Assembly (NCBI GenBank): GCA_965230945.1
Contig: OZ246397.1
Span: 539,925 to 603,924 of the forward strand
Source: an uncultured Gammaproteobacteria bacterium
Lineage (GTDB): Bacteria; Patescibacteriota; Microgenomatia; PFEM01; JAPLYW01
Length of the DNA stretch: 64,000 nucleotides
Direction of reading: 5' to 3'
Part shown: positions 1-64,000 of the stretch, one piece after another
Layout: each line of letters begins with the position of its first letter
Numbering within the stretch: position 1 is the first letter of the stretch
The notes under the pieces: model-generated
What the model was told of the DNA's origin: nothing
Seen by the model: the letters and a program-made list of their open reading frames with translations, nothing else
Database searches by the model: none
Translations under genes and position numbers: made by a program

Positions 1-1651
1 ACGTATCAATTAATTGGGCGGAAAGGGTGGCATTGCCTTGTTTAAAGGCCACAACTGCTAAGGTGGCTGTTACTAGACTGATTTGATTTTGATAGATGGG
101 TTCGTTGGGGCGAATATTAACAGCCTTTTGAAGTTCCTTGAAAGCTGAGTTTACATGACCGGCTTTATTTAATTTTTCACCTAAGGCAAGGCGGCTGTCG
201 GCATACCAATAACGAACCACAGAGGTAATTAGAGTCAAGGCTGAGATGAGAATAAAGGTAAGTGTAAGCAATTGCCATGTCCTTAATTTAAGATTTTTAT
301 TAATTATCATTTCTTTTTCTTGGGAAAGATTGATGACAAAGAAAGCCGGCAGGAGAAAAAACAAAAGGGCAACGACAACTACAGAGAAACCAAAAAAGTT
401 GGTTATTAAAATGCTTATAAAACCGGCCAGCAAGGCAAGGTTTAGACTATTTTGCTTTTTGATCGTCTTTTTTAGCCCCCAGATGAGAAAGGTGATGATT
501 AAGGTCAAATAGCCAAGTAAGCCAGCGGTTCCTGTAGTAGCGGCAAAGTTCAGGTATTCATTATGGGCTTTGTTGTATAAAAAATCCCATTCACTGATAT
601 CGTTATGCTCTCTGGGTCGATACCAGTAATAGGAATAAGCAAAGGTTTCTAGTCCAGTGCCAAAAAGAGGATGGTTTTTCCAGACAGCTAAGCCTCCTTT
701 CCAGACAATTTTGCGGATTTCTCCTGATTCGGTACCGCCTGAAGGAATTTGGTTTTCCTGGACTACAGCTTGTGGTTTTGCTTTTTTTGAGGCTAAATCT
801 TTAATACTTGGTGTCCAAGGAGTACCTGACAAAAAGGTAACCACAAAGACAAGGCCGGTGACGATAAGGAAGGGTTTAATAAGAACTTTAATTTGCTCTT
901 TGTTAAAGAAGACAATTCCTGCCCAAAAAATCAGATAGATAATGGCAAAGCCGATGATCCCAGAGCGTGATTTAGTATATAAAAGGCAAAGATAGAGAAT
1001 AAAGATTAAACCTAAATTTAGCCATCTAACTTTTTTGAAGTTTATTTTAAAAGGGAGGGGGTTTTGGTTTTTCAGGAAGAAGGCCATGGGGATGGTTAGT
1101 AGAGCTACCAACCAGGCTGCTAGCCAATTAGGTTGACCTAGGGTGGAAAAGACTCGGTTTTGGACATCTTGAACCCAAAAGCGGGCATCAATACCAAAAT
1201 GTTCGGCAATACCATAGAGAGAAACAATGGTAGCTGAAGCAAGAAGACAGCGGATGCCTGTAGTTAACTGGGTTTTTCCTATATTAGAAACAAAAGCCCA
1301 ATAAAGAATAAGATAGCTAAAGGTTGAAAGCAAGCCACCATTGAAACGAGAATAATAACCCCAAACTGAAGTATGGCGGTCGATTGAAAAGACAGTGGCT
1401 AAAACTTGAGTAATCAAGAAGATAAGCAGGGGTATATCCCAAAATGTTTTTTTAAAGATAATTTTTCGATTGAAAATCATTTTTATCAGCCAGGCTGTAA
1501 GAATGATAATGGTCAGAAGATAGACAAGCAGCATTTTGTTAAACTCAAAGAGTTCGTAGTTCCAAGGAGTCATTGTAAGAGGGACGAGGAAGAAAAGGAG
1601 ATAAAATGAGCCAGTAATTAGCCGATTGCAAATTCTTACGGGCTTTAACAT
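1..1651 (-). CDS. O-antigen ligase/polymerase-like (Wzy_C type) polytopic membrane protein with TPR-like tail; partial, 3-prime end lies outside the window
   Basis: Not in the ORF track because it runs off the left edge. Manual minus-strand translation from ATG (complement of 1649-1651) stays open to position 2: MLKPVRICNRLITGSFYLLFFLVPLTMTPWNYELFEFNKMLLVYLL... It is strongly hydrophobic, contains KAHNEYLNFAATTGTAG (O-antigen-ligase type motif) and ends in YWYADSRLALGEKLNKAGHVNSAFKELQKAVNIRPNEP (TPR-like). Confidence 0.6.
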   Translation of the reverse strand, partial: MLKPVRICNRLITGSFYLLFFLVPLTMTPWNYELFEFNKMLLVYLLTIIILTAWLIKMIFNRKIIFKKTFWDIPLLIFLITQVLATVFSIDRHTSVWGYYSRFNGGLLSTFSYLILYWAFVSNIGKTQLTTGIRCLLASATIVSLYGIAEHFGIDARFWVQDVQNRVFSTLGQPNWLAAWLVALLTIPMAFFLKNQNPLPFKINFKKVRWLNLGLIFILYLCLLYTKSRSGIIGFAIIYLIFWAGIVFFNKEQIKVLIKPFLIVTGLVFVVTFLSGTPWTPSIKDLASKKAKPQAVVQENQIPSGGTESGEIRKIVWKGGLAVWKNHPLFGTGLETFAYSYYWYRPREHNDISEWDFLYNKAHNEYLNFAATTGTAGLLGYLTLIITFLIWGLKKTIKKQNSLNLALLAGFISILITNFFGFSVVVVALLFFLLPAFFVINLSQEKEMIINKNLKLRTWQLLTLTFILISALTLITSVVRYWYADSRLALGEKLNKAGHVNSAFKELQKAVNIRPNEPIYQNQISLVTATLAVVAFKQGNATLSAQLIDT

Positions 1652-1700
1652 AAGTTTAAGTATACCATGGATAAAGTAAGTGTGATAAAATTGTTTTGAA

Positions 1701-2762
1701 ATGAAATTAGGACCACTTTCTTCGTTTATTTCTGCTGATTTGGGTATTGATTTAGGGACATCTAACACCCTTGTTTTGGTTCGAGGAAAGGGAATTGTCA
1801 TTAGAGAAGCTTCGGTTGTAACTCGCCATAAAAAAACCAAAGAAGTTTTGGCTATTGGGAGGAAAGCTAAAAAGATGGTAGGCAAAACCCCTCTTAACAT
1901 TGAAACAGTAAAGCCTCTTCAAGATGGAGTCATTGCTGATTTTGATGCCACCGTAGCCATGCTTTCTCATTTTATTCAGAGCCTTTCTAGGGGAGGGAAT
2001 TTGTTTTCTAAATTAGTCAAACCTCGAGTAGCTCTAGGTATTCCTTCAGGAGTAACTGAGGTAGAGAGAAGGGCTGTTCAAGATGCGGCCTTAAGTGCCG
2101 GAGCCAGAAAAGCTTATTTGATAGAAGAACCTATGGCGGCTGTTATAGGTTTAAACTTATCTATTGATCAGCCACAGGGAATTTTAATCGTTGATGTTGG
2201 TGGAGGAACAACGGAAATCGCCTTAATTTCTTTAGGGGGTATTGTCGTTGATCGCTGTTTAAGAATTGCTGGTGATGAGATGGATCAAGCCATTATTAAT
2301 TTTATTAAATTGAAGTACTCCTTGCTTTTAGGACAGGCGACAGCAGAAGATTTGAAGATTCAGCTTGGTTCAGCTTTAGCTCCTAAGGTAGAAGATGGGA
2401 AGGAAAGACAGTTGGTAGTCCGAGGCAGAGATTTAGAATCAGGTTTGCCTAAGTCAATCAAAATCCAAAGCAGTGAAGTTAGAGAGGCGATAGCGCCGGT
2501 TATTCGCCAAATTATTGATCAAATTTCTGATCTGGTTGAAGAGGCCCCGCCTGAATTGGTGACCGATATTGTTGGCAAGGGAATTGTTCTTTGTGGGGGG
2601 GGAGCCTTAATAGCTAATTTGGATAAATTGATTGCTGAAGAAACAAAAATGCCAGTTTGGGTGGCAGATGAACCGCAGACTTGCGTTGTTAGGGGTTGTG
2701 CTAAGTTACTTTCAGATGAGAAACTACTTAATAAGTTTAAAGTAATTGGTGGTTTAAGGTAA
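1701..2762 (+). CDS. mreB: Rod shape-determining actin-like protein MreB
   Basis: DLGIDLGTSNTLV phosphate-1 motif, DVGGGTTEIA, LCGGGALI; followed by mreC/mreD/PBP2. Confidence 0.95.
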   Translation: MKLGPLSSFISADLGIDLGTSNTLVLVRGKGIVIREASVVTRHKKTKEVLAIGRKAKKMVGKTPLNIETVKPLQDGVIADFDATVAMLSHFIQSLSRGGNLFSKLVKPRVALGIPSGVTEVERRAVQDAALSAGARKAYLIEEPMAAVIGLNLSIDQPQGILIVDVGGGTTEIALISLGGIVVDRCLRIAGDEMDQAIINFIKLKYSLLLGQATAEDLKIQLGSALAPKVEDGKERQLVVRGRDLESGLPKSIKIQSSEVREAIAPVIRQIIDQISDLVEEAPPELVTDIVGKGIVLCGGGALIANLDKLIAEETKMPVWVADEPQTCVVRGCAKLLSDEKLLNKFKVIGGLR

Positions 2763-2815
2763 ATTGCTCTTTTAATTTTAAATATTTAAGTAAAAATTAG
2801 GTAAGGGAGGCAAAA

Positions 2816-3214
2816 ATGTTTTGGAAAGTTTTTTGGGGGATTTGGATTGTTCTTGCTGTTCTGTGCATAGGATTTTTTATGTATTACTTAGCTACATTGC
2901 CAGAGGTCAGTTTTCTATTAGAGGAAAACAAGACGCTTAGTGAAGTTGATGTAACTTGTAGTTCTGGTCCTAGTGAAGTAACTGTGGTGTGGGAAAAACT
3001 AGGAAATGACGGAAAGCCGATAACAGAAAGTTTCAGTGCACCAGGGAGCGGATTTCTGAACTTGATTAAATCAAGGCATATTCAAGAAAGTAGGCAAGGG
3101 AGAGAACTATTCATAACACTTAAACCATTTTGGCTTGCTCTTTATTTCTTTTGGAGTGTTTTATTCGTTTCTACAATAATGGTTTTAAGATACATTTTTA
3201 AAACACTAAGATAG
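2816..3214 (+). CDS. Hypothetical membrane protein (N- and C-terminal TM helices)
   Basis: SD-like GGGAGG 6 nt upstream of the ATG; hydrophobic termini; no recognisable family. Confidence 0.4.
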   Translation: MFWKVFWGIWIVLAVLCIGFFMYYLATLPEVSFLLEENKTLSEVDVTCSSGPSEVTVVWEKLGNDGKPITESFSAPGSGFLNLIKSRHIQESRQGRELFITLKPFWLALYFFWSVLFVSTIMVLRYIFKTLR

Positions 3215-3286
3215 CGGTGATATTATATTACTGCATAGTCATTACCGCTATCTTGATCTTCCTCCCTTGCCTTTCTTTATTAGAAG

Positions 3287-3309
3287 AGTCGCTTAAAAGA
3301 CGACTTTTT
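3287..3309 (+). terminator. Rho-independent terminator-like hairpin
   Basis: AGTCG (3287-3291) pairs with CGACT (3301-3305), followed by a T-run; downstream of 2816-3214. Confidence 0.45.
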
Positions 3310-3359
3310 GGTGTAAGAATTCTATAGGATTTAATTATTTGGAAGTTATAGGGCTAAAC

Positions 3360-3388
3360 TTGACAAACTCTATAGGATATGGTATTCT
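3360..3388 (+). promoter_or_regulatory. Sigma70-like promoter candidate
   Basis: TTGACA (3360-3365), 17 nt spacer, TATTCT (3383-3388); upstream of 3491-3676. Confidence 0.35.
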
Positions 3389-3490
3389 AGCATTTAGAAA
3401 TAGGCAGAAGCTTGTTTCTTATCGCACATTACAAATAGGGCAAGAAACGTAGTAATCATGTAAAAAAGAATCGAGTAAGGAGTAAAAGAA

Positions 3491-3676
3491 ATGGAAAAGA
3501 GTCGTAGGAAGAGAACTGTTTGGGGTTATTTCCGCCTTGTAATCCAAATCGTAGTGATTGCAATAGTTGGTATTATGGTAGCGATTGCTATTTTAAGCAG
3601 AGCTGGCTTAAAAGATTTGATATTCGTTATAGTGGTGGGAATAATCTTGCTTGTAATCAGTCGTTTTTGTGACTAA
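3491..3676 (+). CDS. Small two-TM membrane protein, hypothetical
   Basis: SD AAGGAG upstream; basic N-terminus (KSRRKR) then two hydrophobic helices. Confidence 0.4.
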   Translation: MEKSRRKRTVWGYFRLVIQIVVIAIVGIMVAIAILSRAGLKDLIFVIVVGIILLVISRFCD

Positions 3677-3729
3677 TAGTTTTAGTTAAACTTTGCCTGT
3701 GGGGGCATGGCTTTAAGCTAGGAGGAAGA

Positions 3730-3849
3730 ATGATTATTATTGGAACGATTATTTCAGGGATTTTTATTTGCACAGCAGTTTTGCTTATAGGTAACGGTAA
3801 GTTATCTAAAATAATATCTCATGGAAAATCGTATAGAAATAGGTGGTAA
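3730..3849 (+). CDS. Small hydrophobic peptide (39 aa), hypothetical; below the ORF-track size cut-off
   Basis: Manual read: GGAGG 5 nt upstream of ATG 3730; MIIIGTIISGIFICTAVLLIGNGKLSKIISHGKSYRNRW, stop at 3847-3849. Confidence 0.3.
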   Translation: MIIIGTIISGIFICTAVLLIGNGKLSKIISHGKSYRNRW

Positions 3850-3937
3850 GTTTGGTGGCGAGGATTCGTTCTAATTGCGGATTATTATCCTCCTATCAAA
3901 CTCAACCTAAATTTTCTTGCCCTTTTTTTTCAAGAAG

Positions 3938-3960
3938 GTCGCCTAACCAGCGGCTTTTTT
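3938..3960 (+). terminator. Rho-independent terminator
   Basis: GTCGC (3938-3942) pairs with GCGGC (3950-3954) including one G-U pair, 7-nt loop, then T6 (3955-3960). Confidence 0.5.
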
Positions 3961-3987
3961 GTTGGCTTTCTATGTTAGAATAAGGCG

Positions 3988-4788
3988 ATGAAAGATAAGT
4001 GGTTTAAAAAGATAAGCTTTTTATTTTTAGCTTTGGTATTACTTTCTTTTTTACTCTTTTGGTTTGATAAACAAAGTTGGATTTCTCCTCTTTTTGCTTT
4101 AATTAGAAAACCCATTAATAAGACGGAGGAAAGCTTCTTTAATTCTTATAGATATTTTTCTTCTTTTTTTTCTTTTTCAGGCAGAAAAGCTAGTGAAAAA
4201 AAGATTATTAATCTTGAGGGTAAATTACATTATCTGGCTTTAGATCAGAATGAATTGACTTCCTGCTTAGAAGAGAATAAAAGAATAAAAAGATTATTGG
4301 GGGCTTCTTTGCCTATTAAATGGAAATTTATGGAAGCCAAGGTTATTGGTGTTTCAGAGAAAATGAAGATCGCCAGAGGTAAAAGGGATGGCCTGGAAGA
4401 GGGAGTAAATGTTATTTCTGAAGATGTTTTGGTGGGCAAGGTAGTTTTCGTGGATGAAGATAGCAGTTTGGTACAATTGGTCAATGATCCTAGCTCTAAG
4501 ATTCCGGTGGTAGTTAAAAGGCCTAAGATGGCTGGTTTTCAAGCCAGAGGTCTTTTATTTGGGCAGTCAGGGAAGACCTTACTTTTAGATAGGGTACTGC
4601 AGGCAGAATTTATTCAGAAGGGGGACTTGGTAGTGAGTAGTGGCGATGAGGGTTGGTTACCAGATTTATTAATTGGGCAGATAGAAGAAGTTTCTCCCAA
4701 GTCAGCTGAGGTTTATCAAAAAGCGAGTGTTAGTCCCTTAGTTAATTATCGGGGTTTAAGTCTCGTTTTTCTTGTTGTCCGCCAATGA
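3988..4788 (+). CDS. mreC: Rod shape-determining protein MreC
   Basis: N-terminal TM helix, coiled segment, beta-rich C-terminus (GDLVVSSG, LLIGQIEEV); position between mreB and mreD. Confidence 0.85.
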   Translation: MKDKWFKKISFLFLALVLLSFLLFWFDKQSWISPLFALIRKPINKTEESFFNSYRYFSSFFSFSGRKASEKKIINLEGKLHYLALDQNELTSCLEENKRIKRLLGASLPIKWKFMEAKVIGVSEKMKIARGKRDGLEEGVNVISEDVLVGKVVFVDEDSSLVQLVNDPSSKIPVVVKRPKMAGFQARGLLFGQSGKTLLLDRVLQAEFIQKGDLVVSSGDEGWLPDLLIGQIEEVSPKSAEVYQKASVSPLVNYRGLSLVFLVVRQ

Positions 4789-5219
4789 AAGCTTATTTAA
4801 TTTTATTACCAGTTTTTTTTCTAGCTCTTTTACAGGGGTCCTTTTTAGGCTTTAATTTGGTTCTTTTGCTGGTTTTGTTTTATGTAGTTTTAAAGCAGAA
4901 TAGACAGAGTTTATGGGTAGCTTTTTGGTCTGGCTTAATTTTGGATTTGGCCAAAGGTCATTACTTAGGGCTTTCTGCCTTGATCTTTTTGTTTTTTAGT
5001 TTCTTGTTGATTTTATATTTCCGTCGCTTTCAGGCAACTAATTGGCTTTTTTTGGTAATTTTTGTGGCTCTTTTTTCTGGTGCTTATTCTCTTTTGGTTT
5101 ATCGCTTTTTTGATTGGAAAGAAGTTTTGTTTTTAATTATTTTGGCTCTTTTAGTACGCTTCATCTTAAGATTTTTCTCTATAGAATTGGCAACTAAACA
5201 GATAAGATTAAGGAATTAA
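4785..5219 (+). CDS. mreD: Rod shape-determining protein MreD
   Basis: ATGA overlap with mreC; about 5 TM helices; synteny. Confidence 0.7.
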   Translation: MKAYLILLPVFFLALLQGSFLGFNLVLLLVLFYVVLKQNRQSLWVAFWSGLILDLAKGHYLGLSALIFLFFSFLLILYFRRFQATNWLFLVIFVALFSGAYSLLVYRFFDWKEVLFLIILALLVRFILRFFSIELATKQIRLRN

Positions 5220-6854
5220 ATGGATAACAAAACACGAGTTTATATTTTCTTAGGCTTTTTAATTATTGGTTTCCTGCTTTTAACAGCTCGTTTATTTGAA
5301 CTGCAGATAGTTTTTGGTTCTAAAAACAGAGTTTTAGCTGAGGGTAACAGAATTAAAAAAGAGATTATTCCTGCTCCTCGAGGGATTATTTACGACCGTT
5401 ATGGTAGGGAGTTGGTAAGAAACATACCTCTTTACCGACTAAAGATTGAGAACGAACAGTGCAAGGATGAAGATAAAGATTGCTTTAGGATAATTTCCCG
5501 GGAAGAAGCCTTGAGTTTAGAAGCAAAAGGAGATGTAGATAATCTACAAATAAACATTGGTCGTAATTATTTATATAAAGAATCTTTAGCTCATGTTTTA
5601 GGTTACCTAGGAGAGGCAACTAAAGAGGAAGTAGAGTTAGGCAAATTTAAAATGGGAGATTTAGTGGGGCGAATGGGGGTAGAGGAAGAATATGATTATC
5701 TATTACGAGGCCAAGATGGAGGTGTAATTTACGAAGTTGATACTCATGGAAATAGAATTAGAGAAATTGGACGGGTTGAACCCGTACCAGGAAAAGATTT
5801 ACATCTTACCATTGATGCCGAGCTTTCTGCCAAAGCCTATGAAGCCTTGGGAGGCCAAACGGGAGCCATAGTTGTTTCTAGGGTAGATGGTAATGAGATT
5901 TTAGCTTTAGTCTCTTCGCCTGCCTTTAATCCTAACCTTTTAAGTAGGACAGATGGTGAAGGTGATAGGCTAACTAAAAAAGTTCAAGAATTATTTGATA
6001 ATCCTAATAAACCTTTTTTTAATCGGGCCATTAGCGGGGTTTATCCACCTGCTTCGACTTTTAAAATTGTAACCGCCGTTGCCGGTTTAGAAGAAGAAAA
6101 GATTGATAAAGATACCATTTGGAATGATACCGGTGAAATAAGAGTAGGCGAATATGTTTACCGGAACTGGTACTTCATTCAATACGGCAAGACAGAGGGG
6201 GAGATTAATTTAATAACAGCTATTAAACGATCCACAGATACTTTTTTTTACAAGGTAGGTGAGTGGGTGGGCCCAACTCGTTTATCTGAATGGGCAACAG
6301 CTTTTGGTTTAGGCCAAAAGACTGGCATTGCTCTTCCAGGAGAAACGAAGGGTTCTGTTCCCAGTCCAAAGGAAAAAGAAAGATTGAAAGGCGAACGATG
6401 GTTTTTAGGAAATACTTATCATTTTGCTATTGGCCAGGGAGATATCTTAACTACTCCTTTACAAATTAATACTATGACTAGTGTTATTGCCAATGATGGT
6501 GAATTATGTTCTCCCATGGTATGGAAAGAGGAAAAAAAGAACTGTCAGAACTTAAGACTTAAGCAAGAATCTTTAAAGTTAGTTAAAGAGGGAATGAAAG
6601 AGGCTTGCTCGCCAAAAGGAACAGCTTTTCCTTTCTTTGAATTTAAACCTCAAGTGGCTTGTAAAACGGGAACAGCTGAATTTGGTGATCCGCAAAACAA
6701 AACTCATGCTTGGTTGACTGCTTTTGCTCCCTTTTCAGAAGATGGCAAAGCAGAAATTGTGGCCACGGCTCTAGTAGAAAAGGGTGGTGAAGGTTCTTAT
6801 ATAGCTGCGCCTATAGTCAAAAAGGTAATGGAGTATTATTTCCATGAAAGATGA
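5220..6854 (+). CDS. mrdA: Penicillin-binding protein 2 (elongasome transpeptidase)
   Basis: PAPRGIIYDRYG, PASTFKIVTA (SxxK), KTGTAE (KTG); follows mreBCD. Confidence 0.9.
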   Translation: MDNKTRVYIFLGFLIIGFLLLTARLFELQIVFGSKNRVLAEGNRIKKEIIPAPRGIIYDRYGRELVRNIPLYRLKIENEQCKDEDKDCFRIISREEALSLEAKGDVDNLQINIGRNYLYKESLAHVLGYLGEATKEEVELGKFKMGDLVGRMGVEEEYDYLLRGQDGGVIYEVDTHGNRIREIGRVEPVPGKDLHLTIDAELSAKAYEALGGQTGAIVVSRVDGNEILALVSSPAFNPNLLSRTDGEGDRLTKKVQELFDNPNKPFFNRAISGVYPPASTFKIVTAVAGLEEEKIDKDTIWNDTGEIRVGEYVYRNWYFIQYGKTEGEINLITAIKRSTDTFFYKVGEWVGPTRLSEWATAFGLGQKTGIALPGETKGSVPSPKEKERLKGERWFLGNTYHFAIGQGDILTTPLQINTMTSVIANDGELCSPMVWKEEKKNCQNLRLKQESLKLVKEGMKEACSPKGTAFPFFEFKPQVACKTGTAEFGDPQNKTHAWLTAFAPFSEDGKAEIVATALVEKGGEGSYIAAPIVKKVMEYYFHER

Positions 6855-7725
6855 AAAGAAATATTGGTTAGGTTTTAGTGCCTTTGCGGGTATTGGTCCT
6901 AAGAAGTTCTTTCTTCTTAGAGATTATTTTGGCTCTGCTAAAAAAGCTTGGCTGGCTTCTTCTTTTGAGTTATTAAAGGCTGGCTTAGGTCAAAATCTGC
7001 TGACGAGTTTTGTTGAATTTAGAAAAAAACTAGATTTAGATTCGTATTTTCTTCGTCTGCGTGAAAACGGGATAGAGTGCCAAACACTAGAAGATAAAAA
7101 TTATCCAGAAAACTTAAAAAATATTGATAATCCGCCCTTTCTGTTATTTGTGAAAGGAAATTTAAAGACCAATGATAAATGGGCGATAGCTGTTGTTGGC
7201 TCAAGAAGGATGTCTAATTATGGAGAGTTGGTTACTAAAAAATTAGTTAAGGATTTGGTCGGTTTTAATTTAACCATTGTTTCTGGTCTAGCGCGGGGTA
7301 TTGATACCATGGCTCATAAAACGGCTTTAAGATTTAAAGGAAGAACGATTGCCGTTTTGCCTTGTGGTTTAGATATGGTTTATCCGCCGGAAAACAAAAA
7401 CTTGGTTAAGCAAATTATTGATAAGGGAGGAGCCGTGGTTTCTGAATATCCACCTGGTTTTCGAGTTTCAAGAGGTAATTTCCCAGCCCGCAATCGCATT
7501 GTTTCCGGACTGTCTTTAGGGGCTTTAATTATTGAAGGAGCAGAAAGGTCAGGTTCTTTAATTACCGCTCGTTTGGCAGGTGAGCAAGGCAGGGAAGTTT
7601 TTGCCGTTCCCGGTCAAGTTACTTCCAAAAACTCCTTTACGCCTTCTTTGCTTATTAAGATGGGGGCTAAGTTGGTTTGGGATGTTAATGATATACTGGA
7701 AGAATTAAATCTTAAAAAAAGATAA
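6844..7725 (+). CDS. dprA: DNA processing protein DprA/Smf
   Basis: IAVVGSRRMSNYG, GLARGIDTMAHK, FPARNRIVSGLS, GSLITA; dprA-topA synteny. Confidence 0.85.
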   Translation: MKDEKKYWLGFSAFAGIGPKKFFLLRDYFGSAKKAWLASSFELLKAGLGQNLLTSFVEFRKKLDLDSYFLRLRENGIECQTLEDKNYPENLKNIDNPPFLLFVKGNLKTNDKWAIAVVGSRRMSNYGELVTKKLVKDLVGFNLTIVSGLARGIDTMAHKTALRFKGRTIAVLPCGLDMVYPPENKNLVKQIIDKGGAVVSEYPPGFRVSRGNFPARNRIVSGLSLGALIIEGAERSGSLITARLAGEQGREVFAVPGQVTSKNSFTPSLLIKMGAKLVWDVNDILEELNLKKR

Positions 7726-7751
7726 GAAATGTTTTATTATTTTTATTAAAG

Positions 7752-9740
7752 ATGAAAAGTTTAATAATAGTTGAGTCGCCTACTAAATCGAAAACCCTAT
7801 CTTCCTTTCTGGGAAAGGATTACAAAGTTATTTCGACCATGGGCCATATCAGGGATTTGCCAAAAGAGAAACTTGGAATAGAGATTGTTAAGAAAGATAA
7901 TAAAAGCTATGATTTCTTGCCCCAATATACTCTTTTAGATAAGAAAAAAGAGACGATTAAAAAATTAAAACAAGAAACAGGTAAGGCTAAAAAAGTCTTT
8001 TTGGCTAGTGATTCGGATCGTGAAGGAGAATCAATTGCTTATCATGTGGCCGCCATTTGTTCTAAGAAAAAGGAAAAAGATCCTAAGTTCCTAAGAATTA
8101 CCTTTCATGAGATCACTAAATCCGCTATTCAAAAAGCCTTAGCCAATCCGGGGAAAATTAATCTTCAGCTGGTTGATGCTCAACAGGCGAGAAGGCTCCT
8201 TGATAGGCTGGTCGGTTACAGACTTTCACCTCTTTTATGGCGCAAGATAAGAAGAGGTTTATCGGCCGGGAGGGTGCAGTCAGTGACCGTGCGTTTGATT
8301 GTTGAAAGAGAAAGGGAAAGAGAAAAGTTTATCCCAGAAGAGTATTGGGATATATTAGCTTATCTTCGTAAGCATATTGGTGGTCAAAAAGAAGGGGCAT
8401 CTACTTTTTACGCTAAGCTATTAAAAAAGAATAACAAGCCTTTTAAAGTTGAAAAAGAGGTACAGGCAGAAGAGGTTGTTAAGGACTTGCAAAAGGCTAA
8501 TTATGAGGTAGGCGATGTTGAAAGAAAAGAGGTTTTTCAAAATCCACCACCTCCTTTTACGACTTCTACCTTACAACAGATTGCCTCTCGTCGTTTAGCT
8601 TTTTCAGGGAAAAGAACGATGCGCGCCGCCCAATCGTTGTATGAAAAAGGTCTTATTACTTATCATCGAACCGATTCTTTTAGTCTTTCTTTACAGGCAG
8701 TAGGAGAGATAAGAAATTATATAGAAAAAGAAAAAGGGAAAAATTATCTTCCCGAAAAGCCAAGAATTTACAAGACAAAGTCTAAGGTCGCCCAAGAAGC
8801 TCATGAGGCCATCAGACAGACGAATGTTAATCGTCAAATTGAGGAAAAGAAAATAGGGAGAGATGAACAAAGGCTTTATAAATTAATTTGGCAGAGAACA
8901 GTCGCTTCGCAAATGAAATCAGCTATTTGGGATCAGGCAAAAATTAACATTCAGGCGATCAGTCAAAAAGATCTTTATGGTCTTTTAGTTGAAGGCAAGG
9001 TGATGAAATTTGATGGTTGGTTTTCTCTTTATGAATTCAAAGATAAGGAAGAAGAACTCCCTGATCTTAAAAAGGGTGATGATTTAGATTTAATTGAAAT
9101 TAAGAGCGAGCAGAAATTTACCCAGCCACCGGCAAGATATACAGAGGCAAGTTTAACTAAGGCCTTAGAGGAAAGGGGGATTGGCAGGCCTTCAACCTAT
9201 GTTCCCATTATTTCTACCATTCAAACAAGGCAGTATGTCGAGAAAGAAGAAGGTAAATTTAAACCAACACCATTGGGTGAAGTGGTTAATGACTTTCTAA
9301 TTGAATATTTCCCCCAAACCTTTGATTATCAATTTACGGCCAAAATGGAAGATGAACTTGATGATATTGCTAATGGTAAAAGAGAATGGATTTCGGTGAT
9401 GAATGATTTTTACAAACCTTTTGAAGAAAAACTGGAGGCTGTGACAGAGGTAGCTGAAAGAGTTCAAGTGCCTACAGAAGTAACAGGGGAAGATTGCCCT
9501 GAATGTAAAAAAGGCCAGTTGGTTATAAGAGTTGGTCGCTTTGGAAAGTTTATATCTTGTTCTAGGTTTCCTGATTGTAAATATACCGCTCCTTTTGTGC
9601 AAACAGTAGAAGGGATTAAATGCCCTAAGTGTGGTGGAGAAGTGGTTGTCAAGAAGACTAAAAAGGGTAAACAGTTTTACGGTTGTTCTAATTATCCAAA
9701 ATGTAATTGGGCTTCCTGGAAAAAACCAAAAACAGCTTGA
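7752..9740 (+). CDS. topA: DNA topoisomerase I
   Basis: Toprim start LIIVESPTKSKT, DSDREGE, catalytic YHRTDS, two C-terminal C4 zinc ribbons (CPECKKG...CSRFPDC; CPKCGG...CSNYPKC). Confidence 0.95.
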   Translation: MKSLIIVESPTKSKTLSSFLGKDYKVISTMGHIRDLPKEKLGIEIVKKDNKSYDFLPQYTLLDKKKETIKKLKQETGKAKKVFLASDSDREGESIAYHVAAICSKKKEKDPKFLRITFHEITKSAIQKALANPGKINLQLVDAQQARRLLDRLVGYRLSPLLWRKIRRGLSAGRVQSVTVRLIVEREREREKFIPEEYWDILAYLRKHIGGQKEGASTFYAKLLKKNNKPFKVEKEVQAEEVVKDLQKANYEVGDVERKEVFQNPPPPFTTSTLQQIASRRLAFSGKRTMRAAQSLYEKGLITYHRTDSFSLSLQAVGEIRNYIEKEKGKNYLPEKPRIYKTKSKVAQEAHEAIRQTNVNRQIEEKKIGRDEQRLYKLIWQRTVASQMKSAIWDQAKINIQAISQKDLYGLLVEGKVMKFDGWFSLYEFKDKEEELPDLKKGDDLDLIEIKSEQKFTQPPARYTEASLTKALEERGIGRPSTYVPIISTIQTRQYVEKEEGKFKPTPLGEVVNDFLIEYFPQTFDYQFTAKMEDELDDIANGKREWISVMNDFYKPFEEKLEAVTEVAERVQVPTEVTGEDCPECKKGQLVIRVGRFGKFISCSRFPDCKYTAPFVQTVEGIKCPKCGGEVVVKKTKKGKQFYGCSNYPKCNWASWKKPKTA

Positions 9741-9747
9741 TACCTTT

Positions 9748-10437
9748 ATGGCTCAAAGAATAGAAAAAGGATCTTTTGCCCCTGAATTTAAAACTAATCC
9801 TTATCCTGGTCTTTTTGTTGATATCGAAGGCTTGGATGGTTGTGGTCAATCAACGCAGATCCAATTGTTAAATAAACAATTACTTAAAAATGGGATTCAT
9901 CCAGTTCTCACAAAAGAGCCAGTTGAGGACTGCGCTTTAGGTAAAGAAATCCGTCAGATTTTAAAAAAAGAAAAACAAGCAGAAGCTCCTTTAAAACTTC
10001 AAGAAATGTTTGTTGTTAATCGCAAAGATCACCTTGAAAAGATAGTTGCTCCTTCTTTAAAAAGTGGGGGGATGGTGATAACTGACCGTTATTTTTGGTC
10101 AACCATCGCTTTTGGCTCTTTAGACATTAGCTCAATGGATCTTTTGAAAATGAATCAAAATTTTATTATTCCCGATATCACTATTTTTCTTGATGTTCAT
10201 CCGCAGGAGTCTTTGCGGAGGATAATTACCTCTCGGCCTTTGACTGAGTTTTTTGAAAGACAGGAAAAATTGGAGAAAGTTTATCAGACCTACCATTGGT
10301 TGGCGGATAAATTTAAGGAAAAGATTATTGTTATTCCTGGAGAAAGAAAAAAGGAGGAGATTGCCTCAGAAATCTTCAGCCTTATCGGTAATCACCCAAA
10401 ATTTTCTAATTGTATAAATAAAAAGATTTGTTTTTGA
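9748..10437 (+). CDS. tmk: Thymidylate kinase
   Basis: The ORF-track start at 9631 overlaps topA. ATG 9748 (MAQRIEKG...) precedes the P-loop-like FVDIEGLDGCGQSTQ; DRYFWST. Confidence 0.85.
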   Translation: MAQRIEKGSFAPEFKTNPYPGLFVDIEGLDGCGQSTQIQLLNKQLLKNGIHPVLTKEPVEDCALGKEIRQILKKEKQAEAPLKLQEMFVVNRKDHLEKIVAPSLKSGGMVITDRYFWSTIAFGSLDISSMDLLKMNQNFIIPDITIFLDVHPQESLRRIITSRPLTEFFERQEKLEKVYQTYHWLADKFKEKIIVIPGERKKEEIASEIFSLIGNHPKFSNCINKKICF

Positions 10438-10617
10438 TTATTTTGAGTTTTTTAAGATAACTAAAGAAGGTTCGATTAAAGTCTTTTTATCCATCCTACT
10501 TGGAATATTAGACATTTTGGTTTGAAAAGGCAAAAGTATTCTTTCTTATATAATTATAATGATAAGATAGTCCTAGGCTGATATGCTTAGTAACTTGGAT
10601 ATTATCTGACCATTTTT

Positions 10618-11664
10618 ATGTTAAATAGACTTCATGATATTGACTCGGCAAAATACTTAAAATATTCTTTATTTCTTAGTCAAGTGGAAAAGGATCTCGT
10701 AGAAGAATTTTTAGAGTGGCTTCCGGATGAAATTGTTGACTGTCATACACACTGTGGTCTTTCAGAGCACGTAAAAGAGATTGATAATGAAATATATCAT
10801 CAAATGATAAGTACATTTCAAGGATTTAGTTTTGAGAATTCACACAGGGTTGAAAAGATTTTTTTTCGAAATAAAAATCTCAGATGTTTGAGATTTCCCT
10901 TCCCTTTTAGGGGAATAGATATAAAAGCGGCAAATGATTATCTGTTAAATAAGGTGAAAAGCCCTGACAAAGTGGCACTTTGCGGAATTCCCGAAGATAT
11001 AGAATATACAAATTCAATATTGAGAACAGGCAAATTTAGTGCTCTTAAAATGTATCATCAGCAGTTTAACTCACCCTCGAAACATATTTACGAATATTTC
11101 CCTCCAAAAATTCTGGAAGCTGCTGAAAAAGAAGGAGTTCCCATAATTCTGCATCTGCCAAGAATGATTACGCTGTGCAAAGACGAACTTTTTGATCTGA
11201 TCTATGATTTTCCCGGCTTAAAAATTTCTTTGGCCCATTTGGGACTACCACACCTAGTTGTACCTACTTTAGAGGAAACTTATAGAGAAGTTGCACAGTA
11301 TTCTAATATTAATATGGATACAGCTATGATTCCGTCAAAAGACGTTCTAACGATGGCATTAAGGGCTTTTGGTCCAAGAAGAATAATGTTCGGATCAGAT
11401 GAACCAATAAATCTTATAAGAGCTGTTGTTTACCAAAATCCAATATTGGGTCAAAGGTTGATTACTGAGTATAATTATCATTGGGTAAACAAAGAGGAGC
11501 ATGAGACATATAAACACCTTGCTAAAGGAGCTACCCACATGCATTGGTCTGCAGTTCAGGCAATAAAAGACGCGATAGAAAATCTATATCCCATAAAACA
11601 ACAATCTGAAGTAAAAAATGATATTTTTAACAATAATGCGGTTAAATTTTTTAATTTTGACTAG
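10618..11664 (+). CDS. Amidohydrolase-2 (TIM-barrel metal-dependent hydrolase/decarboxylase) family protein
   Basis: VDCHTHCG N-terminal metal motif, IILHLP, SLAHLGLP, MFGSDEP, C-terminal IFNNNAVKFFNF: the typical Amidohydro_2 pattern. Confidence 0.6.
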   Translation: MLNRLHDIDSAKYLKYSLFLSQVEKDLVEEFLEWLPDEIVDCHTHCGLSEHVKEIDNEIYHQMISTFQGFSFENSHRVEKIFFRNKNLRCLRFPFPFRGIDIKAANDYLLNKVKSPDKVALCGIPEDIEYTNSILRTGKFSALKMYHQQFNSPSKHIYEYFPPKILEAAEKEGVPIILHLPRMITLCKDELFDLIYDFPGLKISLAHLGLPHLVVPTLEETYREVAQYSNINMDTAMIPSKDVLTMALRAFGPRRIMFGSDEPINLIRAVVYQNPILGQRLITEYNYHWVNKEEHETYKHLAKGATHMHWSAVQAIKDAIENLYPIKQQSEVKNDIFNNNAVKFFNFD

Positions 11665-11717
11665 TCATTGGATTTACTGAGGGGTTGAGCTCTTGATCTG
11701 TAGGGCTATATAGAAAT

Positions 11718-13097
11718 TTATTTTATTTTCTTAAGATTGAGGACCTTTAGAGATTTAGTGGATATTTTTGAAGGTGCTCCCATTAGTAAATCACGGCCTT
11801 CACCTGTTTTCGGAAAAGCAATTACCTCTCTGATATTTGTTTCGCCACATAGTACAGTAGCAAGACGATCGAAACCAAACGCTATTCCTCCATGTGGCGG
11901 TGGTGAAAATTTAAAGGCTTCGAGCATGTGTCCAAATCTGTTTTGCACTTCGCTCTCTGGTAAACCAAGAATCTCAAAAACTTTATGTTGTAAAACTCCA
12001 TCCGATATTCTTATGCTTCCTCCGGCAATTTCGTACCCATTCAAAACTAAATCGTAACCTAAGGCCTTTATTTTTAATAATTCTTTTTCGGGTTTGTTAA
12101 GATCCTCAACGCTTTTAATTTTCGGTTTAGTAAAAGGATGGTGTACAGCTGAAATTTTATTCTCTGTTGGGCCAATTTCAAACATTGGAGAATCTACTAC
12201 CCAACAAAAAGCCAACTCGTTGGGGTCATTGGGATTTTTTCGCGTATCAGGCTTGTCTGTATTGTATTTTTTCATAACGTAATCATAGGTATAAATTGGG
12301 AATTTACCAGCTGGAAGTTTTAAATAGGGGGTAACCTTTCTTATTACAGAAGAAACGGCTGTTTCAGCTAAATTCATAATGTCATCCTGTTCACAAAAAG
12401 ACATTTCAATATCGATCTGGGTAAATTCTGGTTGACGATCTTTTCGCAAATCTTCATCTCTGAAACACCTGGCTAGTTGGTAATATCGTTCTATTCCTGC
12501 TACCATCAAAAGTTGTTTAAATTGTTGAGGAGACTGAGGAAGAACGTATCCTTCGCCTGGATATAAACGGGATGGTACTATATACTCTCTAGCACCCTCG
12601 GGCGTTCCTTTTGTCAAAGCGGGCGTTTCAATTTCTATAAATCCATTTTCATCAAAGAAATTTCTAAAAGCGCTGGCCAGTTTGGCTCTCGTAATGATAT
12701 TTTTACGCATACGTTCAGTTCTTAAATCCAAATAACGGTACTTTAATCGCAATGACTCATCTACAGTTGAAGTGTTTTCATTTACATTAAAGGGAAGTGG
12801 AGCACATTTTGAGATAATCTTTATTGCTTCCGCTACTAATTCAATTTTTCCGAGTTCCTGCTCGGGGTTCACCGTTTGGGATGACCTTTTTTTAATGACC
12901 CCCTTTACCAAAATAAGATCCTCAAGCCCATAGTCCTGTACTAACAAATCTTTACCCAACACAACCTGGATACGTGCTGTCCGGTCGTATAAATCAATAA
13001 ATCCAACTTTAGAATGTTTTCTAAAACGGGAGATCCATCCTAGAGCTTTAACTTCTTTGCCAATATGAGTTTTCAGAGTTAAAATATCGATTTTCAT
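11718..13097 (-). CDS. aspS: Aspartyl-tRNA synthetase, bacterial type but lacking the GAD insertion domain (459 aa)
   Basis: OB-fold N-terminus, PQSPQQFKQLLM, FRDEDLRKDRQPEFTQIDIEMSF (motif 2), HHPFTKP, NGYEIAGGSIRI, PPHGGIAFGFDRL (motif 3). Only about 12 aa lie between KPDTR and FCWVVDSPMFE, where E. coli AspRS carries about 130 aa. Confidence 0.85.
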   Translation of the reverse strand: MKIDILTLKTHIGKEVKALGWISRFRKHSKVGFIDLYDRTARIQVVLGKDLLVQDYGLEDLILVKGVIKKRSSQTVNPEQELGKIELVAEAIKIISKCAPLPFNVNENTSTVDESLRLKYRYLDLRTERMRKNIITRAKLASAFRNFFDENGFIEIETPALTKGTPEGAREYIVPSRLYPGEGYVLPQSPQQFKQLLMVAGIERYYQLARCFRDEDLRKDRQPEFTQIDIEMSFCEQDDIMNLAETAVSSVIRKVTPYLKLPAGKFPIYTYDYVMKKYNTDKPDTRKNPNDPNELAFCWVVDSPMFEIGPTENKISAVHHPFTKPKIKSVEDLNKPEKELLKIKALGYDLVLNGYEIAGGSIRISDGVLQHKVFEILGLPESEVQNRFGHMLEAFKFSPPPHGGIAFGFDRLATVLCGETNIREVIAFPKTGEGRDLLMGAPSKISTKSLKVLNLKKIK

Positions 13098-13102
13098 AGG
13101 AT

Positions 13103-15094
13103 TTAAGGTATTATGTCATATTCTGACCTCGGAAACAAAAAGAGGTCGCTTAAACTTCTTAAGTTAAGTAGTTTAACTAGAAATCTGTCGATACTCAAAC
13201 AGAAACCTCCATGTGGCCTTGGATTTTGAAACGCGTTCAAATAGAATTGATATTTCTTGTGTTTTAATCCTGTTCCTTTTATGCCCTTCAGAAGTTTTTC
13301 GTAATCAGTTTCACGAATAGCCCCCGATGCTATTTCCCAACCTTTATAAATAACATCGAAGCTTAATGTTTTATCCTCCCTATCATGCTTTACATAAAAC
13401 TTTTTTACAGAGCTGGGATATTTTATTATTGCGAACAAATCAGTTTTGTACTTATCTTTGACAATCTTACCAAGCATTTCCTCAAGATCATATCCAAAAT
13501 CTATCCCGTAAGCGACTTTCCCACTTGTGCCTTTGCTATTTAGAAGGCTAAGGGCATCTTCGTAGGTAATTGTTTTTATGGTCTTATTAACTACTTGAGA
13601 TTTTGATATTTCCTTATTTTCATATAGTTTTTTTGTAATCACATTCAATAGAGTTCCCAATAAAGCAATCAGTTGATTTAAATTTTCAACATTAGCCATT
13701 TCTATATCTAAGCCATATGCTTCGGATAAATGCCTAGGAGTTGGGTTTAGTTCTGCTCTCCAAAAAGGACCTAGCTCAAAAAGTTTGTCTATGCCAGAAA
13801 GTATTAAGATCTGTTTATATAATTGGTTTGATTGCCTTAAAAGCATTTTTCTTCCGTACCAATTTACTGTAAAAATTTCCTCGTCTGGATTGTCTCGTAC
13901 GGGGTCAGTTGACACTGCAGTTATTGTGGGAGTATGAATTTCAACAAAACCGAGATATAAAAGTGTCTTTCGAGTAATAAAATAGGCATCACTTTTAAGT
14001 TTAATATTTGGGATTTTGGATTTATAAATTTCGCTATTGATACGAAAGTTTTCGCGTCTGGCATTTTCTTTTAAACTATAGATCATAGCATCCACAGCTT
14101 TTGTTACAGATGTTGAGATAATATCTTTTGCTATAGAGATACTATTTTGCCTTAATTTCTTATTGTATTGTGAATATTCATTTATTGATTTTAGATCATA
14201 AATTTCGTAAAGATTTTTGACTAAAAGAGTATTTTGCGGTGTCCCTAAATCGTATATGAGACAGTATTTGATAGTGCTCAAAAAATCTAGTTGTTCTTTT
14301 TTGAATACATTCGGTGTGGCGAAAAAGATGATGATAGGTTTTACTTTCAAGTTTTTGATGGTATTTAGTCGAACTGCCTTCTTGGCTATTTTATCCTTGA
14401 CTAGTTTTTTTGCTTTATTAATAGTTCTATTTGCTATAACTAGATTTTTATACCCTTTTTCGTTGAGGACTTTACATAACAAACTCCCTGTCGAGCCAGC
14501 ACCAACAATTAGAATGTATGCATCTTGGGGAATCGATCTTTTAATCATCATATCTACGGCTGTTCTTTCCGCAGAGACATTTCCTTTACCAATGTCTGTT
14601 GCATTTCTAACAGCATTTGAGACCTTTCTCGCATTGTTAAAGATTGTTTTTAAAACGATTCCGGCCGTTTTATCATCCGAGGCAATACTTATCGCTTGAC
14701 GTACTTGACCCGTAACCTGATTATCTCCTAAAGTTACACTTTTAAGTCCGCAGGCGGTTTCAAATAAATGCTCAATTACCTTTTTGCCAGAATATTGACA
14801 GATATCGGATATCTTGAAGGAGTTTGGTTTTTGAGATTGCTTCTTCCATAAATTCGTTATTCCGTCCTTATTATCTTCCGCAGCCACATAGTAGATTTCC
14901 ACACAATTGCATTTACTTAGAATTACGCATTCATCCAATCGATATTCATTCTGGAGTTCTTTCGCAAAAGACCGGTGATTTTTAATTAAGTAGGTTTGTA
15001 AAGATTGAAGGTCTCCTGTACCCATTAATGCAGAAAGACAGTGAATCTTTTCTAGTATGTTTTTTGTAATTTTATTTTGGAGCACTAGTGGCAA
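13103..15094 (-). CDS. Fusion protein: glutamyl-tRNA reductase (HemA)-like N-terminal catalytic and NADPH domains joined to an archaeal/eukaryal-type Asp/AsnRS class IIb catalytic core; no anticodon-binding domain
   Basis: GluTR-like motifs: LSKCNCVEIY, GLKSVTLGDNQVTGQVRQA, ARKVSNAVRNATDIG, ILIVGAGSTGSLLCKVLNEKGYKNLVIANRTINKAKKL. aaRS motifs from about aa 365: GFVEIHTPTI, LRQSNQLYKQ, FWRAELNPTPRHLSEAYGLDIEMA, GWEIASGAIRE, PRPHGGFCLSIDRF, FPRS. TTG start as in the ORF track; the stop is 5 nt before the aspS start. Confidence 0.75.
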   Translation of the reverse strand: MPLVLQNKITKNILEKIHCLSALMGTGDLQSLQTYLIKNHRSFAKELQNEYRLDECVILSKCNCVEIYYVAAEDNKDGITNLWKKQSQKPNSFKISDICQYSGKKVIEHLFETACGLKSVTLGDNQVTGQVRQAISIASDDKTAGIVLKTIFNNARKVSNAVRNATDIGKGNVSAERTAVDMMIKRSIPQDAYILIVGAGSTGSLLCKVLNEKGYKNLVIANRTINKAKKLVKDKIAKKAVRLNTIKNLKVKPIIIFFATPNVFKKEQLDFLSTIKYCLIYDLGTPQNTLLVKNLYEIYDLKSINEYSQYNKKLRQNSISIAKDIISTSVTKAVDAMIYSLKENARRENFRINSEIYKSKIPNIKLKSDAYFITRKTLLYLGFVEIHTPTITAVSTDPVRDNPDEEIFTVNWYGRKMLLRQSNQLYKQILILSGIDKLFELGPFWRAELNPTPRHLSEAYGLDIEMANVENLNQLIALLGTLLNVITKKLYENKEISKSQVVNKTIKTITYEDALSLLNSKGTSGKVAYGIDFGYDLEEMLGKIVKDKYKTDLFAIIKYPSSVKKFYVKHDREDKTLSFDVIYKGWEIASGAIRETDYEKLLKGIKGTGLKHKKYQFYLNAFQNPRPHGGFCLSIDRFLVKLLNLRSLSDLFLFPRSEYDIIP

Positions 15095-15295
15095 TATAGC
15101 AAAAAAACAGAGCTAAAACAATTCAGGCTTCTTGAGGAAGTTTTAGATTTTGTGTATTTTATAGTATTTTGGTAAAATTTCCCTTATGAGTAAAAAGAAA
15201 GCTTTGAAAGAACGACCCCTTACTTAAGGAATTCAGAAAATATTTTGTTTATGTAAATAATTTGAGAAATAAATTGGAATTTGTGAAGGATCGAC

Positions 15296-15345
15296 AAAAA
15301 AAGAGAGGGAGTAACCTTCGGACAAAACCTTAGGTGTGCCCTCTC
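15296..15345 (-). terminator. Intrinsic terminator/attenuator-like hairpin in the leader of the fusion operon
   Basis: On the minus strand GAGAGGG (complement of 15339-15345) pairs with CCCTCTC (complement of 15303-15309), with an inner ACCT/AGGT extension, followed by T7 (complement of 15296-15302). Confidence 0.45.
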
Positions 15346-15359
15346 ATCGTGATAATAAT

Positions 15360-15387
15360 ATCATACTCCTTTTTGAGAATTTGTCAA
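15360..15387 (-). promoter_or_regulatory. Sigma70-like promoter candidate firing towards the hairpin and the fusion gene
   Basis: Minus strand TTGACA (complement of 15382-15387), 16 nt spacer, TATGAT (complement of 15360-15365). Confidence 0.35.
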
Positions 15388-15476
15388 GGTTTTTTCCTAT
15401 TTGAGCGTTAGCGAAAACAAGGTTTCCTTATTTGACATTTATATCTTTGATGTTCTAAAAATAGGCTCATATCTTT

Positions 15477-15581
15477 AAGGTGCGGAGGTAGAATACCCAA
15501 GGTTTGAATAGCTTTCAACCTTTAAGGTTGAAATGTTGTAACATCCTGCAACCAGTTTGATCGAAAGGACTGTAGCACCTT
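15477..15581. ncRNA. Candidate structured RNA element (closed multi-stem junction); family and strand unknown
   Basis: Closing stem AAGGTGC (15477-15483) / GCACCTT (15575-15581). Inner hairpins: GGTA-gaa-TACC; a perfect 8-bp TTTCAACC (15513-15520) / GGTTGAAA (15526-15533); GTTG...CAAC; CAGT...ACTG. Confidence 0.25.
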
Positions 15582-15832
15582 CGAACAAGCAATTACATGA
15601 GGTAGGGAAGAAAGAGGCCTTAATACAATTTGTGATTGATAAAATCTATAAAAGAGCAAAAACTGAATTGATTACTTTAGAAACCTTCCGATCGCTTTTG
15701 ATTATGATTTCTATTGTTTGTGTTATAGCATATTTTGGAAGGAAAAACAAATTTTTAATCTAATTGCCTAACAGTTCTAAGTTGTGCTCCTTCGTAACTG
15801 GATGTTTCTGGGACATGTTTTTAGGTATCAAC

Positions 15833-16831
15833 TTAGGACACCTGGAAGGCATACCTGATGTTTTTCCAATCAGCCTGAATTCTAGTTCTATGAATTTTTT
15901 CTAATTTTGCTTGTTGTTTTTGGAGGTTTTTCTCTGCACCAATTGTTAGTTGCTTTTTGTGATTTGCTACTTCAACTAAAAAATATTTAAATAGCCCGAG
16001 CCATTGGTTAAACTTAATTTCTGTAGGGGTTGCTGATTGGCTAAAGTTTAAATCTTTGGCCAGCTTTTTAAATTGTTCTCTAGTAAAGATTTTTCTTAAA
16101 GCTTCTTTAAGTGTTGGTTGCCACTGGCTAAAGGTATAGGCGAGAAAGTCTTTATAGAGTTGACTATTTTTGGTATCCACCACTGACTCTTTTCTCTTTT
16201 GGAGCCGAAGTAAGACGGTATTGACGCCTGGGGGTGGTTGAAAATCTCCCCGTTTAAAATTATGGATAACTTTTGGTTCAAACCATGGTTTGATTAATAA
16301 AACAGACAAAGTTTCTTTACTAGTATAAGGGGAACCAGTAAATTTTTTGGCGGCTTCTTCCTGAACAATAAGATAGGTATCCTCAGGTGAATTTTCTGTA
16401 TTGACAAGTTTTTTTATTATGTCAGCCGTTATGTTGAACGGAATATTGGAAAAAACCTTATATTCTGTTTGGGGGAGTTTGTATTTTAGAAAATCTCCCT
16501 GATGAATTTTTATTTTAGGATTTTGGCCAAAACGATGTTTTAATTTTAAGAATAAGTCTTGGTCTTTTTCAATTGCGATTACTTTTTTACAGCGAAAGGC
16601 GAGTTGTTCGGTAATAATACCCCGACCTGGACCTACTTCATAGACTATATCTTTAGGGTCAATTGAAGATTTTTCCAAAAGATGTTGTACTAATTCAGGC
16701 TTCTTAAGGAAGTTTTGTGAATAAAGGATGCTTTTTCTTTCTGGATATTCTTTTTCAGACATACGCTTTTGCTTATGATATTTCATTGACTTAGGCATAA
16801 TGGCAGTTCCTAAGTATACCATTTTACTCAT
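15833..16831 (-). CDS. Erm-type 23S rRNA adenine-N6 methyltransferase homolog (RrnaAD family) with N- and C-terminal extensions
   Basis: SQNFL, SAM motif YEVGPGRGIIT, YKVFSNIPFNITADIIKKLV (compare ErmC [20 protein letters not shown]), TYLIVQEEAAKKF. The C-terminal domain resembles Erm rather than KsgA (YKDFLAYTFSQW...IFTREQFKKL...FNQWLGLFKYF). Confidence 0.75.
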   Translation of the reverse strand: MSKMVYLGTAIMPKSMKYHKQKRMSEKEYPERKSILYSQNFLKKPELVQHLLEKSSIDPKDIVYEVGPGRGIITEQLAFRCKKVIAIEKDQDLFLKLKHRFGQNPKIKIHQGDFLKYKLPQTEYKVFSNIPFNITADIIKKLVNTENSPEDTYLIVQEEAAKKFTGSPYTSKETLSVLLIKPWFEPKVIHNFKRGDFQPPPGVNTVLLRLQKRKESVVDTKNSQLYKDFLAYTFSQWQPTLKEALRKIFTREQFKKLAKDLNFSQSATPTEIKFNQWLGLFKYFLVEVANHKKQLTIGAEKNLQKQQAKLEKIHRTRIQADWKNIRYAFQVS

Positions 16832-16967
16832 TTTTTAGCGATAATTGATAATATTTATTTACTTGACAGAAAGGCTTGGAGAAGGGAAGCCTACAGATTC
16901 GATATTAACTATTTCTATGAGGGTTTATACAGCTATTGATTTTTTATTAAACAACAGTCTTCTCTAT

Positions 16968-16997
16968 TTGACATTACTGGATTTGGTGGTTTAAACT
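16968..16997 (+). promoter_or_regulatory. Sigma70-like promoter candidate
   Basis: TTGACA (16968-16973), 18 nt spacer, TAAACT (16992-16997); upstream of 17034. Confidence 0.3.
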
Positions 16998-17033
16998 TGC
17001 TATAATTAGTCAAATTAATAATCTGCTTAGAAA

Positions 17034-18128
17034 ATGTCAGAATCAAAGATGCCAAAAGAAAAGGTAGAAATTGAATATTCAGGAACGAATCCTCTTATTA
17101 ATTCAGGAAAAGAGGCAATTGAAAATTACAAAAAAATAGCTGAGGAGAATAAGAAGGATGTTTCTGGAGAAGCTTACAAAAAGGTTCTCAGACAAACGGC
17201 AAGGATTCTCGCAACAACATTACCTCTTCCTCTTCTTACTGCTTGTGCCGCTTGTGAGAAACCACCGGTCGTTGAGGAACAGCAGCAGGAAGAAGGGAAA
17301 GGACAGGAGACAGTTCCTTCTGAAACAGCTGAAACAGAAAAGGAGACTGTTCAGGAAGAAACTCCTCCGGTGGTTGAAGAGACTCCTGAAAAAATTGAAT
17401 GGGAAGGGGTCACCATTTCCCCAGTAGAAGGCTTAAAGTTTGATAAGGGAGATTTCTATTTTATGGAAGGAAATGAATATGGCGGGATACCTGGAGAAAA
17501 AGCAGGAGTTTTGGTTAAAGATGGCTTAGAGGTTAATGGGAAAATGGAAAATGCCATTGGTTTAGATCCAATGGTAATTGAGTTTAAAGAAAAAGAGATA
17601 TTTAAGGAAACCAAAGAGCGTTTATTACCTATTCTTATTGACCTAACCAAGTCTAAGGACGTAAAACTACAGGAATTAAATGCAGCAGGAGCAGAAATTG
17701 GTAGAAAAGTTTTAGCTTTCAATGTTGCTATTGGGACGGAGTTTTTGTCACCTCTTTCTGGAAGTTGGGGTATGTTTAAACCCTTTCCGAATGTTGAAGA
17801 TAAATGCTTTTTTATTAATTGGGATATTGGAGTGGAAGGACAATTGGGTGGGTGGGATATCTATTTTAGAGATGCGGAAGTTTTGGCCAAAATGGAAAAA
17901 GAGGTATCAATTCTTAACCCTAAAGATACTAATAGACAGACTCTTATGGAAACAGAAGTCAAATTAGGCGACCCCTTAGGAAAAATTACAAGTAACACTC
18001 CCTTAGAAGAATTTTCCAAAAGTGGCTGGGGTGATTATCAAATTGTAGCTTTTCTTAAAAATAAAGATAGAATTATGGAAGTTGGTAGCGGAGCTGATGC
18101 TTGCAAGGTTTTTATTTTTAACCAATAA
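17034..18128 (+). CDS. Putative lipoprotein with E/T/P-rich linker, hypothetical
   Basis: Lipobox-like LPLLTAC after a roughly 55-aa polar N-terminus; acidic low-complexity linker; no known domain recognised. Confidence 0.5.
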   Translation: MSESKMPKEKVEIEYSGTNPLINSGKEAIENYKKIAEENKKDVSGEAYKKVLRQTARILATTLPLPLLTACAACEKPPVVEEQQQEEGKGQETVPSETAETEKETVQEETPPVVEETPEKIEWEGVTISPVEGLKFDKGDFYFMEGNEYGGIPGEKAGVLVKDGLEVNGKMENAIGLDPMVIEFKEKEIFKETKERLLPILIDLTKSKDVKLQELNAAGAEIGRKVLAFNVAIGTEFLSPLSGSWGMFKPFPNVEDKCFFINWDIGVEGQLGGWDIYFRDAEVLAKMEKEVSILNPKDTNRQTLMETEVKLGDPLGKITSNTPLEEFSKSGWGDYQIVAFLKNKDRIMEVGSGADACKVFIFNQ

Positions 18129-18147
18129 ATTTTCTCAATTACTCATA

Positions 18148-18177
18148 TTGACAAATTTTGATTTGAAGAGATAAACT
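18148..18177 (+). promoter_or_regulatory. Sigma70-like promoter candidate
   Basis: TTGACA (18148-18153), 18 nt spacer, TAAACT (18172-18177); upstream of 18190. Confidence 0.35.
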
Positions 18178-18189
18178 AAATTAGGGATA

Positions 18190-18819
18190 ATGTCTAAAAA
18201 AATTAAAGTTTTTCTGTCCTTAATATCCTTAGTTTCTGTCGTTGCAACTGTGGGGATATTTTTTGATTTTGGTTTTAAAAAATTATTCTTAAAATCAAAA
18301 ATTTTTCCGTCCGAAAATAAAAAAACGGTTATTTCAAATATAACCCCAACCCCTTCTCCCGTCTTGGAATTTGTAGAATTACTTCATCTCCCTGAAGGTG
18401 CTTTAGATTTAACTTTACCTGTTGAAAGAAGTTATTTCGAAGCCATGAAAGAAAATACTCCAAAATATCCTGATGCTATTTCATTTAATCTTAATGAAAA
18501 TGAGGAAGTTAAAGCTATTTTTGATGGAAAAGTTGTGAGTGTTCAATATGTTGATAAGGAAACTATTGGGGATCAACCTAATGATTTTCTTACAATTTGG
18601 ATTGAAAGCAGAGATGAAATGCTAGTAGCTAGTTATCTTGTTGCAGGAGAATTTTTATTAAAAGAAAATGAGGAAATAAGATCCGGAGAAAGCTTAGCTA
18701 GAATTGGGAAAGGGATTGTTCCCTTTAGCAATGATGCTAATTTTAGTTTAACTATTATGAAATTGGAAGATGATGAATATAAAACAATAGCTTTAGATAA
18801 AGGAATGTTTTTACGATGA
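18190..18819 (+). CDS. Membrane-anchored hypothetical protein, possibly a degenerate LytM/M23-like barrel
   Basis: N-terminal TM helix. The C-terminal pattern VKAIFDGKVVSV...GESLARIG recalls M23 topology, but no HxxxD/HxH metal ligands are seen. Confidence 0.3.
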   Translation: MSKKIKVFLSLISLVSVVATVGIFFDFGFKKLFLKSKIFPSENKKTVISNITPTPSPVLEFVELLHLPEGALDLTLPVERSYFEAMKENTPKYPDAISFNLNENEEVKAIFDGKVVSVQYVDKETIGDQPNDFLTIWIESRDEMLVASYLVAGEFLLKENEEIRSGESLARIGKGIVPFSNDANFSLTIMKLEDDEYKTIALDKGMFLR

Positions 18820-20708
18820 GAAAAATGAAATTAATAAAAGTTAATTTTTTATTTAGGGTTTTATTAATAATTCTTTCTTTCTTTGCCTTCCTTTTTATCT
18901 TTAGGTCTTCAGCTTTAGCAGCTTTGTGGCCTTGCGTAGATTGCTACGATTGCAGCAGATGTGCTGCTTCATGTGGTAATGCTGGGACTGGGTCTTGGGT
19001 TTATGAGGGTTGTGGCAGGAATCGCTGCCCTCCAACTCAAACTTATCGATGGAGAAACATTCTTACCTGTTACTGTGGTAGATATCGTATTTGTAGAGTT
19101 GAAGATGGGTGTGTGAATAGTCCGAGCTGCGTGCCAGCTTGTTCTAATACATCTGACTGTGGTCATACATGTGCAGCTAATGGTTGTGATGCTTGTGCCT
19201 GTGATGGTGATTCTCGAAGTAGTTCCTATAACTGGACTTCTTTAGGTTGTTCAAGAGATTGTAGAACCTGTTATTGCGGTAGAATTAGATGTAGCTGTAC
19301 TGGATGGTCAAATAGATCCTGTGGAGGAGGAAGTTGTTCTTCTACCAAAATGCTCCAAACAAGGACGTGTACGCCTTCCGGTTGTAGCTCTACTTCAAGA
19401 TGTGTGAGTACTTCTGCTTGTCAGTGTAGCTGCTCTGGATGGTCAAATGGATCCTGTGGAGGAGGAAGTTGTTCATCATTGCAGAGACTTCAGACTCGTA
19501 CTTGTACGCCTTCTGGCTGTAGTTCTACTTCTAGGTGTGTTGGCGACTCTAGTTGTTGTCAGTGTACTAGTTGGGTAAATGGTGCTTGTGGTCCAGATGG
19601 GAGTTGTGCGGTAGGACAACGCAGGCAGACAAGAACTTGTAGCCCTTCTGGTTGCAGTTCTACTTCTCGGTGTGTGATTGATGCTAGTTGTAATGCGTCA
19701 TGCACTATTAATTTATCCCCCATATCTCTGACTTTAAGTACAGGAAGATCTGATCTAATCACTGCTGAGGTAAGTGTGGAGAATGCAACCGTGGATAGAG
19801 TAGATTTTTCCTCTAATAATCCTAGTGTAGCTTCCGTTGATCCTTCTAGTGACTCAGGTTCTCCTTATCGTACTCAAGCAACAGGTGTAGATGTTGGAGA
19901 AGCGGAGGTAAGTGCTCAGGCTATTTTGAATCCCTCTGGCTCATGTAATACGAGTACACCTACCAGTATAACGGTAGAATTCGGTGGCTGGTTCCAAACC
20001 CAAGGTGGTACCATTCATGCAGAAGGTAATCTGTCTAATAAAATTCCTTCCACAGCCAGCGATAGGAACTTATCTATGGCTGTAGGTGGTTTTCCAGGAG
20101 TTATCTCTCATCAATCAGCAATAGAGGCTAATTTTGGTGAAGGTTATCCTTCCAATGATGATCCTAATCATTGGCTAGCCAAATCTTCCTACCAAGGCAA
20201 GAACTTTGGTTCTTGGGGGTTCTTTGTTAAGAAATACAGTACCAGGATGACAGAGAACTTTGATGGCACCCTTCCAAACAAAGACGGTATTTATTATTCC
20301 GGATCAGGCAAAACACTACAGGGAAACTGGAAATTGCCTGCTAACCGCTGGTTGATAATTATGGTTGAAGGCAATATTAACATTCCTGTAGACATTACTG
20401 TTCCAGACACCAGTTTTTTAGCTTTGGTAAGCGCCAATGATATTATCTTTGAAAGCTCTGTTTCCCAAGCCCAAGGCATGTTTATAGCTGATGGAAGTAT
20501 AGACACCAATACCGGTTCAACCCAGTTTCAAGCTGAAGGCTTCTTTGCTGCTTCCCAGTTTATCCTAAGCAGGGACCTAGAAGATAACAACCCAACCACA
20601 CCTGCAGAATTATTTACTTTCAGACCAGACTTTCTTATCAATTCCTATAAAGATGCTGATAATAATCTTTGGTGGTTTGATTTTAAATGGGAGGAAATAG
20701 CCCCATAA
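18816..20708 (+). CDS. Secreted Cys-rich protein with TSP1-like (WSxxSCGGGSC...QTRTC) repeats, a Big_2-like Ig domain and an uncharacterised C-terminal domain
   Basis: Signal peptide (ends SSALA); about 70 Cys in the first 300 aa; three clear repeats of roughly 43 aa; Big_2-like ITAEVSVENATVDRVDFSSNNPSVASVDP. Confidence 0.6.
   Translation: MRKMKLIKVNFLFRVLLIILSFFAFLFIFRSSALAALWPCVDCYDCSRCAASCGNAGTGSWVYEGCGRNRCPPTQTYRWRNILTCYCGRYRICRVEDGCVNSPSCVPACSNTSDCGHTCAANGCDACACDGDSRSSSYNWTSLGCSRDCRTCYCGRIRCSCTGWSNRSCGGGSCSSTKMLQTRTCTPSGCSSTSRCVSTSACQCSCSGWSNGSCGGGSCSSLQRLQTRTCTPSGCSSTSRCVGDSSCCQCTSWVNGACGPDGSCAVGQRRQTRTCSPSGCSSTSRCVIDASCNASCTINLSPISLTLSTGRSDLITAEVSVENATVDRVDFSSNNPSVASVDPSSDSGSPYRTQATGVDVGEAEVSAQAILNPSGSCNTSTPTSITVEFGGWFQTQGGTIHAEGNLSNKIPSTASDRNLSMAVGGFPGVISHQSAIEANFGEGYPSNDDPNHWLAKSSYQGKNFGSWGFFVKKYSTRMTENFDGTLPNKDGIYYSGSGKTLQGNWKLPANRWLIIMVEGNINIPVDITVPDTSFLALVSANDIIFESSVSQAQGMFIADGSIDTNTGSTQFQAEGFFAASQFILSRDLEDNNPTTPAELFTFRPDFLINSYKDADNNLWWFDFKWEEIAP
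19290..19694 (+). repeat. In-frame tandem coding repeats (3 copies of roughly 130 nt) inside the Cys-rich protein gene
   Basis: CSCTGWSNRSCGGGSCSSTKMLQTRTCTPSGCSSTSRCV / CSCSGWSNGSCGGGSCSSLQRLQTRTCTPSGCSSTSRCV / CQCTSWVNGACGPDGSCAVGQRRQTRTCSPSGCSSTSRCV. Confidence 0.7.
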
Positions 20709-20931
20709 AAAACCATCTGCGGTAAAGAATCTAAGTTCTAGAAGAGGGCAAAGCTAATCAACTAGTTTTTTCTAAAAGATTCTTGCTCTTTTTATAATAT
20801 TTTCTCCTAAAAGTTAAATCTATAGTTGAGTCTTTAATATTTTTCTGCTAAAATATACTCATTACACACATCGGTTGTTGTTTTTCTGATAAGCTTCTGA
20901 CCGATGGCGGAATAAGAAAAACATTGTTTTT

Positions 20932-21648
20932 ATGTCTAAATTGAAGATTGAACTGAAAGATTTGCTTGATGCGGGTGCTCATTTTGGGCATCAGTCGCAT
21001 CGTTGGCATCCTCAGATGGCTCCTTATCTTTATGGAGCTCGTGATGGTATTCATATCTTTGATTTAGTTAAGACTAAAGAAGGATTAGAAAGAGCCATTG
21101 AATTTGTAAAGAAGACTGTTTCTGAAGGTGGCAAGATTATTTTTGTAGGTACCAAACGTCAAGCTCAAGCAATTATTAAAGAAGAAGCCTTAAAGGCTAA
21201 AATGCCTTTTATCACTGAGAGATGGATGGGTGGTATCATTACTAATTGGGATCATATCAAGTTGTCTGTGGAAAAATTAAAAGACTTAAAAGAAAAGAAA
21301 GAAGCAGGAGAGTTTGAAAAGTACACTAAAAAAGAAAATATTTTAATTGATCGAGAAGTTGCTAGGTTGGAGAGATTTTTCGGCGGCTTGGTTGATTTAG
21401 AAGAATTACCAGCAGCTATCTTTGTTATTGATGTTAAGAAAGAAAAAGCAGCTGTTAAGGAGGCTTCTATGAAAGAGATTCCGGTAATAGCCGTGGTTGA
21501 TTCTAATTCTGACCCTAATTTAATAGATTATGTAATTCCGGCTAATGATGATGCCATTGGTTCAATTAAGCTTATTTCTGAGATGATTGGTCTAGCTGCT
21601 CAAGAGGGTAGAGAAATTTTTGATAAGAAAAAAGTTGATAAAAAATAA
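20932..21648 (+). CDS. rpsB: 30S ribosomal protein S2
   Basis: LLDAGAHFGHQSHRWHPQM, FVGTKRQA; rpsB-tsf-frr order. Confidence 0.95.
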   Translation: MSKLKIELKDLLDAGAHFGHQSHRWHPQMAPYLYGARDGIHIFDLVKTKEGLERAIEFVKKTVSEGGKIIFVGTKRQAQAIIKEEALKAKMPFITERWMGGIITNWDHIKLSVEKLKDLKEKKEAGEFEKYTKKENILIDREVARLERFFGGLVDLEELPAAIFVIDVKKEKAAVKEASMKEIPVIAVVDSNSDPNLIDYVIPANDDAIGSIKLISEMIGLAAQEGREIFDKKKVDKK

Positions 21649-21650
21649 TT

Positions 21651-22133
21651 ATGAAGATTACCTTAGAACAAGTTAAAAAATTAAGAGCTAAAACCAGAGT
21701 TGGTATTATGGATTGCCGTCAAGCTTTAGAAGAATGTGGGGGTGATTTTATTAAGGCCGAGAAATGGCTTAAGGAAAAAGGTTTTAAAGCAAGTAAGAAA
21801 AGAGAAAGTAGAGAAACTTCTCAAGGTATGATTGAAGTTTACAGTCATAGTGATGGCAAGATTGTTGGTATGGTTGAGCTTTTATGTGAGACTGATTTTG
21901 TTTGCCGCAACAAAGAGTTTAAAAAACTGGCTCATGAATTGGCTATGCAGGTAGTTGCCATGAATCCTAAGGATAAAAAAGAACTCTTAAAACAGCCTTG
22001 GATTAGAGATGAATCGCAGACAATTGAAGAGCTGCTTAATAGTTTGATTGCCAAAACCGGAGAAAATGTTAAAATTGGGAGAATAGCTAGGTTTGAACTT
22101 GGGGAAGAACAAAAGAGGGAAAAAGCAAAATAA
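21651..22133 (+). CDS. tsf: Elongation factor Ts, short form (160 aa)
   Basis: UBA-like N-terminus VKKLRAKTRVGIMDCRQALEECGGDFIKAEKWLKEKG, ETDFVCRN; position after rpsB. Confidence 0.85.
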   Translation: MKITLEQVKKLRAKTRVGIMDCRQALEECGGDFIKAEKWLKEKGFKASKKRESRETSQGMIEVYSHSDGKIVGMVELLCETDFVCRNKEFKKLAHELAMQVVAMNPKDKKELLKQPWIRDESQTIEELLNSLIAKTGENVKIGRIARFELGEEQKREKAK

Positions 22134-22138
22134 TCTTT

Positions 22139-22690
22139 ATGGAATTGACAGAAGTTGGCGATAAAATGGACAGAGTCATTGAGTTTTTTGTCGATGACCT
22201 GCGTTCCCTGCGGGCCGGTCGGGCCAGTCCCTCTTTGATTGAAAAGATTGTGGTTGAAGCTTATGATTCTAAGATGCCTCTAGTGGAATTGGCCACCATT
22301 GTTTCTTCAGATGCCAATCAGCTGACAATTACCCCCTTTGATCAAACAATTATTAGGAATATTGAAAGAGCTTTAAGTATGGATAGAAATTTAGGTTTGA
22401 TTGTTAGGCCTGAAGAGAGTGCTATTAGGGTTGAATTTCCGCCTTTAACAGAAGAAAGAAGGCAAGAATTTAGCAAGCTTTTAAGGCAAAAGGTTGAATC
22501 AGCCAGGGTTATGATCAGACAGATTCGTCATGAGAAGATTACCGAGATAAAAAAAGCTTTTGAAAACAAAGAGATTGACGAAAACAGCAAGTTTAATCAA
22601 GAAAAAGAACTGCAAAAATTGACCGATGAGTTTAATAAGAAAATTGAAGAAATTGGTCAGCAAAAAGAGAAAGAATTGCTTTCAATTTAG
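22139..22690 (+). CDS. frr: Ribosome recycling factor
   Basis: LRSLRAGRASPSLIE, LTEERRQE, IRQIRHE. Confidence 0.95.
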   Translation: MELTEVGDKMDRVIEFFVDDLRSLRAGRASPSLIEKIVVEAYDSKMPLVELATIVSSDANQLTITPFDQTIIRNIERALSMDRNLGLIVRPEESAIRVEFPPLTEERRQEFSKLLRQKVESARVMIRQIRHEKITEIKKAFENKEIDENSKFNQEKELQKLTDEFNKKIEEIGQQKEKELLSI

Positions 22691-22718
22691 TCTACTTTTT
22701 ATTAGTTATTAATTTTGT

Positions 22719-23894
22719 ATGTGGTTAACCTTAATCACTTTTTTAATCGTTTTTTCCGTTATTATCTTAGTCCATGAGCTAGGTCATTTTTGGATAGCCA
22801 GAAAAGCCGGTATTAAGGTAGAGGAGTTTGGTTTTGGTTTTCCCCCTCGGCTTACGGGAAAAAAGATTGGTAAAACCTTTTTTTCCTTAAACTGGTTGCC
22901 TTTTGGAGGTTTTGTCAGGCTTTTTGGTGAGGAACTAGTCAAGGATTACAAAAAGAAAGGTAAGGATTACAAAGAGGCTTTTTGGTATAAATCCAAGCGG
23001 GCGAGAATAGCCGTTTTAGTGGCCGGTGTTTTAGCTAATTTTCTTTTGGCTATTGTTTGTTTTTCTATAGTTTATTCTATTTCCGGTATTCCCACTCAAA
23101 CTGATAGGGTAAATATAGTGGCTGTTTTACCTGATTCCCCAGCTGCAGAACTGGATTTAAAGGAAAATGATATTGTTTTGAGTGTTGATGAAGTGAAAGT
23201 TAATGACTTAAATCACTTTGTTGATTTAATTGATCAAAGAAAAGGTAAAGAAGTTAAGCTTTTGCTGGAAAGAAAAAAGGACAACCCTTGTTTAGAAGGA
23301 ATTTTAGATGATGAACAGAAATTTAGTTGTCAAGATAGCAACTTGCTTTTAGGAATAGAACCTCGAGAAAATCCGCCTGAGGGAGAGGGCTCTTTAGGGG
23401 TTCTTGTTTCTAATGTTGAAGTTAAAAAATATCCTCTGTGGCAGATGCCTTTTAGGGGAACAGTTGAAGGTTTTAAGGTAGCCTTTGCTTTGGTGGGCTT
23501 AATTGTTTCTGGTTTAGGCAAGATGTTGCTTAATTTAGTTGCCCACGGTCAGGTGCCTACAGAAGTGGCTGGACCAGTAGGCATTATGCAAATGACTGGC
23601 ATGGTAGCCAAGTCGGGGATAATAGCTGTCTTACAATTTACAGGTTTGATTTCTGTTAACTTGGCTATTATAAATGTCTTGCCTTTCCCGGCTTTAGATG
23701 GGGGAAGATTGGTTTTTATTCTTTATGAAGCGGTGACTAAAAAAAGACCTAAACCTTCTTTTGAATCATGGACTAATGCCCTTGGTATGGCCTTTTTAAT
23801 AGCCCTTTTGGTTTTGGTAACCATCAACGATATAAAAAGACTAATGGTGACCACTAATATTCTACAAAAGATAAGGGCGATTTTGCCGTTTTAG
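22719..23894 (+). CDS. rseP: Site-2 protease RseP/RasP (M50) with PDZ domain
   Basis: HELGHFWIARKAGI zinc motif, PDZ-like SPAAELDLKENDIVLSVD, LPFPALDGG. Confidence 0.85.
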   Translation: MWLTLITFLIVFSVIILVHELGHFWIARKAGIKVEEFGFGFPPRLTGKKIGKTFFSLNWLPFGGFVRLFGEELVKDYKKKGKDYKEAFWYKSKRARIAVLVAGVLANFLLAIVCFSIVYSISGIPTQTDRVNIVAVLPDSPAAELDLKENDIVLSVDEVKVNDLNHFVDLIDQRKGKEVKLLLERKKDNPCLEGILDDEQKFSCQDSNLLLGIEPRENPPEGEGSLGVLVSNVEVKKYPLWQMPFRGTVEGFKVAFALVGLIVSGLGKMLLNLVAHGQVPTEVAGPVGIMQMTGMVAKSGIIAVLQFTGLISVNLAIINVLPFPALDGGRLVFILYEAVTKKRPKPSFESWTNALGMAFLIALLVLVTINDIKRLMVTTNILQKIRAILPF

Positions 23895-23919
23895 ATTTTC
23901 TGCTATACTGAATTAGTCT

Positions 23920-24036
23920 ATGCTTTATTCAAAACTTTTTGGAAAAACAATAAAGGCAGCTCCTAAAAAAGCAGAAGCTATTTCCCATCAGTATCTTGTT
24001 AAAGCTGATTTTATAATTAATTTACTTGAAGTTTAA
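23920..24036 (+). pseudogene. proS: 38-codon stub matching the N-terminus of bacterial-type prolyl-tRNA synthetase
   Basis: Manual read: MLYSKLFGKTIKAAPKKAEAISHQYLVKADFIINLLEV-stop. Compare E. coli ProRS [32 protein letters not shown]. It sits at the rseP-proS position conserved in, for example, B. subtilis. Confidence 0.55.
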
Positions 24037-24043
24037 ATTTTTT

Positions 24044-24883
24044 ATGAAAAGAATTGTTATTCATATTAATCCAGATTTGGATGCTGTTGCTTCAGTTTGG
24101 CTTATCAAAAGATTTTTGCCTCGTTGGGAAAAAGCAGAAATAGGTTTCTGTCAGGCAGAAACAACTTTTGATGGGAAGCCAGTAGATAGTGATCCTGATA
24201 TTTTACATCTTGATGTTGGTTTAGGTAAACTTGATCATCATCAAACTGATTGTTTTACTTCGGCAGTTAAACTCACTTTAGATTTCATCTTAGAAAAAAG
24301 AAAAGGACAAGAGTTGAGCCCTTTAGATTTAGAGGCTTTAGAGCTCATGGTAGAAACGATTAATGAAATTGATAATGCGCGAGATTTGAATTGGCCGGAA
24401 GTTAAAAAAGAGCGTTATGATTTTTATCTCCATTCTATTTTAAGTGGTTTAAGAAGAATGGGGAAAACTGATATTGAACTAGTTGAATACGGTTTTTTAG
24501 GGCTAAATGCTGTTTTTAAGAATCTTAAAGCAGGGATAAAAGCCAAAGAAGAAATAAAAAAGGGGATTGAATTTCAGACTCCTTGGGGAAAGGCAATTGC
24601 CTTGGAGACCGGTAATGAATTATTTTTATGGGAAAGTGAAAAAGCTGGTTATTATTTAGTGGTTAAAAAGGATCCTGACGATGGTGATGTTAGAATTTAT
24701 GCTCGTTATGATAGTGATGTTGATTTGAAAAATGTTTATCAAAAATTTAAAGAGATGGATAAAGAATCTGATTGGTTTTTACACGCTTCCGGTAAGTTGT
24801 TATTAAATGGATCTCGGGTTAAAAAGATGAAACCAACAAAGTTAAGTTTAGAGCAAGTAATTGGGGTGTTGAAAAATGGTTGA
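24044..24883 (+). CDS. DHH-family phosphoesterase-like protein
   Basis: HINPDLDAVAS (DHH motif I), HLDVG, KLDHHQ (motif III); no DHHA1 GGGH seen. ATG 24044 is preferred over TTG 24026. Confidence 0.45.
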   Translation: MKRIVIHINPDLDAVASVWLIKRFLPRWEKAEIGFCQAETTFDGKPVDSDPDILHLDVGLGKLDHHQTDCFTSAVKLTLDFILEKRKGQELSPLDLEALELMVETINEIDNARDLNWPEVKKERYDFYLHSILSGLRRMGKTDIELVEYGFLGLNAVFKNLKAGIKAKEEIKKGIEFQTPWGKAIALETGNELFLWESEKAGYYLVVKKDPDDGDVRIYARYDSDVDLKNVYQKFKEMDKESDWFLHASGKLLLNGSRVKKMKPTKLSLEQVIGVLKNG

Positions 24884-25199
24884 TTGTATTTTTTGTCAAA
24901 TTGCTCAAAAAAAGATACCAGCAGAGATTGTTTATGAAGATAAAAAGATCATTGCTTTTAATGATGTTAACCCTAAAGCACCTGTCCATATCTTAATTAT
25001 TCCTAAGAAACATATTAAAGATTTTATTAGTTCTGGAAAATTCTTTCCTAAGATTTTAAAAGTTGCTAAAGACTTAATTAAAAAGTATAATTTAGATAGG
25101 AATGGTTATAGATTAGTAGTCAATGGCAGGAGTGCAGCGCTTGTCGATCATTTACATTTACATCTTTTAGGAAAAATAACTGTTGATAGGAATGTTTAG
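24876..25199 (+). CDS. HIT (histidine triad) family nucleotide hydrolase
   Basis: CIFCQI zinc-like start, AFNDVNPKAPVHILIIPKKH, HLHLHLLG triad. The C-terminal half (NGRSAALVDHLHLHLLGK) is off-consensus. Confidence 0.85.
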   Translation: MVDCIFCQIAQKKIPAEIVYEDKKIIAFNDVNPKAPVHILIIPKKHIKDFISSGKFFPKILKVAKDLIKKYNLDRNGYRLVVNGRSAALVDHLHLHLLGKITVDRNV

Positions 25200-25236
25200 G
25201 GGAAGTTATTCTAATAGGGTAAATTATTTTTAAGTA

Positions 25237-25307
25237 CGGGGCGTAGCTCAAAATAGAGCAGCGTACTTGGTGTACGATGTATAGTGGTTTAAATCCATTC
25301 GCCCCGA
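25237..25307 (+). tRNA. Aberrant tRNA-Pro(UGG)-like gene, 71 nt, no encoded CCA
   Basis: Hand-folded cloverleaf. Acceptor CGGGGCG/CGCCCCG with C1:G72 and A73 (bacterial tRNA-Pro identity). D arm GCTC-AAAATA-GAGC (no G18G19). Anticodon arm GCGTA-CTTGGTG-TACGA (anticodon TGG at 25268-25270, U at position 37, 27:43 mismatch). T arm AGTGG-TTTAAAT-CCATT (no C56). Confidence 0.65.
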
Positions 25308-25343
25308 CAAATTTAAAGAGATTAAGAAATAATATGATTTTCT

Positions 25344-33850: not shown

Positions 33851-34129
33851 ATGTTTGATAAGTTTAAGCAAATGGGAGAGATGAAAAAAATGCGCGATGA
33901 AGCCCTGCGTATTCAAAGACAGCTGGCCGAGGAGAGGATTGAGGTTAACGAGGGTGACATTAAAGTTGTCATCAGCGGTGATCAACAGATCCAAGAGCTA
34001 GAGATTAACGGAGAGGGCAATGACGCTTTGATAAATGTTTTAAACAGGGCTTTAAAGCAATCTCAAAAAGTAGCCGCTCGTAAGGTTCAGGAAATGTCAG
34101 GGGGGCTTTCCGGATTGTTGGGGAAATAA
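33851..34129 (+). CDS. ybaB: Nucleoid-associated protein YbaB/EbfC
   Basis: Size, MGEMKKMRDEALRIQRQL pattern, dnaX-ybaB-recR synteny. Confidence 0.8.
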   Translation: MFDKFKQMGEMKKMRDEALRIQRQLAEERIEVNEGDIKVVISGDQQIQELEINGEGNDALINVLNRALKQSQKVAARKVQEMSGGLSGLLGK

Positions 34130-34173
34130 GCAAAGCTTGTTTCTCGTAAGCTCAAAATGATAAAATCTTTCCC

Positions 34174-34785
34174 ATGAATCTTCTTCCTCGTTCCATTAAA
34201 AAGCTGATTGAATCTTTTGAAAGGCTTCCTGGGATAGGTCCTAAAACAGCTCAGCGTTTAGTTTTTTATCTTCTTCATGTGCCTCAGTCTTATTTAGATG
34301 AGTTTGCCGAGTCTTTAAAACAATTGAAAGAGAAAACGGTCCTTTGTTCAATTTGTTTTAATGTGGCCGAAACTGATCCTTGCCAGATTTGTACTGATCA
34401 AAGTAGAGATAAGTCGCTTATCTGTGTGGTGGAGCAACCCTTGGATGTCATCGCTCTTGAAAAAACAGACAAATACAAAGGAGTTTACCATGTCCTCCAT
34501 GGAGCCATCTCGCCTTTAAATAATATTGGTCCGGAAGAACTTTATATCAAAGATTTTTTAAAGCGTCTTAATAATAAATCGTTGCCAATTAAAGAAATTA
34601 TTTTAGCTACCAATCCTAATATGGAAGGGGAAGCGACGGCCATGTATTTAGCTAAGCAGATTAAAAATCAAAAAAGCCAAGCTAAGATTACTAGATTGGG
34701 TCAGGGATTACCAACTGGGGCCGATTTAGAATATGCTGATGAATTGACTTTATCACGAGCTTTAGAGGGAAGAAAAGAGTTTTGA
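34174..34785 (+). CDS. recR: Recombination protein RecR
   Basis: LPGIGPKTAQRL HhH, C4 zinc finger CSICFN...CQIC, Toprim VVEQPLD. Confidence 0.95.
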   Translation: MNLLPRSIKKLIESFERLPGIGPKTAQRLVFYLLHVPQSYLDEFAESLKQLKEKTVLCSICFNVAETDPCQICTDQSRDKSLICVVEQPLDVIALEKTDKYKGVYHVLHGAISPLNNIGPEELYIKDFLKRLNNKSLPIKEIILATNPNMEGEATAMYLAKQIKNQKSQAKITRLGQGLPTGADLEYADELTLSRALEGRKEF

Positions 34786-34792
34786 AATGGAA

Positions 34793-34854
34793 AAGGGGAC
34801 AGAAAAATATTTATTCTTACTTAGAAATAAAGTAAGTATTTTTCAAGTCCCCTT
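34793..34854. terminator. Long imperfect hairpin, probable bidirectional terminator between convergent genes
   Basis: AAGGGGAC (34793-34800) pairs with GTCCCCTT (34847-34854); inner CTTACTT/AAGTAAG stem. Confidence 0.5.
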
Positions 34855-34924
34855 GTATGTATTAAAAATAAAGAACTGTAAGTGCTAATCATACTCTGGT
34901 AAAGCAATTGCCCCCACATTTTAT

Positions 34925-35056
34925 TTACTTACCAATAATTTTCGCTATGAGTGTTTCCTCATACAGTAATGTGCTGTAAAAGGCTCGCTCTTCATTGTCT
35001 GGATTGGCTTCATTGCCAATCACAATCTTTTCCCTTTCTTTTTGTGCTTCTGCCAA
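34925..35056 (-). CDS. Small ORF (43 aa, TTG start), hypothetical; below the ORF-track cut-off
   Basis: Manual read: GGGAGG 5 nt upstream of the TTG; MAEAQKERKKIVIGNEANPDNEERAFYSTLLYEETLIAKIIGK. Confidence 0.25.
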   Translation of the reverse strand: MAEAQKEREKIVIGNEANPDNEERAFYSTLLYEETLIAKIIGK

Positions 35057-35117
35057 AATGACCTCCCTTTTCTTTTTTTGTTCTTTATTTTAAAAGTGCT
35101 TTTTACTAATTAGATAA

Positions 35118-35516
35118 TTAGACCGCTATTTTTAATTTTTTCTCTATTTCTTGATATTTCTCTCTATTGAGATTGTTTTTGAGAAAATCTCCTTTATTGT
35201 TTCCGAGCGTTTTTGTGCATTGTATACAAAATGGGAAACAAAGATTTTCAACGAGATTATGATCAATCTTCCTTTTTTTACAACAAGGACAAATTCCTTT
35301 CTGAGATTCTGCAACAGCAATTGCTATTATGATTTCCTTGAGTCTTAAATTAGAAAGAAGATCTAGAGATTCTTCCATTTCTCTCGCCTTAATGTTATTA
35401 GGAGTTTCTTCCCCATCTTTTAGTCTTCTGGGCTTCTTTTTAATGCTTAATTTTTTCATTAATGCTTTCCCTTTTTCCCTCAATGAACTGATAGATCTTT
35501 CGAGTAATTCGTCCAA
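35118..35516 (-). CDS. Hypothetical protein with CxxC...CxxC zinc-ribbon-like motif
   Basis: CPCCKKRK...(17 aa)...CIQCTK; Lys/Glu-rich helices. Confidence 0.4.
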   Translation of the reverse strand: MDELLERSISSLREKGKALMKKLSIKKKPRRLKDGEETPNNIKAREMEESLDLLSNLRLKEIIIAIAVAESQKGICPCCKKRKIDHNLVENLCFPFCIQCTKTLGNNKGDFLKNNLNREKYQEIEKKLKIAV

Positions 35517-35638
35517 TGTCTGCCTCCCTTTCTCTTTTTCTTTTTAATTAATTATCTAATTGTAAAAGAACATCTACCTGCTAAGATTTTATCCTATAAC
35601 TATAGGAATAGGTATTATTATCTAACAAGAAATTGAAT

Positions 35639-35667
35639 TTGTCAAGTTTGCTGGTAGATGGTATATT
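35639..35667 (+). promoter_or_regulatory. Sigma70-like promoter candidate
   Basis: TTGTCA (35639-35644), 17 nt spacer, TATATT (35662-35667); upstream of 35679. Confidence 0.35.
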
Positions 35668-35678
35668 AAGTTAAGATT

Positions 35679-36089
35679 ATGGTTGATGATAAAAAAGTTT
35701 CCCAGATTCTAAGACAGGTAAGGCAGAGAAGCGATGAGAGGTTTCCTGAAGATAAAATACCTGCCCCTGAAGGTGGTATCCTAGATAAGAATCTTTTAGA
35801 TAATTCTGAAAAAAAGAGTTCTTTAGAATCTGAACAGGAAAAAGTACAGGATGAATCTTGGGCTAAAAAAAGAATAGCTGAACTTGAGGCAGAGATAAAA
35901 AAACTAACTTATGAAAGACAGCAAGAGATGAGAGCTAGATATGAACAGAAAAAGAAGGAAGAGGAGAAAAAAGAGGCTTCAGTACCGGTAGTGGCAAGCA
36001 AACCTAAGAGAGGATTTTGGGGGCGGCGGATTAAGTCTGCTCAACAACAGACTCAGCCAGAAACGGTTGGAAGGAGAGTCAGCGGCTAA
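35679..36089 (+). CDS. Hypothetical Lys/Glu-rich protein
   Basis: Stop overlaps the cysS ATG (TAATG); coiled low-complexity sequence; no family recognised. Confidence 0.4.
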   Translation: MVDDKKVSQILRQVRQRSDERFPEDKIPAPEGGILDKNLLDNSEKKSSLESEQEKVQDESWAKKRIAELEAEIKKLTYERQQEMRARYEQKKKEEEKKEASVPVVASKPKRGFWGRRIKSAQQQTQPETVGRRVSG

Positions 36090-37477
36090 TGAGGCTTTAT
36101 AATACTGCCAGTAGAAGATTGGAAGAATTTAAGCCCATTAAAAAAGGAGAGGTGGGTATTTATTCCTGTGGCCCCACTGTTTATTGGAATCAGCATTTAG
36201 GCCATATGTATGCCTATGTGCAATGGGATGTTCTAGTTAGATTTTTTAAATATTTAGGTTACAAAACTAAATGGGTAATGAATATTACTGATGTTGGCCA
36301 TCTGACTTCTGATGAAGATAGTGGCGAAGATAAAATGGAAAAGGGAGCCAAAAGAGAAGGTCTAAATGTTTGGCAAATTGCCGAAAAGTATCTTAAACAG
36401 TTTTTAGAAAGTTTAAAACTTCTAAATATTCAAAAACCAGATGTTTTATCTAAAGCTACCGGTCACATTCAAGAACAAATAGATCTTATTAAAAAAATAG
36501 AGAAAAATGGTTTTACTTATAAAACCAAGACAGGTCTTGTTTTTGGTACTTCCAAGTTTACTGGTTATGCTAAGTTTGCCAAATTGAATTTAGAAAAACT
36601 TAAGATTGGCAAAAGAGTAAAAGTTGATAAAGAAAAAAAACAACCTTGGGACTTTCTTTTATGGGTAACTAATCAACCTCAGCATGTTATGCAGTGGGAT
36701 AGCCCTTGGGGACGAGGCTTCCCAGGTTGGCATATTGAATGTACGGCCATGTCAACCAAATATCTGGGAGAAAGATTTGATATTCACACTGGTGGCGTTG
36801 AGCATATTCCCGTTCATCATACTAATGAGATTGCTCAAGCTTATGGAGCTTTTGGTCACCAAGCGGTTAATTATTGGCTTCATAACGAATGGTTGGTTTT
36901 TGCAGGAGAAAAAATGAGTAAAAGCTTGGGTAAGAGTATTTTAGCAATGGATTTGATTAAAAAAGGTTATGACCCTTTAGCCTTTAGATATTTAATTTTA
37001 AATTCTCATTATCGAGGTGGACTTAATTTTACCTGGAAGTCTTTACGGGGTGCCCAAACAGCCCTCAATAGACTAAAGGCGATCATTACCGAATTAAAGA
37101 AAGATAAAGAAGGGAATTCTTCGGACAAGAAAGAAGAGGTCTTTAAAGAGAAATTTTTAGAGGTGATGAATGATGATCTTAATATTCCTCAGGCTTTGGC
37201 TTTAGTTTGGGAAGTTTTAAGATCTGATCTTAGCTCTTCTGCGAAGCTGAAGTTGGCCTTAGATTTTGATCAGGTTTTAGGATTGGATCTTGATAAGCAA
37301 ACAGCCAAGAAATTAATAGTTCCTGAAAAGATAAAGAAATTATTAAAGGAAAGAAATAAGCTAAGAGGAAAAAAAGATTGGCAAAAAGCAGATGAAGTTC
37401 GTAAACAAATAGAAGAATTAGGTTGGGTACTCAAGGACACCACCAAAGGAACGATAGTAGAAAAGAAATTTAATTGA
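36089..37477 (+). CDS. cysS: Cysteinyl-tRNA synthetase
   Basis: [16 protein letters not shown] (HIGH), [16 protein letters not shown] (KMSKS). Confidence 0.95.
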
Positions 37478-37504
37478 TCAAATTAATAGCTTTAAATATT
37501 TAAA

Positions 37505-38155
37505 GTGAAAAAGGTAACTTTAATATTAATATCGGTAGTGACAATTTTGTTTTTAACTAATCTAGTTGCTTTGGATGTTGGTTGGCTGAAAGCAAGAAGG
37601 GGTCAGGATTTAGCAAAAGGATCAGCTAAAGTTGTTTCCGATTCTGTTTTACTGCCAACGCCCCTAGTTGAAAGCTGTGGCCTCGCTTGTCAGCAATTGA
37701 TTGATGACAAAATTTCCCAGGCTATTTCTACTGTTTCTGGCAAAGAAACAATTAGAGAAACCAAGGTGGTAGAAAAAAGCACTTCTCAGCCTCAAGTGGT
37801 TTATATCCCTTTAGGTGGCGGTGGCTCAACGACTAATAGAGATTGGGCAGATGTTGGTAATGCTGAAGTTTATTTAAATATTAACGATTATCCTAATTTA
37901 GATAGAGCTTACTTTGAGGGTTTTATTAAAGTGAAACATGGTAATGGTAAGGTTTACGCTCGTCTTTATGACGTTACTCATAGTATTGGAGTGCAGGGAG
38001 GAGAGATATCCTCAGATAGCGAAACCTTTACTTTAGTTGAATCAGGTTCTTTAAATTTTTGGCAGGGTAAAAACCTTTATCGGGTCCAGGTTAAATCTTT
38101 AAACGGGTATGAAGCCTTTTTTGATTCAGGCAGGATTAGAATTATTTTAAATTAG
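37505..38155 (+). CDS. Hypothetical secreted/membrane-anchored protein (GTG start)
   Basis: N-terminal TM/signal helix; beta-rich C-terminus; no family recognised. Confidence 0.4.
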   Translation: MKKVTLILISVVTILFLTNLVALDVGWLKARRGQDLAKGSAKVVSDSVLLPTPLVESCGLACQQLIDDKISQAISTVSGKETIRETKVVEKSTSQPQVVYIPLGGGGSTTNRDWADVGNAEVYLNINDYPNLDRAYFEGFIKVKHGNGKVYARLYDVTHSIGVQGGEISSDSETFTLVESGSLNFWQGKNLYRVQVKSLNGYEAFFDSGRIRIILN

Positions 38156-38232
38156 TTGACTTTTAAAGGGCAGAAGAGTATCTTAGAATCAAACTGCCCA
38201 AGAGGCAGTTTTGTAATTTTTATGAGATTTTT

Positions 38233-38628
38233 ATGAAAGCAGAAACATTAAGAAAAGAAAGACCAGATTTCGGTTCTTATTTCCAAGAAAAGATATTTTT
38301 GGTTAAAGAGGTAAAGATCCTGCCTGTTATAAAAAAGGTCTTTAAGAAAGCAAGGGAGGATTATCTTTTTGAGGAAACTAAGGCTGACAAGGGTAAATTG
38401 ATAATGGATATTACATGGGGGGAGGAGAACAATTTTTGTAATGTCTTTTTTATCACTGCTGACTTGGAAGAAAGAAAAATAAAGATTTCCGGGCTTAATC
38501 CCTGCGAGTTAGAAGAAAAAGAATGGAAAGATAAAGACATTTTAGAAGCAAAAATAAAAGAGGCCTTTAGTCAGCCGGTAAAAAGGTCAAAAGTACCCTT
38601 TGACGAGTATTTAAAATGGATAGGTTAA
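38233..38628 (+). CDS. Hypothetical protein
   Basis: ORF only. Confidence 0.35.
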   Translation: MKAETLRKERPDFGSYFQEKIFLVKEVKILPVIKKVFKKAREDYLFEETKADKGKLIMDITWGEENNFCNVFFITADLEERKIKISGLNPCELEEKEWKDKDILEAKIKEAFSQPVKRSKVPFDEYLKWIG

Positions 38629-38758
38629 AAAAGTGGAAAAAAACGAACATTAAGCTTTGAATGTTAAAAAGGCAAGATCTTTTTATCTTGTCTTAAGCTA
38701 TACTAAGTCTTGTTTCTCTTCTTTGTTTTATGCTATACTCAACTCCAGGTAAAGTGTT

Positions 38759-39046
38759 ATGCGTGACTACGAATTGACTTTGGTGATTGATCCGGATTTG
38801 ACTTCGGAAAATCAAAAAAAATTAATAAATAAAGTTAAAAAATTTGTTGAAGACATAAAAGGCAAGGTGGAGAAGATTGATGATTGGGGAAAGAAGGAAT
38901 TGGCGTACCCCATAAAAAAGAAAAATATGGGGTCTTATTTTTTGTGTCAGATAAACTTACCTGAAGATGGGGTTGATAAATTAGATAAAAAGCTTAAAGT
39001 AGAAGAAGAGATTATTAGATTTTTACAAGTAAAAAAAGAAAAATAG
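38759..39046 (+). CDS. rpsF: 30S ribosomal protein S6
   Basis: MRDYELTLVIDPDL, WGKKELAYPI; rpsF-ssb-rpsR order. Confidence 0.9.
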   Translation: MRDYELTLVIDPDLTSENQKKLINKVKKFVEDIKGKVEKIDDWGKKELAYPIKKKNMGSYFLCQINLPEDGVDKLDKKLKVEEEIIRFLQVKKEK

Positions 39047-39091
39047 TTCTTATTTAATTATTTATATTCTAAAAAGAAAGAGGACTAAAAA

Positions 39092-39682
39092 ATGTCAGCA
39101 CGTTCATTAAACAAAGCCCAACTTATCGGTAATCTAACCCGTGATCCTGAATTACGTTATACTCCTCAGGGAACAGCTGTTTGTACTTTTGGTTTGGCTA
39201 CTAATCGTACTTGGACTACTGAGAGTAATGAAAAGAAGGAAGATACCCAGTTTCATCGTATTGTTGCCTGGAATAAGTTGGCCGAGCTTTGCTCACAACT
39301 TCTTTTTAAAGGAAGAAAGGTTTTCGTTGAAGGTCGCCTTCAGACTAGAGAGTGGACCGGCAAGGACGGAGTTGCTCGGCAGACAACTGAGGTGGTTATT
39401 ACCGAGATGATCATTTTAGATTCTAAAAGAGCTCCTAGTGAAGAAGCTGTAGAAACTCAAATTGGTCAAGAAGCTAAGGTAGCTCCAACAGGAGAGGTTA
39501 TAGTAGGAGCTGTTGAACCTGCTGGAACTAGTGAAGAAGTTCCAGAGGAAAAGAAAGCTTCAGGTAAAAAAGCCGCCAGTTCAAGCTCTAAAACAGCCGA
39601 AGCTGAGGAAAAAAAGGTAAAGGAAGAGACTAAGGAAGAAGCTGAATCTAACGAGGTGAAGCCTGAAGATATTCCCTTTTAA
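39092..39682 (+). CDS. ssb: Single-stranded DNA-binding protein
   Basis: LNKAQLIGNLTRDPELRYTPQG, FHRIVAWNKLAE, acidic tail ending EDIPF. Confidence 0.95.
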   Translation: MSARSLNKAQLIGNLTRDPELRYTPQGTAVCTFGLATNRTWTTESNEKKEDTQFHRIVAWNKLAELCSQLLFKGRKVFVEGRLQTREWTGKDGVARQTTEVVITEMIILDSKRAPSEEAVETQIGQEAKVAPTGEVIVGAVEPAGTSEEVPEEKKASGKKAASSSSKTAEAEEKKVKEETKEEAESNEVKPEDIPF

Positions 39683-39705
39683 AAAGCTTTTTAATTTAAA
39701 ACAGA

Positions 39706-39909
39706 ATGGAAAATAGTTGTTCATTTTGTCAATCAGGCAAGAATCCTGATTACAAAAATTTTAACGAATTAAAGAATTTTATTTCCGATCAAGGAAAAAT
39801 TCAAAAGCATTTGCGGACAAATGTTTGTGCTAAGCATCAGCGGAAGCTTGCTAAAGCTATTAAACGATCTAGATTCTTAGCCTTGCTTCCGTTTTCAACC
39901 CGTGTTTAA
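39706..39909 (+). CDS. rpsR: 30S ribosomal protein S18
   Basis: DYKNFNELKNFISDQGKI, KHQRKLAKAIKRSRFLALLPF. Confidence 0.9.
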   Translation: MENSCSFCQSGKNPDYKNFNELKNFISDQGKIQKHLRTNVCAKHQRKLAKAIKRSRFLALLPFSTRV

Positions 39910-39910
39910 A

Positions 39911-41137
39911 ATGAGGGTTAAGTTGAATTTACGTTCTGCCAGATTAATAATTTTTGTTTTTTTACTAACTGCCATTTCCGGTGGTTTAGGTTTTTTCTTA
40001 GGTACTCATCGAGTTAAGGTAGAGCTTGCCAAATTTCCTTCTCTAAAAATTGAAAGAAAAGTTCCCCAAGATAAACAAGAAGTTGATTTTTCTTTGTTTT
40101 GGGATGTTTGGGACAGATTAGAAAAAGACTATCTTGATAAAAATGCTCTTGATCCATCTGAGATGATTTATGGGGCTATTCGGGGAATGGTAGCTTCCTT
40201 AGGTGATCCTTACACCGTCTTTTTAAAACCCCCAGAGAAAAAGGAGGTAAAAGAAGATCTTAATGGGGCTTTTGAAGGCATTGGTATTCAGTTAGGTTAT
40301 CAGGATGAACAAATGGCGGTTATTGCTCCGCTTTCGGGCACGCCTGCTTTTAAAGCCGGGCTTAAAGCGGGTGACCTCATTTTGAAAATCAATGATCAAC
40401 CAACTAATAATATCTCTCTACCTGAGGCAGTTCGTTTAATCCGTGGTCCTAAAGGAACAGAGATTGTTTTGACTTTACTTCATAAAGGAGAGACGGATCC
40501 TTACAAGGCTAAAATCATTAGAGATACGATTATTGTTCCCAGTGTGAAGGTTGAATTTATAGGCGATAAAGAAGATATCGCTCACTTAAAACTTCTAAAA
40601 TTTGGTGATCGTACCTCTGGAGAATGGCATCAAGCCATTTCAGATATTCTTGCTCATGACCCTCAAGTTAAAGGTATTATCCTTGATGTTCGCAACAATC
40701 CTGGTGGTTATCTTTCCGGCTCTGTTTTTATTGCTTCAGAGTTTTTAACTTCAGGAGTGATAGTCCAGCAGGAATACAATGGAGGGGAGAAGAAAGAGAC
40801 TTTTTCTGTTAATAGGGCAGGTAAATTAACTACACAGCCTTTGGTAGTTTTGATTAATAAAGGTAGTGCTTCGGCATCAGAGATTGTGGCGGGGGCTTTG
40901 CAAGATTACAAACGAGCTACCATTGTGGGCGAGAAAAGCTTTGGTAAGGGAACAATTCAAGAAGCCCAGGACTTGCCTGGAGATACCGGGCTACATATTA
41001 CCACCGCGCGTTGGTTACTGCCTTTAGGCTCATCGATTAATAAGATAGGAGTGACTCCTGACAATGAAATAGCAGATAATCTAGAGACAGAAGATATTGA
41101 CGAACAACTGCAAAAGGCCATAGAGTTATTAGAATGA
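39911..41137 (+). CDS. ctpA: C-terminal processing (tail-specific) peptidase, S41 family, with PDZ
   Basis: GAIRGMVASLGDPYTVFL, FEGIGIQL, PDZ GLKAGDLILKIND, DVRNNPGG, GSASASEI. ATG 39911 is preferred over GTG 39902. Confidence 0.85.
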   Translation: MRVKLNLRSARLIIFVFLLTAISGGLGFFLGTHRVKVELAKFPSLKIERKVPQDKQEVDFSLFWDVWDRLEKDYLDKNALDPSEMIYGAIRGMVASLGDPYTVFLKPPEKKEVKEDLNGAFEGIGIQLGYQDEQMAVIAPLSGTPAFKAGLKAGDLILKINDQPTNNISLPEAVRLIRGPKGTEIVLTLLHKGETDPYKAKIIRDTIIVPSVKVEFIGDKEDIAHLKLLKFGDRTSGEWHQAISDILAHDPQVKGIILDVRNNPGGYLSGSVFIASEFLTSGVIVQQEYNGGEKKETFSVNRAGKLTTQPLVVLINKGSASASEIVAGALQDYKRATIVGEKSFGKGTIQEAQDLPGDTGLHITTARWLLPLGSSINKIGVTPDNEIADNLETEDIDEQLQKAIELLE

Positions 41138-42315
41138 ATACCAAAGTAATTGACAGAATAAAAAAGATTATTATTGGTGTTGCTGTTGCCGTTGTCGTTT
41201 TGTCCTCTATTGTCGGGGGAGCCATTTCCGATCGTTTGTTTGGCTATAGAATTCTTGATCGCTTCTTTCCCAGATCAGAGACAATACCTGCTCTGACTTC
41301 ACGGTTAATATTAACTGAAGAATCAGTAGTTATTGATGTTGTCGAAAAAGCAGGACCTTCGGTAGTGACCATTGTTATTGAAAAAGAGCAGAAAGAAATA
41401 TCTCCCTTTGCCATTGAATTTGGCCCTTTTGGTTTAAACATTCCTGAAGTTGAAACAGAGACCAAACAAATTAAAGAAAATATTGGCACCGGTTTTATCA
41501 TTTCCCAAGATGGTTTAATTGTTACCAATAAACATGTGGTCATTAACAAAGAAGCCAAATATAAAGTTCTTACTAAGGATGATAAAGAATATGAAGTAAG
41601 TAAGATTTATCGTGATCCGGTAAATGATTTGGCTATTTTAAAACTTGATGGGGCAGTAAATCTCCAGCCAATAAAGATGGGTGATTCTGACAAATTAAAA
41701 GTGGGGCAGTTTGTTATTACTATTGGTACCGCTTTAGGAGAATTTAAAAACACAGTGACGACGGGAGTTATCTCAGGATTAGGTAGAGGTATTACGGCGG
41801 GTTCAGCATTTGAAGGTTTTGTTGAGCGTTTAGATAATGTTATTCAGACTGATGCCGCCATTAATCCTGGTAATTCAGGGGGTCCGCTCTTAAATTCAAT
41901 TGGACAGGTTATTGGTATTAATGTCGCCATTGCCGCCCAAGGACAAAATATTAGTTTTGCTATTCCTATTAATACTATTAAAGAAGCCATTGAGAATTTT
42001 AACAGAACTGGCAAGTTTGAAAGAGCGTTCTTAGGTATCCGTTACCGTTTAATTAGTCGTGATATCGCCTTGATGAATGATGTTCCTCAGGGAGTCTATG
42101 TGGTGGAAGTTATTTCAGGTTCGGCAGCTGATGAAGCTGATATTAAGGTGGGAGATATCATTACTGAGTTTGATGACCAAAAGATTAGAGAAGAGGAGAA
42201 GACTTTAGCAGAGCTGATCTCTAAAAAGAAGATTGGTGATACGGTTAAGCTAAAGATCTGGCGAGATGGACAAGAGCTAGAAAAGAAGGTTGTTTTACAA
42301 GGTTATGTAGAATAG
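41134..42315 (+). CDS. htrA: HtrA/DegP-family serine protease with PDZ
   Basis: GTGFIISQDGLIVTNKHV (His), NDLAILK (Asp), GNSGGPLLN (Ser), PDZ tail. Confidence 0.9.
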   Translation: MNTKVIDRIKKIIIGVAVAVVVLSSIVGGAISDRLFGYRILDRFFPRSETIPALTSRLILTEESVVIDVVEKAGPSVVTIVIEKEQKEISPFAIEFGPFGLNIPEVETETKQIKENIGTGFIISQDGLIVTNKHVVINKEAKYKVLTKDDKEYEVSKIYRDPVNDLAILKLDGAVNLQPIKMGDSDKLKVGQFVITIGTALGEFKNTVTTGVISGLGRGITAGSAFEGFVERLDNVIQTDAAINPGNSGGPLLNSIGQVIGINVAIAAQGQNISFAIPINTIKEAIENFNRTGKFERAFLGIRYRLISRDIALMNDVPQGVYVVEVISGSAADEADIKVGDIITEFDDQKIREEEKTLAELISKKKIGDTVKLKIWRDGQELEKKVVLQGYVE

Positions 42316-42317
42316 CT

Positions 42318-43031
42318 TTAGTTCTGAAACTTTTTAAGAATTTTATCCAAGTTACCGTTTAAAATACTTTCTAAGTTATGGAAAGATTTTTTGAGTCTGT
42401 GGTCTGTGATTCTGTCTTGGGGGAAATTATAAGTTCTTATCTTTTCCGCCCTCATACCTCGGCCGATAAAGGAGCGATAACCGGAAATGGTGGATTCTTT
42501 TTTCAGTTCTTCTTGTTCCCAAAGTTTAGATCTTAATAATTCTAAGGCGATTTGGCGATTTTGTTCTTGAGATCTTTCTTGTTCACAAACAACTACGGTA
42601 TTTGTTGGTTTATGAATCAAGCGTACGGCACTGGAAACTTTCTGTACATTTTGACCACCCTGAGATGAGGCTCTAAAAAACTGCCATTCTAAATTAGCGG
42701 GATTGATTTTTATCTGACTTTCACTAATTTCTGGTAAAACAGCCACCGTAGCCGTGGAGGTGTGAATTCGTCCATATCTTTCTGTTTTAGGGATTCGCTG
42801 GACTCGGTGTACTCCAGCTTCGTTTTTTAAAAGTTCAAAGCTATCTTTTCCCTTGATACGTAAGGTTGCATTGCCGATCAGTTGTGTTTGCCAGTTTTGT
42901 TTTTCAGCAAAGCGTAAATACATTCTCAATAAATCTTGAGCCCAGATTTTAGCTTCATCACCGCCGGCAGCGGCCCTAATTTCTAAAAGAGCACGATCTT
43001 TATTAAATAATGGTGAACTTGATTGATCCAT
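42318..43031 (-). CDS. prfA: Peptide chain release factor, RF1-type (PxT), lacking N-terminal domain 1 (237 aa)
   Basis: LEIRAAAGGDEAKIWAQDLLRMY, RVQRIPKTERYGRIHTSTATVAVLPE (PKT tripeptide), SSQGGQNVQKVSSAVRL (GGQ), RTYNFPQDRITDHR. Only 8 nt separate it from the upstream rpmE stop. Confidence 0.8.
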   Translation of the reverse strand: MDQSSSPLFNKDRALLEIRAAAGGDEAKIWAQDLLRMYLRFAEKQNWQTQLIGNATLRIKGKDSFELLKNEAGVHRVQRIPKTERYGRIHTSTATVAVLPEISESQIKINPANLEWQFFRASSQGGQNVQKVSSAVRLIHKPTNTVVVCEQERSQEQNRQIALELLRSKLWEQEELKKESTISGYRSFIGRGMRAEKIRTYNFPQDRITDHRLKKSFHNLESILNGNLDKILKKFQN

Positions 43032-43039
43032 GGAGATAA

Positions 43040-43327
43040 TTATTTGTCTAACATTTCTTTTAGGCTTTTAGGACGAGTTGTTTTAGCCTCTTTGACTTTT
43101 TCTTTTCTCTTATGAGGAGTGCTTTTAACGGCCTCTTGTTTGGCTTTGAATTTTTCAATACGGCCTTTAGTATCAACAAACTTCATTTCTCCGGTAAAGA
43201 AGGGATGGCAAGCAGAACAAATCTCAACATGAATGTTGGGTTTGGTTGAACCCACGGTGAAACTAGACCCGCAGGCACAGGTTACTTTTGCATCTGGATA
43301 CCAGGCAGGATGAATACCTTTTTTCAT
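43040..43327 (-). CDS. rpmE: 50S ribosomal protein L31 (Zn-ribbon type) with basic C-terminal extension
   Basis: MKKGIHP, CACGSSF...[10 protein letters not shown]. Confidence 0.9.
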
Positions 43328-43411
43328 GCCTAAATTTTACCATAAAAAAATCTACCTCACAAGGTAGAATTAGGTGTTGTTTTTTTATCTTTTGCTTTCT
43401 ACAATTAGGTT

Positions 43412-44785
43412 ATGAAGATAGATGAAAGTATTTTTAAAAGCTACGATATCCGCGGTGTTTTTCCTGAACAGTTAAATTATGAAATTGCTTTGGCTATTGG
43501 TAGGGCTTTTGCCGATTTGATAACTGACCCTGGTCCGATTGCTGTGGGACGAGACATGCGCCTCTCTTCGCCTGAATTAACAAAGGCAGTTATAGAAGGG
43601 ATTACCATGCAAGGTAGGGATGTAGTTGATTTAGGTTTGATTACAACAGACATGATTTATTTTGCTGTTGGTAACTATTCTTTTACAGGGGGAGTGATGG
43701 TTACCGCCTCTCATAATTCTCCAGAGTACAATGGTTTTAAGCTTTGTAAGGAAAATGCCTTTCCAGTAAGTGGTGAGGGTGGCCTTTATAAAATGAGGGA
43801 TAATATTTCAAAGGATAATTTTAAGAAAGTAGATAAAAAAGGCAAGGTGAGTAAAAAAGCTACTTTATCTGATTGGCTAGATCATGCTTTATCTTTTATT
43901 AATCCTCAAGATATCAGACCACTAAAGCTGGTTGTTGATGCCGGCAACGGCATGGCCAGCATTTTATTTGAGGGGTTAAAGAAAAAATTGCCATTAGATA
44001 TAGTTCCTCTTTATTTTGAATTAGATGGTTCTTTCCCCAATCATTTACCTGCTCCTTTGGTGCCTGAGAATTTGAAAGATGCGCAAAGGGAGGTTTTGGA
44101 GGAGAAAGCTGATTTAGGTTTGGTTTTTGATGGTGATGGAGACAGGGTTGTTTTAATAGATGAAAGAGGAGAAGCCTTGCGGGGGACAGTTGTGACGGCC
44201 ATGTTGGCGGAGGTTTTCCTAAATAAATCTAAAGGAGCGACTATTTTGTACAACGCTATTTGTGGCTGGATTGTGCCGGAGGTAATTAAAAGGAATGGGG
44301 GAAAGGGGATAAGAGTGCCGGTAGGCCATTCTCTAATCAAAGAAAATATGAGAAAGTATGATGCTTTGTTTGCCGGAGAACATTCCGGTCATTATTTCTT
44401 TAAGGATAATTGGTATGCTGATAGTGCCCTTATTACTGCCTTGATTGCCTTAGAAATTATTTCTTTTTCTGATAAGACTTTGTCTGGAATAGCCTCTGAA
44501 TTTGATAAATATTATGCCAGTGGGGAACTTAATTTTAAGGTTAAAGATAAAGAAAAGGTAATGAATGGAGTAGAGAATCTTTATAAGGAGAAAGCGGAGT
44601 CTGTCGATAAGATTGATGGCGTTAGTCTTTGGTTTAAAGATTGGTGGTTTAATATTCGCCCTTCTAATACACAACCATTTTTGCGTTTAAATATTGAGGC
44701 TAAAGAAGAAGATTTACTTAACAAGGCCAAGAAGGAATTGGTCGATTTTATCCAAAGATACGGTACTTTGCTCGCGGGTGAGTAG
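43412..44785 (+). CDS. Phosphomannomutase/phosphoglucomutase family (alpha-D-phosphohexomutase)
   Basis: IFKSYDIRG, TASHNSPEYNGFK (phosphoserine loop), FDGDGDR (Mg site), GEHSGH. Confidence 0.85.
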   Translation: MKIDESIFKSYDIRGVFPEQLNYEIALAIGRAFADLITDPGPIAVGRDMRLSSPELTKAVIEGITMQGRDVVDLGLITTDMIYFAVGNYSFTGGVMVTASHNSPEYNGFKLCKENAFPVSGEGGLYKMRDNISKDNFKKVDKKGKVSKKATLSDWLDHALSFINPQDIRPLKLVVDAGNGMASILFEGLKKKLPLDIVPLYFELDGSFPNHLPAPLVPENLKDAQREVLEEKADLGLVFDGDGDRVVLIDERGEALRGTVVTAMLAEVFLNKSKGATILYNAICGWIVPEVIKRNGGKGIRVPVGHSLIKENMRKYDALFAGEHSGHYFFKDNWYADSALITALIALEIISFSDKTLSGIASEFDKYYASGELNFKVKDKEKVMNGVENLYKEKAESVDKIDGVSLWFKDWWFNIRPSNTQPFLRLNIEAKEEDLLNKAKKELVDFIQRYGTLLAGE

Positions 44786-45985
44786 GTTTTTGATTGTTAC
44801 CTCTTTTTTCTTAATTTCGTTAGGTCCCAAGATGACAACAAAAGGAATATTTTTTCTATCAGCATATTTTAGCTGTTTTTCTAATTTGTCAGGAGAAAGA
44901 TAAAATTCGGTTTTAAGACCTGCTTTTTGCAGTTTTAGGACAACATCTAAGCAGTTCTTGTATAGGGATTTATCAAAAAGAGTTACCAAAACTTGGCTTG
45001 AGCTTGCTTTTTCCTTAGGCAGTTTGTTTAGATTTTCTAAGAGTTCAAGAATGACAGCATCACCAGCAGCAAAGCCGATCCCCGAAAGTTCTTTTTGCCC
45101 GCCAATAATCTCTAAAAGATCGTCATAACGGCCACCGCCTAAAATAGCACGAAATTCTCCTTCTCTATCACGGGCTTCAAAAACAACACCAGTGTAATAA
45201 TCTAACCCTCGTACAATACCAGGATCAAATTCAATATAATCACTAAGCCCGTATTCTTTAAGATTATCAAAAAGATTTTTTAATTCCTCTGATTGACTAA
45301 AGTCTTTTTCTTGGAGGATGTTTGTGAGATCTTTAATTTGTTTATCGTTAAGACCAGTTTCTTTAAGGTATTCCTGCCAGTCTTTTTCTTTCATTTTGTC
45401 TTGGCGGTCAATGGCCCTGAAGACATCGTTTGTTTTTTCCTTGGAAATGTTTAATGATTTTAGTTTTTCCTCTAGAAATTTACGGCTATTTATTTTAACA
45501 ACGACTTCTTTTGGGGATAAACCAATTGCTTTTAAAAATTCACAAGCGATGGCGATAATTTCTGCATCGGCTTGACTATTATTAATGCCAATTAAATCTA
45601 TATCCCATTGTAGAAATTCTCTAAATCTTCCTTTTTGAGGTTTTTCGTATCGCCAGCGAGGACCAATAGAGAACCAGCGCAGAGGGAAAGTAAGTTCTTG
45701 AGATTTATTGCTGACCATACGGGCTAGGGTAGGGGTAAGTTCTGGTCTCAAAGCTAATGTTTTACCACTTCTGTCTTTTAAAAAGAAGGTTTGCTTTTCA
45801 ACTAATTCCTTACCTGATTTGGCCGCATAAAGAGCTAAAGGTTCAACTGACGGCCCTTCGTATTGCTGATAGCCATAACGTTGCCCAACCTCTTCCATTT
45901 TCTTAATCAGCCAATTACGGATGGCCATCTCTTCTGGATAAAAGTCTCTAAAGCCTTTTGGTGGTTGCAAATTTGGCTTTGCCAT
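44714..45985 (-). CDS. hisS: Histidyl-tRNA synthetase
   Basis: PKGFRDFYPEE, LRPELTP, RWRYEKPQKGRFREFLQWDID (motif 2), GGGRYD, GFAAG (motif 3), anticodon domain. Confidence 0.9.
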   Translation of the reverse strand: MAKPNLQPPKGFRDFYPEEMAIRNWLIKKMEEVGQRYGYQQYEGPSVEPLALYAAKSGKELVEKQTFFLKDRSGKTLALRPELTPTLARMVSNKSQELTFPLRWFSIGPRWRYEKPQKGRFREFLQWDIDLIGINNSQADAEIIAIACEFLKAIGLSPKEVVVKINSRKFLEEKLKSLNISKEKTNDVFRAIDRQDKMKEKDWQEYLKETGLNDKQIKDLTNILQEKDFSQSEELKNLFDNLKEYGLSDYIEFDPGIVRGLDYYTGVVFEARDREGEFRAILGGGRYDDLLEIIGGQKELSGIGFAAGDAVILELLENLNKLPKEKASSSQVLVTLFDKSLYKNCLDVVLKLQKAGLKTEFYLSPDKLEKQLKYADRKNIPFVVILGPNEIKKKEVTIKNLLTREQSTVSLDKIDQFLLGLVK

Positions 45986-46030
45986 AGCCTCTATTTTATC
46001 AGGATTTTTAGAGTAATGCCATTAATTACT

Positions 46031-46786
46031 TTATTCGGTGGTGAATGAAGAAGGAGTAGAAGTCTTTTCTTCTTCTCTTTCGGCGATAGCCAAAATGACA
46101 CTAGCAGTAATTATTTTATGTTCGTTTTCAGTAGGCTCACCGATGACTACAAGACGATCGTTTTTTTCGAAATCAGTAAATTTAGCTTTACTGGCCTTGC
46201 CCTCTTTGGTTTTTCTAGTAAGTCTAGTTTTGCTGGTGATCTCGACAGTGTAGATAATTTCTTTCCTTTCATTTTTAATGGTGATAACTTTCTCTTCACT
46301 AGAGATATCGGTGATTTTACCAACGATAGCTTGTTTACCAGTTGGTTTTGGTTTTTCATCGACAACTAAACGAGTTGTTTCTAGCTTGGCTTCTTCGTTG
46401 ATATAGCCCATGGCAATGACAAAGAGGTTCTTTTTAAGATCTTCAAATTTAATTTTTTTACCACTTTGGCCGAAAATAGCGGCATCAGTGGCCACCTTAA
46501 TCTCTTTTTCACCTTCGTTAGTTTCTAGGGTGAGGGTTAAGTCACCAATGTCAGTAATTTCTCCACCAAAGCCACGTTTCTTACCTTGTTCCTTTTCCTC
46601 GAGAATGCCTTTGACCTTTTTTTGAACTTCTTCTCTAATTGCTTTAACGTTTTCTTCATCAGCAGTAGTTTCGGGAGTTGGTGTTATTCCTTCTTCATCA
46701 GCAATAACAAAGTTAGTTAAGAATAAGCTGAAAATACCTAAGACAAAAAGAATAAGTGTTGTTTTTATAATAGTTTGTTTTTTCAT
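46031..46786 (-). CDS. Hypothetical secreted protein
   Basis: N-terminal signal/TM helix; K/E-rich beta-repeat-like body; no family recognised. Confidence 0.4.
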   Translation of the reverse strand: MKKQTIIKTTLILFVLGIFSLFLTNFVIADEEGITPTPETTADEENVKAIREEVQKKVKGILEEKEQGKKRGFGGEITDIGDLTLTLETNEGEKEIKVATDAAIFGQSGKKIKFEDLKKNLFVIAMGYINEEAKLETTRLVVDEKPKPTGKQAIVGKITDISSEEKVITIKNERKEIIYTVEITSKTRLTRKTKEGKASKAKFTDFEKNDRLVVIGEPTENEHKIITASVILAIAEREEEKTSTPSSFTTE

Positions 46787-47220
46787 TAGATTTTAGCTGT
46801 TGAATAAATAATATTTAAAATTTTACTAGCCTCATTGCTTTGGTCATCGTAAACAGAAATTTGAATTTCATTAGCACCACCAACTAAGGAAATTTCTACT
46901 TCAAATTTACCTTCTTCGTCGGCTTCTGTGATTTCTTCACCTTCTTGATAAATGACACTTACTATCGCCAAAGGGAAAGTTTCTCCCAAGATGGTGATTT
47001 TTTCTTTATCGCTTATAGAATTATTTTCAGGGTCGCTGATTTTTAAGAGAAGTTTTTCTTCTTGGTCTTCTTTTACAACAGAAACTCCTGTTTCTTCAGG
47101 GGCTGGTTTTGCTTCCTGAAGAGTGGTCTTTAGAGATTTATTGGCAGTCCAAATTCCAAAGGTAATGATTAATCCGAGGATGAACCCTATAAGAATAGCA
47201 ATGAGGATCTCTTTTTTCAT
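46786..47220 (-). CDS. Hypothetical membrane-anchored protein
   Basis: N-terminal TM helix; Ig-like-looking C-terminus (FEVEISLVGGANEIQISVYD); 1-nt overlap with the downstream gene. Confidence 0.4.
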   Translation of the reverse strand: MKKEILIAILIGFILGLIITFGIWTANKSLKTTLQEAKPAPEETGVSVVKEDQEEKLLLKISDPENNSISDKEKITILGETFPLAIVSVIYQEGEEITEADEEGKFEVEISLVGGANEIQISVYDDQSNEASKILNIIYSTAKI

Positions 47221-47255
47221 CGTTAATCACAGCAATATAACTTAAAATTGAACTC

Positions 47256-47284
47256 TTGTCAAGGGGATGGTCAAGTGATAAACT
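47256..47284 (+). promoter_or_regulatory. Sigma70-like promoter candidate
   Basis: TTGTCA (47256-47261), 17 nt spacer, TAAACT (47279-47284); upstream of 47294. Confidence 0.35.
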
Positions 47285-47293
47285 AAGAAAATC

Positions 47294-47920
47294 ATGGAGA
47301 TTAAATACTTCGGTAATTCTTGCTTTCGTATTAAAGGAAAAGATATTGTTTTGACAACAAACCCCTTTAACGCTTCTTTAGGGATTAAGATTCCCAAGAT
47401 TGAGACAGATATTGTTCTTTTTTCTTCTTCTTTAGAAAATAAGAAAGATCTTGGTGTTATTAAGGGGGCTTTAAATAGAAAAGAGCCTTTTGTTATTAAT
47501 GAGCCAGGGGAGTATGAAGTTGGTGGTGCTTTTATTTTAGGAATACCTTTTGGTAAAAAGACTATTTATATTATTACCATTGATGGCATACGTTTAGTTT
47601 TCTTGGGTCAAATAAAAGATAAGTTGTCTGATAAGGAACTAGAGGAAGTAGATGGGGTTGATATCTTGTTTTTACCAGTAGGGGGTAAACCAGTAATTTC
47701 CGAAAAACAAGCCGCTTCCATTGTAGAAAATGTACAACCAAGGATTGTCATCCCTATGTCTTATAAAGTGACAAATTTAAATATAGATTTTGCCTCTGTC
47801 GATGAGTTTTTAAAGCAAATCGGATCAGAAGGACTAAGACCGATTGATAAGTTATTAATTTCTAAAGAAGAACTGCCTTTAGAAAAAGAGGTGATCCTTT
47901 TGGATGCCAAGAAAAACTAG
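47294..47920 (+). CDS. Metallo-beta-lactamase-fold-like protein (UPF0173-like); metal ligands not evident
   Basis: MEIKYFGNSCFRIKGKDIVLTTNPF start typical of the family; no HxHxDH found. Confidence 0.4.
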   Translation: MEIKYFGNSCFRIKGKDIVLTTNPFNASLGIKIPKIETDIVLFSSSLENKKDLGVIKGALNRKEPFVINEPGEYEVGGAFILGIPFGKKTIYIITIDGIRLVFLGQIKDKLSDKELEEVDGVDILFLPVGGKPVISEKQAASIVENVQPRIVIPMSYKVTNLNIDFASVDEFLKQIGSEGLRPIDKLLISKEELPLEKEVILLDAKKN

Positions 47921-49226
47921 AGTTCCTCCCCATAGCGAAGAAGCAGAAACAAGTATCTTGGGAGCTATTTTGATTGATAAAGATGCTATTGTTAATGTGG
48001 CTGAGTTTTTACGCTCGGAACACTTTTATAATCCCCAAAATGGCTTTATCTATCAGGCTTTATTAGATCTCTATGAAGAGAGACAGCCGATCGACATTGT
48101 TACTCTAAAGGAAAAGTTAAAATTGTCAGGAGACTTAACTAAGGCTGGCGGTTCTGGATACATCACTGAATTGGTGAACTCTGTGCCGACAGCGGCTCAT
48201 GTCGAGCAGTACGCCAAAATTGTCAAAGACCACTATATTAAGAGAGAATTAATTTCTTCAGCCAGTAAGATTGTTGAAGAGGCTTTTGATGAGAAACAAC
48301 AAGCTACAGATGTCTTAGATACTGCCGAGCAGTCAGTCTTTGGTCTTTCTCAAAAACATTTGAGGAGAGGCTTTATCCCTGTTAAAGAAGCCTTGGCGGA
48401 ATCTTTTGACAGACTGGATGAGCTTCATAAACAAGCGGGAGGGTTAAGAGGAGTTCCCAGTGGTTTTAAGGATCTAGATAATGCCTTAGCTGGAATGCAG
48501 GATTCTAATCTTTTGATTTTAGCGGCTCGTCCAGGAATCGGGAAGACAGCCCTAGCTTTAAATATTGCTCAACATGTGGCTGCAAAAGAGAACATGCCGG
48601 TGGGGTTTTTTTCCTTGGAGATGAGTAAGGAGGAGTTAGTAGACCGTTTATTGGTGTCTCAGGCTGATATTGATGCTTGGAAATTAAAAACGGGTCGTTT
48701 AGAAGGAGATGATTTTACTAAGCTTTCTGAAGCCATGGGAGTTTTGGCTGAAGCCCCTCTCTACATTGATGATACTCCAGCCCTATCAGTCTTAGAAATG
48801 AGAACCAAAGCGAGAAGATTAATGTCTGACTACAATCTAAGACTTCTAGTCGTTGACTATTTACAGCTTATGAAAAGTATAAGGGAAAGAGAAAATCGTG
48901 TTCAGGAAGTTACTGAAATTTCTCAAGGATTAAAAAATTTAGCTAAGGAATTAAAGATCCCCATTTTGGCTTGCTCTCAATTATCCAGGGCTGTTGAACA
49001 GAGGGGAAGAAAGAGACCACAATTAGCAGATCTTCGAGAATCCGGTGCAATTGAGCAGGATGCAGACGTGGTTATGTTTCTTTGGCGAGAAGATGATGAC
49101 GATATTGAGAATATTGAATTAGAGATAGCCAAGCATAGAAACGGTCCTTTAAGAAGAATTAGACTTAGATTTAGAGGTAACAGAATTAAGTTTTATGGTG
49201 TAGAAGCTAAAAGAGGGAAAGAGTAG
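47904..49226 (+). CDS. dnaB: Replicative DNA helicase DnaB
   Basis: PPHSEEAETSILGAIL, LAARPGIGKTA (Walker A), LLVVDYLQLM, SQLSRAVEQR, ADLRESGAIEQDAD. Confidence 0.95.
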   Translation: MPRKTRVPPHSEEAETSILGAILIDKDAIVNVAEFLRSEHFYNPQNGFIYQALLDLYEERQPIDIVTLKEKLKLSGDLTKAGGSGYITELVNSVPTAAHVEQYAKIVKDHYIKRELISSASKIVEEAFDEKQQATDVLDTAEQSVFGLSQKHLRRGFIPVKEALAESFDRLDELHKQAGGLRGVPSGFKDLDNALAGMQDSNLLILAARPGIGKTALALNIAQHVAAKENMPVGFFSLEMSKEELVDRLLVSQADIDAWKLKTGRLEGDDFTKLSEAMGVLAEAPLYIDDTPALSVLEMRTKARRLMSDYNLRLLVVDYLQLMKSIRERENRVQEVTEISQGLKNLAKELKIPILACSQLSRAVEQRGRKRPQLADLRESGAIEQDADVVMFLWREDDDDIENIELEIAKHRNGPLRRIRLRFRGNRIKFYGVEAKRGKE

Positions 49227-49303
49227 TTTTTTTCTTGGTGTGGAAATTTAAAGCCAAAGTAGTTCGAACTTCGTCCACGAGGGGGAGGAGTGAGTTGTTT
49301 TAG

Positions 49304-49390
49304 TGCCGTGGGTCGGAGTCGAACCGACACGAGCTTTAAAGGCTCACAGGTTTTTGAGACCTGCGCGTCTACCAGTTCCGCCACCACGGC
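49304..49390 (-). tRNA. tRNA-Leu(CAA), type II with long variable arm, 87 nt
   Basis: Reverse complement GCCGTGGTGGCGGAACTGGTAGACGCGCAGGTCTCAAAAACCTGTGAGCCTTTAAAGCTCGTGTCGGTTCGACTCCGACCCACGGCA. Canonical GG in the D loop, anticodon loop CTCAAAA, T loop TTCGACT, acceptor GCCGTGG/CCACGGC, A73. Confidence 0.9.
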
Positions 49391-49452
49391 ATAGGTTGAT
49401 TTTATCATTTATCCACTTGTGATTCAATTAATTTTCTTTTAAAATTTCTGTT

Positions 49453-50013
49453 ATGATTCCGGTTACTGATTTGCGAACAGGTAAAGCTTTTGAAGTTGAT
49501 GGTGTTCCTTATGTGGTTATTAAATACAAACACACTAAAATGGGGCGGGGGACAGCCAATATTAAAGTAAAGGTAAGGAATTTGGAAAATGGTTCGGTAA
49601 GGGAAAAGACTTTTATCTCTGGGGCTAGAGTTGAACCCATAGAGACCCAGATAAGGAGTCTCCAATATCTCTATCAAGAGGGAGATGATTTTTATTTTAT
49701 GGATCCTAAAGACTTTAGTCAGTTTAGCTTGTCTAAAAAGATATTATCTGGGAAAGAAAAGTTTTTAAAAGAAGGGCAGGAGTTTAAAATTTTATTTTGG
49801 AATGACAAGGCTTTAGGCTTGGAATTGCCTAACTTTATGGTTTTTAAGATTAAAGAAACCCCGCCAGGGGTTAAAGGAGATTCGGCGACTGCTTCTTTCA
49901 AACAAGCCCTTTTAGATAATGGTTTATCTTTAAATGTGCCTTTGTTTATTAATGTAAATGATAAGGTTAAAGTGGATACGAGAACTGGTGAATATATGGA
50001 AAGAGTGAGTTAA
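49453..50013 (+). CDS. efp: Elongation factor P (Arg at the loop-tip position)
   Basis: KHTKMGRGTANIKVKVRNL aligns with E. coli EFVKPGKGQAFARVKLRRL; C-terminal VDTRTGEYMERV. Confidence 0.95.
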   Translation: MIPVTDLRTGKAFEVDGVPYVVIKYKHTKMGRGTANIKVKVRNLENGSVREKTFISGARVEPIETQIRSLQYLYQEGDDFYFMDPKDFSQFSLSKKILSGKEKFLKEGQEFKILFWNDKALGLELPNFMVFKIKETPPGVKGDSATASFKQALLDNGLSLNVPLFINVNDKVKVDTRTGEYMERVS

Positions 50014-50453
50014 CGAAAAAAGATAAAGGCGATTATTAGAACGATTTGAGGAATAAGTCCCCAAGGAAGTCTGCTTCTGTTATGCATAATCTCGGTATGG
50101 AATTTTTCTAAGACGTTTAAGGGAAAAGGTCTAAAGTTGAAAAAAAGAGAGGGAAATTCTAAAATATCCGGTGCAATCCCTAAAAGAACTCCCCACCAAA
50201 GAATAGGTAAGAATGATTTACCAGATTGAAAGAAGTAAAAGACTAAAAGGGCAGCAATGGCAAGGTCAATAATAGTCAGAAAAGAAGCTCTTCTTTTAGT
50301 TTTCTCACCGGTGGTCAAACCAGTACCAGTGTCCCAATGAGGAAGAAGATCAAGTAGATAGTGAAAGATAACTACTAAAGGTAGGCTAATGTAAGGAGGG
50401 GATACTTTTGTGACTATTAAAGCAGAAGCTAGTGAGTGTGTGGTTGCTAACAT
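50010..50453 (-). CDS. Small polytopic membrane protein, possibly DUF457/YdjM-like
   Basis: MLATTHSLAS...LLDLLPHWD pattern and 4 TM helices; weak call. Confidence 0.35.
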   Translation of the reverse strand: MLATTHSLASALIVTKVSPPYISLPLVVIFHYLLDLLPHWDTGTGLTTGEKTKRRASFLTIIDLAIAALLVFYFFQSGKSFLPILWWGVLLGIAPDILEFPSLFFNFRPFPLNVLEKFHTEIMHNRSRLPWGLIPQIVLIIAFIFFR

Positions 50454-50500
50454 AGCAGGTAAGAAAAATTATACTATGCTATAATTGAGGCTGTCAAGAT

Positions 50501-51295
50501 ATGTTGTCAATAATCTTTTCATCAGGGCCGCTAACGGTTTATACTCTAGGCTTTTTAATGACGGTGGGTGTTTTTTTGGAAAGCTTTATTATCTGGCGGC
50601 GTTTAAAGGATTTGGGTTTAAAAGAGGAAAAAGTTTTAGATTTTATTATCATTACTCTTTTGCTTGGTTTTATCTTGGCCAGGTTTTTATTTATAATACA
50701 AAATTTCCCTAATTTTGGTTTTTCTTTTCCTCGTTGGTTACTTTTTATACGTTATCCTGGTTTTTCTTTTTGGGGTTGGATTTTAGGATTGATTATTTCT
50801 CTTCGTTGGTTTGCTAAAAAGGAGAAATGGGATCTTTTTAGAGTGGCTGATGAGGTTACCTTTGGGGCTTTACCCTTTTTAATTTTAATGCAGTTAGGCC
50901 AGTTTTTAGATGGCTCTGGTTTTGGCCGCTTCACCAATATGCCTTGGGGGATTTATTCATCAGGTAGTCTTTTAAAACGCCATCCTCTTTCTTTGTTTGC
51001 GGCCATTTTGCTTTTGCTTATTTGGTTTTTGTTAATTAAGGCCGAAAGGCATTGGCGGACCTGGGATTGGTATAAAAACAAAGAGAGTGGTTTTATAAGC
51101 CTTTCCGCTTTAACCTTGATCTTATTCTATAATATCCCACTTGCATTTTTAAATGATTCTAAGGTATACTTCTACTGGCTGGGGATAGGAATTACCATAG
51201 TGTTTTTTCTTATTAGTACTGCCTTTTTTTATGCCCGATCAGGACACAGTTCAAAAAATATTTTTGCTAAGAAAAATGTCGAAAAAGAAAATTAA
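50501..51295 (+). CDS. lgt: Prolipoprotein diacylglyceryl transferase-like
   Basis: GPLTVYTLGFLMTVGVF start, GRFTNMPWGI, RHPLSLFAAILLLLIWFLL (compare HPTQLYE region). Confidence 0.75.
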   Translation: MLSIIFSSGPLTVYTLGFLMTVGVFLESFIIWRRLKDLGLKEEKVLDFIIITLLLGFILARFLFIIQNFPNFGFSFPRWLLFIRYPGFSFWGWILGLIISLRWFAKKEKWDLFRVADEVTFGALPFLILMQLGQFLDGSGFGRFTNMPWGIYSSGSLLKRHPLSLFAAILLLLIWFLLIKAERHWRTWDWYKNKESGFISLSALTLILFYNIPLAFLNDSKVYFYWLGIGITIVFFLISTAFFYARSGHSSKNIFAKKNVEKEN

Positions 51296-51686
51296 TCAAA
51301 AGAAAATTAGTACGGCTAAAAAAATTGTCGGCTTTCCTTTTAAGCTTTTAAAGCCGGTTTATAGCTTTCTTTCACAAGAAATTGCTAGGCTGGAGAGAAA
51401 GAGGAGAGATATTGCTAGTCGCGATCCCTTTAACGATACGAGACGAGTGGTTGATAATGCTTCTTCTGACACTGATGTCATTGAACAAACAGGTCATGAA
51501 AGAACCAAAGCTTTAGAGAAACAGATTAGTCGTAAAGTGGTGCAAATGAAAAAAGCTTTATCAAGAATAAAAATCGGTCGTTATGGTCTTTGTGAGAAAT
51601 GTAACCAGATGATTGATACCGATAGATTAACAGTTATGCCAGAGGCGACGCTTTGTGTTAAATGCGAGAAAAAACGAGAAGAATGA
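51276..51686 (+). CDS. DksA/TraR C4-type zinc-finger protein
   Basis: YGLCEKCNQMIDTDRLTVMPEATLCVKCEK. ATG 51276 (MSKKK) is preferred because the track start at 51231 overlaps lgt. Confidence 0.6.
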   Translation: MSKKKINQKKISTAKKIVGFPFKLLKPVYSFLSQEIARLERKRRDIASRDPFNDTRRVVDNASSDTDVIEQTGHERTKALEKQISRKVVQMKKALSRIKIGRYGLCEKCNQMIDTDRLTVMPEATLCVKCEKKREE

Positions 51687-51749
51687 TTTATTTTCTTCAG
51701 TGTTAGATGATTAATTGATTTCTCCCTTTAGGGAGATTTCTATTTTAAA

Positions 51750-52499
51750 ATGAAAGACTTAAAACCCCAAATCATTTTCGAAGATGAAAGTTTGTTAGTC
51801 TTAAACAAACCAGCTGGTATGGTAGTCAATCGTTCAGAAACTACCAAAGGTAAAGAAACGGTCCAAGATTGGATAAAAGAGAAAATCGCTTTTAGGAAAT
51901 TAAAAGAGAGGACGGTTAATCCTCATCTTAAGGATTTTTATGGACGCTTAGGAATTGTCCATCGTTTAGATAAAGAAACCAGCGGCTTGCTTTTGGTCGC
52001 CAAGACTTTTAAGGTCTTTAAGGATTTACAAGCTCAGTTTAAAAAAAGAAAAGTTAAGAAAAAATATTTAGCTTTAGTTCATGGTCAGGTTCAACCTCAG
52101 GAGGGGGTAATTGAGGTTTCTATTTCTCGTAGCCCTTTTGATCGAAAAAAATTTGGGGTTTTTTTAAAAGGTAAGCCTTCTAAAACTAAATACAAGGTTT
52201 TAGATTCTTTTCAAAGCCCCTTAGGCAAGTTTAGTTTACTAGAATTAATACCCAAAACTGGCAGAACTCATCAAATAAGGGTTCATCTTAAATTCTTGGG
52301 CTATCCGATTGTTGCTGATGAGAGATACGCCGGGCGTAAAAGATCAAGGAAGGATCGTCTTTACTGTCCTCGTCATTTTTTACATGCTTCTTATCTTTCT
52401 TTTATTCATCCTCAATCTGGAAAAAAAATGGAGTTTCGTTTGCAATTGCCTTCCGATCTTCAAGTTGCTATGATTAAATCAGGACTTTCTAAAAAGTAA
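51750..52499 (+). CDS. RluA-family pseudouridine synthase
   Basis: LLVLNKPAGMVV, HRLDKETSGLLLVAK (catalytic Asp), GRTHQIRVH. Confidence 0.85.
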   Translation: MKDLKPQIIFEDESLLVLNKPAGMVVNRSETTKGKETVQDWIKEKIAFRKLKERTVNPHLKDFYGRLGIVHRLDKETSGLLLVAKTFKVFKDLQAQFKKRKVKKKYLALVHGQVQPQEGVIEVSISRSPFDRKKFGVFLKGKPSKTKYKVLDSFQSPLGKFSLLELIPKTGRTHQIRVHLKFLGYPIVADERYAGRKRSRKDRLYCPRHFLHASYLSFIHPQSGKKMEFRLQLPSDLQVAMIKSGLSKK

Positions 52500-52522
52500 T
52501 TTTTTAGTAATATTATAACAAG

Positions 52523-54238
52523 ATGAACGCTGATTTTATCTTAATAGGTTGGCTAGGAGTTGTTTTAGCTATGGCTTTTTTAGGCGGATTTCTGGCCAGA
52601 AAAGCTAAGCAACCAGCTGTAGTTGGTTATCTTTTGGTAGGGGTTTTTATAAGTCTTTTTACTTCAAAGCTTTTTCCAGCTAAGAATCTTTTATCTTTTT
52701 TAGCAGAGATGGGCGTGGCCTTGTTAATGTTTACCTTAGGATTGGAGCTTTCTTTAGATTATCTTAGGCGTGTTAAGATGGTGGCTATCTGGGGGGCCTT
52801 AGTTCAAATTTTACTAATTATTGTCCTTTCTATTTTTATTCTGCCTTTGTTTGGTTTTGACTTTTACTCTTCTTTGTTTATGGGAGCAGCTTTTTCCTTA
52901 TCTTCTACCGCCATTGTCGTTAAGATTTTGTCAGAAAAGGGTAGTATTGATACTTTGCCTGGGGAGATTATGCTAGGTTGGCTTTTGGTTCAAGATCTGG
53001 CGGTTTTGCCGATGCTAGTTATTCTGCCTGCTATTGCCGGTAATGGGGGAGGTTTTGGTCTCCTGGCTCTTAATATTTTGAAGGTTTTTGCTGTTTTGAT
53101 AGGAGTCTTATTATTAGGCAGGAAATTAGTGCCTAAATTTATTAACTGGGTTTCTAATTTTAGTTCCCGTGAGTTACTTTTAATCGCCGTTTTTTCCCTT
53201 TGCTTATTAACGGCCATTTTTACTTCAGCATTGGGCTTGTCTTTGGCCATGGGGGCTTTTTTGGCAGGTTTAATAATTTCTAAGAGTTCTGAAAACCATG
53301 CTATCTTTTCTGAGATAAGGCCGCTACGAGATGTTTTTTCTATCGTCTTTTTTGTTTCTTTGGGAATGTTTTTAAACCCTTACTTTTTGGCCTCTAATAT
53401 CTTAATGATCTTATTAATCAGTATCTTAATTGTCTTATTTAAGATGATTATCATCATGGGTTTGGTTTTATATTTAGGTTATCATGCCAAAACATCAATT
53501 TTAGTAGGCATGGGGTTGGTTCAGGTGGGTGAGTTTGCCTTTATTCTTTCTCGAGTCGGTTTAAGTCAAAACCTTATCAATGAGAATGTTTATTCAATTA
53601 TTTTATCGGTGGCTTTGTTAACTATTTTAATTACTCCTTGGTTTATCTCTGCTGCTCCCAGGTTTTACTTTTTCTTGCAAAAAGCTAGTAAACGTTTCCC
53701 TAGGATTTACGAACATTTATTTGCTAAAGTTGATAGGTTTGAGAAGGAAGGGGGATTGGAATTAGAAGATCATGTTGTTATTTGTGGTTATGGTCGGGTG
53801 GGAAGTTGGCTAGCTCGAGCCTTGCAGCTTTTAAATGTTCCTTATGTGGTTATTGATTATAATCACCGCATCATTATGAAACTTAAAAAGCAGGGAGTAG
53901 AAGCTTTATATGGTGATCCGGCTGACATTGATGTTTTGCAATTTGCTCAGGTTAGAAAAGCTAAGATTGTCGTCATGGCGATTCCTGATCAGGCCACCCA
54001 AGAAATTATCATTGCCAATTGTCAAACATTAAATTCCAGTATTAAAGTTATCTCTAGAATCCATCAAAAGGAAGCATTTTCTAGATTAAAAACATTAGGA
54101 GTAACCTGTTTTATCCAGCCTGAGTTTGAGGCGGCTTTGTCTATTATTCATCGGGTTTTGCAGTTTTTAGGGGTCAATAAAGAAGAAATTCCAGGTAAGA
54201 TTAAGAGAATTAAAATAGAGCATGGCATGTTTAAATAG
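52523..54238 (+). CDS. CPA2 cation:proton antiporter (Kef-type) with C-terminal RCK/TrkA-N domain
   Basis: About 12 TM helices; HVVICGYGRVGSWLARAL Rossmann motif. Confidence 0.8.
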   Translation: MNADFILIGWLGVVLAMAFLGGFLARKAKQPAVVGYLLVGVFISLFTSKLFPAKNLLSFLAEMGVALLMFTLGLELSLDYLRRVKMVAIWGALVQILLIIVLSIFILPLFGFDFYSSLFMGAAFSLSSTAIVVKILSEKGSIDTLPGEIMLGWLLVQDLAVLPMLVILPAIAGNGGGFGLLALNILKVFAVLIGVLLLGRKLVPKFINWVSNFSSRELLLIAVFSLCLLTAIFTSALGLSLAMGAFLAGLIISKSSENHAIFSEIRPLRDVFSIVFFVSLGMFLNPYFLASNILMILLISILIVLFKMIIIMGLVLYLGYHAKTSILVGMGLVQVGEFAFILSRVGLSQNLINENVYSIILSVALLTILITPWFISAAPRFYFFLQKASKRFPRIYEHLFAKVDRFEKEGGLELEDHVVICGYGRVGSWLARALQLLNVPYVVIDYNHRIIMKLKKQGVEALYGDPADIDVLQFAQVRKAKIVVMAIPDQATQEIIIANCQTLNSSIKVISRIHQKEAFSRLKTLGVTCFIQPEFEAALSIIHRVLQFLGVNKEEIPGKIKRIKIEHGMFK

Positions 54239-54298
54239 AGATTAAAGATGATATTTTATTTTAATTGAGTTTCCGTCAGGAAATTTTTTGTTTTAAAA

Positions 54299-55429
54299 AT
54301 GAAAGACTTTTTTGAAGTTTTAAAAAAAGATAAAAAAACTAAGGCTAAAAGAGGTAGGTTAAATACAGCTCATGGCCAGATTTTAACCCCAGCCTTTGTG
54401 CCGGTAGGAAGTCAAGCGACAGTGAAGAGCCTAAGTTCAGAAGATTTAAAAGAGATTGGTACTCAGGTATTGTTTGTTAATACTTACCATTTATATTTAA
54501 GACCGAAGGTAGATTTGATTAGAAAGCTTGGTGGCTTACATCGTTTTATGAATTGGTCAGGGCCAATTATGAGTGACAGTGGAGGCTTTCAGGTTTTTTC
54601 TCTAGGAAGATTAGAAAATCAAGTCAAAATAGATTATTATGGGGTCACTTTTTATTCTCATCTTGATGGTTCTAAGCATTATTTTACCCCCAAAAAATCA
54701 ATTGCAATCCAAAAAAAATTAGGAGCAGATATGATGGTTGCTTTTGACGAATGCCCTCCTTACCCGGTGGAGCATGATTATGCCAAGTTGGCTATGGAAA
54801 GGACTCATCGTTGGGCCAAGCAGAGTTTAAGAGCGGCCGAAAGTAGGTCTCATCAATTTCTTTTTGGTGTTATTCAAGGGGGTGTTTTTCAGGATTTAAG
54901 GATAGCTTCGACGAAGTTTATCTCTTCTCTACCTTTTGATGGGTTGGCTATTGGTGGGGTGGCTGTTGGTGAGTCAAAAAAGGAAATGCTTCAGGTATTA
55001 GATTGGGTGATGCCGGTTTTATCTTCTTTAAAAAGTTTTAAAAAGCCAGTTCATCTTTTAGGAGTAGGGGAGGTGGATGATGTTTTTAAAGCCGTAGAAA
55101 GAGGAGTTGATATGATGGACTGTGTTATGCCGACTCGTTTGGGCAGGATGGGCCATATTCTTTCCAAAAAAGCCAAAGATTTTAAATATGATGTTACCAA
55201 GGTAAAATTTGCCGATGATTTGAGACCCTTAGATGAAAATTGTCATTGTTTTGTTTGTCAGAATTACTTTCGGGCTTATCTTCATCATTTGTTTAGATCC
55301 AAAGAACTTTTAGCTTACCGTTTGGCTACTTATCATAATCTCTACTTTATGGAAGACCTTTTTGCTAGAATAAGAGAGGCGATCAAAAATGATTGTTTTA
55401 AAGAATTAAAAAGAGAATGGCTAAAATAA
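54299..55429 (+). CDS. tgt: Queuine tRNA-ribosyltransferase
   Basis: TPAFVPVGSQATVK, SDSGGFQV, FDECPPYP, LAIGGVAVGE, zinc site CHCFVCQNY...H. Confidence 0.9.
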   Translation: MKDFFEVLKKDKKTKAKRGRLNTAHGQILTPAFVPVGSQATVKSLSSEDLKEIGTQVLFVNTYHLYLRPKVDLIRKLGGLHRFMNWSGPIMSDSGGFQVFSLGRLENQVKIDYYGVTFYSHLDGSKHYFTPKKSIAIQKKLGADMMVAFDECPPYPVEHDYAKLAMERTHRWAKQSLRAAESRSHQFLFGVIQGGVFQDLRIASTKFISSLPFDGLAIGGVAVGESKKEMLQVLDWVMPVLSSLKSFKKPVHLLGVGEVDDVFKAVERGVDMMDCVMPTRLGRMGHILSKKAKDFKYDVTKVKFADDLRPLDENCHCFVCQNYFRAYLHHLFRSKELLAYRLATYHNLYFMEDLFARIREAIKNDCFKELKREWLK

Positions 55430-56274
55430 AAAATAATTCTTATTATCGAAAAAAGAGACGGACAAGAAAAAAGAAGAGTAAGTTTGCTTGGGTAGGACGG
55501 TTTTTTTTAATCCTTTTGGTGGTTCTTTGCTTGGGTTTGGTTTTTAGGCTTTATCAGTCGGTTAATCGTAGTCTTTGGAAAGGTGATAGCCGTTTTAATT
55601 TGGTTTTTAATTCCGCTCCGGTTTTAGTTGCTTCTTTTGATTCTTTTGAGAATAAGGTAGATCTTTTACTTATTCCTCAAGGGACTTTTATTGAAGCTGT
55701 TCATGGTTATGGTCCTTGTCGGGCAGAATCAATTTATCGTCTGGGACAGTTAAATAATCAAGGGGGAGATTTTCTTTCGTCTAGCTTGCAAAACTATTTA
55801 GGATTGCCTATTGACGGTTATCTGTTGACTTCAGAGGTTAGTTTCCAAAAAGATGATAATTCTTTTTTAAAAAGTTATTTAGTTAAAAATTTGTCCTTTT
55901 TTTCAAAAAAAAGACAAGAAACTAATCTCAGTAACTGGGATTTAATTCGCCTTTGGTGGCATTTTAGAAAAATAAGGCCGGACAAATTTAATCTTATTGA
56001 TCTTAGTCAAACCCAGGCTTCAGAAAAGATTCTCTTGGCTGACGGAAGTAAGGCTATGAAGATTGATCCTAAGCGCTTGGAGTTAATTATGGTTCAGTTT
56101 TTTGCTGATAGAAAAATTAAGGAAGAAGGCTTAACGATTTCTATTTTGAACAGCACCTCTCATTTTGGTTTAGCTGCTAAAGTGGCCAATTTAATTAAAA
56201 ACATTGGCGGACGAATTGTTAAGGTAGGGGAGTTGGAAAAGTCAGGCTTGAATGATGATGATTTTAATTGCTAG
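55417..56274 (+). CDS. Membrane-anchored LytR_C / LCP-like protein
   Basis: Basic N-terminus plus TM helix. The C-terminal LTISILNSTSHFGLAAKVANLIKNIGGRIVKVGE resembles the LytR C-terminal domain. Confidence 0.45.
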   Translation: MAKIKNNSYYRKKRRTRKKKSKFAWVGRFFLILLVVLCLGLVFRLYQSVNRSLWKGDSRFNLVFNSAPVLVASFDSFENKVDLLLIPQGTFIEAVHGYGPCRAESIYRLGQLNNQGGDFLSSSLQNYLGLPIDGYLLTSEVSFQKDDNSFLKSYLVKNLSFFSKKRQETNLSNWDLIRLWWHFRKIRPDKFNLIDLSQTQASEKILLADGSKAMKIDPKRLELIMVQFFADRKIKEEGLTISILNSTSHFGLAAKVANLIKNIGGRIVKVGELEKSGLNDDDFNC

Positions 56275-56426
56275 ATAAGATCTGAGAGAAAGTATAAAAA
56301 TTCCTATACCGTTAAAAAATTAAGTAAGATTTTTAATTGTCGATGGAGAGGAGAGGATCTACTAAATGAGAGAGCTTTGGTTGTTTTGATTGTCAAAGAG
56401 GGTTATTGGCGGTTGCTTAAATTACC

Positions 56427-57068
56427 TTAGGAAAAGGAAGGGATATTGATAAACTTCTTTCCTTTGTTTACTTCACGGATAAAAATTTCTAAATGTTGAT
56501 GATCAACATTTTTAACAAAACCTTCATATTTATTACCAGCCTTCATAAATTTTATTAATCTTTGTGAGAGGTCTTCAGGAACAGTACCTAGATAATTATC
56601 ATCTTCGCTTAAGATGCTAACGAGCCTTTTTTTAGCCACCATAAGGATTGGATCAGCATTATTTAGTTTTCCTAGGATGTCAGGCTGGGCTAGGCGGACG
56701 AGAGTGACGATTTTTGTTTTCCCAGGCTCCTCTAGAAATATTTTGGAGGAAGAAAAAGGATTTCTTTTTTTAGTTGCTGTTTTTTTAATTTTACCTCCCT
56801 TGGAAAGTCTATTGATGTTTCTATTGGCGATGGGGTTAAAGCTATCAAACTTAAGTACTTTTTTATAAGTTTTCAGAGCTTGGTCTATTTTGCCAATTTC
56901 CCAGTGACATTTAGCTAGCCTGTTTAAGGCGGCAATGTTTTTTGGGTCCTCTTTGATAATTTTTTTGTTTACTTCAATTGCCTTTTCCCAGTTTTGGGCT
57001 AGGCTAGCTTTAATTGCTTGTTCTTCCAGATTATTATTCATTCTGATAAAGATATAATTTTTCCCCAT
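56427..57068 (-). CDS. TPR-repeat protein, hypothetical
   Basis: AIKASLAQNWEKAIEVNKKIIKEDPKNIAALNRLAKCHWEIGKIDQALKTYKKVLKFD is TPR-like. The start is uncertain; the alternative Met gives an end at 57041. Confidence 0.5.
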   Translation of the reverse strand: MGKNYIFIRMNNNLEEQAIKASLAQNWEKAIEVNKKIIKEDPKNIAALNRLAKCHWEIGKIDQALKTYKKVLKFDSFNPIANRNINRLSKGGKIKKTATKKRNPFSSSKIFLEEPGKTKIVTLVRLAQPDILGKLNNADPILMVAKKRLVSILSEDDNYLGTVPEDLSQRLIKFMKAGNKYEGFVKNVDHQHLEIFIREVNKGKKFINIPSFS

Positions 57069-57107
57069 TGCTTGTCAATAAGAAGATTAACAGGTAAAAT
57101 ATTAAGG

Positions 57108-57857
57108 ATGTCTGGACATTCCAAGTGGTCAACAATCAAGCGTCAAAAAGAAGCAACAGATGCCCGTCGAGGCGAAGTTTTTACTAAGTTGGGGAATTTA
57201 ATTACCACCGCCGTTAAGGCCGGTGGGGGAATTACTGATCCTGAGAAGAATTTTAAGCTCCGCTTGGCAATGGAGAAAGCACGATCTTTAAATATGCCAA
57301 AGGAGAATATTCAAAGGGCAATTAGCAGAGGAGCAGGTGAAAGAGGGGTAGCGGATTGGACAGAGACGCTTTACGAAGGATATGGCCCTTCAGGTATTGC
57401 CGTCATTGTAGAAACAGCCACTGATAATAAAAATCGAACGACAGCCGAAATTAAAAATGTCTTTGAAAGAGGAGGAGGTAATGTTGCCAGCCCGGGAGCA
57501 GTTTCTTTCCAGTTTAAGAAATCAGGCTTGATAACCGTGGAAAAAGCAAGTAATCCAGAAGAACAGACTTTAAGTTTAATGGATATTGAAGTTGAGGATG
57601 TAGAACAGGCAACTGACGTTATTGAAGTTTATACAAAACCAGGGCAATTGAGAGAAGTAAGAAAGAAAATAGAGTCTATTGGTTTTAAAGTTTTAAGCGA
57701 GGAGTTAATGATGAAGCCCTTAAATGAGGTTAAAATAGAGGATAAAAACAAAGCTGAGAAAATTTTAAAATTTATGAATACCCTAGAAGAACATGGCGAT
57801 GTTCAAAAGGTTTATGCCAACTTTGATATTCCTCAAGATATTTTAGATAAGAACTAA
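57108..57857 (+). CDS. yebC: YebC/PmpR family transcriptional regulator
   Basis: MSGHSKWSTIKRQKEATDARRGEVFTKL. ATG 57108 is preferred over the track start at 57018. Confidence 0.9.
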   Translation: MSGHSKWSTIKRQKEATDARRGEVFTKLGNLITTAVKAGGGITDPEKNFKLRLAMEKARSLNMPKENIQRAISRGAGERGVADWTETLYEGYGPSGIAVIVETATDNKNRTTAEIKNVFERGGGNVASPGAVSFQFKKSGLITVEKASNPEEQTLSLMDIEVEDVEQATDVIEVYTKPGQLREVRKKIESIGFKVLSEELMMKPLNEVKIEDKNKAEKILKFMNTLEEHGDVQKVYANFDIPQDILDKN

Positions 57858-58636
57858 TGTTAAAGCTAGATAAAAGAAAGAGATTTATTATTACGGCTCT
57901 TATCCTTACCTTAGCTCTTTTAGGTATTCATCTAAGTGGAATATGGTGGCGCTATCAGGCAATGGCCATTTTAGCGGTTTTAACTTATCTTTTATCAGCT
58001 TGGTCATTAAAAGAAGGTCTAAGTGGGATTGAATGGTTTACAGTTTTAATCTTGCCGGTTCTTTTTACTGCTGGCCTAGGTTTGTTTTATTTTCTAACGC
58101 CTGTTTCTTGGTGGGCGCGGATACCCGTTCTTTTGCTTTTTGGAGGCGGAATTTATGCTTTATTGCTTACTGAGAATATCTTTTCAGTAGCGGCCATCAG
58201 AACTATTCAGTTACTCCGTTCAGCGCATGCGGTGAGTTTCTTGCTAACCTTGGTAACGGCCTTTTTTATTTATAATGTTATTTTTTCTTTTAGGCAAACT
58301 ATTTGGTTTAACTTTCTAGCCGTTTTTTTATTGAGTTTTCCTTTAATCTTGCAAGGCCTTTGGTGTATTAATCTTGAGGCTAAGATAAGTAAAAGTCTTT
58401 GGCTTTATACCTTAGCTTTGTCTTTAGTTATAGGAGAGGCTGCTTTGGTTTTTTCATTTTGGCCAGTAAGTGTGGCTGTAGGCTCTTTATCATTGACGAC
58501 CACTTTATATATCGTTTTAGGTTTAACTCAGCAGTATTTAAATGAAAGACTTTTTAAAAAGACGATAAACGAATATGTTGCTGTAGGTATTGCTGTTTTA
58601 GTCGTTATTTTATTAACGACACATTGGGGCGGATAA
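57857..58636 (+). CDS. Polytopic membrane protein, hypothetical
   Basis: About 7 TM helices; ATG overlaps the yebC stop. Confidence 0.45.
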   Translation: MLKLDKRKRFIITALILTLALLGIHLSGIWWRYQAMAILAVLTYLLSAWSLKEGLSGIEWFTVLILPVLFTAGLGLFYFLTPVSWWARIPVLLLFGGGIYALLLTENIFSVAAIRTIQLLRSAHAVSFLLTLVTAFFIYNVIFSFRQTIWFNFLAVFLLSFPLILQGLWCINLEAKISKSLWLYTLALSLVIGEAALVFSFWPVSVAVGSLSLTTTLYIVLGLTQQYLNERLFKKTINEYVAVGIAVLVVILLTTHWGG

Positions 58637-59333
58637 GAAATTAACTTCTAAAAAAATTAAAACTTTAAATTTTTTTTGAGAGACATCCGGAAAAGGGGAG
58701 TAGGGGCTATAAAAATCTTCTTTAAGAGATGAAAAGCCTATAATAATTATAGTCATTTCATACAGAATATAGGGTAGTTTTCACGAAATGACAGAGAAAT
58801 TTTTAACTGCTATGTTGATATAGTTTGATATATTTGTTAGAGAGGATTGTGGATAACTTAGAGGATAGAAAAAAGACTTAAAAATAAAAAAAAATAAATA
58901 AAAAAGAGCAGAAGAGAAATCTCTAAAAAGAATGTGTCACCTTTATCTTATCCCCTTAAAAAGACAGAGATATGCTTAAAAGAGGATAGAAAAGCCTATT
59001 CTAATAAGGTCGCACAATGTAGCTTTTACGACATGTTCTGAATCTACCTTCCAGAGGAGGGTTTCAAACATAGGTCTCTAAGATATAAAAAATAAAAGAT
59101 TTTTTAAGAAATAATATTCTTACTCGCCTCTTTATCTTTCTTATTTATTCTCTATTTTGAGGCCTATTTCTGAAAAATACCTGTCCCCCAATAAAACCCG
59201 AAAATACAGGCTCAAACTGTACTTAATTAGGTATAAATCATCATCTGATTCCCCTATCTAATTTGAAGCTAATTATAGGTTTTATAAGAAGCTAGTTAAT
59301 AATTTTCTTTGGGAAAAGATGTTATAATACATT

Positions 59334-60734
59334 ATGAAAAAAATAATATCCGTCGGTTATGAAATCCCTGGAAATTCTGATTTATACATACCATATTCTT
59401 CAAATAAATCATTATTAGACAGTGAAATAGTTATTTTCTGTCCAGAGTTTAAAGATTATGATGTGGATTATATTAATAGCTCTTACCGTGGGAAGATTTT
59501 ATATTCGGAAGATGGGACTTCCAATCTAAAAGAAGATACTAATCATTGGAAAGATGAGTTGGATATTTTACTTAAAGATGGTAAAACGATATTTGTTTTA
59601 TTAAAAAGACTTGAGGAATTTTATATCCATACTGGTGAAAAGAATTTTTCAGGAACTGGGAAAAATGCAAGAATCACAAATATTGTCACAAATTATGATA
59701 ATTACCATTTTCTCCCTAGTATTGATTTATCTTTAGCGCCGTCTACTGGTAAAAAAATCAAATTTCCCGGTAATCCAATCTTCTCAGTCTTATGGAAAGA
59801 TTTTTCCAAGCATTTTGAGTATGAAAATTATATTAATGAAAACATAAAGGATCCTTTATTTACAACAGAGACAGGCAAAAAAGCAGTTGGGAGTATTCAT
59901 AAAATTGGGAAAGGTTATCTTATTTTATTACCGATGATAAATTATGACGAAGATAAGTTTGTTTATTATGATAAAAAGAAAAAAGAACCATACTGGACTA
60001 AAGAAGCAGTAGAATTTGGCAATAGATTAATAAAAGACTTTATAGAAATAGATAAAGCCTTAAGTGTTGTCTCTGGTCTTACTCCTCAACCTGACTGGGT
60101 TAAATCGAAGAAATATCAATTTATTACCGAAGTAGAATTACAAACTCAGATAGACATAATTGATTCAAAGATAAAAGATTTTATCCAAAAAAAACAGAGC
60201 CTTCAGGAAAAAATAAATAAAGAACAAGAATTAAAAATGCTTCTATATGAATCTGGGAAACCTCTTGAGAGAGCAGTTGTTAATGCTTTAAGGAAAATTG
60301 ACTATAAAGCAGAAAATTTTAAAGAAGGCGATTTGGAAATTGATCAGTTAATTGTTTCTCCGGAAGGAGATAGATTTATTGCTGAGACTGAAGGAAAAGA
60401 TAATTCTCCAATAAATATAGATAAGATTAGACAATTATCTAGTAACATTCAGGAAGACTTGGCTCGAGATAAAGTATCTAAAGCTGCTGACGGTATACTA
60501 TTTGGGAATGGTTTTAGGTTAATTGTGCCAGAAAAAAGAGATTTACAGTTTACTGAGAAGTGCCAATCAATTGCAAAAAAGTTTAACTATATTCTTATTA
60601 CAACCGATTCTTTATTTTCGGTTGCAAGATATCTTAAGGAAAACAAGAACACTGATTTTGCCAAGAAATGTAGAAAGAAAATTTTATCCAGCAAAGGAAC
60701 TATTGTTAAATTCCCATCCATACCCAAAAAATGA
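59334..60734 (+). CDS. Orphan 466-aa protein: alpha/beta N-domain, coiled coil, C-terminal PD-(D/E)xK-like nuclease-fold candidate
   Basis: Very AT-rich (15/60 GC in line 59401-59460). Coiled segment QTQIDIIDSKIKDFIQKKQSLQEKINKEQELK. C-terminal LERAVVNALRKIDYKAENFKEGDLEIDQLIVSPEGDRFIAETEGK (D...ExK-like). Confidence 0.5.
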   Translation: MKKIISVGYEIPGNSDLYIPYSSNKSLLDSEIVIFCPEFKDYDVDYINSSYRGKILYSEDGTSNLKEDTNHWKDELDILLKDGKTIFVLLKRLEEFYIHTGEKNFSGTGKNARITNIVTNYDNYHFLPSIDLSLAPSTGKKIKFPGNPIFSVLWKDFSKHFEYENYINENIKDPLFTTETGKKAVGSIHKIGKGYLILLPMINYDEDKFVYYDKKKKEPYWTKEAVEFGNRLIKDFIEIDKALSVVSGLTPQPDWVKSKKYQFITEVELQTQIDIIDSKIKDFIQKKQSLQEKINKEQELKMLLYESGKPLERAVVNALRKIDYKAENFKEGDLEIDQLIVSPEGDRFIAETEGKDNSPINIDKIRQLSSNIQEDLARDKVSKAADGILFGNGFRLIVPEKRDLQFTEKCQSIAKKFNYILITTDSLFSVARYLKENKNTDFAKKCRKKILSSKGTIVKFPSIPKK

Positions 60735-60814
60735 AGCCAGTATTGAAATTTGTAGACTTTGGTAAGTAGTGTATAAATTGACAAAACAAGGATATAATAT
60801 TATACTTGCTTTCG

Positions 60815-60836
60815 CCTATTGATAAATAGGTTTTTT
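60815..60836 (+). terminator. Rho-independent terminator
   Basis: CCTAT (60815-60819) pairs with ATAGG (60826-60830), followed by T6. Confidence 0.45.
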
Positions 60837-60869
60837 GTTCTTTAACAACAAGTTAAGAGGGAGAAATTC

Positions 60870-61004
60870 ATGGGAGAAAATAAAGACAGCAATGTAGTTG
60901 ACTTTTTTATCGCGAAAGAAAAGCTTGAGCGAAAGAAAGGCAATTTATTACTTATTTGGTTTATCGATTTATTAATAAATTTTTTTAAGGGGTGGCAAAG
61001 ATGA
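60870..61004 (+). CDS. Small ORF (44 aa), hypothetical; below the ORF-track cut-off
   Basis: Manual read: SD AGAGGGAG upstream; MGENKDSNVVDFFIAKEKLERKKGNLLLIWFIDLLINFFKGWQR. Its TGA overlaps ATG 61001 (ATGA coupling). Confidence 0.3.
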   Translation: MGENKDSNVVDFFIAKEKLERKKGNLLLIWFIDLLINFFKGWQR

Positions 61005-61402
61005 AAAAAATAAAGAAGAAGAGAGAAGGTATAAGTCCTGGTCCTTACTTTATTTATTTAGTAATGCTGATCGGTGTGTCTCTTTTTATCTTTACAGGTA
61101 TTTATTTGTTATTAAGTTCTTCTGTAGACTATGATTTTGCAGGTTTTATTATCCTAATCAGTTTTTTTCTGATTTTTTTCGCTCGTTCATTCTCTGAAGA
61201 GTTTGATTTTTCATTGTTACGTTTAGGAGTTAGGGTTTTGTTAATTATCATAGTTGTTTTTAGTTCAGCTTTCTTTATTTGGGGTATGATCATAGGTGCC
61301 AAAGATATCATAAATGGAGCTTTTCTTGCTTTCCTTTTAGCCTCGAGCGGCTTTTTAGTTAAAGAGTATCTTTTTAAAAGGAAAAACGAGACTCCTTTCT
61401 AG
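61001..61402 (+). CDS. Small 4-TM membrane protein, hypothetical
   Basis: Basic N-terminus KKIKKKREG then 4 hydrophobic helices. ATG 61001 is preferred over GTG 60992. Confidence 0.4.
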   Translation: MKKIKKKREGISPGPYFIYLVMLIGVSLFIFTGIYLLLSSSVDYDFAGFIILISFFLIFFARSFSEEFDFSLLRLGVRVLLIIIVVFSSAFFIWGMIIGAKDIINGAFLAFLLASSGFLVKEYLFKRKNETPF

Positions 61403-61411
61403 GATTCTACC

Positions 61412-61464
61412 GGCTAGGCATTTCTTTAGATTGTTTTTATTAAATAATCTATTTTTGCCTAGCC
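61412..61464. repeat. 9-bp perfect inverted repeat with AT-rich 35-nt spacer
   Basis: GGCTAGGCA (61412-61420) and TGCCTAGCC (61456-61464); between the membrane-protein gene and the xer promoter. Confidence 0.4.
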
Positions 61465-61521
61465 AAATCCTCTTAACTTGTTTTTATCATTAAAGTTACC
61501 TGACGGTGGCTTTTTTGTTAC

Positions 61522-61550
61522 TTGCCTTTACTCTTACAATGTCGTACAAT
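61522..61550 (+). promoter_or_regulatory. Sigma70-like promoter candidate, geometry implies a leaderless xer mRNA
   Basis: TTGCCT (61522-61527), 17 nt spacer, TACAAT (61545-61550); ATG at 61558 lies 7 nt after the -10 element. Confidence 0.35.
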
Positions 61551-61557
61551 ATTTTTA

Positions 61558-62514
61558 ATGCCCGAAGAGAAGAAAGAAACTAAGCGTACTGAAGTTGATC
61601 GTCTCATTGAAGAGTTCTTAGAGTACCTCGAGATTGAAAAGAATTCCTCTCCCCTAACCGTTCGTAACTACAAACATTATCTTACTCGCTTTTCTGAATG
61701 GCTAAAGAAGGATCACTCCAAGCCTGACTCAGGTTCAATTACTTTAGAGGTTGTTAAAAAATATAGGGTATATTTATCCCGATTTACAGCCCTAAATGGG
61801 GCGCCTTTATCCCGTGTCACTCAAGGCTACCATGTGATAGCTTTAAGGGCATTCCTGCGCTGGTTAATAAAAAATGACTATAAGACACTTAGCCCAGAGA
61901 AGATTGACCTCCCCAAAGCTAAAAGCCGCTCTCTAAAGTTTCTTACTACAGAGCAGGTAGAGCGTCTTTTGTCTCAACCCCAGATATCAAAGCCGAGAGG
62001 GCTACGTGATAAGGCCATCTTAGAGATGCTCTTCTCTACTGGCTTGCGGGTCAGTGAATTAGTGAGGCTTAATCGGGATCAAATTGACTTTAATCGTCGA
62101 GAGTTTGGTGTTATTGGTAAAGGAGGTCAAGCTCGGGTGGTATTTCTCTCAAAAGAGGCCGCAGAATGGCTTAAAAAGTACCTTGAGAGCCGAACCGATG
62201 CTTGGAAGGCCTTGTTTGTAAGATATATAGAAAAACCGGAGGTTATCGAGAGTGGTCAGAAGATGAGATTAACTGTCAGAACGATACAACGGATCGTTAA
62301 AAAGTATGTAAGGAAAGCAAGACTACCTGTAGATGCCAGTGTTCATACACTCCGTCATTCTTTTGCCACTGATTTACTTATGGCCGGGGCTGATATTAGA
62401 AGTGTCCAAGAACTTCTTGGTCATAAAAACATTTCGACCACTCAAATCTATACTCACGTCACCAATAAAAAACTTAGAGATGTTCATGAAGCCTTTCATG
62501 GTAAAGGGAAATGA
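61558..62514 (+). CDS. Tyrosine recombinase, XerC/XerD family
   Basis: SAM-like N-domain (LEIEKNSSPLTVRNYKHYL), GLRVSELVRL, HTLRHSFATDLLMAGADIRSVQELLGHKNISTTQIYTHV (R-H-R-Y). Confidence 0.85.
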   Translation: MPEEKKETKRTEVDRLIEEFLEYLEIEKNSSPLTVRNYKHYLTRFSEWLKKDHSKPDSGSITLEVVKKYRVYLSRFTALNGAPLSRVTQGYHVIALRAFLRWLIKNDYKTLSPEKIDLPKAKSRSLKFLTTEQVERLLSQPQISKPRGLRDKAILEMLFSTGLRVSELVRLNRDQIDFNRREFGVIGKGGQARVVFLSKEAAEWLKKYLESRTDAWKALFVRYIEKPEVIESGQKMRLTVRTIQRIVKKYVRKARLPVDASVHTLRHSFATDLLMAGADIRSVQELLGHKNISTTQIYTHVTNKKLRDVHEAFHGKGK

Positions 62515-62593
62515 AAAAGCCACCTAATGGTATTTGTATTCTACCAATACAGATGGCTTTATAGTTTAGCTTTTTACTTTTATCTACTTTTAT

Positions 62594-63043
62594 CTACTTT
62601 TCTTTTAAGCTTCTTTTTCTACTGTTTCGGAGAGCTCTTCTTCTAATCTTGAAAAGATTTCTAGGTTTAGTGATAATAACGATAACAACATTATTTTTGT
62701 TATTTTTGATCCATCCTAGTGTTTCCTTATGACCATAAAGATCACAAATAATTGGATTGAACTCTGAAAGCTTTTCAAAGTATTTAATATCCATTCCTAC
62801 TCTTATAACTTCTTCATCATCCCCTAAGCAACTCTGGGAAAAATCCTGGTGATTCTTTTTAAAAACTTTTAAGCAAACTGCACTTCCATTTTTAGTTCCC
62901 TTTTCAACCGTAGCAAGCTCTACTCCTTGATCGTTTTTTTCTTTGTTAAATGATTTGATATTTTCCCAATCTTCTTTCCTTACCCAAATTTTTTTAGATC
63001 TTTCATTGATCTCAGAGATGTCGATCTCATCCAATTTAATCAC
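62594..63043 (-). CDS. Hypothetical protein with basic C-terminal tail
   Basis: ORF only; start codon ambiguous (GTG or TTG). Confidence 0.35.
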   Translation of the reverse strand: MIKLDEIDISEINERSKKIWVRKEDWENIKSFNKEKNDQGVELATVEKGTKNGSAVCLKVFKKNHQDFSQSCLGDDEEVIRVGMDIKYFEKLSEFNPIICDLYGHKETLGWIKNNKNNVVIVIITKPRNLFKIRRRALRNSRKRSLKEK

Positions 63044-63159
63044 TCCCCTTTTATTTTGTTTTTAATGTTCGAAAAATAAATCTTATAAACCAAAGGCAAA
63101 TTCTTAAGTTATAAGATAGCTATATTTTAACATATTTACTTTAAAAGTCAACTTATAAG

Positions 63160-63945
63160 TTATAAAGTTTCGTAACTTAGGACTACTGAAACGATGATCT
63201 CGGATTCACCTGGTTGAATTTGAGTTTCTTCTTCGTCTTCTTCTATGGCAGAACCAGCTTCTTTAAATAAAAGTGGCCTTGGTTGATAAGACGAGATGTC
63301 TTTTTCAATAATGTTAATCAATTTTCCGATTCTTAATCCACCTATTTTAGCGATTTGTTCTGCTTTTCTTTTTGCTTTTTTAATGGCCTCTTTTCTGGCT
63401 TCCATTTTTAATTCCTCTAGTCTTTCATCATCAATGATAAACTCCAGACTGCCGATTTGGTTAGCTCCAAGCTCAGTTGATTTATCAATAACTTTATTTA
63501 TTTTCTCAAAATCTTTGACTTTTATTTCTAGTTTAATATTAATGTTGTATCCATTTATTTTTCTGCCTGATATGTAGTCATAATTAGGATAAATACGATA
63601 GTCAGTGGTCTTAATATACTTATCCTCTACTCCGATTCTTTTGAGTTCATTAGTAATCTTGTTTATTTTTTCGTTAGCTTCTTTTTGAGCTGCTTTTACG
63701 GTGGGTTTATTAATTTGAATTCCTAGGTTAACGGTAGCTGTGTCAGGAATAGCGGTTACCTTTCCTTCTGCTTGGACATCGAAAGTTGTTTTCTTTTCAG
63801 TGGTGGTTTGGTTAACAGAGAAAGGAATCGGGCCAATAAAACGGAAATAAAGAGTCAGAATGACCAGAATTGATAAGGTTATACTAATAATCTTTCCGAA
63901 ATCTGTTTTATAGAAACTATTTAAGTACTTTTTGAATTTTTTCAT
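63160..63945 (-). CDS. SIMPL/DUF541 family periplasmic protein
   Basis: N-terminal TM helix; FDVQAEGKVTAIPDTATVNLGIQ..., ELKMEARKEAIKKAKRKAEQIA; family-typical pattern. Confidence 0.7.
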   Translation of the reverse strand: MKKFKKYLNSFYKTDFGKIISITLSILVILTLYFRFIGPIPFSVNQTTTEKKTTFDVQAEGKVTAIPDTATVNLGIQINKPTVKAAQKEANEKINKITNELKRIGVEDKYIKTTDYRIYPNYDYISGRKINGYNINIKLEIKVKDFEKINKVIDKSTELGANQIGSLEFIIDDERLEELKMEARKEAIKKAKRKAEQIAKIGGLRIGKLINIIEKDISSYQPRPLLFKEAGSAIEEDEEETQIQPGESEIIVSVVLSYETL

Positions 63946-64000
63946 GCTTTATTAATATACTCTAAGCTTAAAAGATGAGTCAAGAACTATTTATAGTCTT

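What the first reader, a model, noticed from the sequence alone, without database searches (positions are those of the whole stretch)
13103..15094. Glutamyl-tRNA-reductase-like module fused in frame to an anticodon-domain-less Asp/Asn-type aaRS core, co-operonic with AspRS
One 663-aa minus-strand ORF reads as two unrelated enzymes.

Residues 1 to about 345 follow glutamyl-tRNA reductase (HemA/GluTR) motif by motif:
- LSKCNCVEIY, against the canonical catalytic-Cys motif S/T-C-N-R-x-E-I/V-Y (Cys62 here).
- GLKSVTLGDNQVTGQVRQA, against the canonical GLDS...GE.QI.GQVK.A.
- ARKVSNAVRNATDIG.
- The NADPH-binding stretch ILIVGAGSTGSLLCKVLNEKGYKNLVIANRTINKAKKL.

From about residue 365 the GluTR dimerisation domain is replaced by a complete archaeal/eukaryal-type class IIb catalytic core: GFVEIHTPTI, LRQSNQLYKQ, FWRAELNPTPRHLSEAYGLDIEMA (motif 2), GWEIASGAIRE, PRPHGGFCLSIDRF (motif 3) and FPRS. 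There is no OB-fold anticodon-binding domain. The stop lies 5 nt from the start of a GAD-less AspRS (11718-13097).

Established knowledge: GluTR is the only known enzyme that reduces an aminoacyl-tRNA ester (Glu-tRNA-Glu to glutamate-1-semialdehyde), using NADPH and a Cys thioester.

Inference: fusing that chemistry to an adenylate-forming / tRNA-charging core suggests a channelled charge-then-reduce enzyme that makes an amino aldehyde from Asp/Asn-type aminoacyl-tRNA or adenylate. No tetrapyrrole genes appear in this window. I know of no described GluTR-aaRS fusion.
Basis: partly seen in the sequence, partly recalled or inferred. Interest (0 to 1): 0.88.

Follow-up and report, generated by a model that had tools for sequence, protein, structure and literature searches.

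The report
GluTR-like reductase fused to AspRS-like core
A conserved, unnamed enzyme of tiny candidate-phyla-radiation (CPR, Patescibacteria) bacteria joins an aspartate-activating tRNA-synthetase core to a reductase otherwise known only from heme synthesis, and probably turns aspartate into an amino aldehyde by a route not described before.

Summary
The 663-aa minus-strand ORF is GlutR_N + NADPH Rossmann domain + class IIb aaRS core. It has no GluTR dimerisation domain and no anticodon-binding OB fold (ABD). Its stop lies 5 nt before a GAD-less AspRS.

It is not an artefact:
- An independent assembly is 100% identical over 3,988 bp.
- About 37 full-length homologues (23-78% identity per half) occur in Patescibacteria.
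- All regions are under purifying selection.
- A naturally split two-gene version exists.

The family keeps the catalytic Cys, the NADPH motifs and every ATP/Mg/Asp-binding residue of archaeal-type AspRS. It has its own signature: STCNR becomes xKCN[C/A/S/G], so the Glu-binding Arg is lost; the aaRS flipping loop is remodelled; QSPQ becomes QSNQ.

Across subfamilies the gene sits beside an aldehyde reductase (YdfG/IsfD-type SDR, or non-homologous Fe-ADH). AspRS and a metal hydrolase (Amidohydro_2 or MBL) also recur nearby. No tetrapyrrole genes were seen.

Best reading: an ATP- and NADPH-dependent charge-then-reduce enzyme that makes an aspartate aldehyde, which the partner reduces to the alcohol. 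It probably uses tRNA as a swinging arm, as ErdS does. Direct adenylate-to-Cys transfer is a serious rival. No description was found in the literature, and databases call it "hypothetical" or "aspartyl-tRNA synthetase". The function is inferred, not shown.

The parts
13103..15094 (-). Fusion ORF (663 aa from TTG). The probable true start is GTG at 15085 (660 aa). NCBI calls ATG at 15025 (640 aa), which would delete the conserved first strand 'IHCLSAL'.
14597..14977 (-). GluTR-type catalytic domain (residues 40-166). Nucleophile Cys62 is at 14909-14911, inside the family signature K61-C62-N63-C64 (14903-14914).
14189..14527 (-). NADPH-binding Rossmann domain (residues 190-302), with GAGSTG and ANRT motifs.
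14009..14194 (-). Long helical connector (residues 301-362). It is the equivalent of the GluTR 'spinal' helix and runs straight into the aaRS core, replacing the GluTR dimerisation domain.
13124..14008 (-). Archaeal/eukaryal-type AspRS-like class IIb catalytic core (residues 363-657) with no OB-fold anticodon-binding domain.
13871..13915 (-). Remodelled 'flipping loop', VSTDPVRDNPDEEIF. The canonical form is xTE-----GGxxLF. D397-P398 are invariant. AF2 confidence is low here.
13697..13768 (-). Motif 2, PFWRAELNPTPRHLSEAYGLDIEM (R446, R454-H455, D463, E465).
13178..13219 (-). Motif 3, RPHGGFCLSIDRFL (R637).
11718..13097 (-). Co-operonic bacterial-type AspRS without the GAD insertion (459 aa; OB fold plus core; NF001750 585 bits, above its cut-off of 443). 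It starts 5 nt after the fusion's stop.
10618..11664 (+). Convergent Amidohydro_2 metal-dependent TIM-barrel protein (348 aa). It is a conserved neighbour of the fusion and, in other CPR genomes, of the AsnRS-like/AspRS gene pair.
15093..15120 (-). Promoter-like TTG...TGcTATATT box, conserved in related loci and overlapping the TTG codon.

Best explanation
The protein is a bifunctional 'charge-then-reduce' enzyme.

1. The AspRS-derived core activates L-aspartate with ATP to aspartyl-adenylate and esterifies it to the 3' end of a tRNA, most likely tRNA-Asp. The tRNA is held by the acceptor arm, because there is no anticodon-binding domain.
2. The aminoacylated CCA end swings to the GluTR-derived domain.
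3. Cys62 attacks the ester, releases the tRNA and forms an aspartyl thioester.
4. NADPH reduces the thioester to aspartate-1-semialdehyde (3-amino-4-oxobutanoate).
5. The class II core also supplies the dimer interface that the lost GluTR dimerisation domain used to give.
6. In most lineages a neighbouring YdfG/IsfD-type SDR, or a non-homologous Fe-ADH, then reduces the reactive amino aldehyde to the amino alcohol acid (3-amino-4-hydroxybutanoate). This window's own locus lacks that reductase gene.

Shown: the architecture, the conservation of all catalytic residues, the altered substrate pocket and the gene partners.
Inferred: aspartate as substrate, tRNA as carrier, the identity of the products and their cellular use.
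For: **Architecture and fold**
- Established.

**Both active sites are kept** across 37 fusions and 3 split forms:
- N-half: Cys62, S119, Q126/Q130, GxGxxG, NRT.
- C-half: motif-2 R446, R454-H455, D463/E465, D580/E587, motif-3 R637. The two AspRS side-chain binders, K427 (QSNQLYKQ) and R592, are also kept.
- So the core should still make Asp-AMP, and the reductase should still form and reduce a thioester.

**The GluTR pocket is re-tooled, not degraded**
- Arg of TCNR becomes C/A/S/G. Thr becomes an invariant Lys. GLDS becomes GL[K/H/R]S. A new invariant Arg177 appears.
- The pocket stays basic but has a different geometry, as expected for a shorter acidic side chain.

**Selection and integrity**
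- dN is 0.14-0.47 with dS saturated in every region. A second assembly is 100% identical.

**Gene context**
- An aldehyde reductase is adjacent in at least 10 independent contexts, by two non-homologous families. One is an SDR scoring 181-184 bits to sulfoacetaldehyde reductase 6IXJ and E. coli YdfG 3ASU. The other is an Fe-ADH.
- A split operon runs GluTR-like, then ABD-less core, then MBL, then SDR.
- AspRS lies within two genes in 12 deduplicated loci.
- The fusion (with or without SDR/ADH) looks inserted into a pre-existing CPR operon of AsnRS-like, ND-AspRS and Amidohydro_2.

**Mechanistic precedents from the literature**
- GluTR attacks the aminoacyl-tRNA ester with a Cys and reduces the thioester with NADPH (PMC7242693).
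- ErdS is an AspRS fused to an Asp-tRNA-consuming domain and uses an entrapped tRNA as a 'prosthetic swinging arm' (PMC13219428, PMC7334510).

**Own knowledge**
- YdfG/YMR226C-type SDRs include serine 3-dehydrogenases, which interconvert an alpha-amino aldehyde and its alcohol. That fits a 1-semialdehyde better than a 4-semialdehyde.
Against: - There is no biochemical data at all.
- The protein has no anticodon-binding domain. The characterised class II paralogues that lost their tRNA-binding domain (AS-A, aa:CP ligases; PMC9437257) no longer charge tRNA.
- The flipping loop that closes over the amino acid and A76 in AspRS is remodelled, and AF2 models it poorly.
- This window's own locus lacks the SDR/ADH gene.
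- The MBL-associated subfamily has no AspRS or SDR nearby and has lost Glu66.
- The most divergent members have degenerate aaRS motifs.
- No metabolic use for aspartate-1-semialdehyde or 3-amino-4-hydroxybutanoate is known in these organisms.
- The role of the conserved hydrolase partner is unexplained. AF2 plus Foldseek gave only remote Amidohydrolase_2 neighbours.
Confidence: 0.4

Rival explanations
1. tRNA-independent carboxylate reduction. The core makes aspartyl-adenylate, and Cys62 of the GluTR-like domain (in cis or across the dimer) attacks the adenylate directly. The resulting thioester is reduced by NADPH. This is the logic of aa:CP ligases, E1 enzymes and carboxylic acid reductases, but without a carrier.
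For: - There is no anticodon-binding domain.
- Characterised class II cores that lost their tRNA-binding domain transfer the activated amino acid to a small nucleophile or a thiol: AS-A to ammonia, aa:CP ligases to a phosphopantetheine thiol (PMC9437257).
- The flipping loop is remodelled and motif 3 is altered (GFGLG to GFCLG), which could open the site to a protein nucleophile.
- The split form shows that the two halves can work as separate polypeptides.
- The MBL subfamily has no AspRS nearby.
Against: - GluTR chemistry is only known on a tRNA ester (PMC7242693).
- In GluTR the catalytic domain sits at the far end of a long helix from the dimerisation module, which the aaRS core replaces here. 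The model keeps 50-75 residues of helix between them, so direct contact would need a large movement.
- Tight coupling to AspRS genes in 12 loci is not explained by this route.
Confidence: 0.3
2. Beta-carboxyl activation, as in AsnA. The ABD-less core forms beta-aspartyl-adenylate, and the Cys/NADPH module reduces it to aspartate-4-semialdehyde. One protein would replace aspartokinase plus aspartate-semialdehyde dehydrogenase, and the SDR/ADH would give homoserine.
For: - AS-A/AS-AR are ABD-less AspRS/AsnRS-like cores that activate the side-chain carboxylate of Asp (PMC9437257).
- The C-half scores 98-102 bits to asparagine synthetase A models.
- Aspartate-4-semialdehyde and homoserine have obvious uses (DAP/Lys for the cell wall, Thr, Met). 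An LD-carboxypeptidase gene follows the fusion in L051.
Against: - The C-half is much closer to AspRS (237 bits) than to AS-A (102 bits against a cut-off of 368). In the tree it is sister to canonical archaeal-type AspRS.
- It keeps the AspRS residues that hold the side-chain carboxylate away from ATP: K427 and R592.
- The partner SDR is of the YdfG/IsfD type, not a homoserine dehydrogenase.
- No dapA/dapB/thrB/thrC genes appear in any neighbourhood.
Confidence: 0.1
3. The fusion reduces Asp-tRNA made in trans by the neighbouring AspRS. Its own aaRS-like core only serves as the dimerisation module and as a dock for the aminoacyl-acceptor end, with no adenylation.
For: - The fusion is translationally coupled to a complete AspRS in many lineages.
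- The class II core is an obligate dimer module and sits exactly where the GluTR dimerisation domain was.
- Some divergent members have lost the aaRS catalytic residues.
Against: - In the main clade every ATP-, Mg- and adenylate-binding residue is invariant or nearly so: R446, R454-H455, E448, D580, E587, R637. A scaffold would not need these.
- Subfamilies and the split operon occur without any AspRS nearby.
Confidence: 0.1
4. An ordinary HemA (Glu-tRNA reductase for tetrapyrrole synthesis) that carries a decorative or regulatory aaRS-like domain.
For: The N-half is unmistakably GluTR-related and keeps the Cys and the NADPH site. A tRNA-Glu gene lies just upstream in two related loci, L008 and L010.
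Against: - The Arg of the TCNR motif is replaced in all 40 family members, while all 15 canonical GluTRs compared keep it.
- The score is below the hemA equivalog cut-off (162 against 209.55).
- There is no dimerisation domain.
- No hemL or other tetrapyrrole gene appears in the window or in about 20 loci.
- The tRNA-Glu adjacency is one inherited arrangement, with its own terminator.
Confidence: 0.03
5. An assembly chimera, a frameshift join or a decaying pseudogene.
For: Two relatives are damaged: L012 has a frameshift inside the core, and L032 is truncated by an IS element.
Against: - The Logan assembly is 100% identical over 3,988 bp across the whole ORF.
- There are 37 full-length homologues on independent contigs, including contigs of 91-778 kb.
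- G+C is flat across the ORF, and selection is purifying on both halves and on the connector.
- AF2 is confident across most of the junction.
Confidence: 0.01

Closest known systems
Glutamyl-tRNA reductase (GluTR/HemA/GtrR), e.g. M. kandleri 1GPJ, A. thaliana 4N7R
   Same: The catalytic domain carries the nucleophilic Cys in a C-N motif. The NADPH Rossmann domain (GxGxxG, NRT) and the long spinal helix are present. Foldseek aligns 378 columns against the 399-residue 1GPJ chain. The expected chemistry is the same: ester or activated acyl, to Cys thioester, to aldehyde (PMC7242693).
   Different: There is no dimerisation domain; an aaRS core sits there instead. The Arg of TCNR is lost and Thr becomes Lys. 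The Asp of GLDS becomes a basic residue, and there is an extra invariant Arg177. The score is below the equivalog cut-off. There is no tetrapyrrole context, and the substrate is most likely not glutamate.
Archaeal/eukaryal-type (non-discriminating) AspRS, e.g. T. kodakarensis 3NEL/1B8A
   Same: The whole class IIb catalytic domain is present at 31-32% identity, with motifs 1-3, the ATP/Mg ligands and the Asp side-chain binders K and R.
   Different: There is no OB-fold anticodon-binding domain or hinge. The flipping loop has a 4-5 residue insertion (DP[V/P][R/K]). QSPQ is QSNQ, FRAE is WRAE, and GFGLG is GFCLG. It forms its own clade together with some standalone ABD-less cores.
ErdS (fungal AspRS-DUF2156 ergosteryl-aspartate synthase) and LysX (LysRS-MprF)
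   Same: An aaRS is fused to an enzyme whose family consumes aminoacyl-tRNA. In ErdS the tRNA stays bound and its CCA end swings between the two sites (PMC13219428, PMC7334510). This is the closest known working principle.
   Different: ErdS and LysX keep the anticodon-binding domain, and the second domain is an aminoacyl transferase, not a reductase. There is no homology in the partner domain.
ABD-less class II paralogues: asparagine synthetase A / AS-AR, and aa:CP ligases
   Same: [quoted passage not shown]
   Different: The AS-A models score only 98-102 bits against cut-offs of 309-368. The aa:CP ligases are SerRS-like (class IIa) and need a carrier protein, and none is seen here. Neither is fused to a reductase.
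Carboxylic acid reductases and NRPS terminal reductase (R) domains
   Same: The overall logic matches: ATP-dependent activation, a thioester, and NADPH reduction to an aldehyde that a separate reductase often takes on to the alcohol.
   Different: There is no homology. Those enzymes use an ANL adenylation domain, a phosphopantetheinyl carrier and an SDR-type R domain. Here the parts are a class II aaRS core and a GluTR-type Cys enzyme.

Membership tests
Glutamyl-tRNA reductase (HemA) | N-terminal catalytic domain with a nucleophilic Cys | tested here: met
   GlutR_N E 1.5e-26. Cys62 aligns to the catalytic Cys of 4N7R and the C48S position of 1GPJ. It is invariant in all 40 family members.
Glutamyl-tRNA reductase (HemA) | NADPH-binding Rossmann domain | tested here: met
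   Shikimate_DH E 2e-13. GxGxxG and NRT are conserved.
Glutamyl-tRNA reductase (HemA) | C-terminal dimerisation domain (GlutR_dimer, PF00745) | tested here: not met
   No hit at E<=1. The precomputed domains of all fusions lack PF00745, while the canonical GluTR hits carry it.
Glutamyl-tRNA reductase (HemA) | Conserved S-T-C-N-R motif.
   The position is Cys64 here, and C/A/S/G in 40 of 40 family members, against Arg in 15 of 15 canonical GluTRs.
Glutamyl-tRNA reductase (HemA) | Full-length score above the curated equivalog cut-off | tested here: not met
   TIGR01035 scores 162.2 bits against a cut-off of 209.55. NF000744 scores 136.8 against 429.
Glutamyl-tRNA reductase (HemA) | Genomic association with hemL or other tetrapyrrole genes | tested here: not met
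   None in the 64-kb window (24 ORFs scanned against Pfam, the rest inspected) or in about 20 related loci. Whole genomes were not available.
Glutamyl-tRNA reductase (HemA) | Reduces Glu-tRNA(Glu) to glutamate-1-semialdehyde | not testable with these tools
   This needs an enzyme assay.
Aspartyl-tRNA synthetase (archaeal/ND type) | Class IIb catalytic core with motifs 1-3 and Asp/ATP/Mg ligands | tested here: met
   tRNA-synt_2 E 1.4e-53. 167 bits to 3NEL over its residues 137-434. R446, D463, E465, E587, R592, R637 and K427 are conserved.
Aspartyl-tRNA synthetase (archaeal/ND type) | N-terminal OB-fold anticodon-binding domain | tested here: not met
   There is no tRNA_anti-codon hit. Alignment to AspRS starts at its residue 137.
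Aspartyl-tRNA synthetase (archaeal/ND type) | Score above the equivalog cut-off | tested here: not met
   NF003483 scores 237.4 bits against a cut-off of 353.
Aspartyl-tRNA synthetase (archaeal/ND type) | Aminoacylates tRNA-Asp | not testable with these tools
   This needs an aminoacylation assay.
Asparagine synthetase A / AS-AR | ABD-less AspRS/AsnRS-like core that matches the AS-A models | tested here: not met
   The architecture is similar, but NF005052 scores 101.9 bits against a cut-off of 368 and NF005054 scores 98.2 against 309. The core groups with AspRS, not AsnRS-like sequences.
aaRS fused to an aminoacyl-tRNA-consuming enzyme (ErdS/LysX type) | A complete aaRS, including its anticodon-binding domain, fused to a domain of an aa-tRNA-using family | tested here: inconclusive
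   The partner domain belongs to an aa-tRNA-using family, GluTR. The aaRS part lacks the ABD. tRNA use is untested.
aa:CP ligase | SerRS-like class IIa core plus a cognate carrier protein | tested here: not met
   The core is class IIb and Asp-type. No carrier-protein gene appears in any neighbourhood.

The most novel reading that the evidence does not exclude
This would be a second natural aminoacyl-tRNA reductase system. A CPR enzyme family charges a tRNA with aspartate in cis, without reading the anticodon. It uses that tRNA as a swinging-arm cofactor to deliver the ester to a GluTR-derived Cys/NADPH site. With a partner SDR or Fe-ADH, this gives a tRNA-dependent four-electron reduction of an amino acid's alpha-carboxyl group to the amino alcohol, outside tetrapyrrole synthesis.
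Probability: 0.35. Interest if true: 0.9.

Novelty: new variant of a known kind. Interest (0 to 1): 0.8.

Why it matters
- **A single-example enzyme class.** By my own knowledge GluTR is the only characterised aminoacyl-tRNA reductase, and its only known role is the first step of the C5 tetrapyrrole pathway. A conserved GluTR paralogue with a re-tooled pocket, fused to its own amino-acid-activating core in organisms with no heme pathway in view, would extend tRNA-dependent or aaRS-dependent metabolism to amino aldehyde and amino alcohol synthesis.
- **A new AspRS paralogue.** It would be a third functional type of AspRS paralogue, beside AS-A and ErdS. If the reaction is tRNA-independent, it would instead be a new, compact way to build a carboxylate reductase.
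- **Unknown CPR metabolism.** It points to an unrecognised small-molecule pathway in Patescibacteria, whose metabolism is thought to be minimal. It also flags a conserved AsnRS-like/AspRS/Amidohydro_2 operon of unknown purpose.
- **Testable and mis-annotated.** The hypothesis can be tested directly with one recombinant protein. Public annotation ('hypothetical protein', 'aspartyl-tRNA synthetase') is currently uninformative or misleading.

Tried and rejected
**Leads checked and dropped**
- **Standalone halves.** P0039/L032 looked like a free C-half but is a fusion truncated by an IS30-like element. L012 looked like a two-gene version but has a 1-nt frameshift inside the core. The 368-aa 'Shikimate_DH' protein near the standalone core in L053 is not GluTR-like.
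- **tRNA-Glu upstream of the fusion in L008 and L010.** It is the same inherited arrangement, with its own terminator, so it counts as one event. It is not present in other loci.
- **Leader or riboswitch upstream of the gene.** There is no Rfam hit at E<=1 in 15050-15850. The promoter-plus-hairpin element at 15295-15387 is not conserved in L003, L033 or L035.
- **Other long proteins with a similar core** (P0066, P0102, P0119, P0139, P0140, P0152). These are ordinary AspRS with extensions. P0144 is a GatB-AspRS fusion. P0181 is ErdS-like with a canonical flipping loop, so it is not an ABD-less precedent.
- **Function of the Amidohydro_2 partner.** Sequence search of the PDB gave only E 0.0045-0.016. 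A confident AF2 model (pLDDT 95.6) gave only remote Amidohydrolase_2 neighbours (decarboxylases, lactonases, LigY) at TM about 0.5. No reaction can be assigned.
- **MBL partner.** It resembles RNase Z and PhnP only weakly.

**Things I could not do**
- The GluTR structure paper (PMC125327) and afdb50 were not available.
- Inter-domain geometry could not be measured, because model coordinates are not exposed.

**Literature**
- Searches under eight keyword sets found no description of the fusion.

Full report
**1. The observation**

The minus-strand ORF 13103-15094 (663 aa from a TTG) is present as described.
- Pfam finds three domains in order: GlutR_N (residues 40-166, E 1.5e-26), a Shikimate_DH-type NADPH Rossmann domain (190-302, E 2e-13) and tRNA-synt_2 (363-657, E 1.4e-53). 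There is no GlutR_dimer hit and no OB-fold anticodon-domain hit, even at E<=1.
- NCBIfam places the N-half on hemA TIGR01035 positions 27-328 of 416. It places the C-half on aspartate--tRNA(Asn) ligase NF003483 positions 137-438 of 438. Both are below the equivalog cut-offs.
- Residue-level alignments to solved structures put Cys62 on the catalytic Cys of GluTR (4N7R; the C48S position of 1GPJ). They align the C-half to the entire catalytic domain of T. kodakarensis AspRS, residues 137-434 of 438.
- An AlphaFold2 model (mean pLDDT 85.9, pTM 0.62) has long helices at 301-350 that run into the aaRS core. Foldseek recovers AspRS 3NEL (E 1e-23) and GluTR 1GPJ (E 3e-20, 378 columns against the 399-residue chain).
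- The stop codon is 5 nt from the ATG of a 459-aa bacterial-type AspRS that lacks the GAD insertion but is otherwise complete. It scores 585 bits on NF001750, above the cut-off of 443.

**2. It is real**

- A Logan assembly of run SRR3095933 is 100% identical to the window over 3,988 bp (12396-16383), spanning the whole ORF. G+C is flat (0.30-0.39) along the gene.
- Against three relatives, dN is 0.14-0.47 with saturated synonymous sites. This holds in the catalytic domain, the Rossmann domain, the connector and the aaRS core alike.
- A word-indexed search found 19 fusion proteins down to 32% identity.
- An exhaustive profile search of 1.84 billion representatives found about 25 full-length fusion clusters at the 50% identity level. 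In all, 37 full-length sequences were collected.
- In species-representative genomes the fusion occurs in 10 MAGs. Nearly all are labelled Patescibacteria, including Candidatus Falkowbacteria GW2011_GWF2_43_32. One 3.3-kb contig is filed under Lutibacter and is probably mis-binned.
- Public names are only 'hypothetical protein' (NCBI) or 'aspartyl-tRNA synthetase' (JGI).

**3.

- The N-half does not follow GluTR 'motif by motif'. Comparing 37 fusions and 3 split forms with 15 canonical GluTRs gives a sharp family signature:
  - S-T-C-N-R becomes x-K-C-N-[C/A/S/G].
  - GLDS becomes GL[K/H/R]S.
  - A new invariant Arg177 appears.
  - Cys62, Ser119, Gln126, Gln130, GxGxxG and NRT are kept.
The pocket has therefore been re-tooled but remains basic.
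- The C-half also has a signature:
  - The flipping loop changes from xTE-----GGxxLF to TDP[V/P][R/K] plus 4-5 residues. AF2 confidence is low here.
  - QSPQ becomes QSNQ, FRAE becomes WRAE, and GFGLG becomes GFCLG.
  - Motif-2 R446, R454-H455, D463, E465, D580, E587, motif-3 R637 and the two AspRS side-chain binders K427 and R592 are conserved in the main clade.
  - The most divergent members (P0068, P0070, P0073, P0076, P0080, P0183) have degenerate aaRS motifs.
- The TTG at 15094 overlaps a promoter-like -10 box that is conserved in related loci. The in-frame GTG at 15085 (660 aa, as in the JGI-called member P0185) is the more likely start. The NCBI call at ATG 15025 would remove the conserved first strand.

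**4. Context**

Gene neighbourhoods were compared in about 25 deduplicated loci.
- **Close relatives (60-78% identity):** the order is fusion, then AspRS, with a convergent SDR and Amidohydro_2. This window has the same order but lacks the SDR.
- **More distant members:**
  - L005/L051: AspRS, SDR, fusion; L005 then has Amidohydro_2, L051 an LD-carboxypeptidase.
  - L002: AsnRS-like, archaeal-type AspRS, Fe-ADH, fusion, TatD/Amidohydro-like.
  - L039: Fe-ADH, fusion, AspRS.
  - L044: Amidohydro_2, fusion, AspRS, archaeal-type AspRS.
  - L049: fusion with convergent SDR and AspRS.
  - L050 (23-31% identity per half): fusion, SDR.
- **A 32%-identity subfamily** (L007-L011, L013) has a convergent MBL-fold hydrolase instead.
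- **A naturally split version exists.** It runs GluTR-like (360 aa), ABD-less class II core (332 aa, 1-nt gap), MBL and SDR on one strand. Its N-half carries the family signature KCNC.
- **The SDR partner** scores 181-184 bits to sulfoacetaldehyde reductase (6IXJ) and E. coli YdfG (3ASU), which are NADPH-dependent reductases of small acidic aldehydes. The Fe-ADH partner also hits small-aldehyde reductases. Two non-homologous aldehyde reductases occupying the same operon slot is the strongest indirect evidence that the fusion's product is an aldehyde.
- **The Amidohydro_2 partner** belongs to a much larger CPR-wide family of at least 185 clusters. In genomes without the fusion it sits in a conserved operon: divergent AsnRS-like, then archaeal-type ND-AspRS, then Amidohydro_2. 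The fusion, with or without the reductase, therefore looks like a cassette inserted into a pre-existing Asx-tRNA operon. The hydrolase may be tied to AspRS/tRNA rather than to the aldehyde.
- **No tetrapyrrole gene** was seen in the window or in any locus.

**5. Origin**

In a neighbour-joining tree (no support values), the fusion cores form one clade together with standalone ABD-less cores that share the flipping-loop signature (P0059, P0064, P0065, P0067, P0074, P0104 and the 324-aa protein in L005). This clade is sister to canonical archaeal/eukaryal-type AspRS, including the CPR's own copies.

**6. Mechanism**

- **Shown:** the architecture, the conservation of both catalytic machineries, the remodelled pocket and the partner genes.
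- **Established chemistry:** GluTR's Cys attacks the aminoacyl-tRNA ester, and NADPH reduces the thioester to the aldehyde (PMC7242693).
- **Best-supported explanation (confidence 0.40).**
  1. The core activates aspartate and esterifies a tRNA that is held without anticodon reading.
  2. The CCA end swings to the GluTR-like site.
  3. Cys62 and NADPH give aspartate-1-semialdehyde.
  4. The SDR or Fe-ADH takes it to 3-amino-4-hydroxybutanoate.
  - The closest working precedent is ErdS, an AspRS fused to an Asp-tRNA-consuming domain. Cryo-EM shows its tRNA acting as a 'prosthetic swinging arm' (PMC13219428; PMC7334510).
  - The long helical connector between the two modules and the tight coupling to AspRS operons favour a tRNA carrier.
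- **Main rival (0.30): direct attack of Cys62 on the adenylate.** The precedents are class II cores that lost their tRNA-binding domain, namely AS-A and the aa:CP ligases that load a thiol (PMC9437257).
- **Lesser rivals:**
  - AsnA-like beta-carboxyl activation giving aspartate-4-semialdehyde and homoserine (0.10).
  - A core that only docks Asp-tRNA made by the neighbouring AspRS (0.10).
  - An ordinary HemA (0.03).
  - An artefact (0.01).

**7. Comparison and novelty**

- The protein works like GluTR in its reductive half and like AspRS in its activating half, but it fails defining features of both families.
  - For GluTR it lacks the dimerisation domain and the Glu-binding Arg, scores below the cut-off and has no heme context.
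  - For AspRS it lacks the anticodon domain and scores below the cut-off.
- It is not AS-A (102 bits against a cut-off of 368) and it is not an aa:CP ligase.
- A 2022 review lists only AS-A/AS-AR and ErdS as AspRS paralogues (PMC9437257). Full-text searches under eight keyword sets found no description of a GluTR-aaRS fusion.
- I rate it a new variant of known kinds: known parts, but a new architecture and a predicted new reaction.

**8. Limits**

- There is no biochemistry.
- The amino-acid specificity, the use of tRNA, the carbon that is reduced, the fate of the product and the role of the hydrolase partners are all inferences or unknown.

Noticed in passing
window 25344-31057 (+): A second tightly packed cluster of aaRS paralogues. 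It runs ProRS (482 aa), a 256-aa class IIa core-only protein, a divergent 475-aa ProRS-like paralogue, an LD-carboxypeptidase (Peptidase_S66), and a 377-aa class IIb core without an OB anticodon domain. That last protein groups with the CPR AsnRS-like proteins. An LD-carboxypeptidase also follows the fusion in L051 and lies near the AsnRS-like/AspRS/Amidohydro_2 operon in L058 and L060.
   Followed up: partly
L056 4665-7026; L058 3336-7083; L060 3259-7023 (also L055, L054): A conserved CPR operon with no fusion: a divergent AsnRS-like gene (about 300 bits, below the cut-off), an archaeal-type ND-AspRS, and an Amidohydro_2 of the same family as window 10618-11664. The hydrolase family has at least 185 clusters. 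A confident model has no close solved relative, and the function is unknown.
   Followed up: partly
L008 9634-9706 and L010 9538-9610: A tRNA-Glu gene (anticodon CTC in one locus, TTC in the other), followed by its own terminator hairpin, lies about 230 nt upstream of the fusion. The intergenic region is homologous between the two loci, so this is one inherited arrangement.
   Followed up: yes
window 15295-15387 (-): A near-consensus sigma-70 promoter (TTGACA-16-TATGAT) is followed within about 10 nt by a hairpin GAGAGGG...CCCUCUC plus U7 (-20.5 kcal/mol, z = -2.7). It sits inside an unusually long 740-bp intergenic region. It has no Rfam match and is not conserved in relatives. It could be a small RNA or a remnant.
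   Followed up: partly
L032 1-1215; L012 4804-6752: Two damaged copies of the fusion. One is truncated by the end of an IS30-like transposase gene. The other is split by a 1-nt frameshift inside the aaRS core. Both are still followed by AspRS. In L032 the AspRS is followed by an APH-family kinase and a radical SAM/SPASM gene. A similar APH, aminotransferase and rSAM-SPASM set lies near the Amidohydro_2 in L054.
   Followed up: partly
L043 7908-8897; L053 6001-6960; L005 4530-5504: Standalone ABD-less AspRS-like cores (319-329 aa) that carry the fusion's flipping-loop signature. In L043 and L053 the core lies between a 7TM histidine kinase and a small AAA_18 P-loop protein, next to LeuRS, with no GluTR-like gene nearby. 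L005 has both a fusion and a standalone core.
   Followed up: partly
window 18816-20708 (+): A 630-aa secreted-looking protein with many Cys-rich tandem repeats ('...CSGWSN.SCGGGSCSS...QTRTCTPSGCSSTSRCV...'). It was not examined further.
   Followed up: no
protein P0144 (database hit, not in the window): A 949-aa protein that joins GatB (GatB_N plus GatB_Yqey) to a complete archaeal-type AspRS. This is a transamidosome-like fusion.
   Followed up: no

Follow-up and report, generated by a model that had tools for sequence, protein, structure and literature searches.

What does a 38-codon ORF represent that sits directly after rseP, at the position where related genomes carry proS, the gene for prolyl-tRNA synthetase (ProRS), and which enzyme would serve proline where so little of that gene is left? 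ProRS exists in two subgroups and horizontal transfer of aminoacyl-tRNA synthetases (aaRS) is frequent (PMC5388404). We analysed a 64-kb stretch of a 615-kb contig (the window, 64,000 nucleotides in all) and compared it with relatives found by RseP scans of species-representative genomes and metagenome contigs, which provided about 45 Patescibacteria/Microgenomates loci onto which the window's proteins were mapped with tblastn. In all likelihood the ORF is a pseudogene fragment of a bacterial-type proS, its task presumably now being carried out by the archaeal-type ProRS of a portable gene block. The first-pass annotation of this DNA had placed the ORF just past rseP, recognised in it the N-terminus of bacterial-type ProRS and read it as the stub of an ancestral gene; its coordinates are exact, the start lying 25 nt past the rseP stop codon (TAG, 23892–23894).

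The proposed resemblance was borne out by a profile search of the 38-aa peptide. Three of the 18,950 NCBIfam models searched match it, all of them for bacterial-type ProRS (NF006625, E=1.8e-5; TIGR00409, 3.7e-3; NF008979, 4.4e-3), and in each case stub residues 1–32/34 pair with profile positions 1–32/34. Such full-length models were needed since Pfam has none for the ProRS N-terminus, and a Pfam search of the peptide gave no match. With tblastn against relatives the stub lands at the start of intact proS genes (E=1e-8 to 2e-12), and its residues 1–32 are identical to the intact 405-aa ProRS of locus L045 at 26 of 32 positions (81%) and to long-form ProRS at about 60%. The N-terminal segment of bacterial-type ProRS, M-x-x-S-x-L-F-x-x-T-x-[KR]-x(6-8)-SH-x-L-[LMV]-x-[KR]-[AG]-G-F-I, is present, and the G30 to D replacement is the sole change at an otherwise invariant site, leaving the stub nearly without decay; a recent deletion would account for this, and so would selection on the ORF. 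Similarity to ProRS gives out near codon 32, after ...ADFI; in DNA the alignment runs from the 3' end of rseP across the spacer and 96 nt into proS. The tail, INLLEV and the stop, is not demonstrably ProRS; it may derive from the 3' end of proS, although its local alignment with that end of the L042 gene falls short of significance (p about 0.05–0.07).

Table 1. Features of the locus (window coordinates unless a relative is named).
Feature	Coordinates	Strand	Evidence or remark
rseP (M50 site-2 protease with PDZ)	22719–23894	+	Pfam Peptidase_M50 1.6e-56 and PDZ
Extended -10-like element TGCTATACT, putative proS operon promoter	23901–23909	+	10 nt before stub ATG; conserved
Stub ORF, 38 codons	23920–24036	+	reads MLYSKLFGKTIKAAPKKAEAISHQYLVKADFIINLLEV, then stop
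Codons 1–32 of former bacterial-type proS	23920–24015	+	NCBIfam matches, L045 identity, nucleotide alignment
Tail INLLEV and TAA stop, non-homologous; deletion junction region	24016–24036	+	ProRS alignment ends here
g279-to-AsnA-like unit, 7.07 kb	24039–31112	+	blastn 79.7% DNA identity to L060 1323–8348
g279, conserved 279-aa protein, DHH-like motif	24044–24883	+	weak Pfam matches alone (DHH, ChrB_C)
HIT-family protein, last ancestral gene ahead of inserted block	24876–25199	+	Pfam HIT 3.1e-18, synteny
Atypical tRNA-Pro(UGG)-like gene, first block element	25237–25307	+	Rfam tRNA 46.2 bits (gathering score 29)
Archaeal/eukaryote-type ProRS (ProRS_A)	25344–26792	+	TIGR00408 526 bits (cutoff 437)
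256-aa ProRS catalytic-core paralog	26801–27571	+	both class II arginines (motif 2, motif 3) lost
475-aa full-length divergent ProRS paralog	27568–28995	+	TIGR00408 208 bits (cutoff 437); PDB 1nj8 2.7e-45
Peptidase_S66 (LdcA/MccF-family) protein	28977–29912	+	NF008424 2.7e-40; Pfam S66 on orthologues
AsnRS catalytic-core paralog without anticodon-binding domain (AsnA-like)	29924–31057	+	last gene of block
rpsU (S21), first ancestral gene past block	31321–31509	+	Pfam Ribosomal_S21, synteny with L042 and L004
tRNA-like copy in L060	2505–2576		
tRNA-like copy in L113	1637–1708		
tRNA-like copy in L110	1962–2033		
tRNA-like copy in L111	8626–8697		
tRNA-like copy in L112	3573–3644		
tRNA-like copy in L114	2527–2600		
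tRNA-like copy in L115	147–218		
tRNA-like copy in L109	9916–9986		

What is missing is most of the gene. About 1.1 kb, some 370 codons, is gone, including all three class II motifs and the anticodon-binding domain, and the remaining peptide, which ends at codon 38, scores 23.9 bits against a whole-protein cutoff of 558. Without these domains it cannot be a synthetase, and without a catalytic core it is not a ProRS family member but a gene fragment, in agreement with the proposal that the ancestral proS was truncated, 32 codons being left and the body of the gene deleted. No ProRS similarity was found in any frame from the stub to g279, and no further bacterial-type ProRS signal in the 64-kb window. 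A protein search with a 47-aa probe (stub residues 1–32 plus the consensus of relatives) returned three candidates, one of which is the stub itself, as a gene call in a JGI assembly. Two other assemblies, L108 and L119, match the window at 100% identity, stub included, along stretches of 10.9 and 15.4 kb and may come from the same population as the source; apart from these, none of the relatives compared is nearer than about 70% RseP identity.

The neighbourhood of the stub identifies its ancestral state. RseP is the conserved left neighbour of proS, with orthologues in L001–L008 and L037–L070, and is preceded in the window by rpsB, a short tsf and frr, all four genes of the array that had been named. 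The EF-Ts encoded by this tsf (21651–22133, + strand) has 160 aa and matches Pfam EF_TS positions 3–78 of 204; the short form occurs in all relatives examined. That such arrays end in proS, as had been expected, was seen in at least 12 related contigs, where an intact bacterial-type proS follows rseP at a distance of 24–36 nt. The usual order is rpsB-tsf-frr-rseP-proS(bacterial)-g279-HIT-(rpsU)-yqeY-ybeY-dnaX, complete in L042 (RseP 68% identical), L045 (59%) and L054, and followed in L057 as far as the contig reaches (into g279); proS stands directly after rseP also in L040, L041, L053, L058, L005, L052, L055 and others. The bacterial ProRS of these relatives has either a short form of 405–412 aa or a long form of 558 aa. 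In L004 (11176–11780) and L002 (4046–5623), 0.6–1.5 kb without a convincing ORF separates rseP from an intact proS. Orthologues of g279, which carries DxD and DHH motifs, follow proS in L042, L045, L054 and L057, and in the last three the end of proS and the beginning of g279 overlap (ATGA/GTGA), therefore proS was ancestrally the first gene of an operon running into g279 and HIT.

Where is the synthetase then? The intact archaeal-type ProRS that had been noticed 1.3 kb downstream passes the TIGR00408 equivalog cutoff, contains the Pfam domains tRNA-synt_2b, HGTP_anticodon and ProRS-C_1, and is presumably the working prolyl-tRNA synthetase here. It was correctly placed in an accessory block, in which a tRNA-Pro-like gene, ProRS_A, two ProRS paralogs, an S66 peptidase and an AsnRS-core paralog follow each other in this order. 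The 6.1 kb that separate HIT (end 25199) from rpsU (start 31321) are absent in L042, L045, L054, L003 and L004, and GC content is 29–33% across 24–31 kb versus 35–37% in the flanks. The ancestral gene thus stands at the same locus in relatives, and the replacement is of the other type and lies in DNA which those relatives lack. L060 and L113 have the block at this very site between HIT and rpsU; in L110, L111, L112 and L115 it is located elsewhere, and there is a three-gene version at yet another site in L114 and the ProRS alone in L109. The block is thus portable, and as a 7-kb unit with g279 and HIT it demonstrably moves by recombination from one related genome to another. A search for direct or inverted repeats, att sites and a second RNA at its right edge gave only AT-rich chance matches.

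ProRS_A and its orthologues form a tight clade (64–82% identity), after which there is a gap to 49%. Since the nearest homologues outside this clade, at 49%, are from Patescibacteria, the donor was probably another bacterium and not an archaeon. Same-site orthologues are only 74–82% identical to ProRS_A, and the cassette is therefore not a recent arrival. This bears on the suggestion that the displacement had been caught in the act: it holds for the stub, which is undecayed, but not for the acquisition of the cassette.

The relatives display a whole range of states of this locus. L060 (1–8934) is a mosaic: in DNA its rseP part and rpsU-yqeY share 87% and 91% identity with L042 (97% protein identity in the RseP C-terminal region), a genome with an intact long proS and no block, while its central 7.09 kb, which run from g279 through the AsnRS-like gene, agree with window positions 24039–31112 at 79.7% and with L042 at only 68%. 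Therefore recombination put a g279-HIT-cassette unit in place of proS-g279-HIT in a genome like L042, both junctions being in intergenic DNA, and in L060 a single recombination both removed proS and brought the cassette. Homology between the window and L060 starts 3 nt past the stub stop, and at the former proS position L060 has a 188-aa P-loop ORF (739–1305). L114 likely represents a stage at which the two ProRS types coexist: of a bacterial-type ProRS the contig has the final 65 residues, in frame up to the stop (3–200), 2.4 kb upstream of the cassette (2527–6268), with an aminotransferase and a 343-aa class II-like gene in between. L113 is a clean proS deletion, in which 20 nt, TATAAT among them, separate the rseP stop from the g279 ATG. 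L039 has a shorter stub (5616–5669) behind the same promoter, consisting of MRYSKLFGK (9 codons) and 8 unrelated codons; the junction recurs in L043 (4090–4165), whose RseP C-terminal region is 95% identical to that of L039, but there the ATG is lost, therefore the L039-type stub is decaying.

In three further relatives the proS slot itself has been refilled. The archaeal-type ProRS that L003 (5932–7359), L047 (4010–5437) and L051 (11192–12619) carry between rseP and g279 shares 43–46% identity with ProRS_A, and an NJ tree places it with other sequences; here an archaeal-type ProRS of a different lineage displaced proS in situ and independently. From this range of states it follows that the clade has seen at least four losses or replacements of bacterial proS. 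A split proS in L118 (6745–8196, GW2011_GWA2_40_6; ORFs of 81 and 404 aa) was considered as a comparable stub and rejected, as it is a long-type gene at a locus not next to rseP; the split is probably a frameshift or a sequencing error.

A feature common to most of the proS-less versions is the DNA just upstream of the lost gene. In the nucleotide alignment the extended -10-like element TGCTATACT of the rseP-proS spacer is conserved in L042, in L045 (TGTTATACT) and in L039 and L043 (TGCTATAAT), and the TATAAT of L113 occupies the corresponding position, 8 nt ahead of the g279 start codon. A sigma-70 consensus scan did not call TGCTATACT, since there is no -35 match, and we take it as the putative promoter of the proS operon. 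The distance from the -10 element to the ATG is 6–10 nt, which suggests a leaderless or near-leaderless proS mRNA. The window, L113, L039 and L043 all retain this presumed promoter and L060 does not. The deletions that survived would then be those that kept the promoter, which may still feed the downstream genes.

The history of the window can be pictured as follows. A short (about 405 aa, INS-less) bacterial-type proS most likely followed rseP in the ancestor of this Microgenomates lineage. With the block present the bacterial gene would have become redundant and been removed; alternatively, the same recombination event could have brought the block and removed proS, as in L060, and in the window deletion and insertion may have been one event or two. 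The 32 codons that remained run into a handful of codons, either unrelated or from the 3' end of the gene, and then a stop. The deletion would have spared the promoter and start codon, apparently because they still drive g279, HIT and probably the cassette genes. We infer the order of events, the leaderless start and the translational coupling discussed below, and most likely the stub itself is a non-functional scar.

Could the ORF instead be kept for its own sake? As a leader or uORF with a near-leaderless start it might feed ribosomes to g279 by termination-reinitiation and be preserved by selection, which we consider rather unlikely. The stub is intact, it resembles L045 no less than intact ProRS N-termini resemble one another, and its stop is 7 nt upstream of the g279 ATG, g279 having no obvious SD. 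Coupling would also be ancestral, given the overlap of proS with g279 in relatives, and the independent 17-codon ORF of L039 similarly stops 6 nt before the next gene, which is SAM-hydroxide-adenosyltransferase-like. However, L043 has lost the stub's start codon and L113 has no stub at all, and both keep the promoter; the stub ORF is therefore dispensable, and it is doubtful that the ORF itself is needed in the window.

Less probable still is that the bacterial-type proS was relocated, an intact copy residing elsewhere in the genome and the stub being the scar of its translocation. The search for a remaining copy covered the 64-kb window of a contig of at least 615 kb, and in L114 both ProRS types do occur close together. 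Within the window, however, there is no second copy; the cassette-bearing L060, L113 and L111 likewise have no proS after rseP, and duplicate aaRS are rarely kept in the small genomes of Patescibacteria. That the ORF, short and AT-rich as it is and found in three assemblies possibly from one population, is an artefact, be it a chance ORF, a frameshift in an otherwise intact proS or a chimeric assembly, is highly improbable in view of its specific matches to ProRS profiles and 81% identity to a relative, of the 840 nt that follow, which are the conserved g279 gene with no frame similar to ProRS, and of similar proS-less junctions in independent metagenomes (L113, L039, L043, L060).

A scar of proS displaced by an archaeal-type gene is a case of a known process, unusually well documented, and not of a new kind. 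Displacement of bacterial-type ProRS by an archaeal/eukaryote-like ProRS in bacteria was reportedly described by Wolf and colleagues in 1999 and by Woese and colleagues in 2000. The present case is alike in that relatives use the bacterial type and this lineage carries an archaeal type above the equivalog cutoff, and in the patchy distribution of the two types among close relatives; it differs in that a remnant of the displaced gene is still at the ancestral locus and that relatives show a graded series of states. In-situ gene displacement within conserved operons is said to have been described in 2003 in Genome Biology by Omelchenko and colleagues. L003, L047 and L051, with their archaeal-type ProRS exactly in the proS slot, fit this pattern, as does L060, where recombination in homologous flanks exchanged the whole proS-g279-HIT segment, whereas in the window the replacement gene lies outside the slot, in a multi-gene block downstream, and a stub was left. 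Replacement of aaRS by transfer is usually inferred from trees, while here a single small clade preserves the scar together with most of the intermediate states, namely coexistence of the two types, stubs that differ in length, a stub in decay, a clean deletion and a recombinant mosaic. They show the mechanics of the swap, with recombination of a multi-gene unit and retention of the old promoter, and its recurrence at a single locus. They also show that short, conserved-looking ORFs beside core genes can be gene scars.

The cassette is a more unusual item than the stub. With three ProRS-family genes and an odd tRNA it is rare in current databases. Its first element, the tRNA-like gene, was missed by ARAGORN and by the whole-window Rfam run and came to light only when the region was searched alone; its orthologues are called tRNA-Pro by ARAGORN. 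Nine orthologous copies are each found directly upstream of ProRS_A, about 20–65 nt before its start, and no such element was found upstream of the more distant archaeal-type ProRS genes of L116, L117 and L003. The cloverleaf is well supported: 93.9% of cells are paired, six pairs have compensatory changes, among them the D-loop/T-loop tertiary pair (G-C, G-U, A-U), and none of 500 shuffles reaches the observed score. Of the canonical features of tRNA-Pro the RNA has the covarying stems, the UGG anticodon and C1-G72/A73, but it lacks the purine (G) at 37, G18G19 and the unpaired 32/38 of a canonical elongator. The anticodon loop C[U/C]UGGUG, with U37 and pairable C32/G38, is invariant in 9/9 copies; all nine share a G27·A43 mismatch, and their 6-nt D loop contains at most one G and no GG. 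The other tRNAs of these organisms are canonical.

What is the role of such an RNA? The candidates are a working tRNA, a tRNA with a special purpose and a leader that mimics tRNA. Precedents exist for the latter two, since Staphylococcus has cell-wall tRNA-Gly species with altered D and T loops, and the E. coli thrS operator mimics the anticodon arm of tRNA-Thr. The cassette RNA resembles such non-proteinogenic or regulatory RNAs in having no G18G19, in U37 and the possible C32-G38 pair, and in its place, always upstream of the synthetase gene; it differs from them in being a complete cloverleaf with C1-G72/A73, CCA being encoded in L114, and for these reasons it may simply be a working tRNA.

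The two ProRS paralogs add to this picture. The 256-aa core paralog is probably inactive, to judge from the lost arginines. The full-length one keeps both the motif 2 and motif 3 arginines and the T/E of RPTSE, but its pocket is altered: most pocket residues are swapped for residues invariant within its own family, 29–34 of 91 ProRS-invariant columns are retained, and it fails the TIGR00408 equivalog cutoff. HisZ is a catalytically dead aaRS paralog that serves as a partner subunit (mentioned in PMC5388404). Similarly, the 256-aa protein has no motif 2/3 arginines and always adjoins the full-length paralog, whereas the parent family here is ProRS and a role as partner is hypothetical. It is conceivable, though we propose it only tentatively, that the block is a dedicated tRNA-dependent module, with the atypical tRNA-Pro-like RNA, whose anticodon loop may be of 5 nt, as a non-ribosomal carrier or as a tRNA-mimic leader for autocontrol of ProRS. 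In the carrier version the 475-aa paralog, which looks active, would charge the RNA together with its inactive core partner, and the charged RNA would supply the S66 peptidase and the AsnRS-core enzyme in a pathway of the cell wall or of small molecules. If the module exists, the housekeeping ProRS would ride along with it, which would explain the spread of a whole block, and not a single gene, displacing proS. The 475-aa family itself is rare, with about 28 clusters among 5.8 billion proteins.

What the first reader, a model, noticed from the sequence alone, without database searches (positions are those of the whole stretch)
25237..25307. Aberrant tRNA-Pro(UGG)-like gene placed directly in front of the ProRS/paralog operon
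A hand fold gives a 71-nt cloverleaf. It keeps the bacterial tRNA-Pro identity set: C1:G72, A73 and anticodon UGG.

Several near-universal elements are missing:
- The D loop is AAAATA, with no G18G19.
- The T loop is TTTAAAT, with no C56. This may be an A:U covariation replacing G19:C56.
- Position 37 is U instead of the G that TrmD methylates to prevent +1 frameshifting.
- Pair 27:43 is a G-A mismatch.

The other tRNA in the window, Leu-CAA at 49304-49390, is fully canonical. The oddities are therefore not a genome-wide trait.

Inference: this could be a dedicated, non-ribosomal substrate tRNA for the divergent full-length ProRS paralog (which keeps an anticodon-binding-like domain), a pseudo-tRNA, or a former integration target.
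Basis: partly seen in the sequence, partly recalled or inferred. Interest (0 to 1): 0.6.

Follow-up and report, generated by a model that had tools for sequence, protein, structure and literature searches.

The report
Odd proline tRNA heading proS operon
A real, evolutionarily maintained but rule-breaking proline tRNA gene sits as the first gene of the prolyl-tRNA synthetase operon in one small lineage of ultra-small (Patescibacteria) bacteria, and it looks more like a special-purpose extra tRNA than the ordinary one used to make proteins.

Summary
Window 25237-25307 (+) folds as a 71-nt cloverleaf and scores 46.2 bits on Rfam tRNA (cut-off 29). ARAGORN and the default Rfam filters both miss it.

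I found 13 distinct copies in relatives. Each lies 28-76 nt upstream of the archaeal-type ProRS gene, while the genes further upstream differ. Stems covary.

Several odd features are shared by all copies:
- a 6-nt D loop without G18;
- a pyrimidine at position 37;
- C32:G38;
- a G27·A43 mismatch.

Sub-lineages also change U33, T54, C56 or A58. Other tRNAs on the same contigs are canonical and keep G37.

Outgroup ProRS loci have neither the element nor the downstream module of synthetase paralogs. The one clade member that lost the paralogs carries a decayed copy.

My best reading (about 0.45) is an accessory, aminoacylatable tRNA-Pro tied to the proS/paralog operon and not under normal decoding constraints. 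The main rival (about 0.3) is that it is the clade's only tRNA-Pro(UGG). I could not test this because the rest of the genome was out of reach. The pseudogene and integration-site readings are rejected for the window copy.

The parts
25237..25307 (+). Non-canonical tRNA-Pro(UGG)-type gene, 71 nt, CCA not encoded (A73 is followed by CA)
   Evidence: Rfam RF00005 scores 46.2 bits. The MFE fold is a cloverleaf with z = -4.3. There are 13 homologous copies with covariation. My own covariance model R1 scores 93.3 bits.
25266..25272 (+). Anticodon loop CUUGGUG: C32, U33, anticodon U34 G35 G36, U37, G38
   Evidence: U34 G35 G36, C32 and G38 are invariant in 13 copies. Position 37 is U in 12 copies and C in 1, never a purine. 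Position 33 is C in L008, L023 and L024.
25250..25255 (+). Six-nucleotide D loop AAAATA without G18/G19. Its third base (25252, A) is the partner of T-loop base 25290.
   Evidence: The D loop is AA(G/A)NNA in all copies. Alignment column 16 pairs with column 54 as G:C in 11 copies, G·U in 1 and A:U in 1.
25288..25294 (+). T loop UUUAAAU, with U56 in place of C56
   Evidence: Sequence. Relatives have TTCAANN, TTTAAGC (L004), TTCATAT (L014 and L017, A58 to U) and ATCAATC (L023 and L024, T54 to A).
25183..25212 (+). Weak sigma-70-like promoter match, TTGATA-18-TATTCT, just upstream of the element
   Evidence: One search gives 9 of 12 matches, which is not above chance in this AT-rich DNA. Comparable or better matches lie 9-57 nt upstream of the element in 8 of 14 loci. 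This is an inference only.
25308..25343 (+). 36-nt AT-rich spacer between the tRNA and the proS start, with no terminator
   Evidence: No terminator-like site lies between the element and proS. In relatives the spacer is 28-76 nt long and not conserved in sequence.
25344..26792 (+). Canonical archaeal/eukaryote-type prolyl-tRNA synthetase (housekeeping ProRS)
   Evidence: TIGR00408 scores 526 bits against a cut-off of 437. Pfam finds tRNA-synt_2b, HGTP_anticodon and ProRS-C_1. It sits after RRF and RseP, as in outgroup locus L022.
26801..27571 (+). 256-aa ProRS-derived class II catalytic-core-like protein with no anticodon-binding domain
   Evidence: Weak matches to tRNA-synt_2b, TIGR00408 and PDB 1nj8 ProRS residues 50-261.
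27568..28995 (+). Full-length divergent ProRS paralog
   Evidence: TIGR00408 scores 208 bits, below the cut-off. The best PDB match is M. jannaschii ProRS, E = 2.7e-45. It keeps the motif 2 R/E, the motif 3 S/R, the PT.E motif and four zinc cysteines. It changes TSHxLG to NIYDLG and EGH to EGL, and replaces the C-terminal ...AY with KWKGEK.
28977..29912 (+). Peptidase S66 (LD-carboxypeptidase / MccF family)
   Evidence: Pfam Peptidase_S66 and S66C. NCBIfam muramoyltetrapeptide carboxypeptidase at 138 bits, below the cut-off.
29924..31057 (+). AsnRS/AspRS-type class II catalytic core without the OB anticodon-binding domain (asparagine-synthetase-A-like)
   Evidence: Pfam tRNA-synt_2. PDB AsnRS catalytic domains and archaeal AsnA. 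NCBIfam asnS and asparagine synthetase A, both below cut-off.
24876..25199 (+). HIT-family hydrolase directly upstream. It recurs next to the operon in several relatives.
   Evidence: Pfam HIT and DcpS_C. It lies upstream of the element in L004 and L015 and downstream of the paralog in L014 and L017.

Best explanation
The element is a genuine tRNA gene kept by selection. It has proline identity (C1:G72, A73, U34 G35 G36) and is specific to one small lineage of Microgenomatia (Patescibacteria).

It is the first gene of a transcription unit that continues into the housekeeping proS gene and a module of synthetase paralogs. That module holds a ProRS-core-like protein, a full-length ProRS paralog, usually an S66 peptidase, and an AsnRS-core-like protein.

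Inferred steps:
1. The precursor is cut out by RNase P at the 5' end and by a 3' endonuclease.
2. CCA is added enzymatically.
3. The tRNA is prolylated through its anticodon and acceptor identity set.

The family tolerates changes at positions that ribosomal decoding, EF-Tu delivery and the usual modification enzymes hold fixed in elongator tRNAs. These are the missing G18, Y37, C32:G38, and in sub-lineages C33, A54, U56 or U58. Its neighbours remain canonical.

I therefore think it is most likely an accessory (second) tRNA-Pro. Its role would be tied to the proS/paralog operon, as substrate, cofactor or decoy for these enzymes, and not to routine reading of CCN codons.

Shown: that it is a conserved, structured tRNA; its linkage to proS; the relaxed universal positions; and the co-occurrence with the paralogs.

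Inferred: maturation, charging, and the non-decoding role.
For: It is a real tRNA:
- Rfam tRNA scores 46.2 bits in the window and 37-50 bits in relatives.
- The MFE fold is a cloverleaf.
- Six pairs change on both sides, and 94.6% of cells are paired against 25-60% for slid registers.
- In the 12 intact copies every stem position except G27·A43 is paired. The three other unpaired cells all come from L006.

The tertiary 19:56 pair covaries: G:C, then G·U, then A:U.

Linkage to proS:
- A context-blind DNA-pattern scan of metagenomes, with N allowed at position 37, returned 9 contigs. Every one with downstream DNA carries ProRS directly after the element.
- Upstream neighbours differ: HIT, LeuA, a tRNA array, or hypothetical genes.

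It follows the tRNA-gene convention: position 74 is C in 12 of 13 copies, as in the other CCA-less tRNA genes of these contigs.

The oddities are specific to this tRNA. These tRNAs have G18G19, TTCRA T loops and a purine at 37, with G37 after G36:
- window: Leu(CAA);
- L016: Leu(CAG), Leu(GAG), Val and Phe;
- L009: Lys and Arg.

Constraints are relaxed, with independent changes inside one narrow clade:
- at position 33 in L008, L023 and L024;
- at position 37 in all copies;
- at position 54 in L023 and L024;
- at position 56 in the window and L004;
- at position 58 in L014 and L017.

Tie to the paralogs:
- Three outgroup Patescibacteria ProRS loci have neither the element nor the paralogs.
- L006 is the only clade member without the paralogs. 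Its ProRS nests inside the L008/L023/L024 group, at 84% identity to L023.
- The L006 element has 14 of 71 changes against L023. L008 has 3, although its ProRS is the more distant of the two from L023 (80% against 84%).
- The L006 copy has two acceptor-stem mismatches and one T-stem mismatch. It falls below the Rfam listing, scores 75 bits on my model against 93-100 for the others, and no longer folds as a cloverleaf (z = -0.36).
- A sole essential tRNA-Pro(UGG) should not decay in this way.

Precedents for special-purpose tRNAs with aberrant D and T loops or a linked ProRS paralog exist (PMC7826273, PMC10404621).
Against: - I could not inventory the tRNA genes of the 615-kb genome, so no second, canonical tRNA-Pro(UGG) has been seen.
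- Small Patescibacteria genomes rarely carry redundant tRNAs. Complete Microgenomatia genomes have three tRNA-Pro genes (PMC13011429 Table S2). I assume from general knowledge that this is one per isoacceptor.
- The element abuts the canonical ProRS, not the paralog.
- A distant paralog module (L025, 40% identity) has no such tRNA and no ProRS within 11.7 kb.
- In L007 the paralog is split into two ORFs while the element is intact. This may be an assembly error.
- The L006 argument rests on one contig. A functional copy could have moved elsewhere in that genome.
- WC-capable 32:38 combinations also occur in decoding tRNAs (PMC7826273), so C32:G38 alone is not diagnostic.
Confidence: 0.45

Rival explanations
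1. It is this clade's ordinary, and only, tRNA-Pro(UGG). It is used in translation and has drifted to an unusual sequence: a short D loop, a compensated 19:56 pair and a pyrimidine at 37. It stays next to proS because the two share one promoter.
For: - Its conservation is strong: mean column identity is 89%, and the anticodon, acceptor stem and A73 are invariant.
- The L-shape tertiary pair is maintained by covariation.
- It has a tRNA-gene style 3' end.
- It lies next to the housekeeping ProRS even where the paralogs are absent (L006).
- Small genomes seldom keep spare tRNAs, and complete Microgenomatia genomes carry 3 tRNA-Pro genes.
- U37 cannot pair with a fourth codon base. It could therefore avoid +1 slippage without m1G37 (inference).
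Against: - A pyrimidine at 37 and C33 are almost unknown in elongator tRNAs (established knowledge).
- Other G36 tRNAs of the same clade keep G37, so the m1G37 system seems to be in use.
- There are independent changes at positions 33, 54, 56 and 58 within one narrow clade.
- The copy in L006 has decayed, which an essential single-copy tRNA should not do.
Confidence: 0.3
2. It is a cis-acting tRNA mimic in the 5' leader of the proS mRNA. ProRS binds it through G35/G36 and the acceptor end, and so feeds back on its own expression. Alternatively, the tRNA shape serves only as an RNase P/Z processing signal that sets the mRNA 5' end.
For: - It is always 28-76 nt upstream of proS, on the same strand, with no terminator between.
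- Promoter-like sites lie upstream of the element, not in the spacer, in most loci.
- The ProRS identity elements are invariant while decoding-related positions are relaxed.
- In L006 the anticodon arm is nearly intact while the acceptor and T arms decay.
- E. coli thrS sets a precedent for synthetase autoregulation by a tRNA-like operator (established knowledge).
Against: - The spacer varies in length and sequence, unlike an operator that overlaps the ribosome-binding site.
- Leader-trailer or element-RBS pairing is not above chance.
- A complete tRNA with an intact acceptor stem, A73 and C74 would be excised by RNase P and the 3' processing enzymes, which removes any cis effect.
- A pure processing signal would not need an invariant Pro anticodon.
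- No Rfam leader or T-box matches.
Confidence: 0.12
3. The window copy is a decaying tRNA pseudogene or a relic.
For: - ARAGORN fails to call it.
- It scores lower than the canonical tRNAs of the same contigs: 46 bits against 57-70.
- The homologous copy in L006 really is decayed.
Against: - The window copy has perfect stems apart from the clade-invariant G27·A43.
- Its two unusual loop bases compensate each other, A19:U56.
- The family is conserved over ProRS divergence down to about 61-65% identity, while the flanks are unalignable.
Confidence: 0.04
4. It is a former integration (att) target of a mobile element that brought in the paralog operon.
For: tRNA genes are common integration sites (established knowledge). 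The paralog module is clade-specific.
Against: - No duplicated 3' half exists anywhere in the window.
- No flanking direct repeats occur beyond chance, and no integrase is present.
- The canonical ProRS lies between the tRNA and the paralogs.
- The tRNA itself is absent from outgroups, so it is not an older target.
Confidence: 0.02

Closest known systems
tRNA-ProX / ProRSx pairs of Streptomyces and Kitasatospora (PMC10404621)
   Same: - An anomalous tRNA with a tRNA-Pro body is encoded in one operon with a divergent ProRS paralog, in addition to the canonical ProRS.
- Its distribution is sporadic and lineage-restricted.
- Cell-wall-type genes sit in the operon: murG there, an S66 LD-carboxypeptidase-family gene here.
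   Different: - tRNA-ProX carries non-proline anticodons (AGC, AGU, AUU) and mistranslates. This element keeps UGG in all 13 copies.
- ProRSx derives from the bacterial-type ProRS. This paralog derives from the archaeal/eukaryote type.
- Here the tRNA abuts the canonical ProRS.
- Two further class II paralogs are present here.
Non-proteogenic tRNA-Gly isoacceptors of Staphylococcus (PMC7826273)
   Same: - They are extra isoacceptors with a sense anticodon and aberrant D- and T-loop sequences.
- They have a potential sixth anticodon-stem pair that leaves a 5-nt loop.
- They are charged by the normal synthetase but bind EF-Tu and ribosomes poorly, and are diverted to a non-ribosomal use.
   Different: - No Fem-type transferase is seen here.
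- The existence of a separate proteogenic tRNA-Pro(UGG) is not shown here.
- The staphylococcal genes are not linked to glyS.
pylT-pylS (tRNA-Pyl directly upstream of its synthetase gene)
   Same: - The tRNA has a short D loop without G18G19, a non-canonical T loop and an extended anticodon stem.
- It is encoded immediately upstream of synthetase genes, as the first gene of the operon.
(From my own knowledge.)
   Different: - tRNA-Pyl reads a stop codon, and PylRS does not read the anticodon.
- This element has a sense anticodon that is the main ProRS identity element.
- This element has a normal 5-nt variable loop and two bases between the acceptor and D stems.
E. coli thrS operator (tRNA-mimic leader that autoregulates a synthetase)
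   Same: A tRNA-like structure carrying the cognate anticodon lies in front of the cognate class IIa synthetase gene.
   Different: - The thrS operator mimics only anticodon arms and abuts the ribosome-binding site.
- This is a complete, processable cloverleaf at a variable distance of 28-76 nt from the start codon.
tRNA genes co-transcribed with translation genes (e.g. thrU-tyrU-glyT-thrT-tufB in E. coli)
   Same: tRNA gene(s) at the head of an operon whose mRNA encodes a translation factor.
   Different: Those tRNAs are canonical and are not cognate partners of the downstream protein.

Membership tests
tRNA (Rfam RF00005) | Cloverleaf that scores above the family gathering score on the covariance model | tested here: met
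   46.2 bits against 29 at 25237-25307. Relatives score 37-50 bits. Only the L006 copy fails.
Bacterial tRNA-Pro (aminoacylation identity) | A73, C1:G72, G35 and G36 | tested here: met
   G35, G36 and A73 are invariant in 13 copies. C1:G72 holds in the 12 intact copies. The identity set is taken from PMC9976931.
Bacterial tRNA-Pro (aminoacylation identity) | G37 (m1G37) and the G15:C48 Levitt pair, as in E. coli | tested here: not met
   Position 37 is U in 12 copies and C in 1. Position 15:48 is A:U, A:C or A:A. Whether archaeal-type ProRS needs these features is not known to me.
Canonical elongator tRNA (decoding) | Universal U33, purine 37, G18G19, T54-Psi55-C56 and A58 | tested here: not met
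   In the window there is no G18/G19, and it has U56 and U37. Relatives show C33, A54 or U58. U8, A14, A21, G53, U55 and R57 are kept; C61 is C in 12 of 13 copies (U in the decayed L006).
Canonical elongator tRNA (decoding) | Is the isoacceptor that reads CCA/CCG in this genome, is bound by EF-Tu and is used on ribosomes | not testable with these tools
   Only 64 kb of a contig of about 615 kb is available. The genome and metagenome scans and the contig look-ups were exhausted.
Non-proteogenic / accessory tRNA (Staphylococcus tRNA-Gly type) | Aberrant D and T loops relative to the organism's other tRNAs | tested here: met
Non-proteogenic / accessory tRNA (Staphylococcus tRNA-Gly type) | Coexists with a proteogenic isoacceptor carrying the same anticodon | not testable with these tools
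   See above. The only indirect hint is the decay of the L006 copy.
Non-proteogenic / accessory tRNA (Staphylococcus tRNA-Gly type) | A tRNA-dependent transferase (Fem/GNAT type) uses it | tested here: not met
   Pfam and NCBIfam scans of the operon proteins show only class II synthetase-like proteins and an S66 peptidase.
tRNA-ProX / ProRSx | tRNA-Pro body with a non-proline anticodon | tested here: not met
   The anticodon is UGG in all 13 copies.
tRNA-ProX / ProRSx | Encoded in one operon with a divergent ProRS paralog | tested here: met
   The paralog lies two genes downstream in all 9 of the 13 distinct copies whose contig extends through the genes after ProRS, except L006; four contigs (L015, L016, L018, L019) end in or before ProRS.
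tRNA-ProX / ProRSx | The paralog belongs to the ProRSx clade derived from bacterial-type ProRS | tested here: not met
   The paralog aligns end to end with archaeal-type ProRS, including the C-terminal zinc domain.
Synthetase leader / operator tRNA mimic (thrS type) or T-box | Fixed position relative to the RBS or start codon, or alternative pairing with it | tested here: not met
   The spacer is 28-76 nt and unconserved. The cloverleaf folds independently. Flank pairing is not above chance.
Synthetase leader / operator tRNA mimic (thrS type) or T-box | Match to a curated leader family | tested here: not met
   No Rfam family other than tRNA matches at E <= 1.
tRNA pseudogene | Disrupted stems and no compensatory evolution | tested here: not met
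   Not met for the window copy. Met for the L006 copy.
tRNA-associated integration site | Duplicated tRNA 3' segment and an integrase bounding an island | tested here: not met

The most novel reading that the evidence does not exclude
The element and the divergent ProRS paralog form a natural, dedicated tRNA/synthetase pair.

The paralog keeps the ATP- and adenylate-forming residues. Its amino-acid pocket is remodelled (TSHxLG to NIYDLG, EGH to EGL) and it has a new C-terminus. It would load this ribosome-avoiding tRNA(UGG) with something other than proline, or hand prolyl-tRNA to the other class II paralogs.

The product would serve a tRNA-dependent, non-ribosomal synthesis, or a controlled recoding of Pro codons. 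This would be a new aminoacyl-tRNA-dependent pathway in Patescibacteria.
Probability: 0.15. Interest if true: 0.85.

Novelty: new variant of a known kind. Interest (0 to 1): 0.62.

Why it matters
If it is an accessory tRNA, this is a third natural example of a bacterium keeping a sense-anticodon tRNA away from routine decoding or pairing it with a synthetase paralog. The first two are staphylococcal tRNA-Gly and Streptomyces tRNA-ProX. This case would lie in a very small genome, where spare genes are rare, and it would point to an uncharacterised tRNA-dependent activity of three class II synthetase paralogs.

If it is instead the only tRNA-Pro(UGG), it would be an elongator tRNA-Pro that works with a pyrimidine at 37 (and C33 in some species). 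The same cells appear to keep m1G37 targets. That bears directly on why m1G37 and TrmD are considered essential for proline decoding.

Either way there is a practical lesson. ARAGORN and filtered Infernal runs miss this gene, so tRNA inventories of such genomes can be wrong.

Tried and rejected
- The genome-contig scan with ProRS found only an unrelated Clostridia locus, L001.
- The viral-contig scan for the element found nothing.
- The covariance model R1 found no further copy in the window, the outgroup loci or L025.
- There is no repeat of the tRNA 3' half and no meaningful flanking repeat. The integration-site reading is dropped.
- Leader-trailer pairing around the cloverleaf looked suggestive in the window, but it is not above shuffles across the 13 loci. 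It is dropped.
- Promoter-like hexamers upstream of the element are present in many loci. In the window region they are no more frequent than in shuffled sequence. I treat them as weak evidence only.
- An anticodon frame shifted by one (GGU) was considered by hand. It is rejected because the stem complementarity fixes a 7-nt or 5-nt loop centred on UGG.
- Literature searches for tRNA-Pro with a pyrimidine at 37, or for odd Patescibacteria tRNA-Pro genes, found nothing relevant.
- The window's genome size was not found in the stored part of the supplement of PMC13011429, which was cut when stored.
- The structural paper on the T. thermophilus ProRS-tRNA complex is not held. I therefore could not map the G35/G36-contacting residues onto the paralog.
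Full report
**1. The observation**

- ARAGORN reports only tRNA-Leu(CAA) in the window.
- The default Rfam run also lists only that tRNA.
- With permissive filters, the Rfam tRNA model matches exactly 25237-25307 at 46.2 bits. The gathering score is 29, and E = 1.1e-6 for the whole window.
- The minimum-free-energy fold is the cloverleaf, at -28.5 kcal/mol and z = -4.3. C32:G38 closes a 5-nt loop.

So the object is real. Two standard detectors miss it for technical reasons.

**2. Context**

The element lies in the 144-nt gap between a HIT-family gene (24876-25199) and an archaeal-type ProRS gene (25344-26792). The ProRS passes the NCBIfam equivalog cut-off, 526 bits against 437.

Four genes follow ProRS:
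- a 256-aa ProRS-core-like protein;
- a full-length divergent ProRS paralog;
- an S66 peptidase;
- an AsnRS-core-like protein.

RRF and RseP lie upstream, as in outgroup locus L022, where RseP is followed directly by ProRS. The ProRS is therefore the housekeeping gene in its ancestral place.

Topoisomerase I homologues place the organism in Patescibacteria. The closest named relatives are Shapirobacteria and the Microgenomates group, at 66-69% identity.

**3. Relatives**

ProRS homologues form a tight clade at 66-100% identity. All other homologues sit at 49% or below. Contigs encoding clade members were fetched.

A context-blind DNA-pattern scan of metagenomes, with N allowed at position 37, returned nine contigs. 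Together these sources give 13 distinct copies of the element.

- Wherever downstream DNA exists, ProRS follows within 28-76 nt on the same strand.
- The upstream gene differs: HIT, LeuA, hypothetical genes, or in L016 an array of tRNA-Leu, Leu, Val and Phe.
- Three outgroup Patescibacteria ProRS loci have no such element and no paralogs.
- No copy occurs in viral contigs.

**4. Structure and constraint**

On the 13-sequence alignment, 94.6% of cells pair in the cloverleaf, against 25-60% in slid registers. Six pairs change on both sides. No shuffle reaches the observed covariation score.

Apart from G27·A43, the only unpaired cells come from L006.

The third D-loop base pairs with the third T-loop base as G:C in 11 copies, G·U in L004 and A:U in the window. 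It is one evolutionary path, since the window and L004 are sister sequences.

Invariant or nearly invariant features:
- the acceptor stem, A73, U8, A14, A21 and the D stem;
- C32, U34 G35 G36 and G38;
- the G27·A43 mismatch.

Position 37 is never a purine: it is U in 12 copies and C in L019.

Inside this narrow clade, universal positions change independently:
- U33 to C in L008, L023 and L024;
- T54 to A in L023 and L024;
- C56 to U in the window and L004;
- A58 to U in L014 and L017.

Seven other tRNAs from the window and from clade contigs are canonical. These tRNAs, including three with G36, keep G37.

**5. What the evidence says about function**

(a) It is a tRNA gene under purifying selection, not a pseudogene. 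Its 3' end follows the same convention (C74) as the other CCA-less tRNA genes of these contigs.

(b) It forms one unit with proS.
- No terminator lies between them.
- Promoter-like sites tend to lie upstream of the element, though this is weak evidence.

(c) A cis-regulatory structure is not supported.
- The spacer varies in length and sequence.
- The cloverleaf folds on its own.
- Flank pairing is at chance level.

(d) The element appears in the same clade as the paralog module.

L006 is the only clade member without the paralogs. Its ProRS is 84% identical to that of L023. Its element nevertheless shows:
- 14 of 71 changes, including two acceptor-stem mismatches and one T-stem mismatch;
- an Rfam score too low to be listed;
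- 75 bits on my model against 93-100 for the others;
- no cloverleaf fold, with z = -0.36.

This argues that the gene is dispensable once the paralogs are gone. That fits an accessory tRNA better than the sole tRNA-Pro(UGG).

(e) Counter-evidence:
- The element abuts the canonical ProRS, not the paralog.
- A distant paralog module (L025) has no ProRS and no odd tRNA within 11.7 kb.
- The L007 paralog is split while its element is intact.
- Complete Microgenomatia genomes carry just three tRNA-Pro genes.
- I could not examine the rest of the genome.

**6. The paralog**

The paralog shares these residues with canonical ProRS:
- the motif 2 Arg and Glu;
- the motif 3 Ser and Arg;
- the PT.E motif;
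- the four zinc cysteines.

It differs in pocket-lining motifs (TSHxLG to NIYDLG, EGH to EGL). The C-terminal ...AY is replaced by KWKGEK. From my own knowledge, the carboxylate of that terminal Tyr reaches the active site in archaeal-type ProRS.

It is therefore probably an active adenylate-forming enzyme with an altered substrate pocket. Whether it binds this tRNA is unknown.

**7. Comparison with known systems**

- The nearest parallel is the tRNA-ProX/ProRSx operon of Streptomyces (PMC10404621). There the anticodon is not a proline one, and the paralog derives from the bacterial-type enzyme.
- The non-proteogenic tRNA-Gly of staphylococci (PMC7826273) shares the aberrant D and T loops and the extended anticodon stem. 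It is charged by the normal synthetase for a non-ribosomal use.
- pylT-pylS shares the gene order and the reduced D and T loops.
- The thrS operator shares only the idea of a cognate tRNA mimic before a synthetase gene.

The element meets none of these families' full definitions. I file it as a new variant of the 'special-purpose tRNA linked to a synthetase paralog' kind.

**8. Verdict**

Weights:
- accessory tRNA-Pro tied to the proS/paralog operon, about 0.45;
- sole, derived translational tRNA-Pro(UGG), about 0.30;
- cis-acting mimic or processing signal, about 0.12;
- pseudogene or integration relic, 0.06 together or less.

The decisive test is a full tRNA inventory of the genome. It is simple, but it could not be run here.

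Noticed in passing
window 13103-15094 (-), next to 11718-13097 (-): A 663-aa ORF fuses a glutamyl-tRNA-reductase N-terminal domain and its NAD(P)-binding domain to an Asp/Asn/Lys-type class II synthetase catalytic core. It sits beside a canonical OB-fold class II synthetase. This may be another tRNA-dependent, non-ribosomal activity: reduction of an aminoacyl-tRNA made in cis.
   Followed up: no
window 24876-25199 (HIT), 28977-29912 (S66) and 29924-31057 (AsnRS-core-like); also L004, L014, L015 and L017: A HIT hydrolase recurs next to the operon, upstream or downstream. The operon carries an S66/MccF-family peptidase and an Asp/Asn-type synthetase core. HIT and MccF enzymes both detoxify aminoacyl-nucleotide antibiotics that target AspRS (PMC7157772). 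The module could be a defence against synthetase inhibitors and not a biosynthetic pathway.
   Followed up: partly
window 25237-25307; L006, L023 and L024: ARAGORN misses the element in the window and in three relatives. The default Rfam gathering run on 64 kb also misses it, although its score is 17 bits above threshold. Routine annotation would under-count tRNAs in these genomes.
   Followed up: yes
L016 11324-12436: In one relative the element follows an array of tRNA-Leu(CAG), Leu(GAG), Val(UAC) and Phe(GAA). It is separated from the array by about 425 nt that contain a small ORF.
   Followed up: partly
L007 4317-5755: The ProRS paralog is called as two ORFs, of 344 and 136 aa, with overlapping tblastn segments. 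This is a frameshift or an assembly error. The upstream tRNA is intact.
   Followed up: no
L025 24-6208: A distant version of the module (40% identical paralog) holds a 256-aa partner, a class II D/K/N-type core (PF00152, 345 aa) and a GT2 glycosyltransferase. It lies next to GlyRS, without ProRS and without any tRNA. The paralog family also reaches Myxococcus (P0151, 29% identity).
   Followed up: partly
L017 12499-13587; L019 525-1954: L017 carries a further class IIa synthetase-like gene, 24% identical to ProRS, about 2.4 kb upstream of the element. In L019 the ProRS hit is split into two overlapping segments, which suggests a frameshift or an internal duplication.
   Followed up: no
window 25335-25350: A five-codon ORF (MIFYE*) overlaps the proS start codon. 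It is not conserved in relatives and is probably chance.
   Followed up: partly
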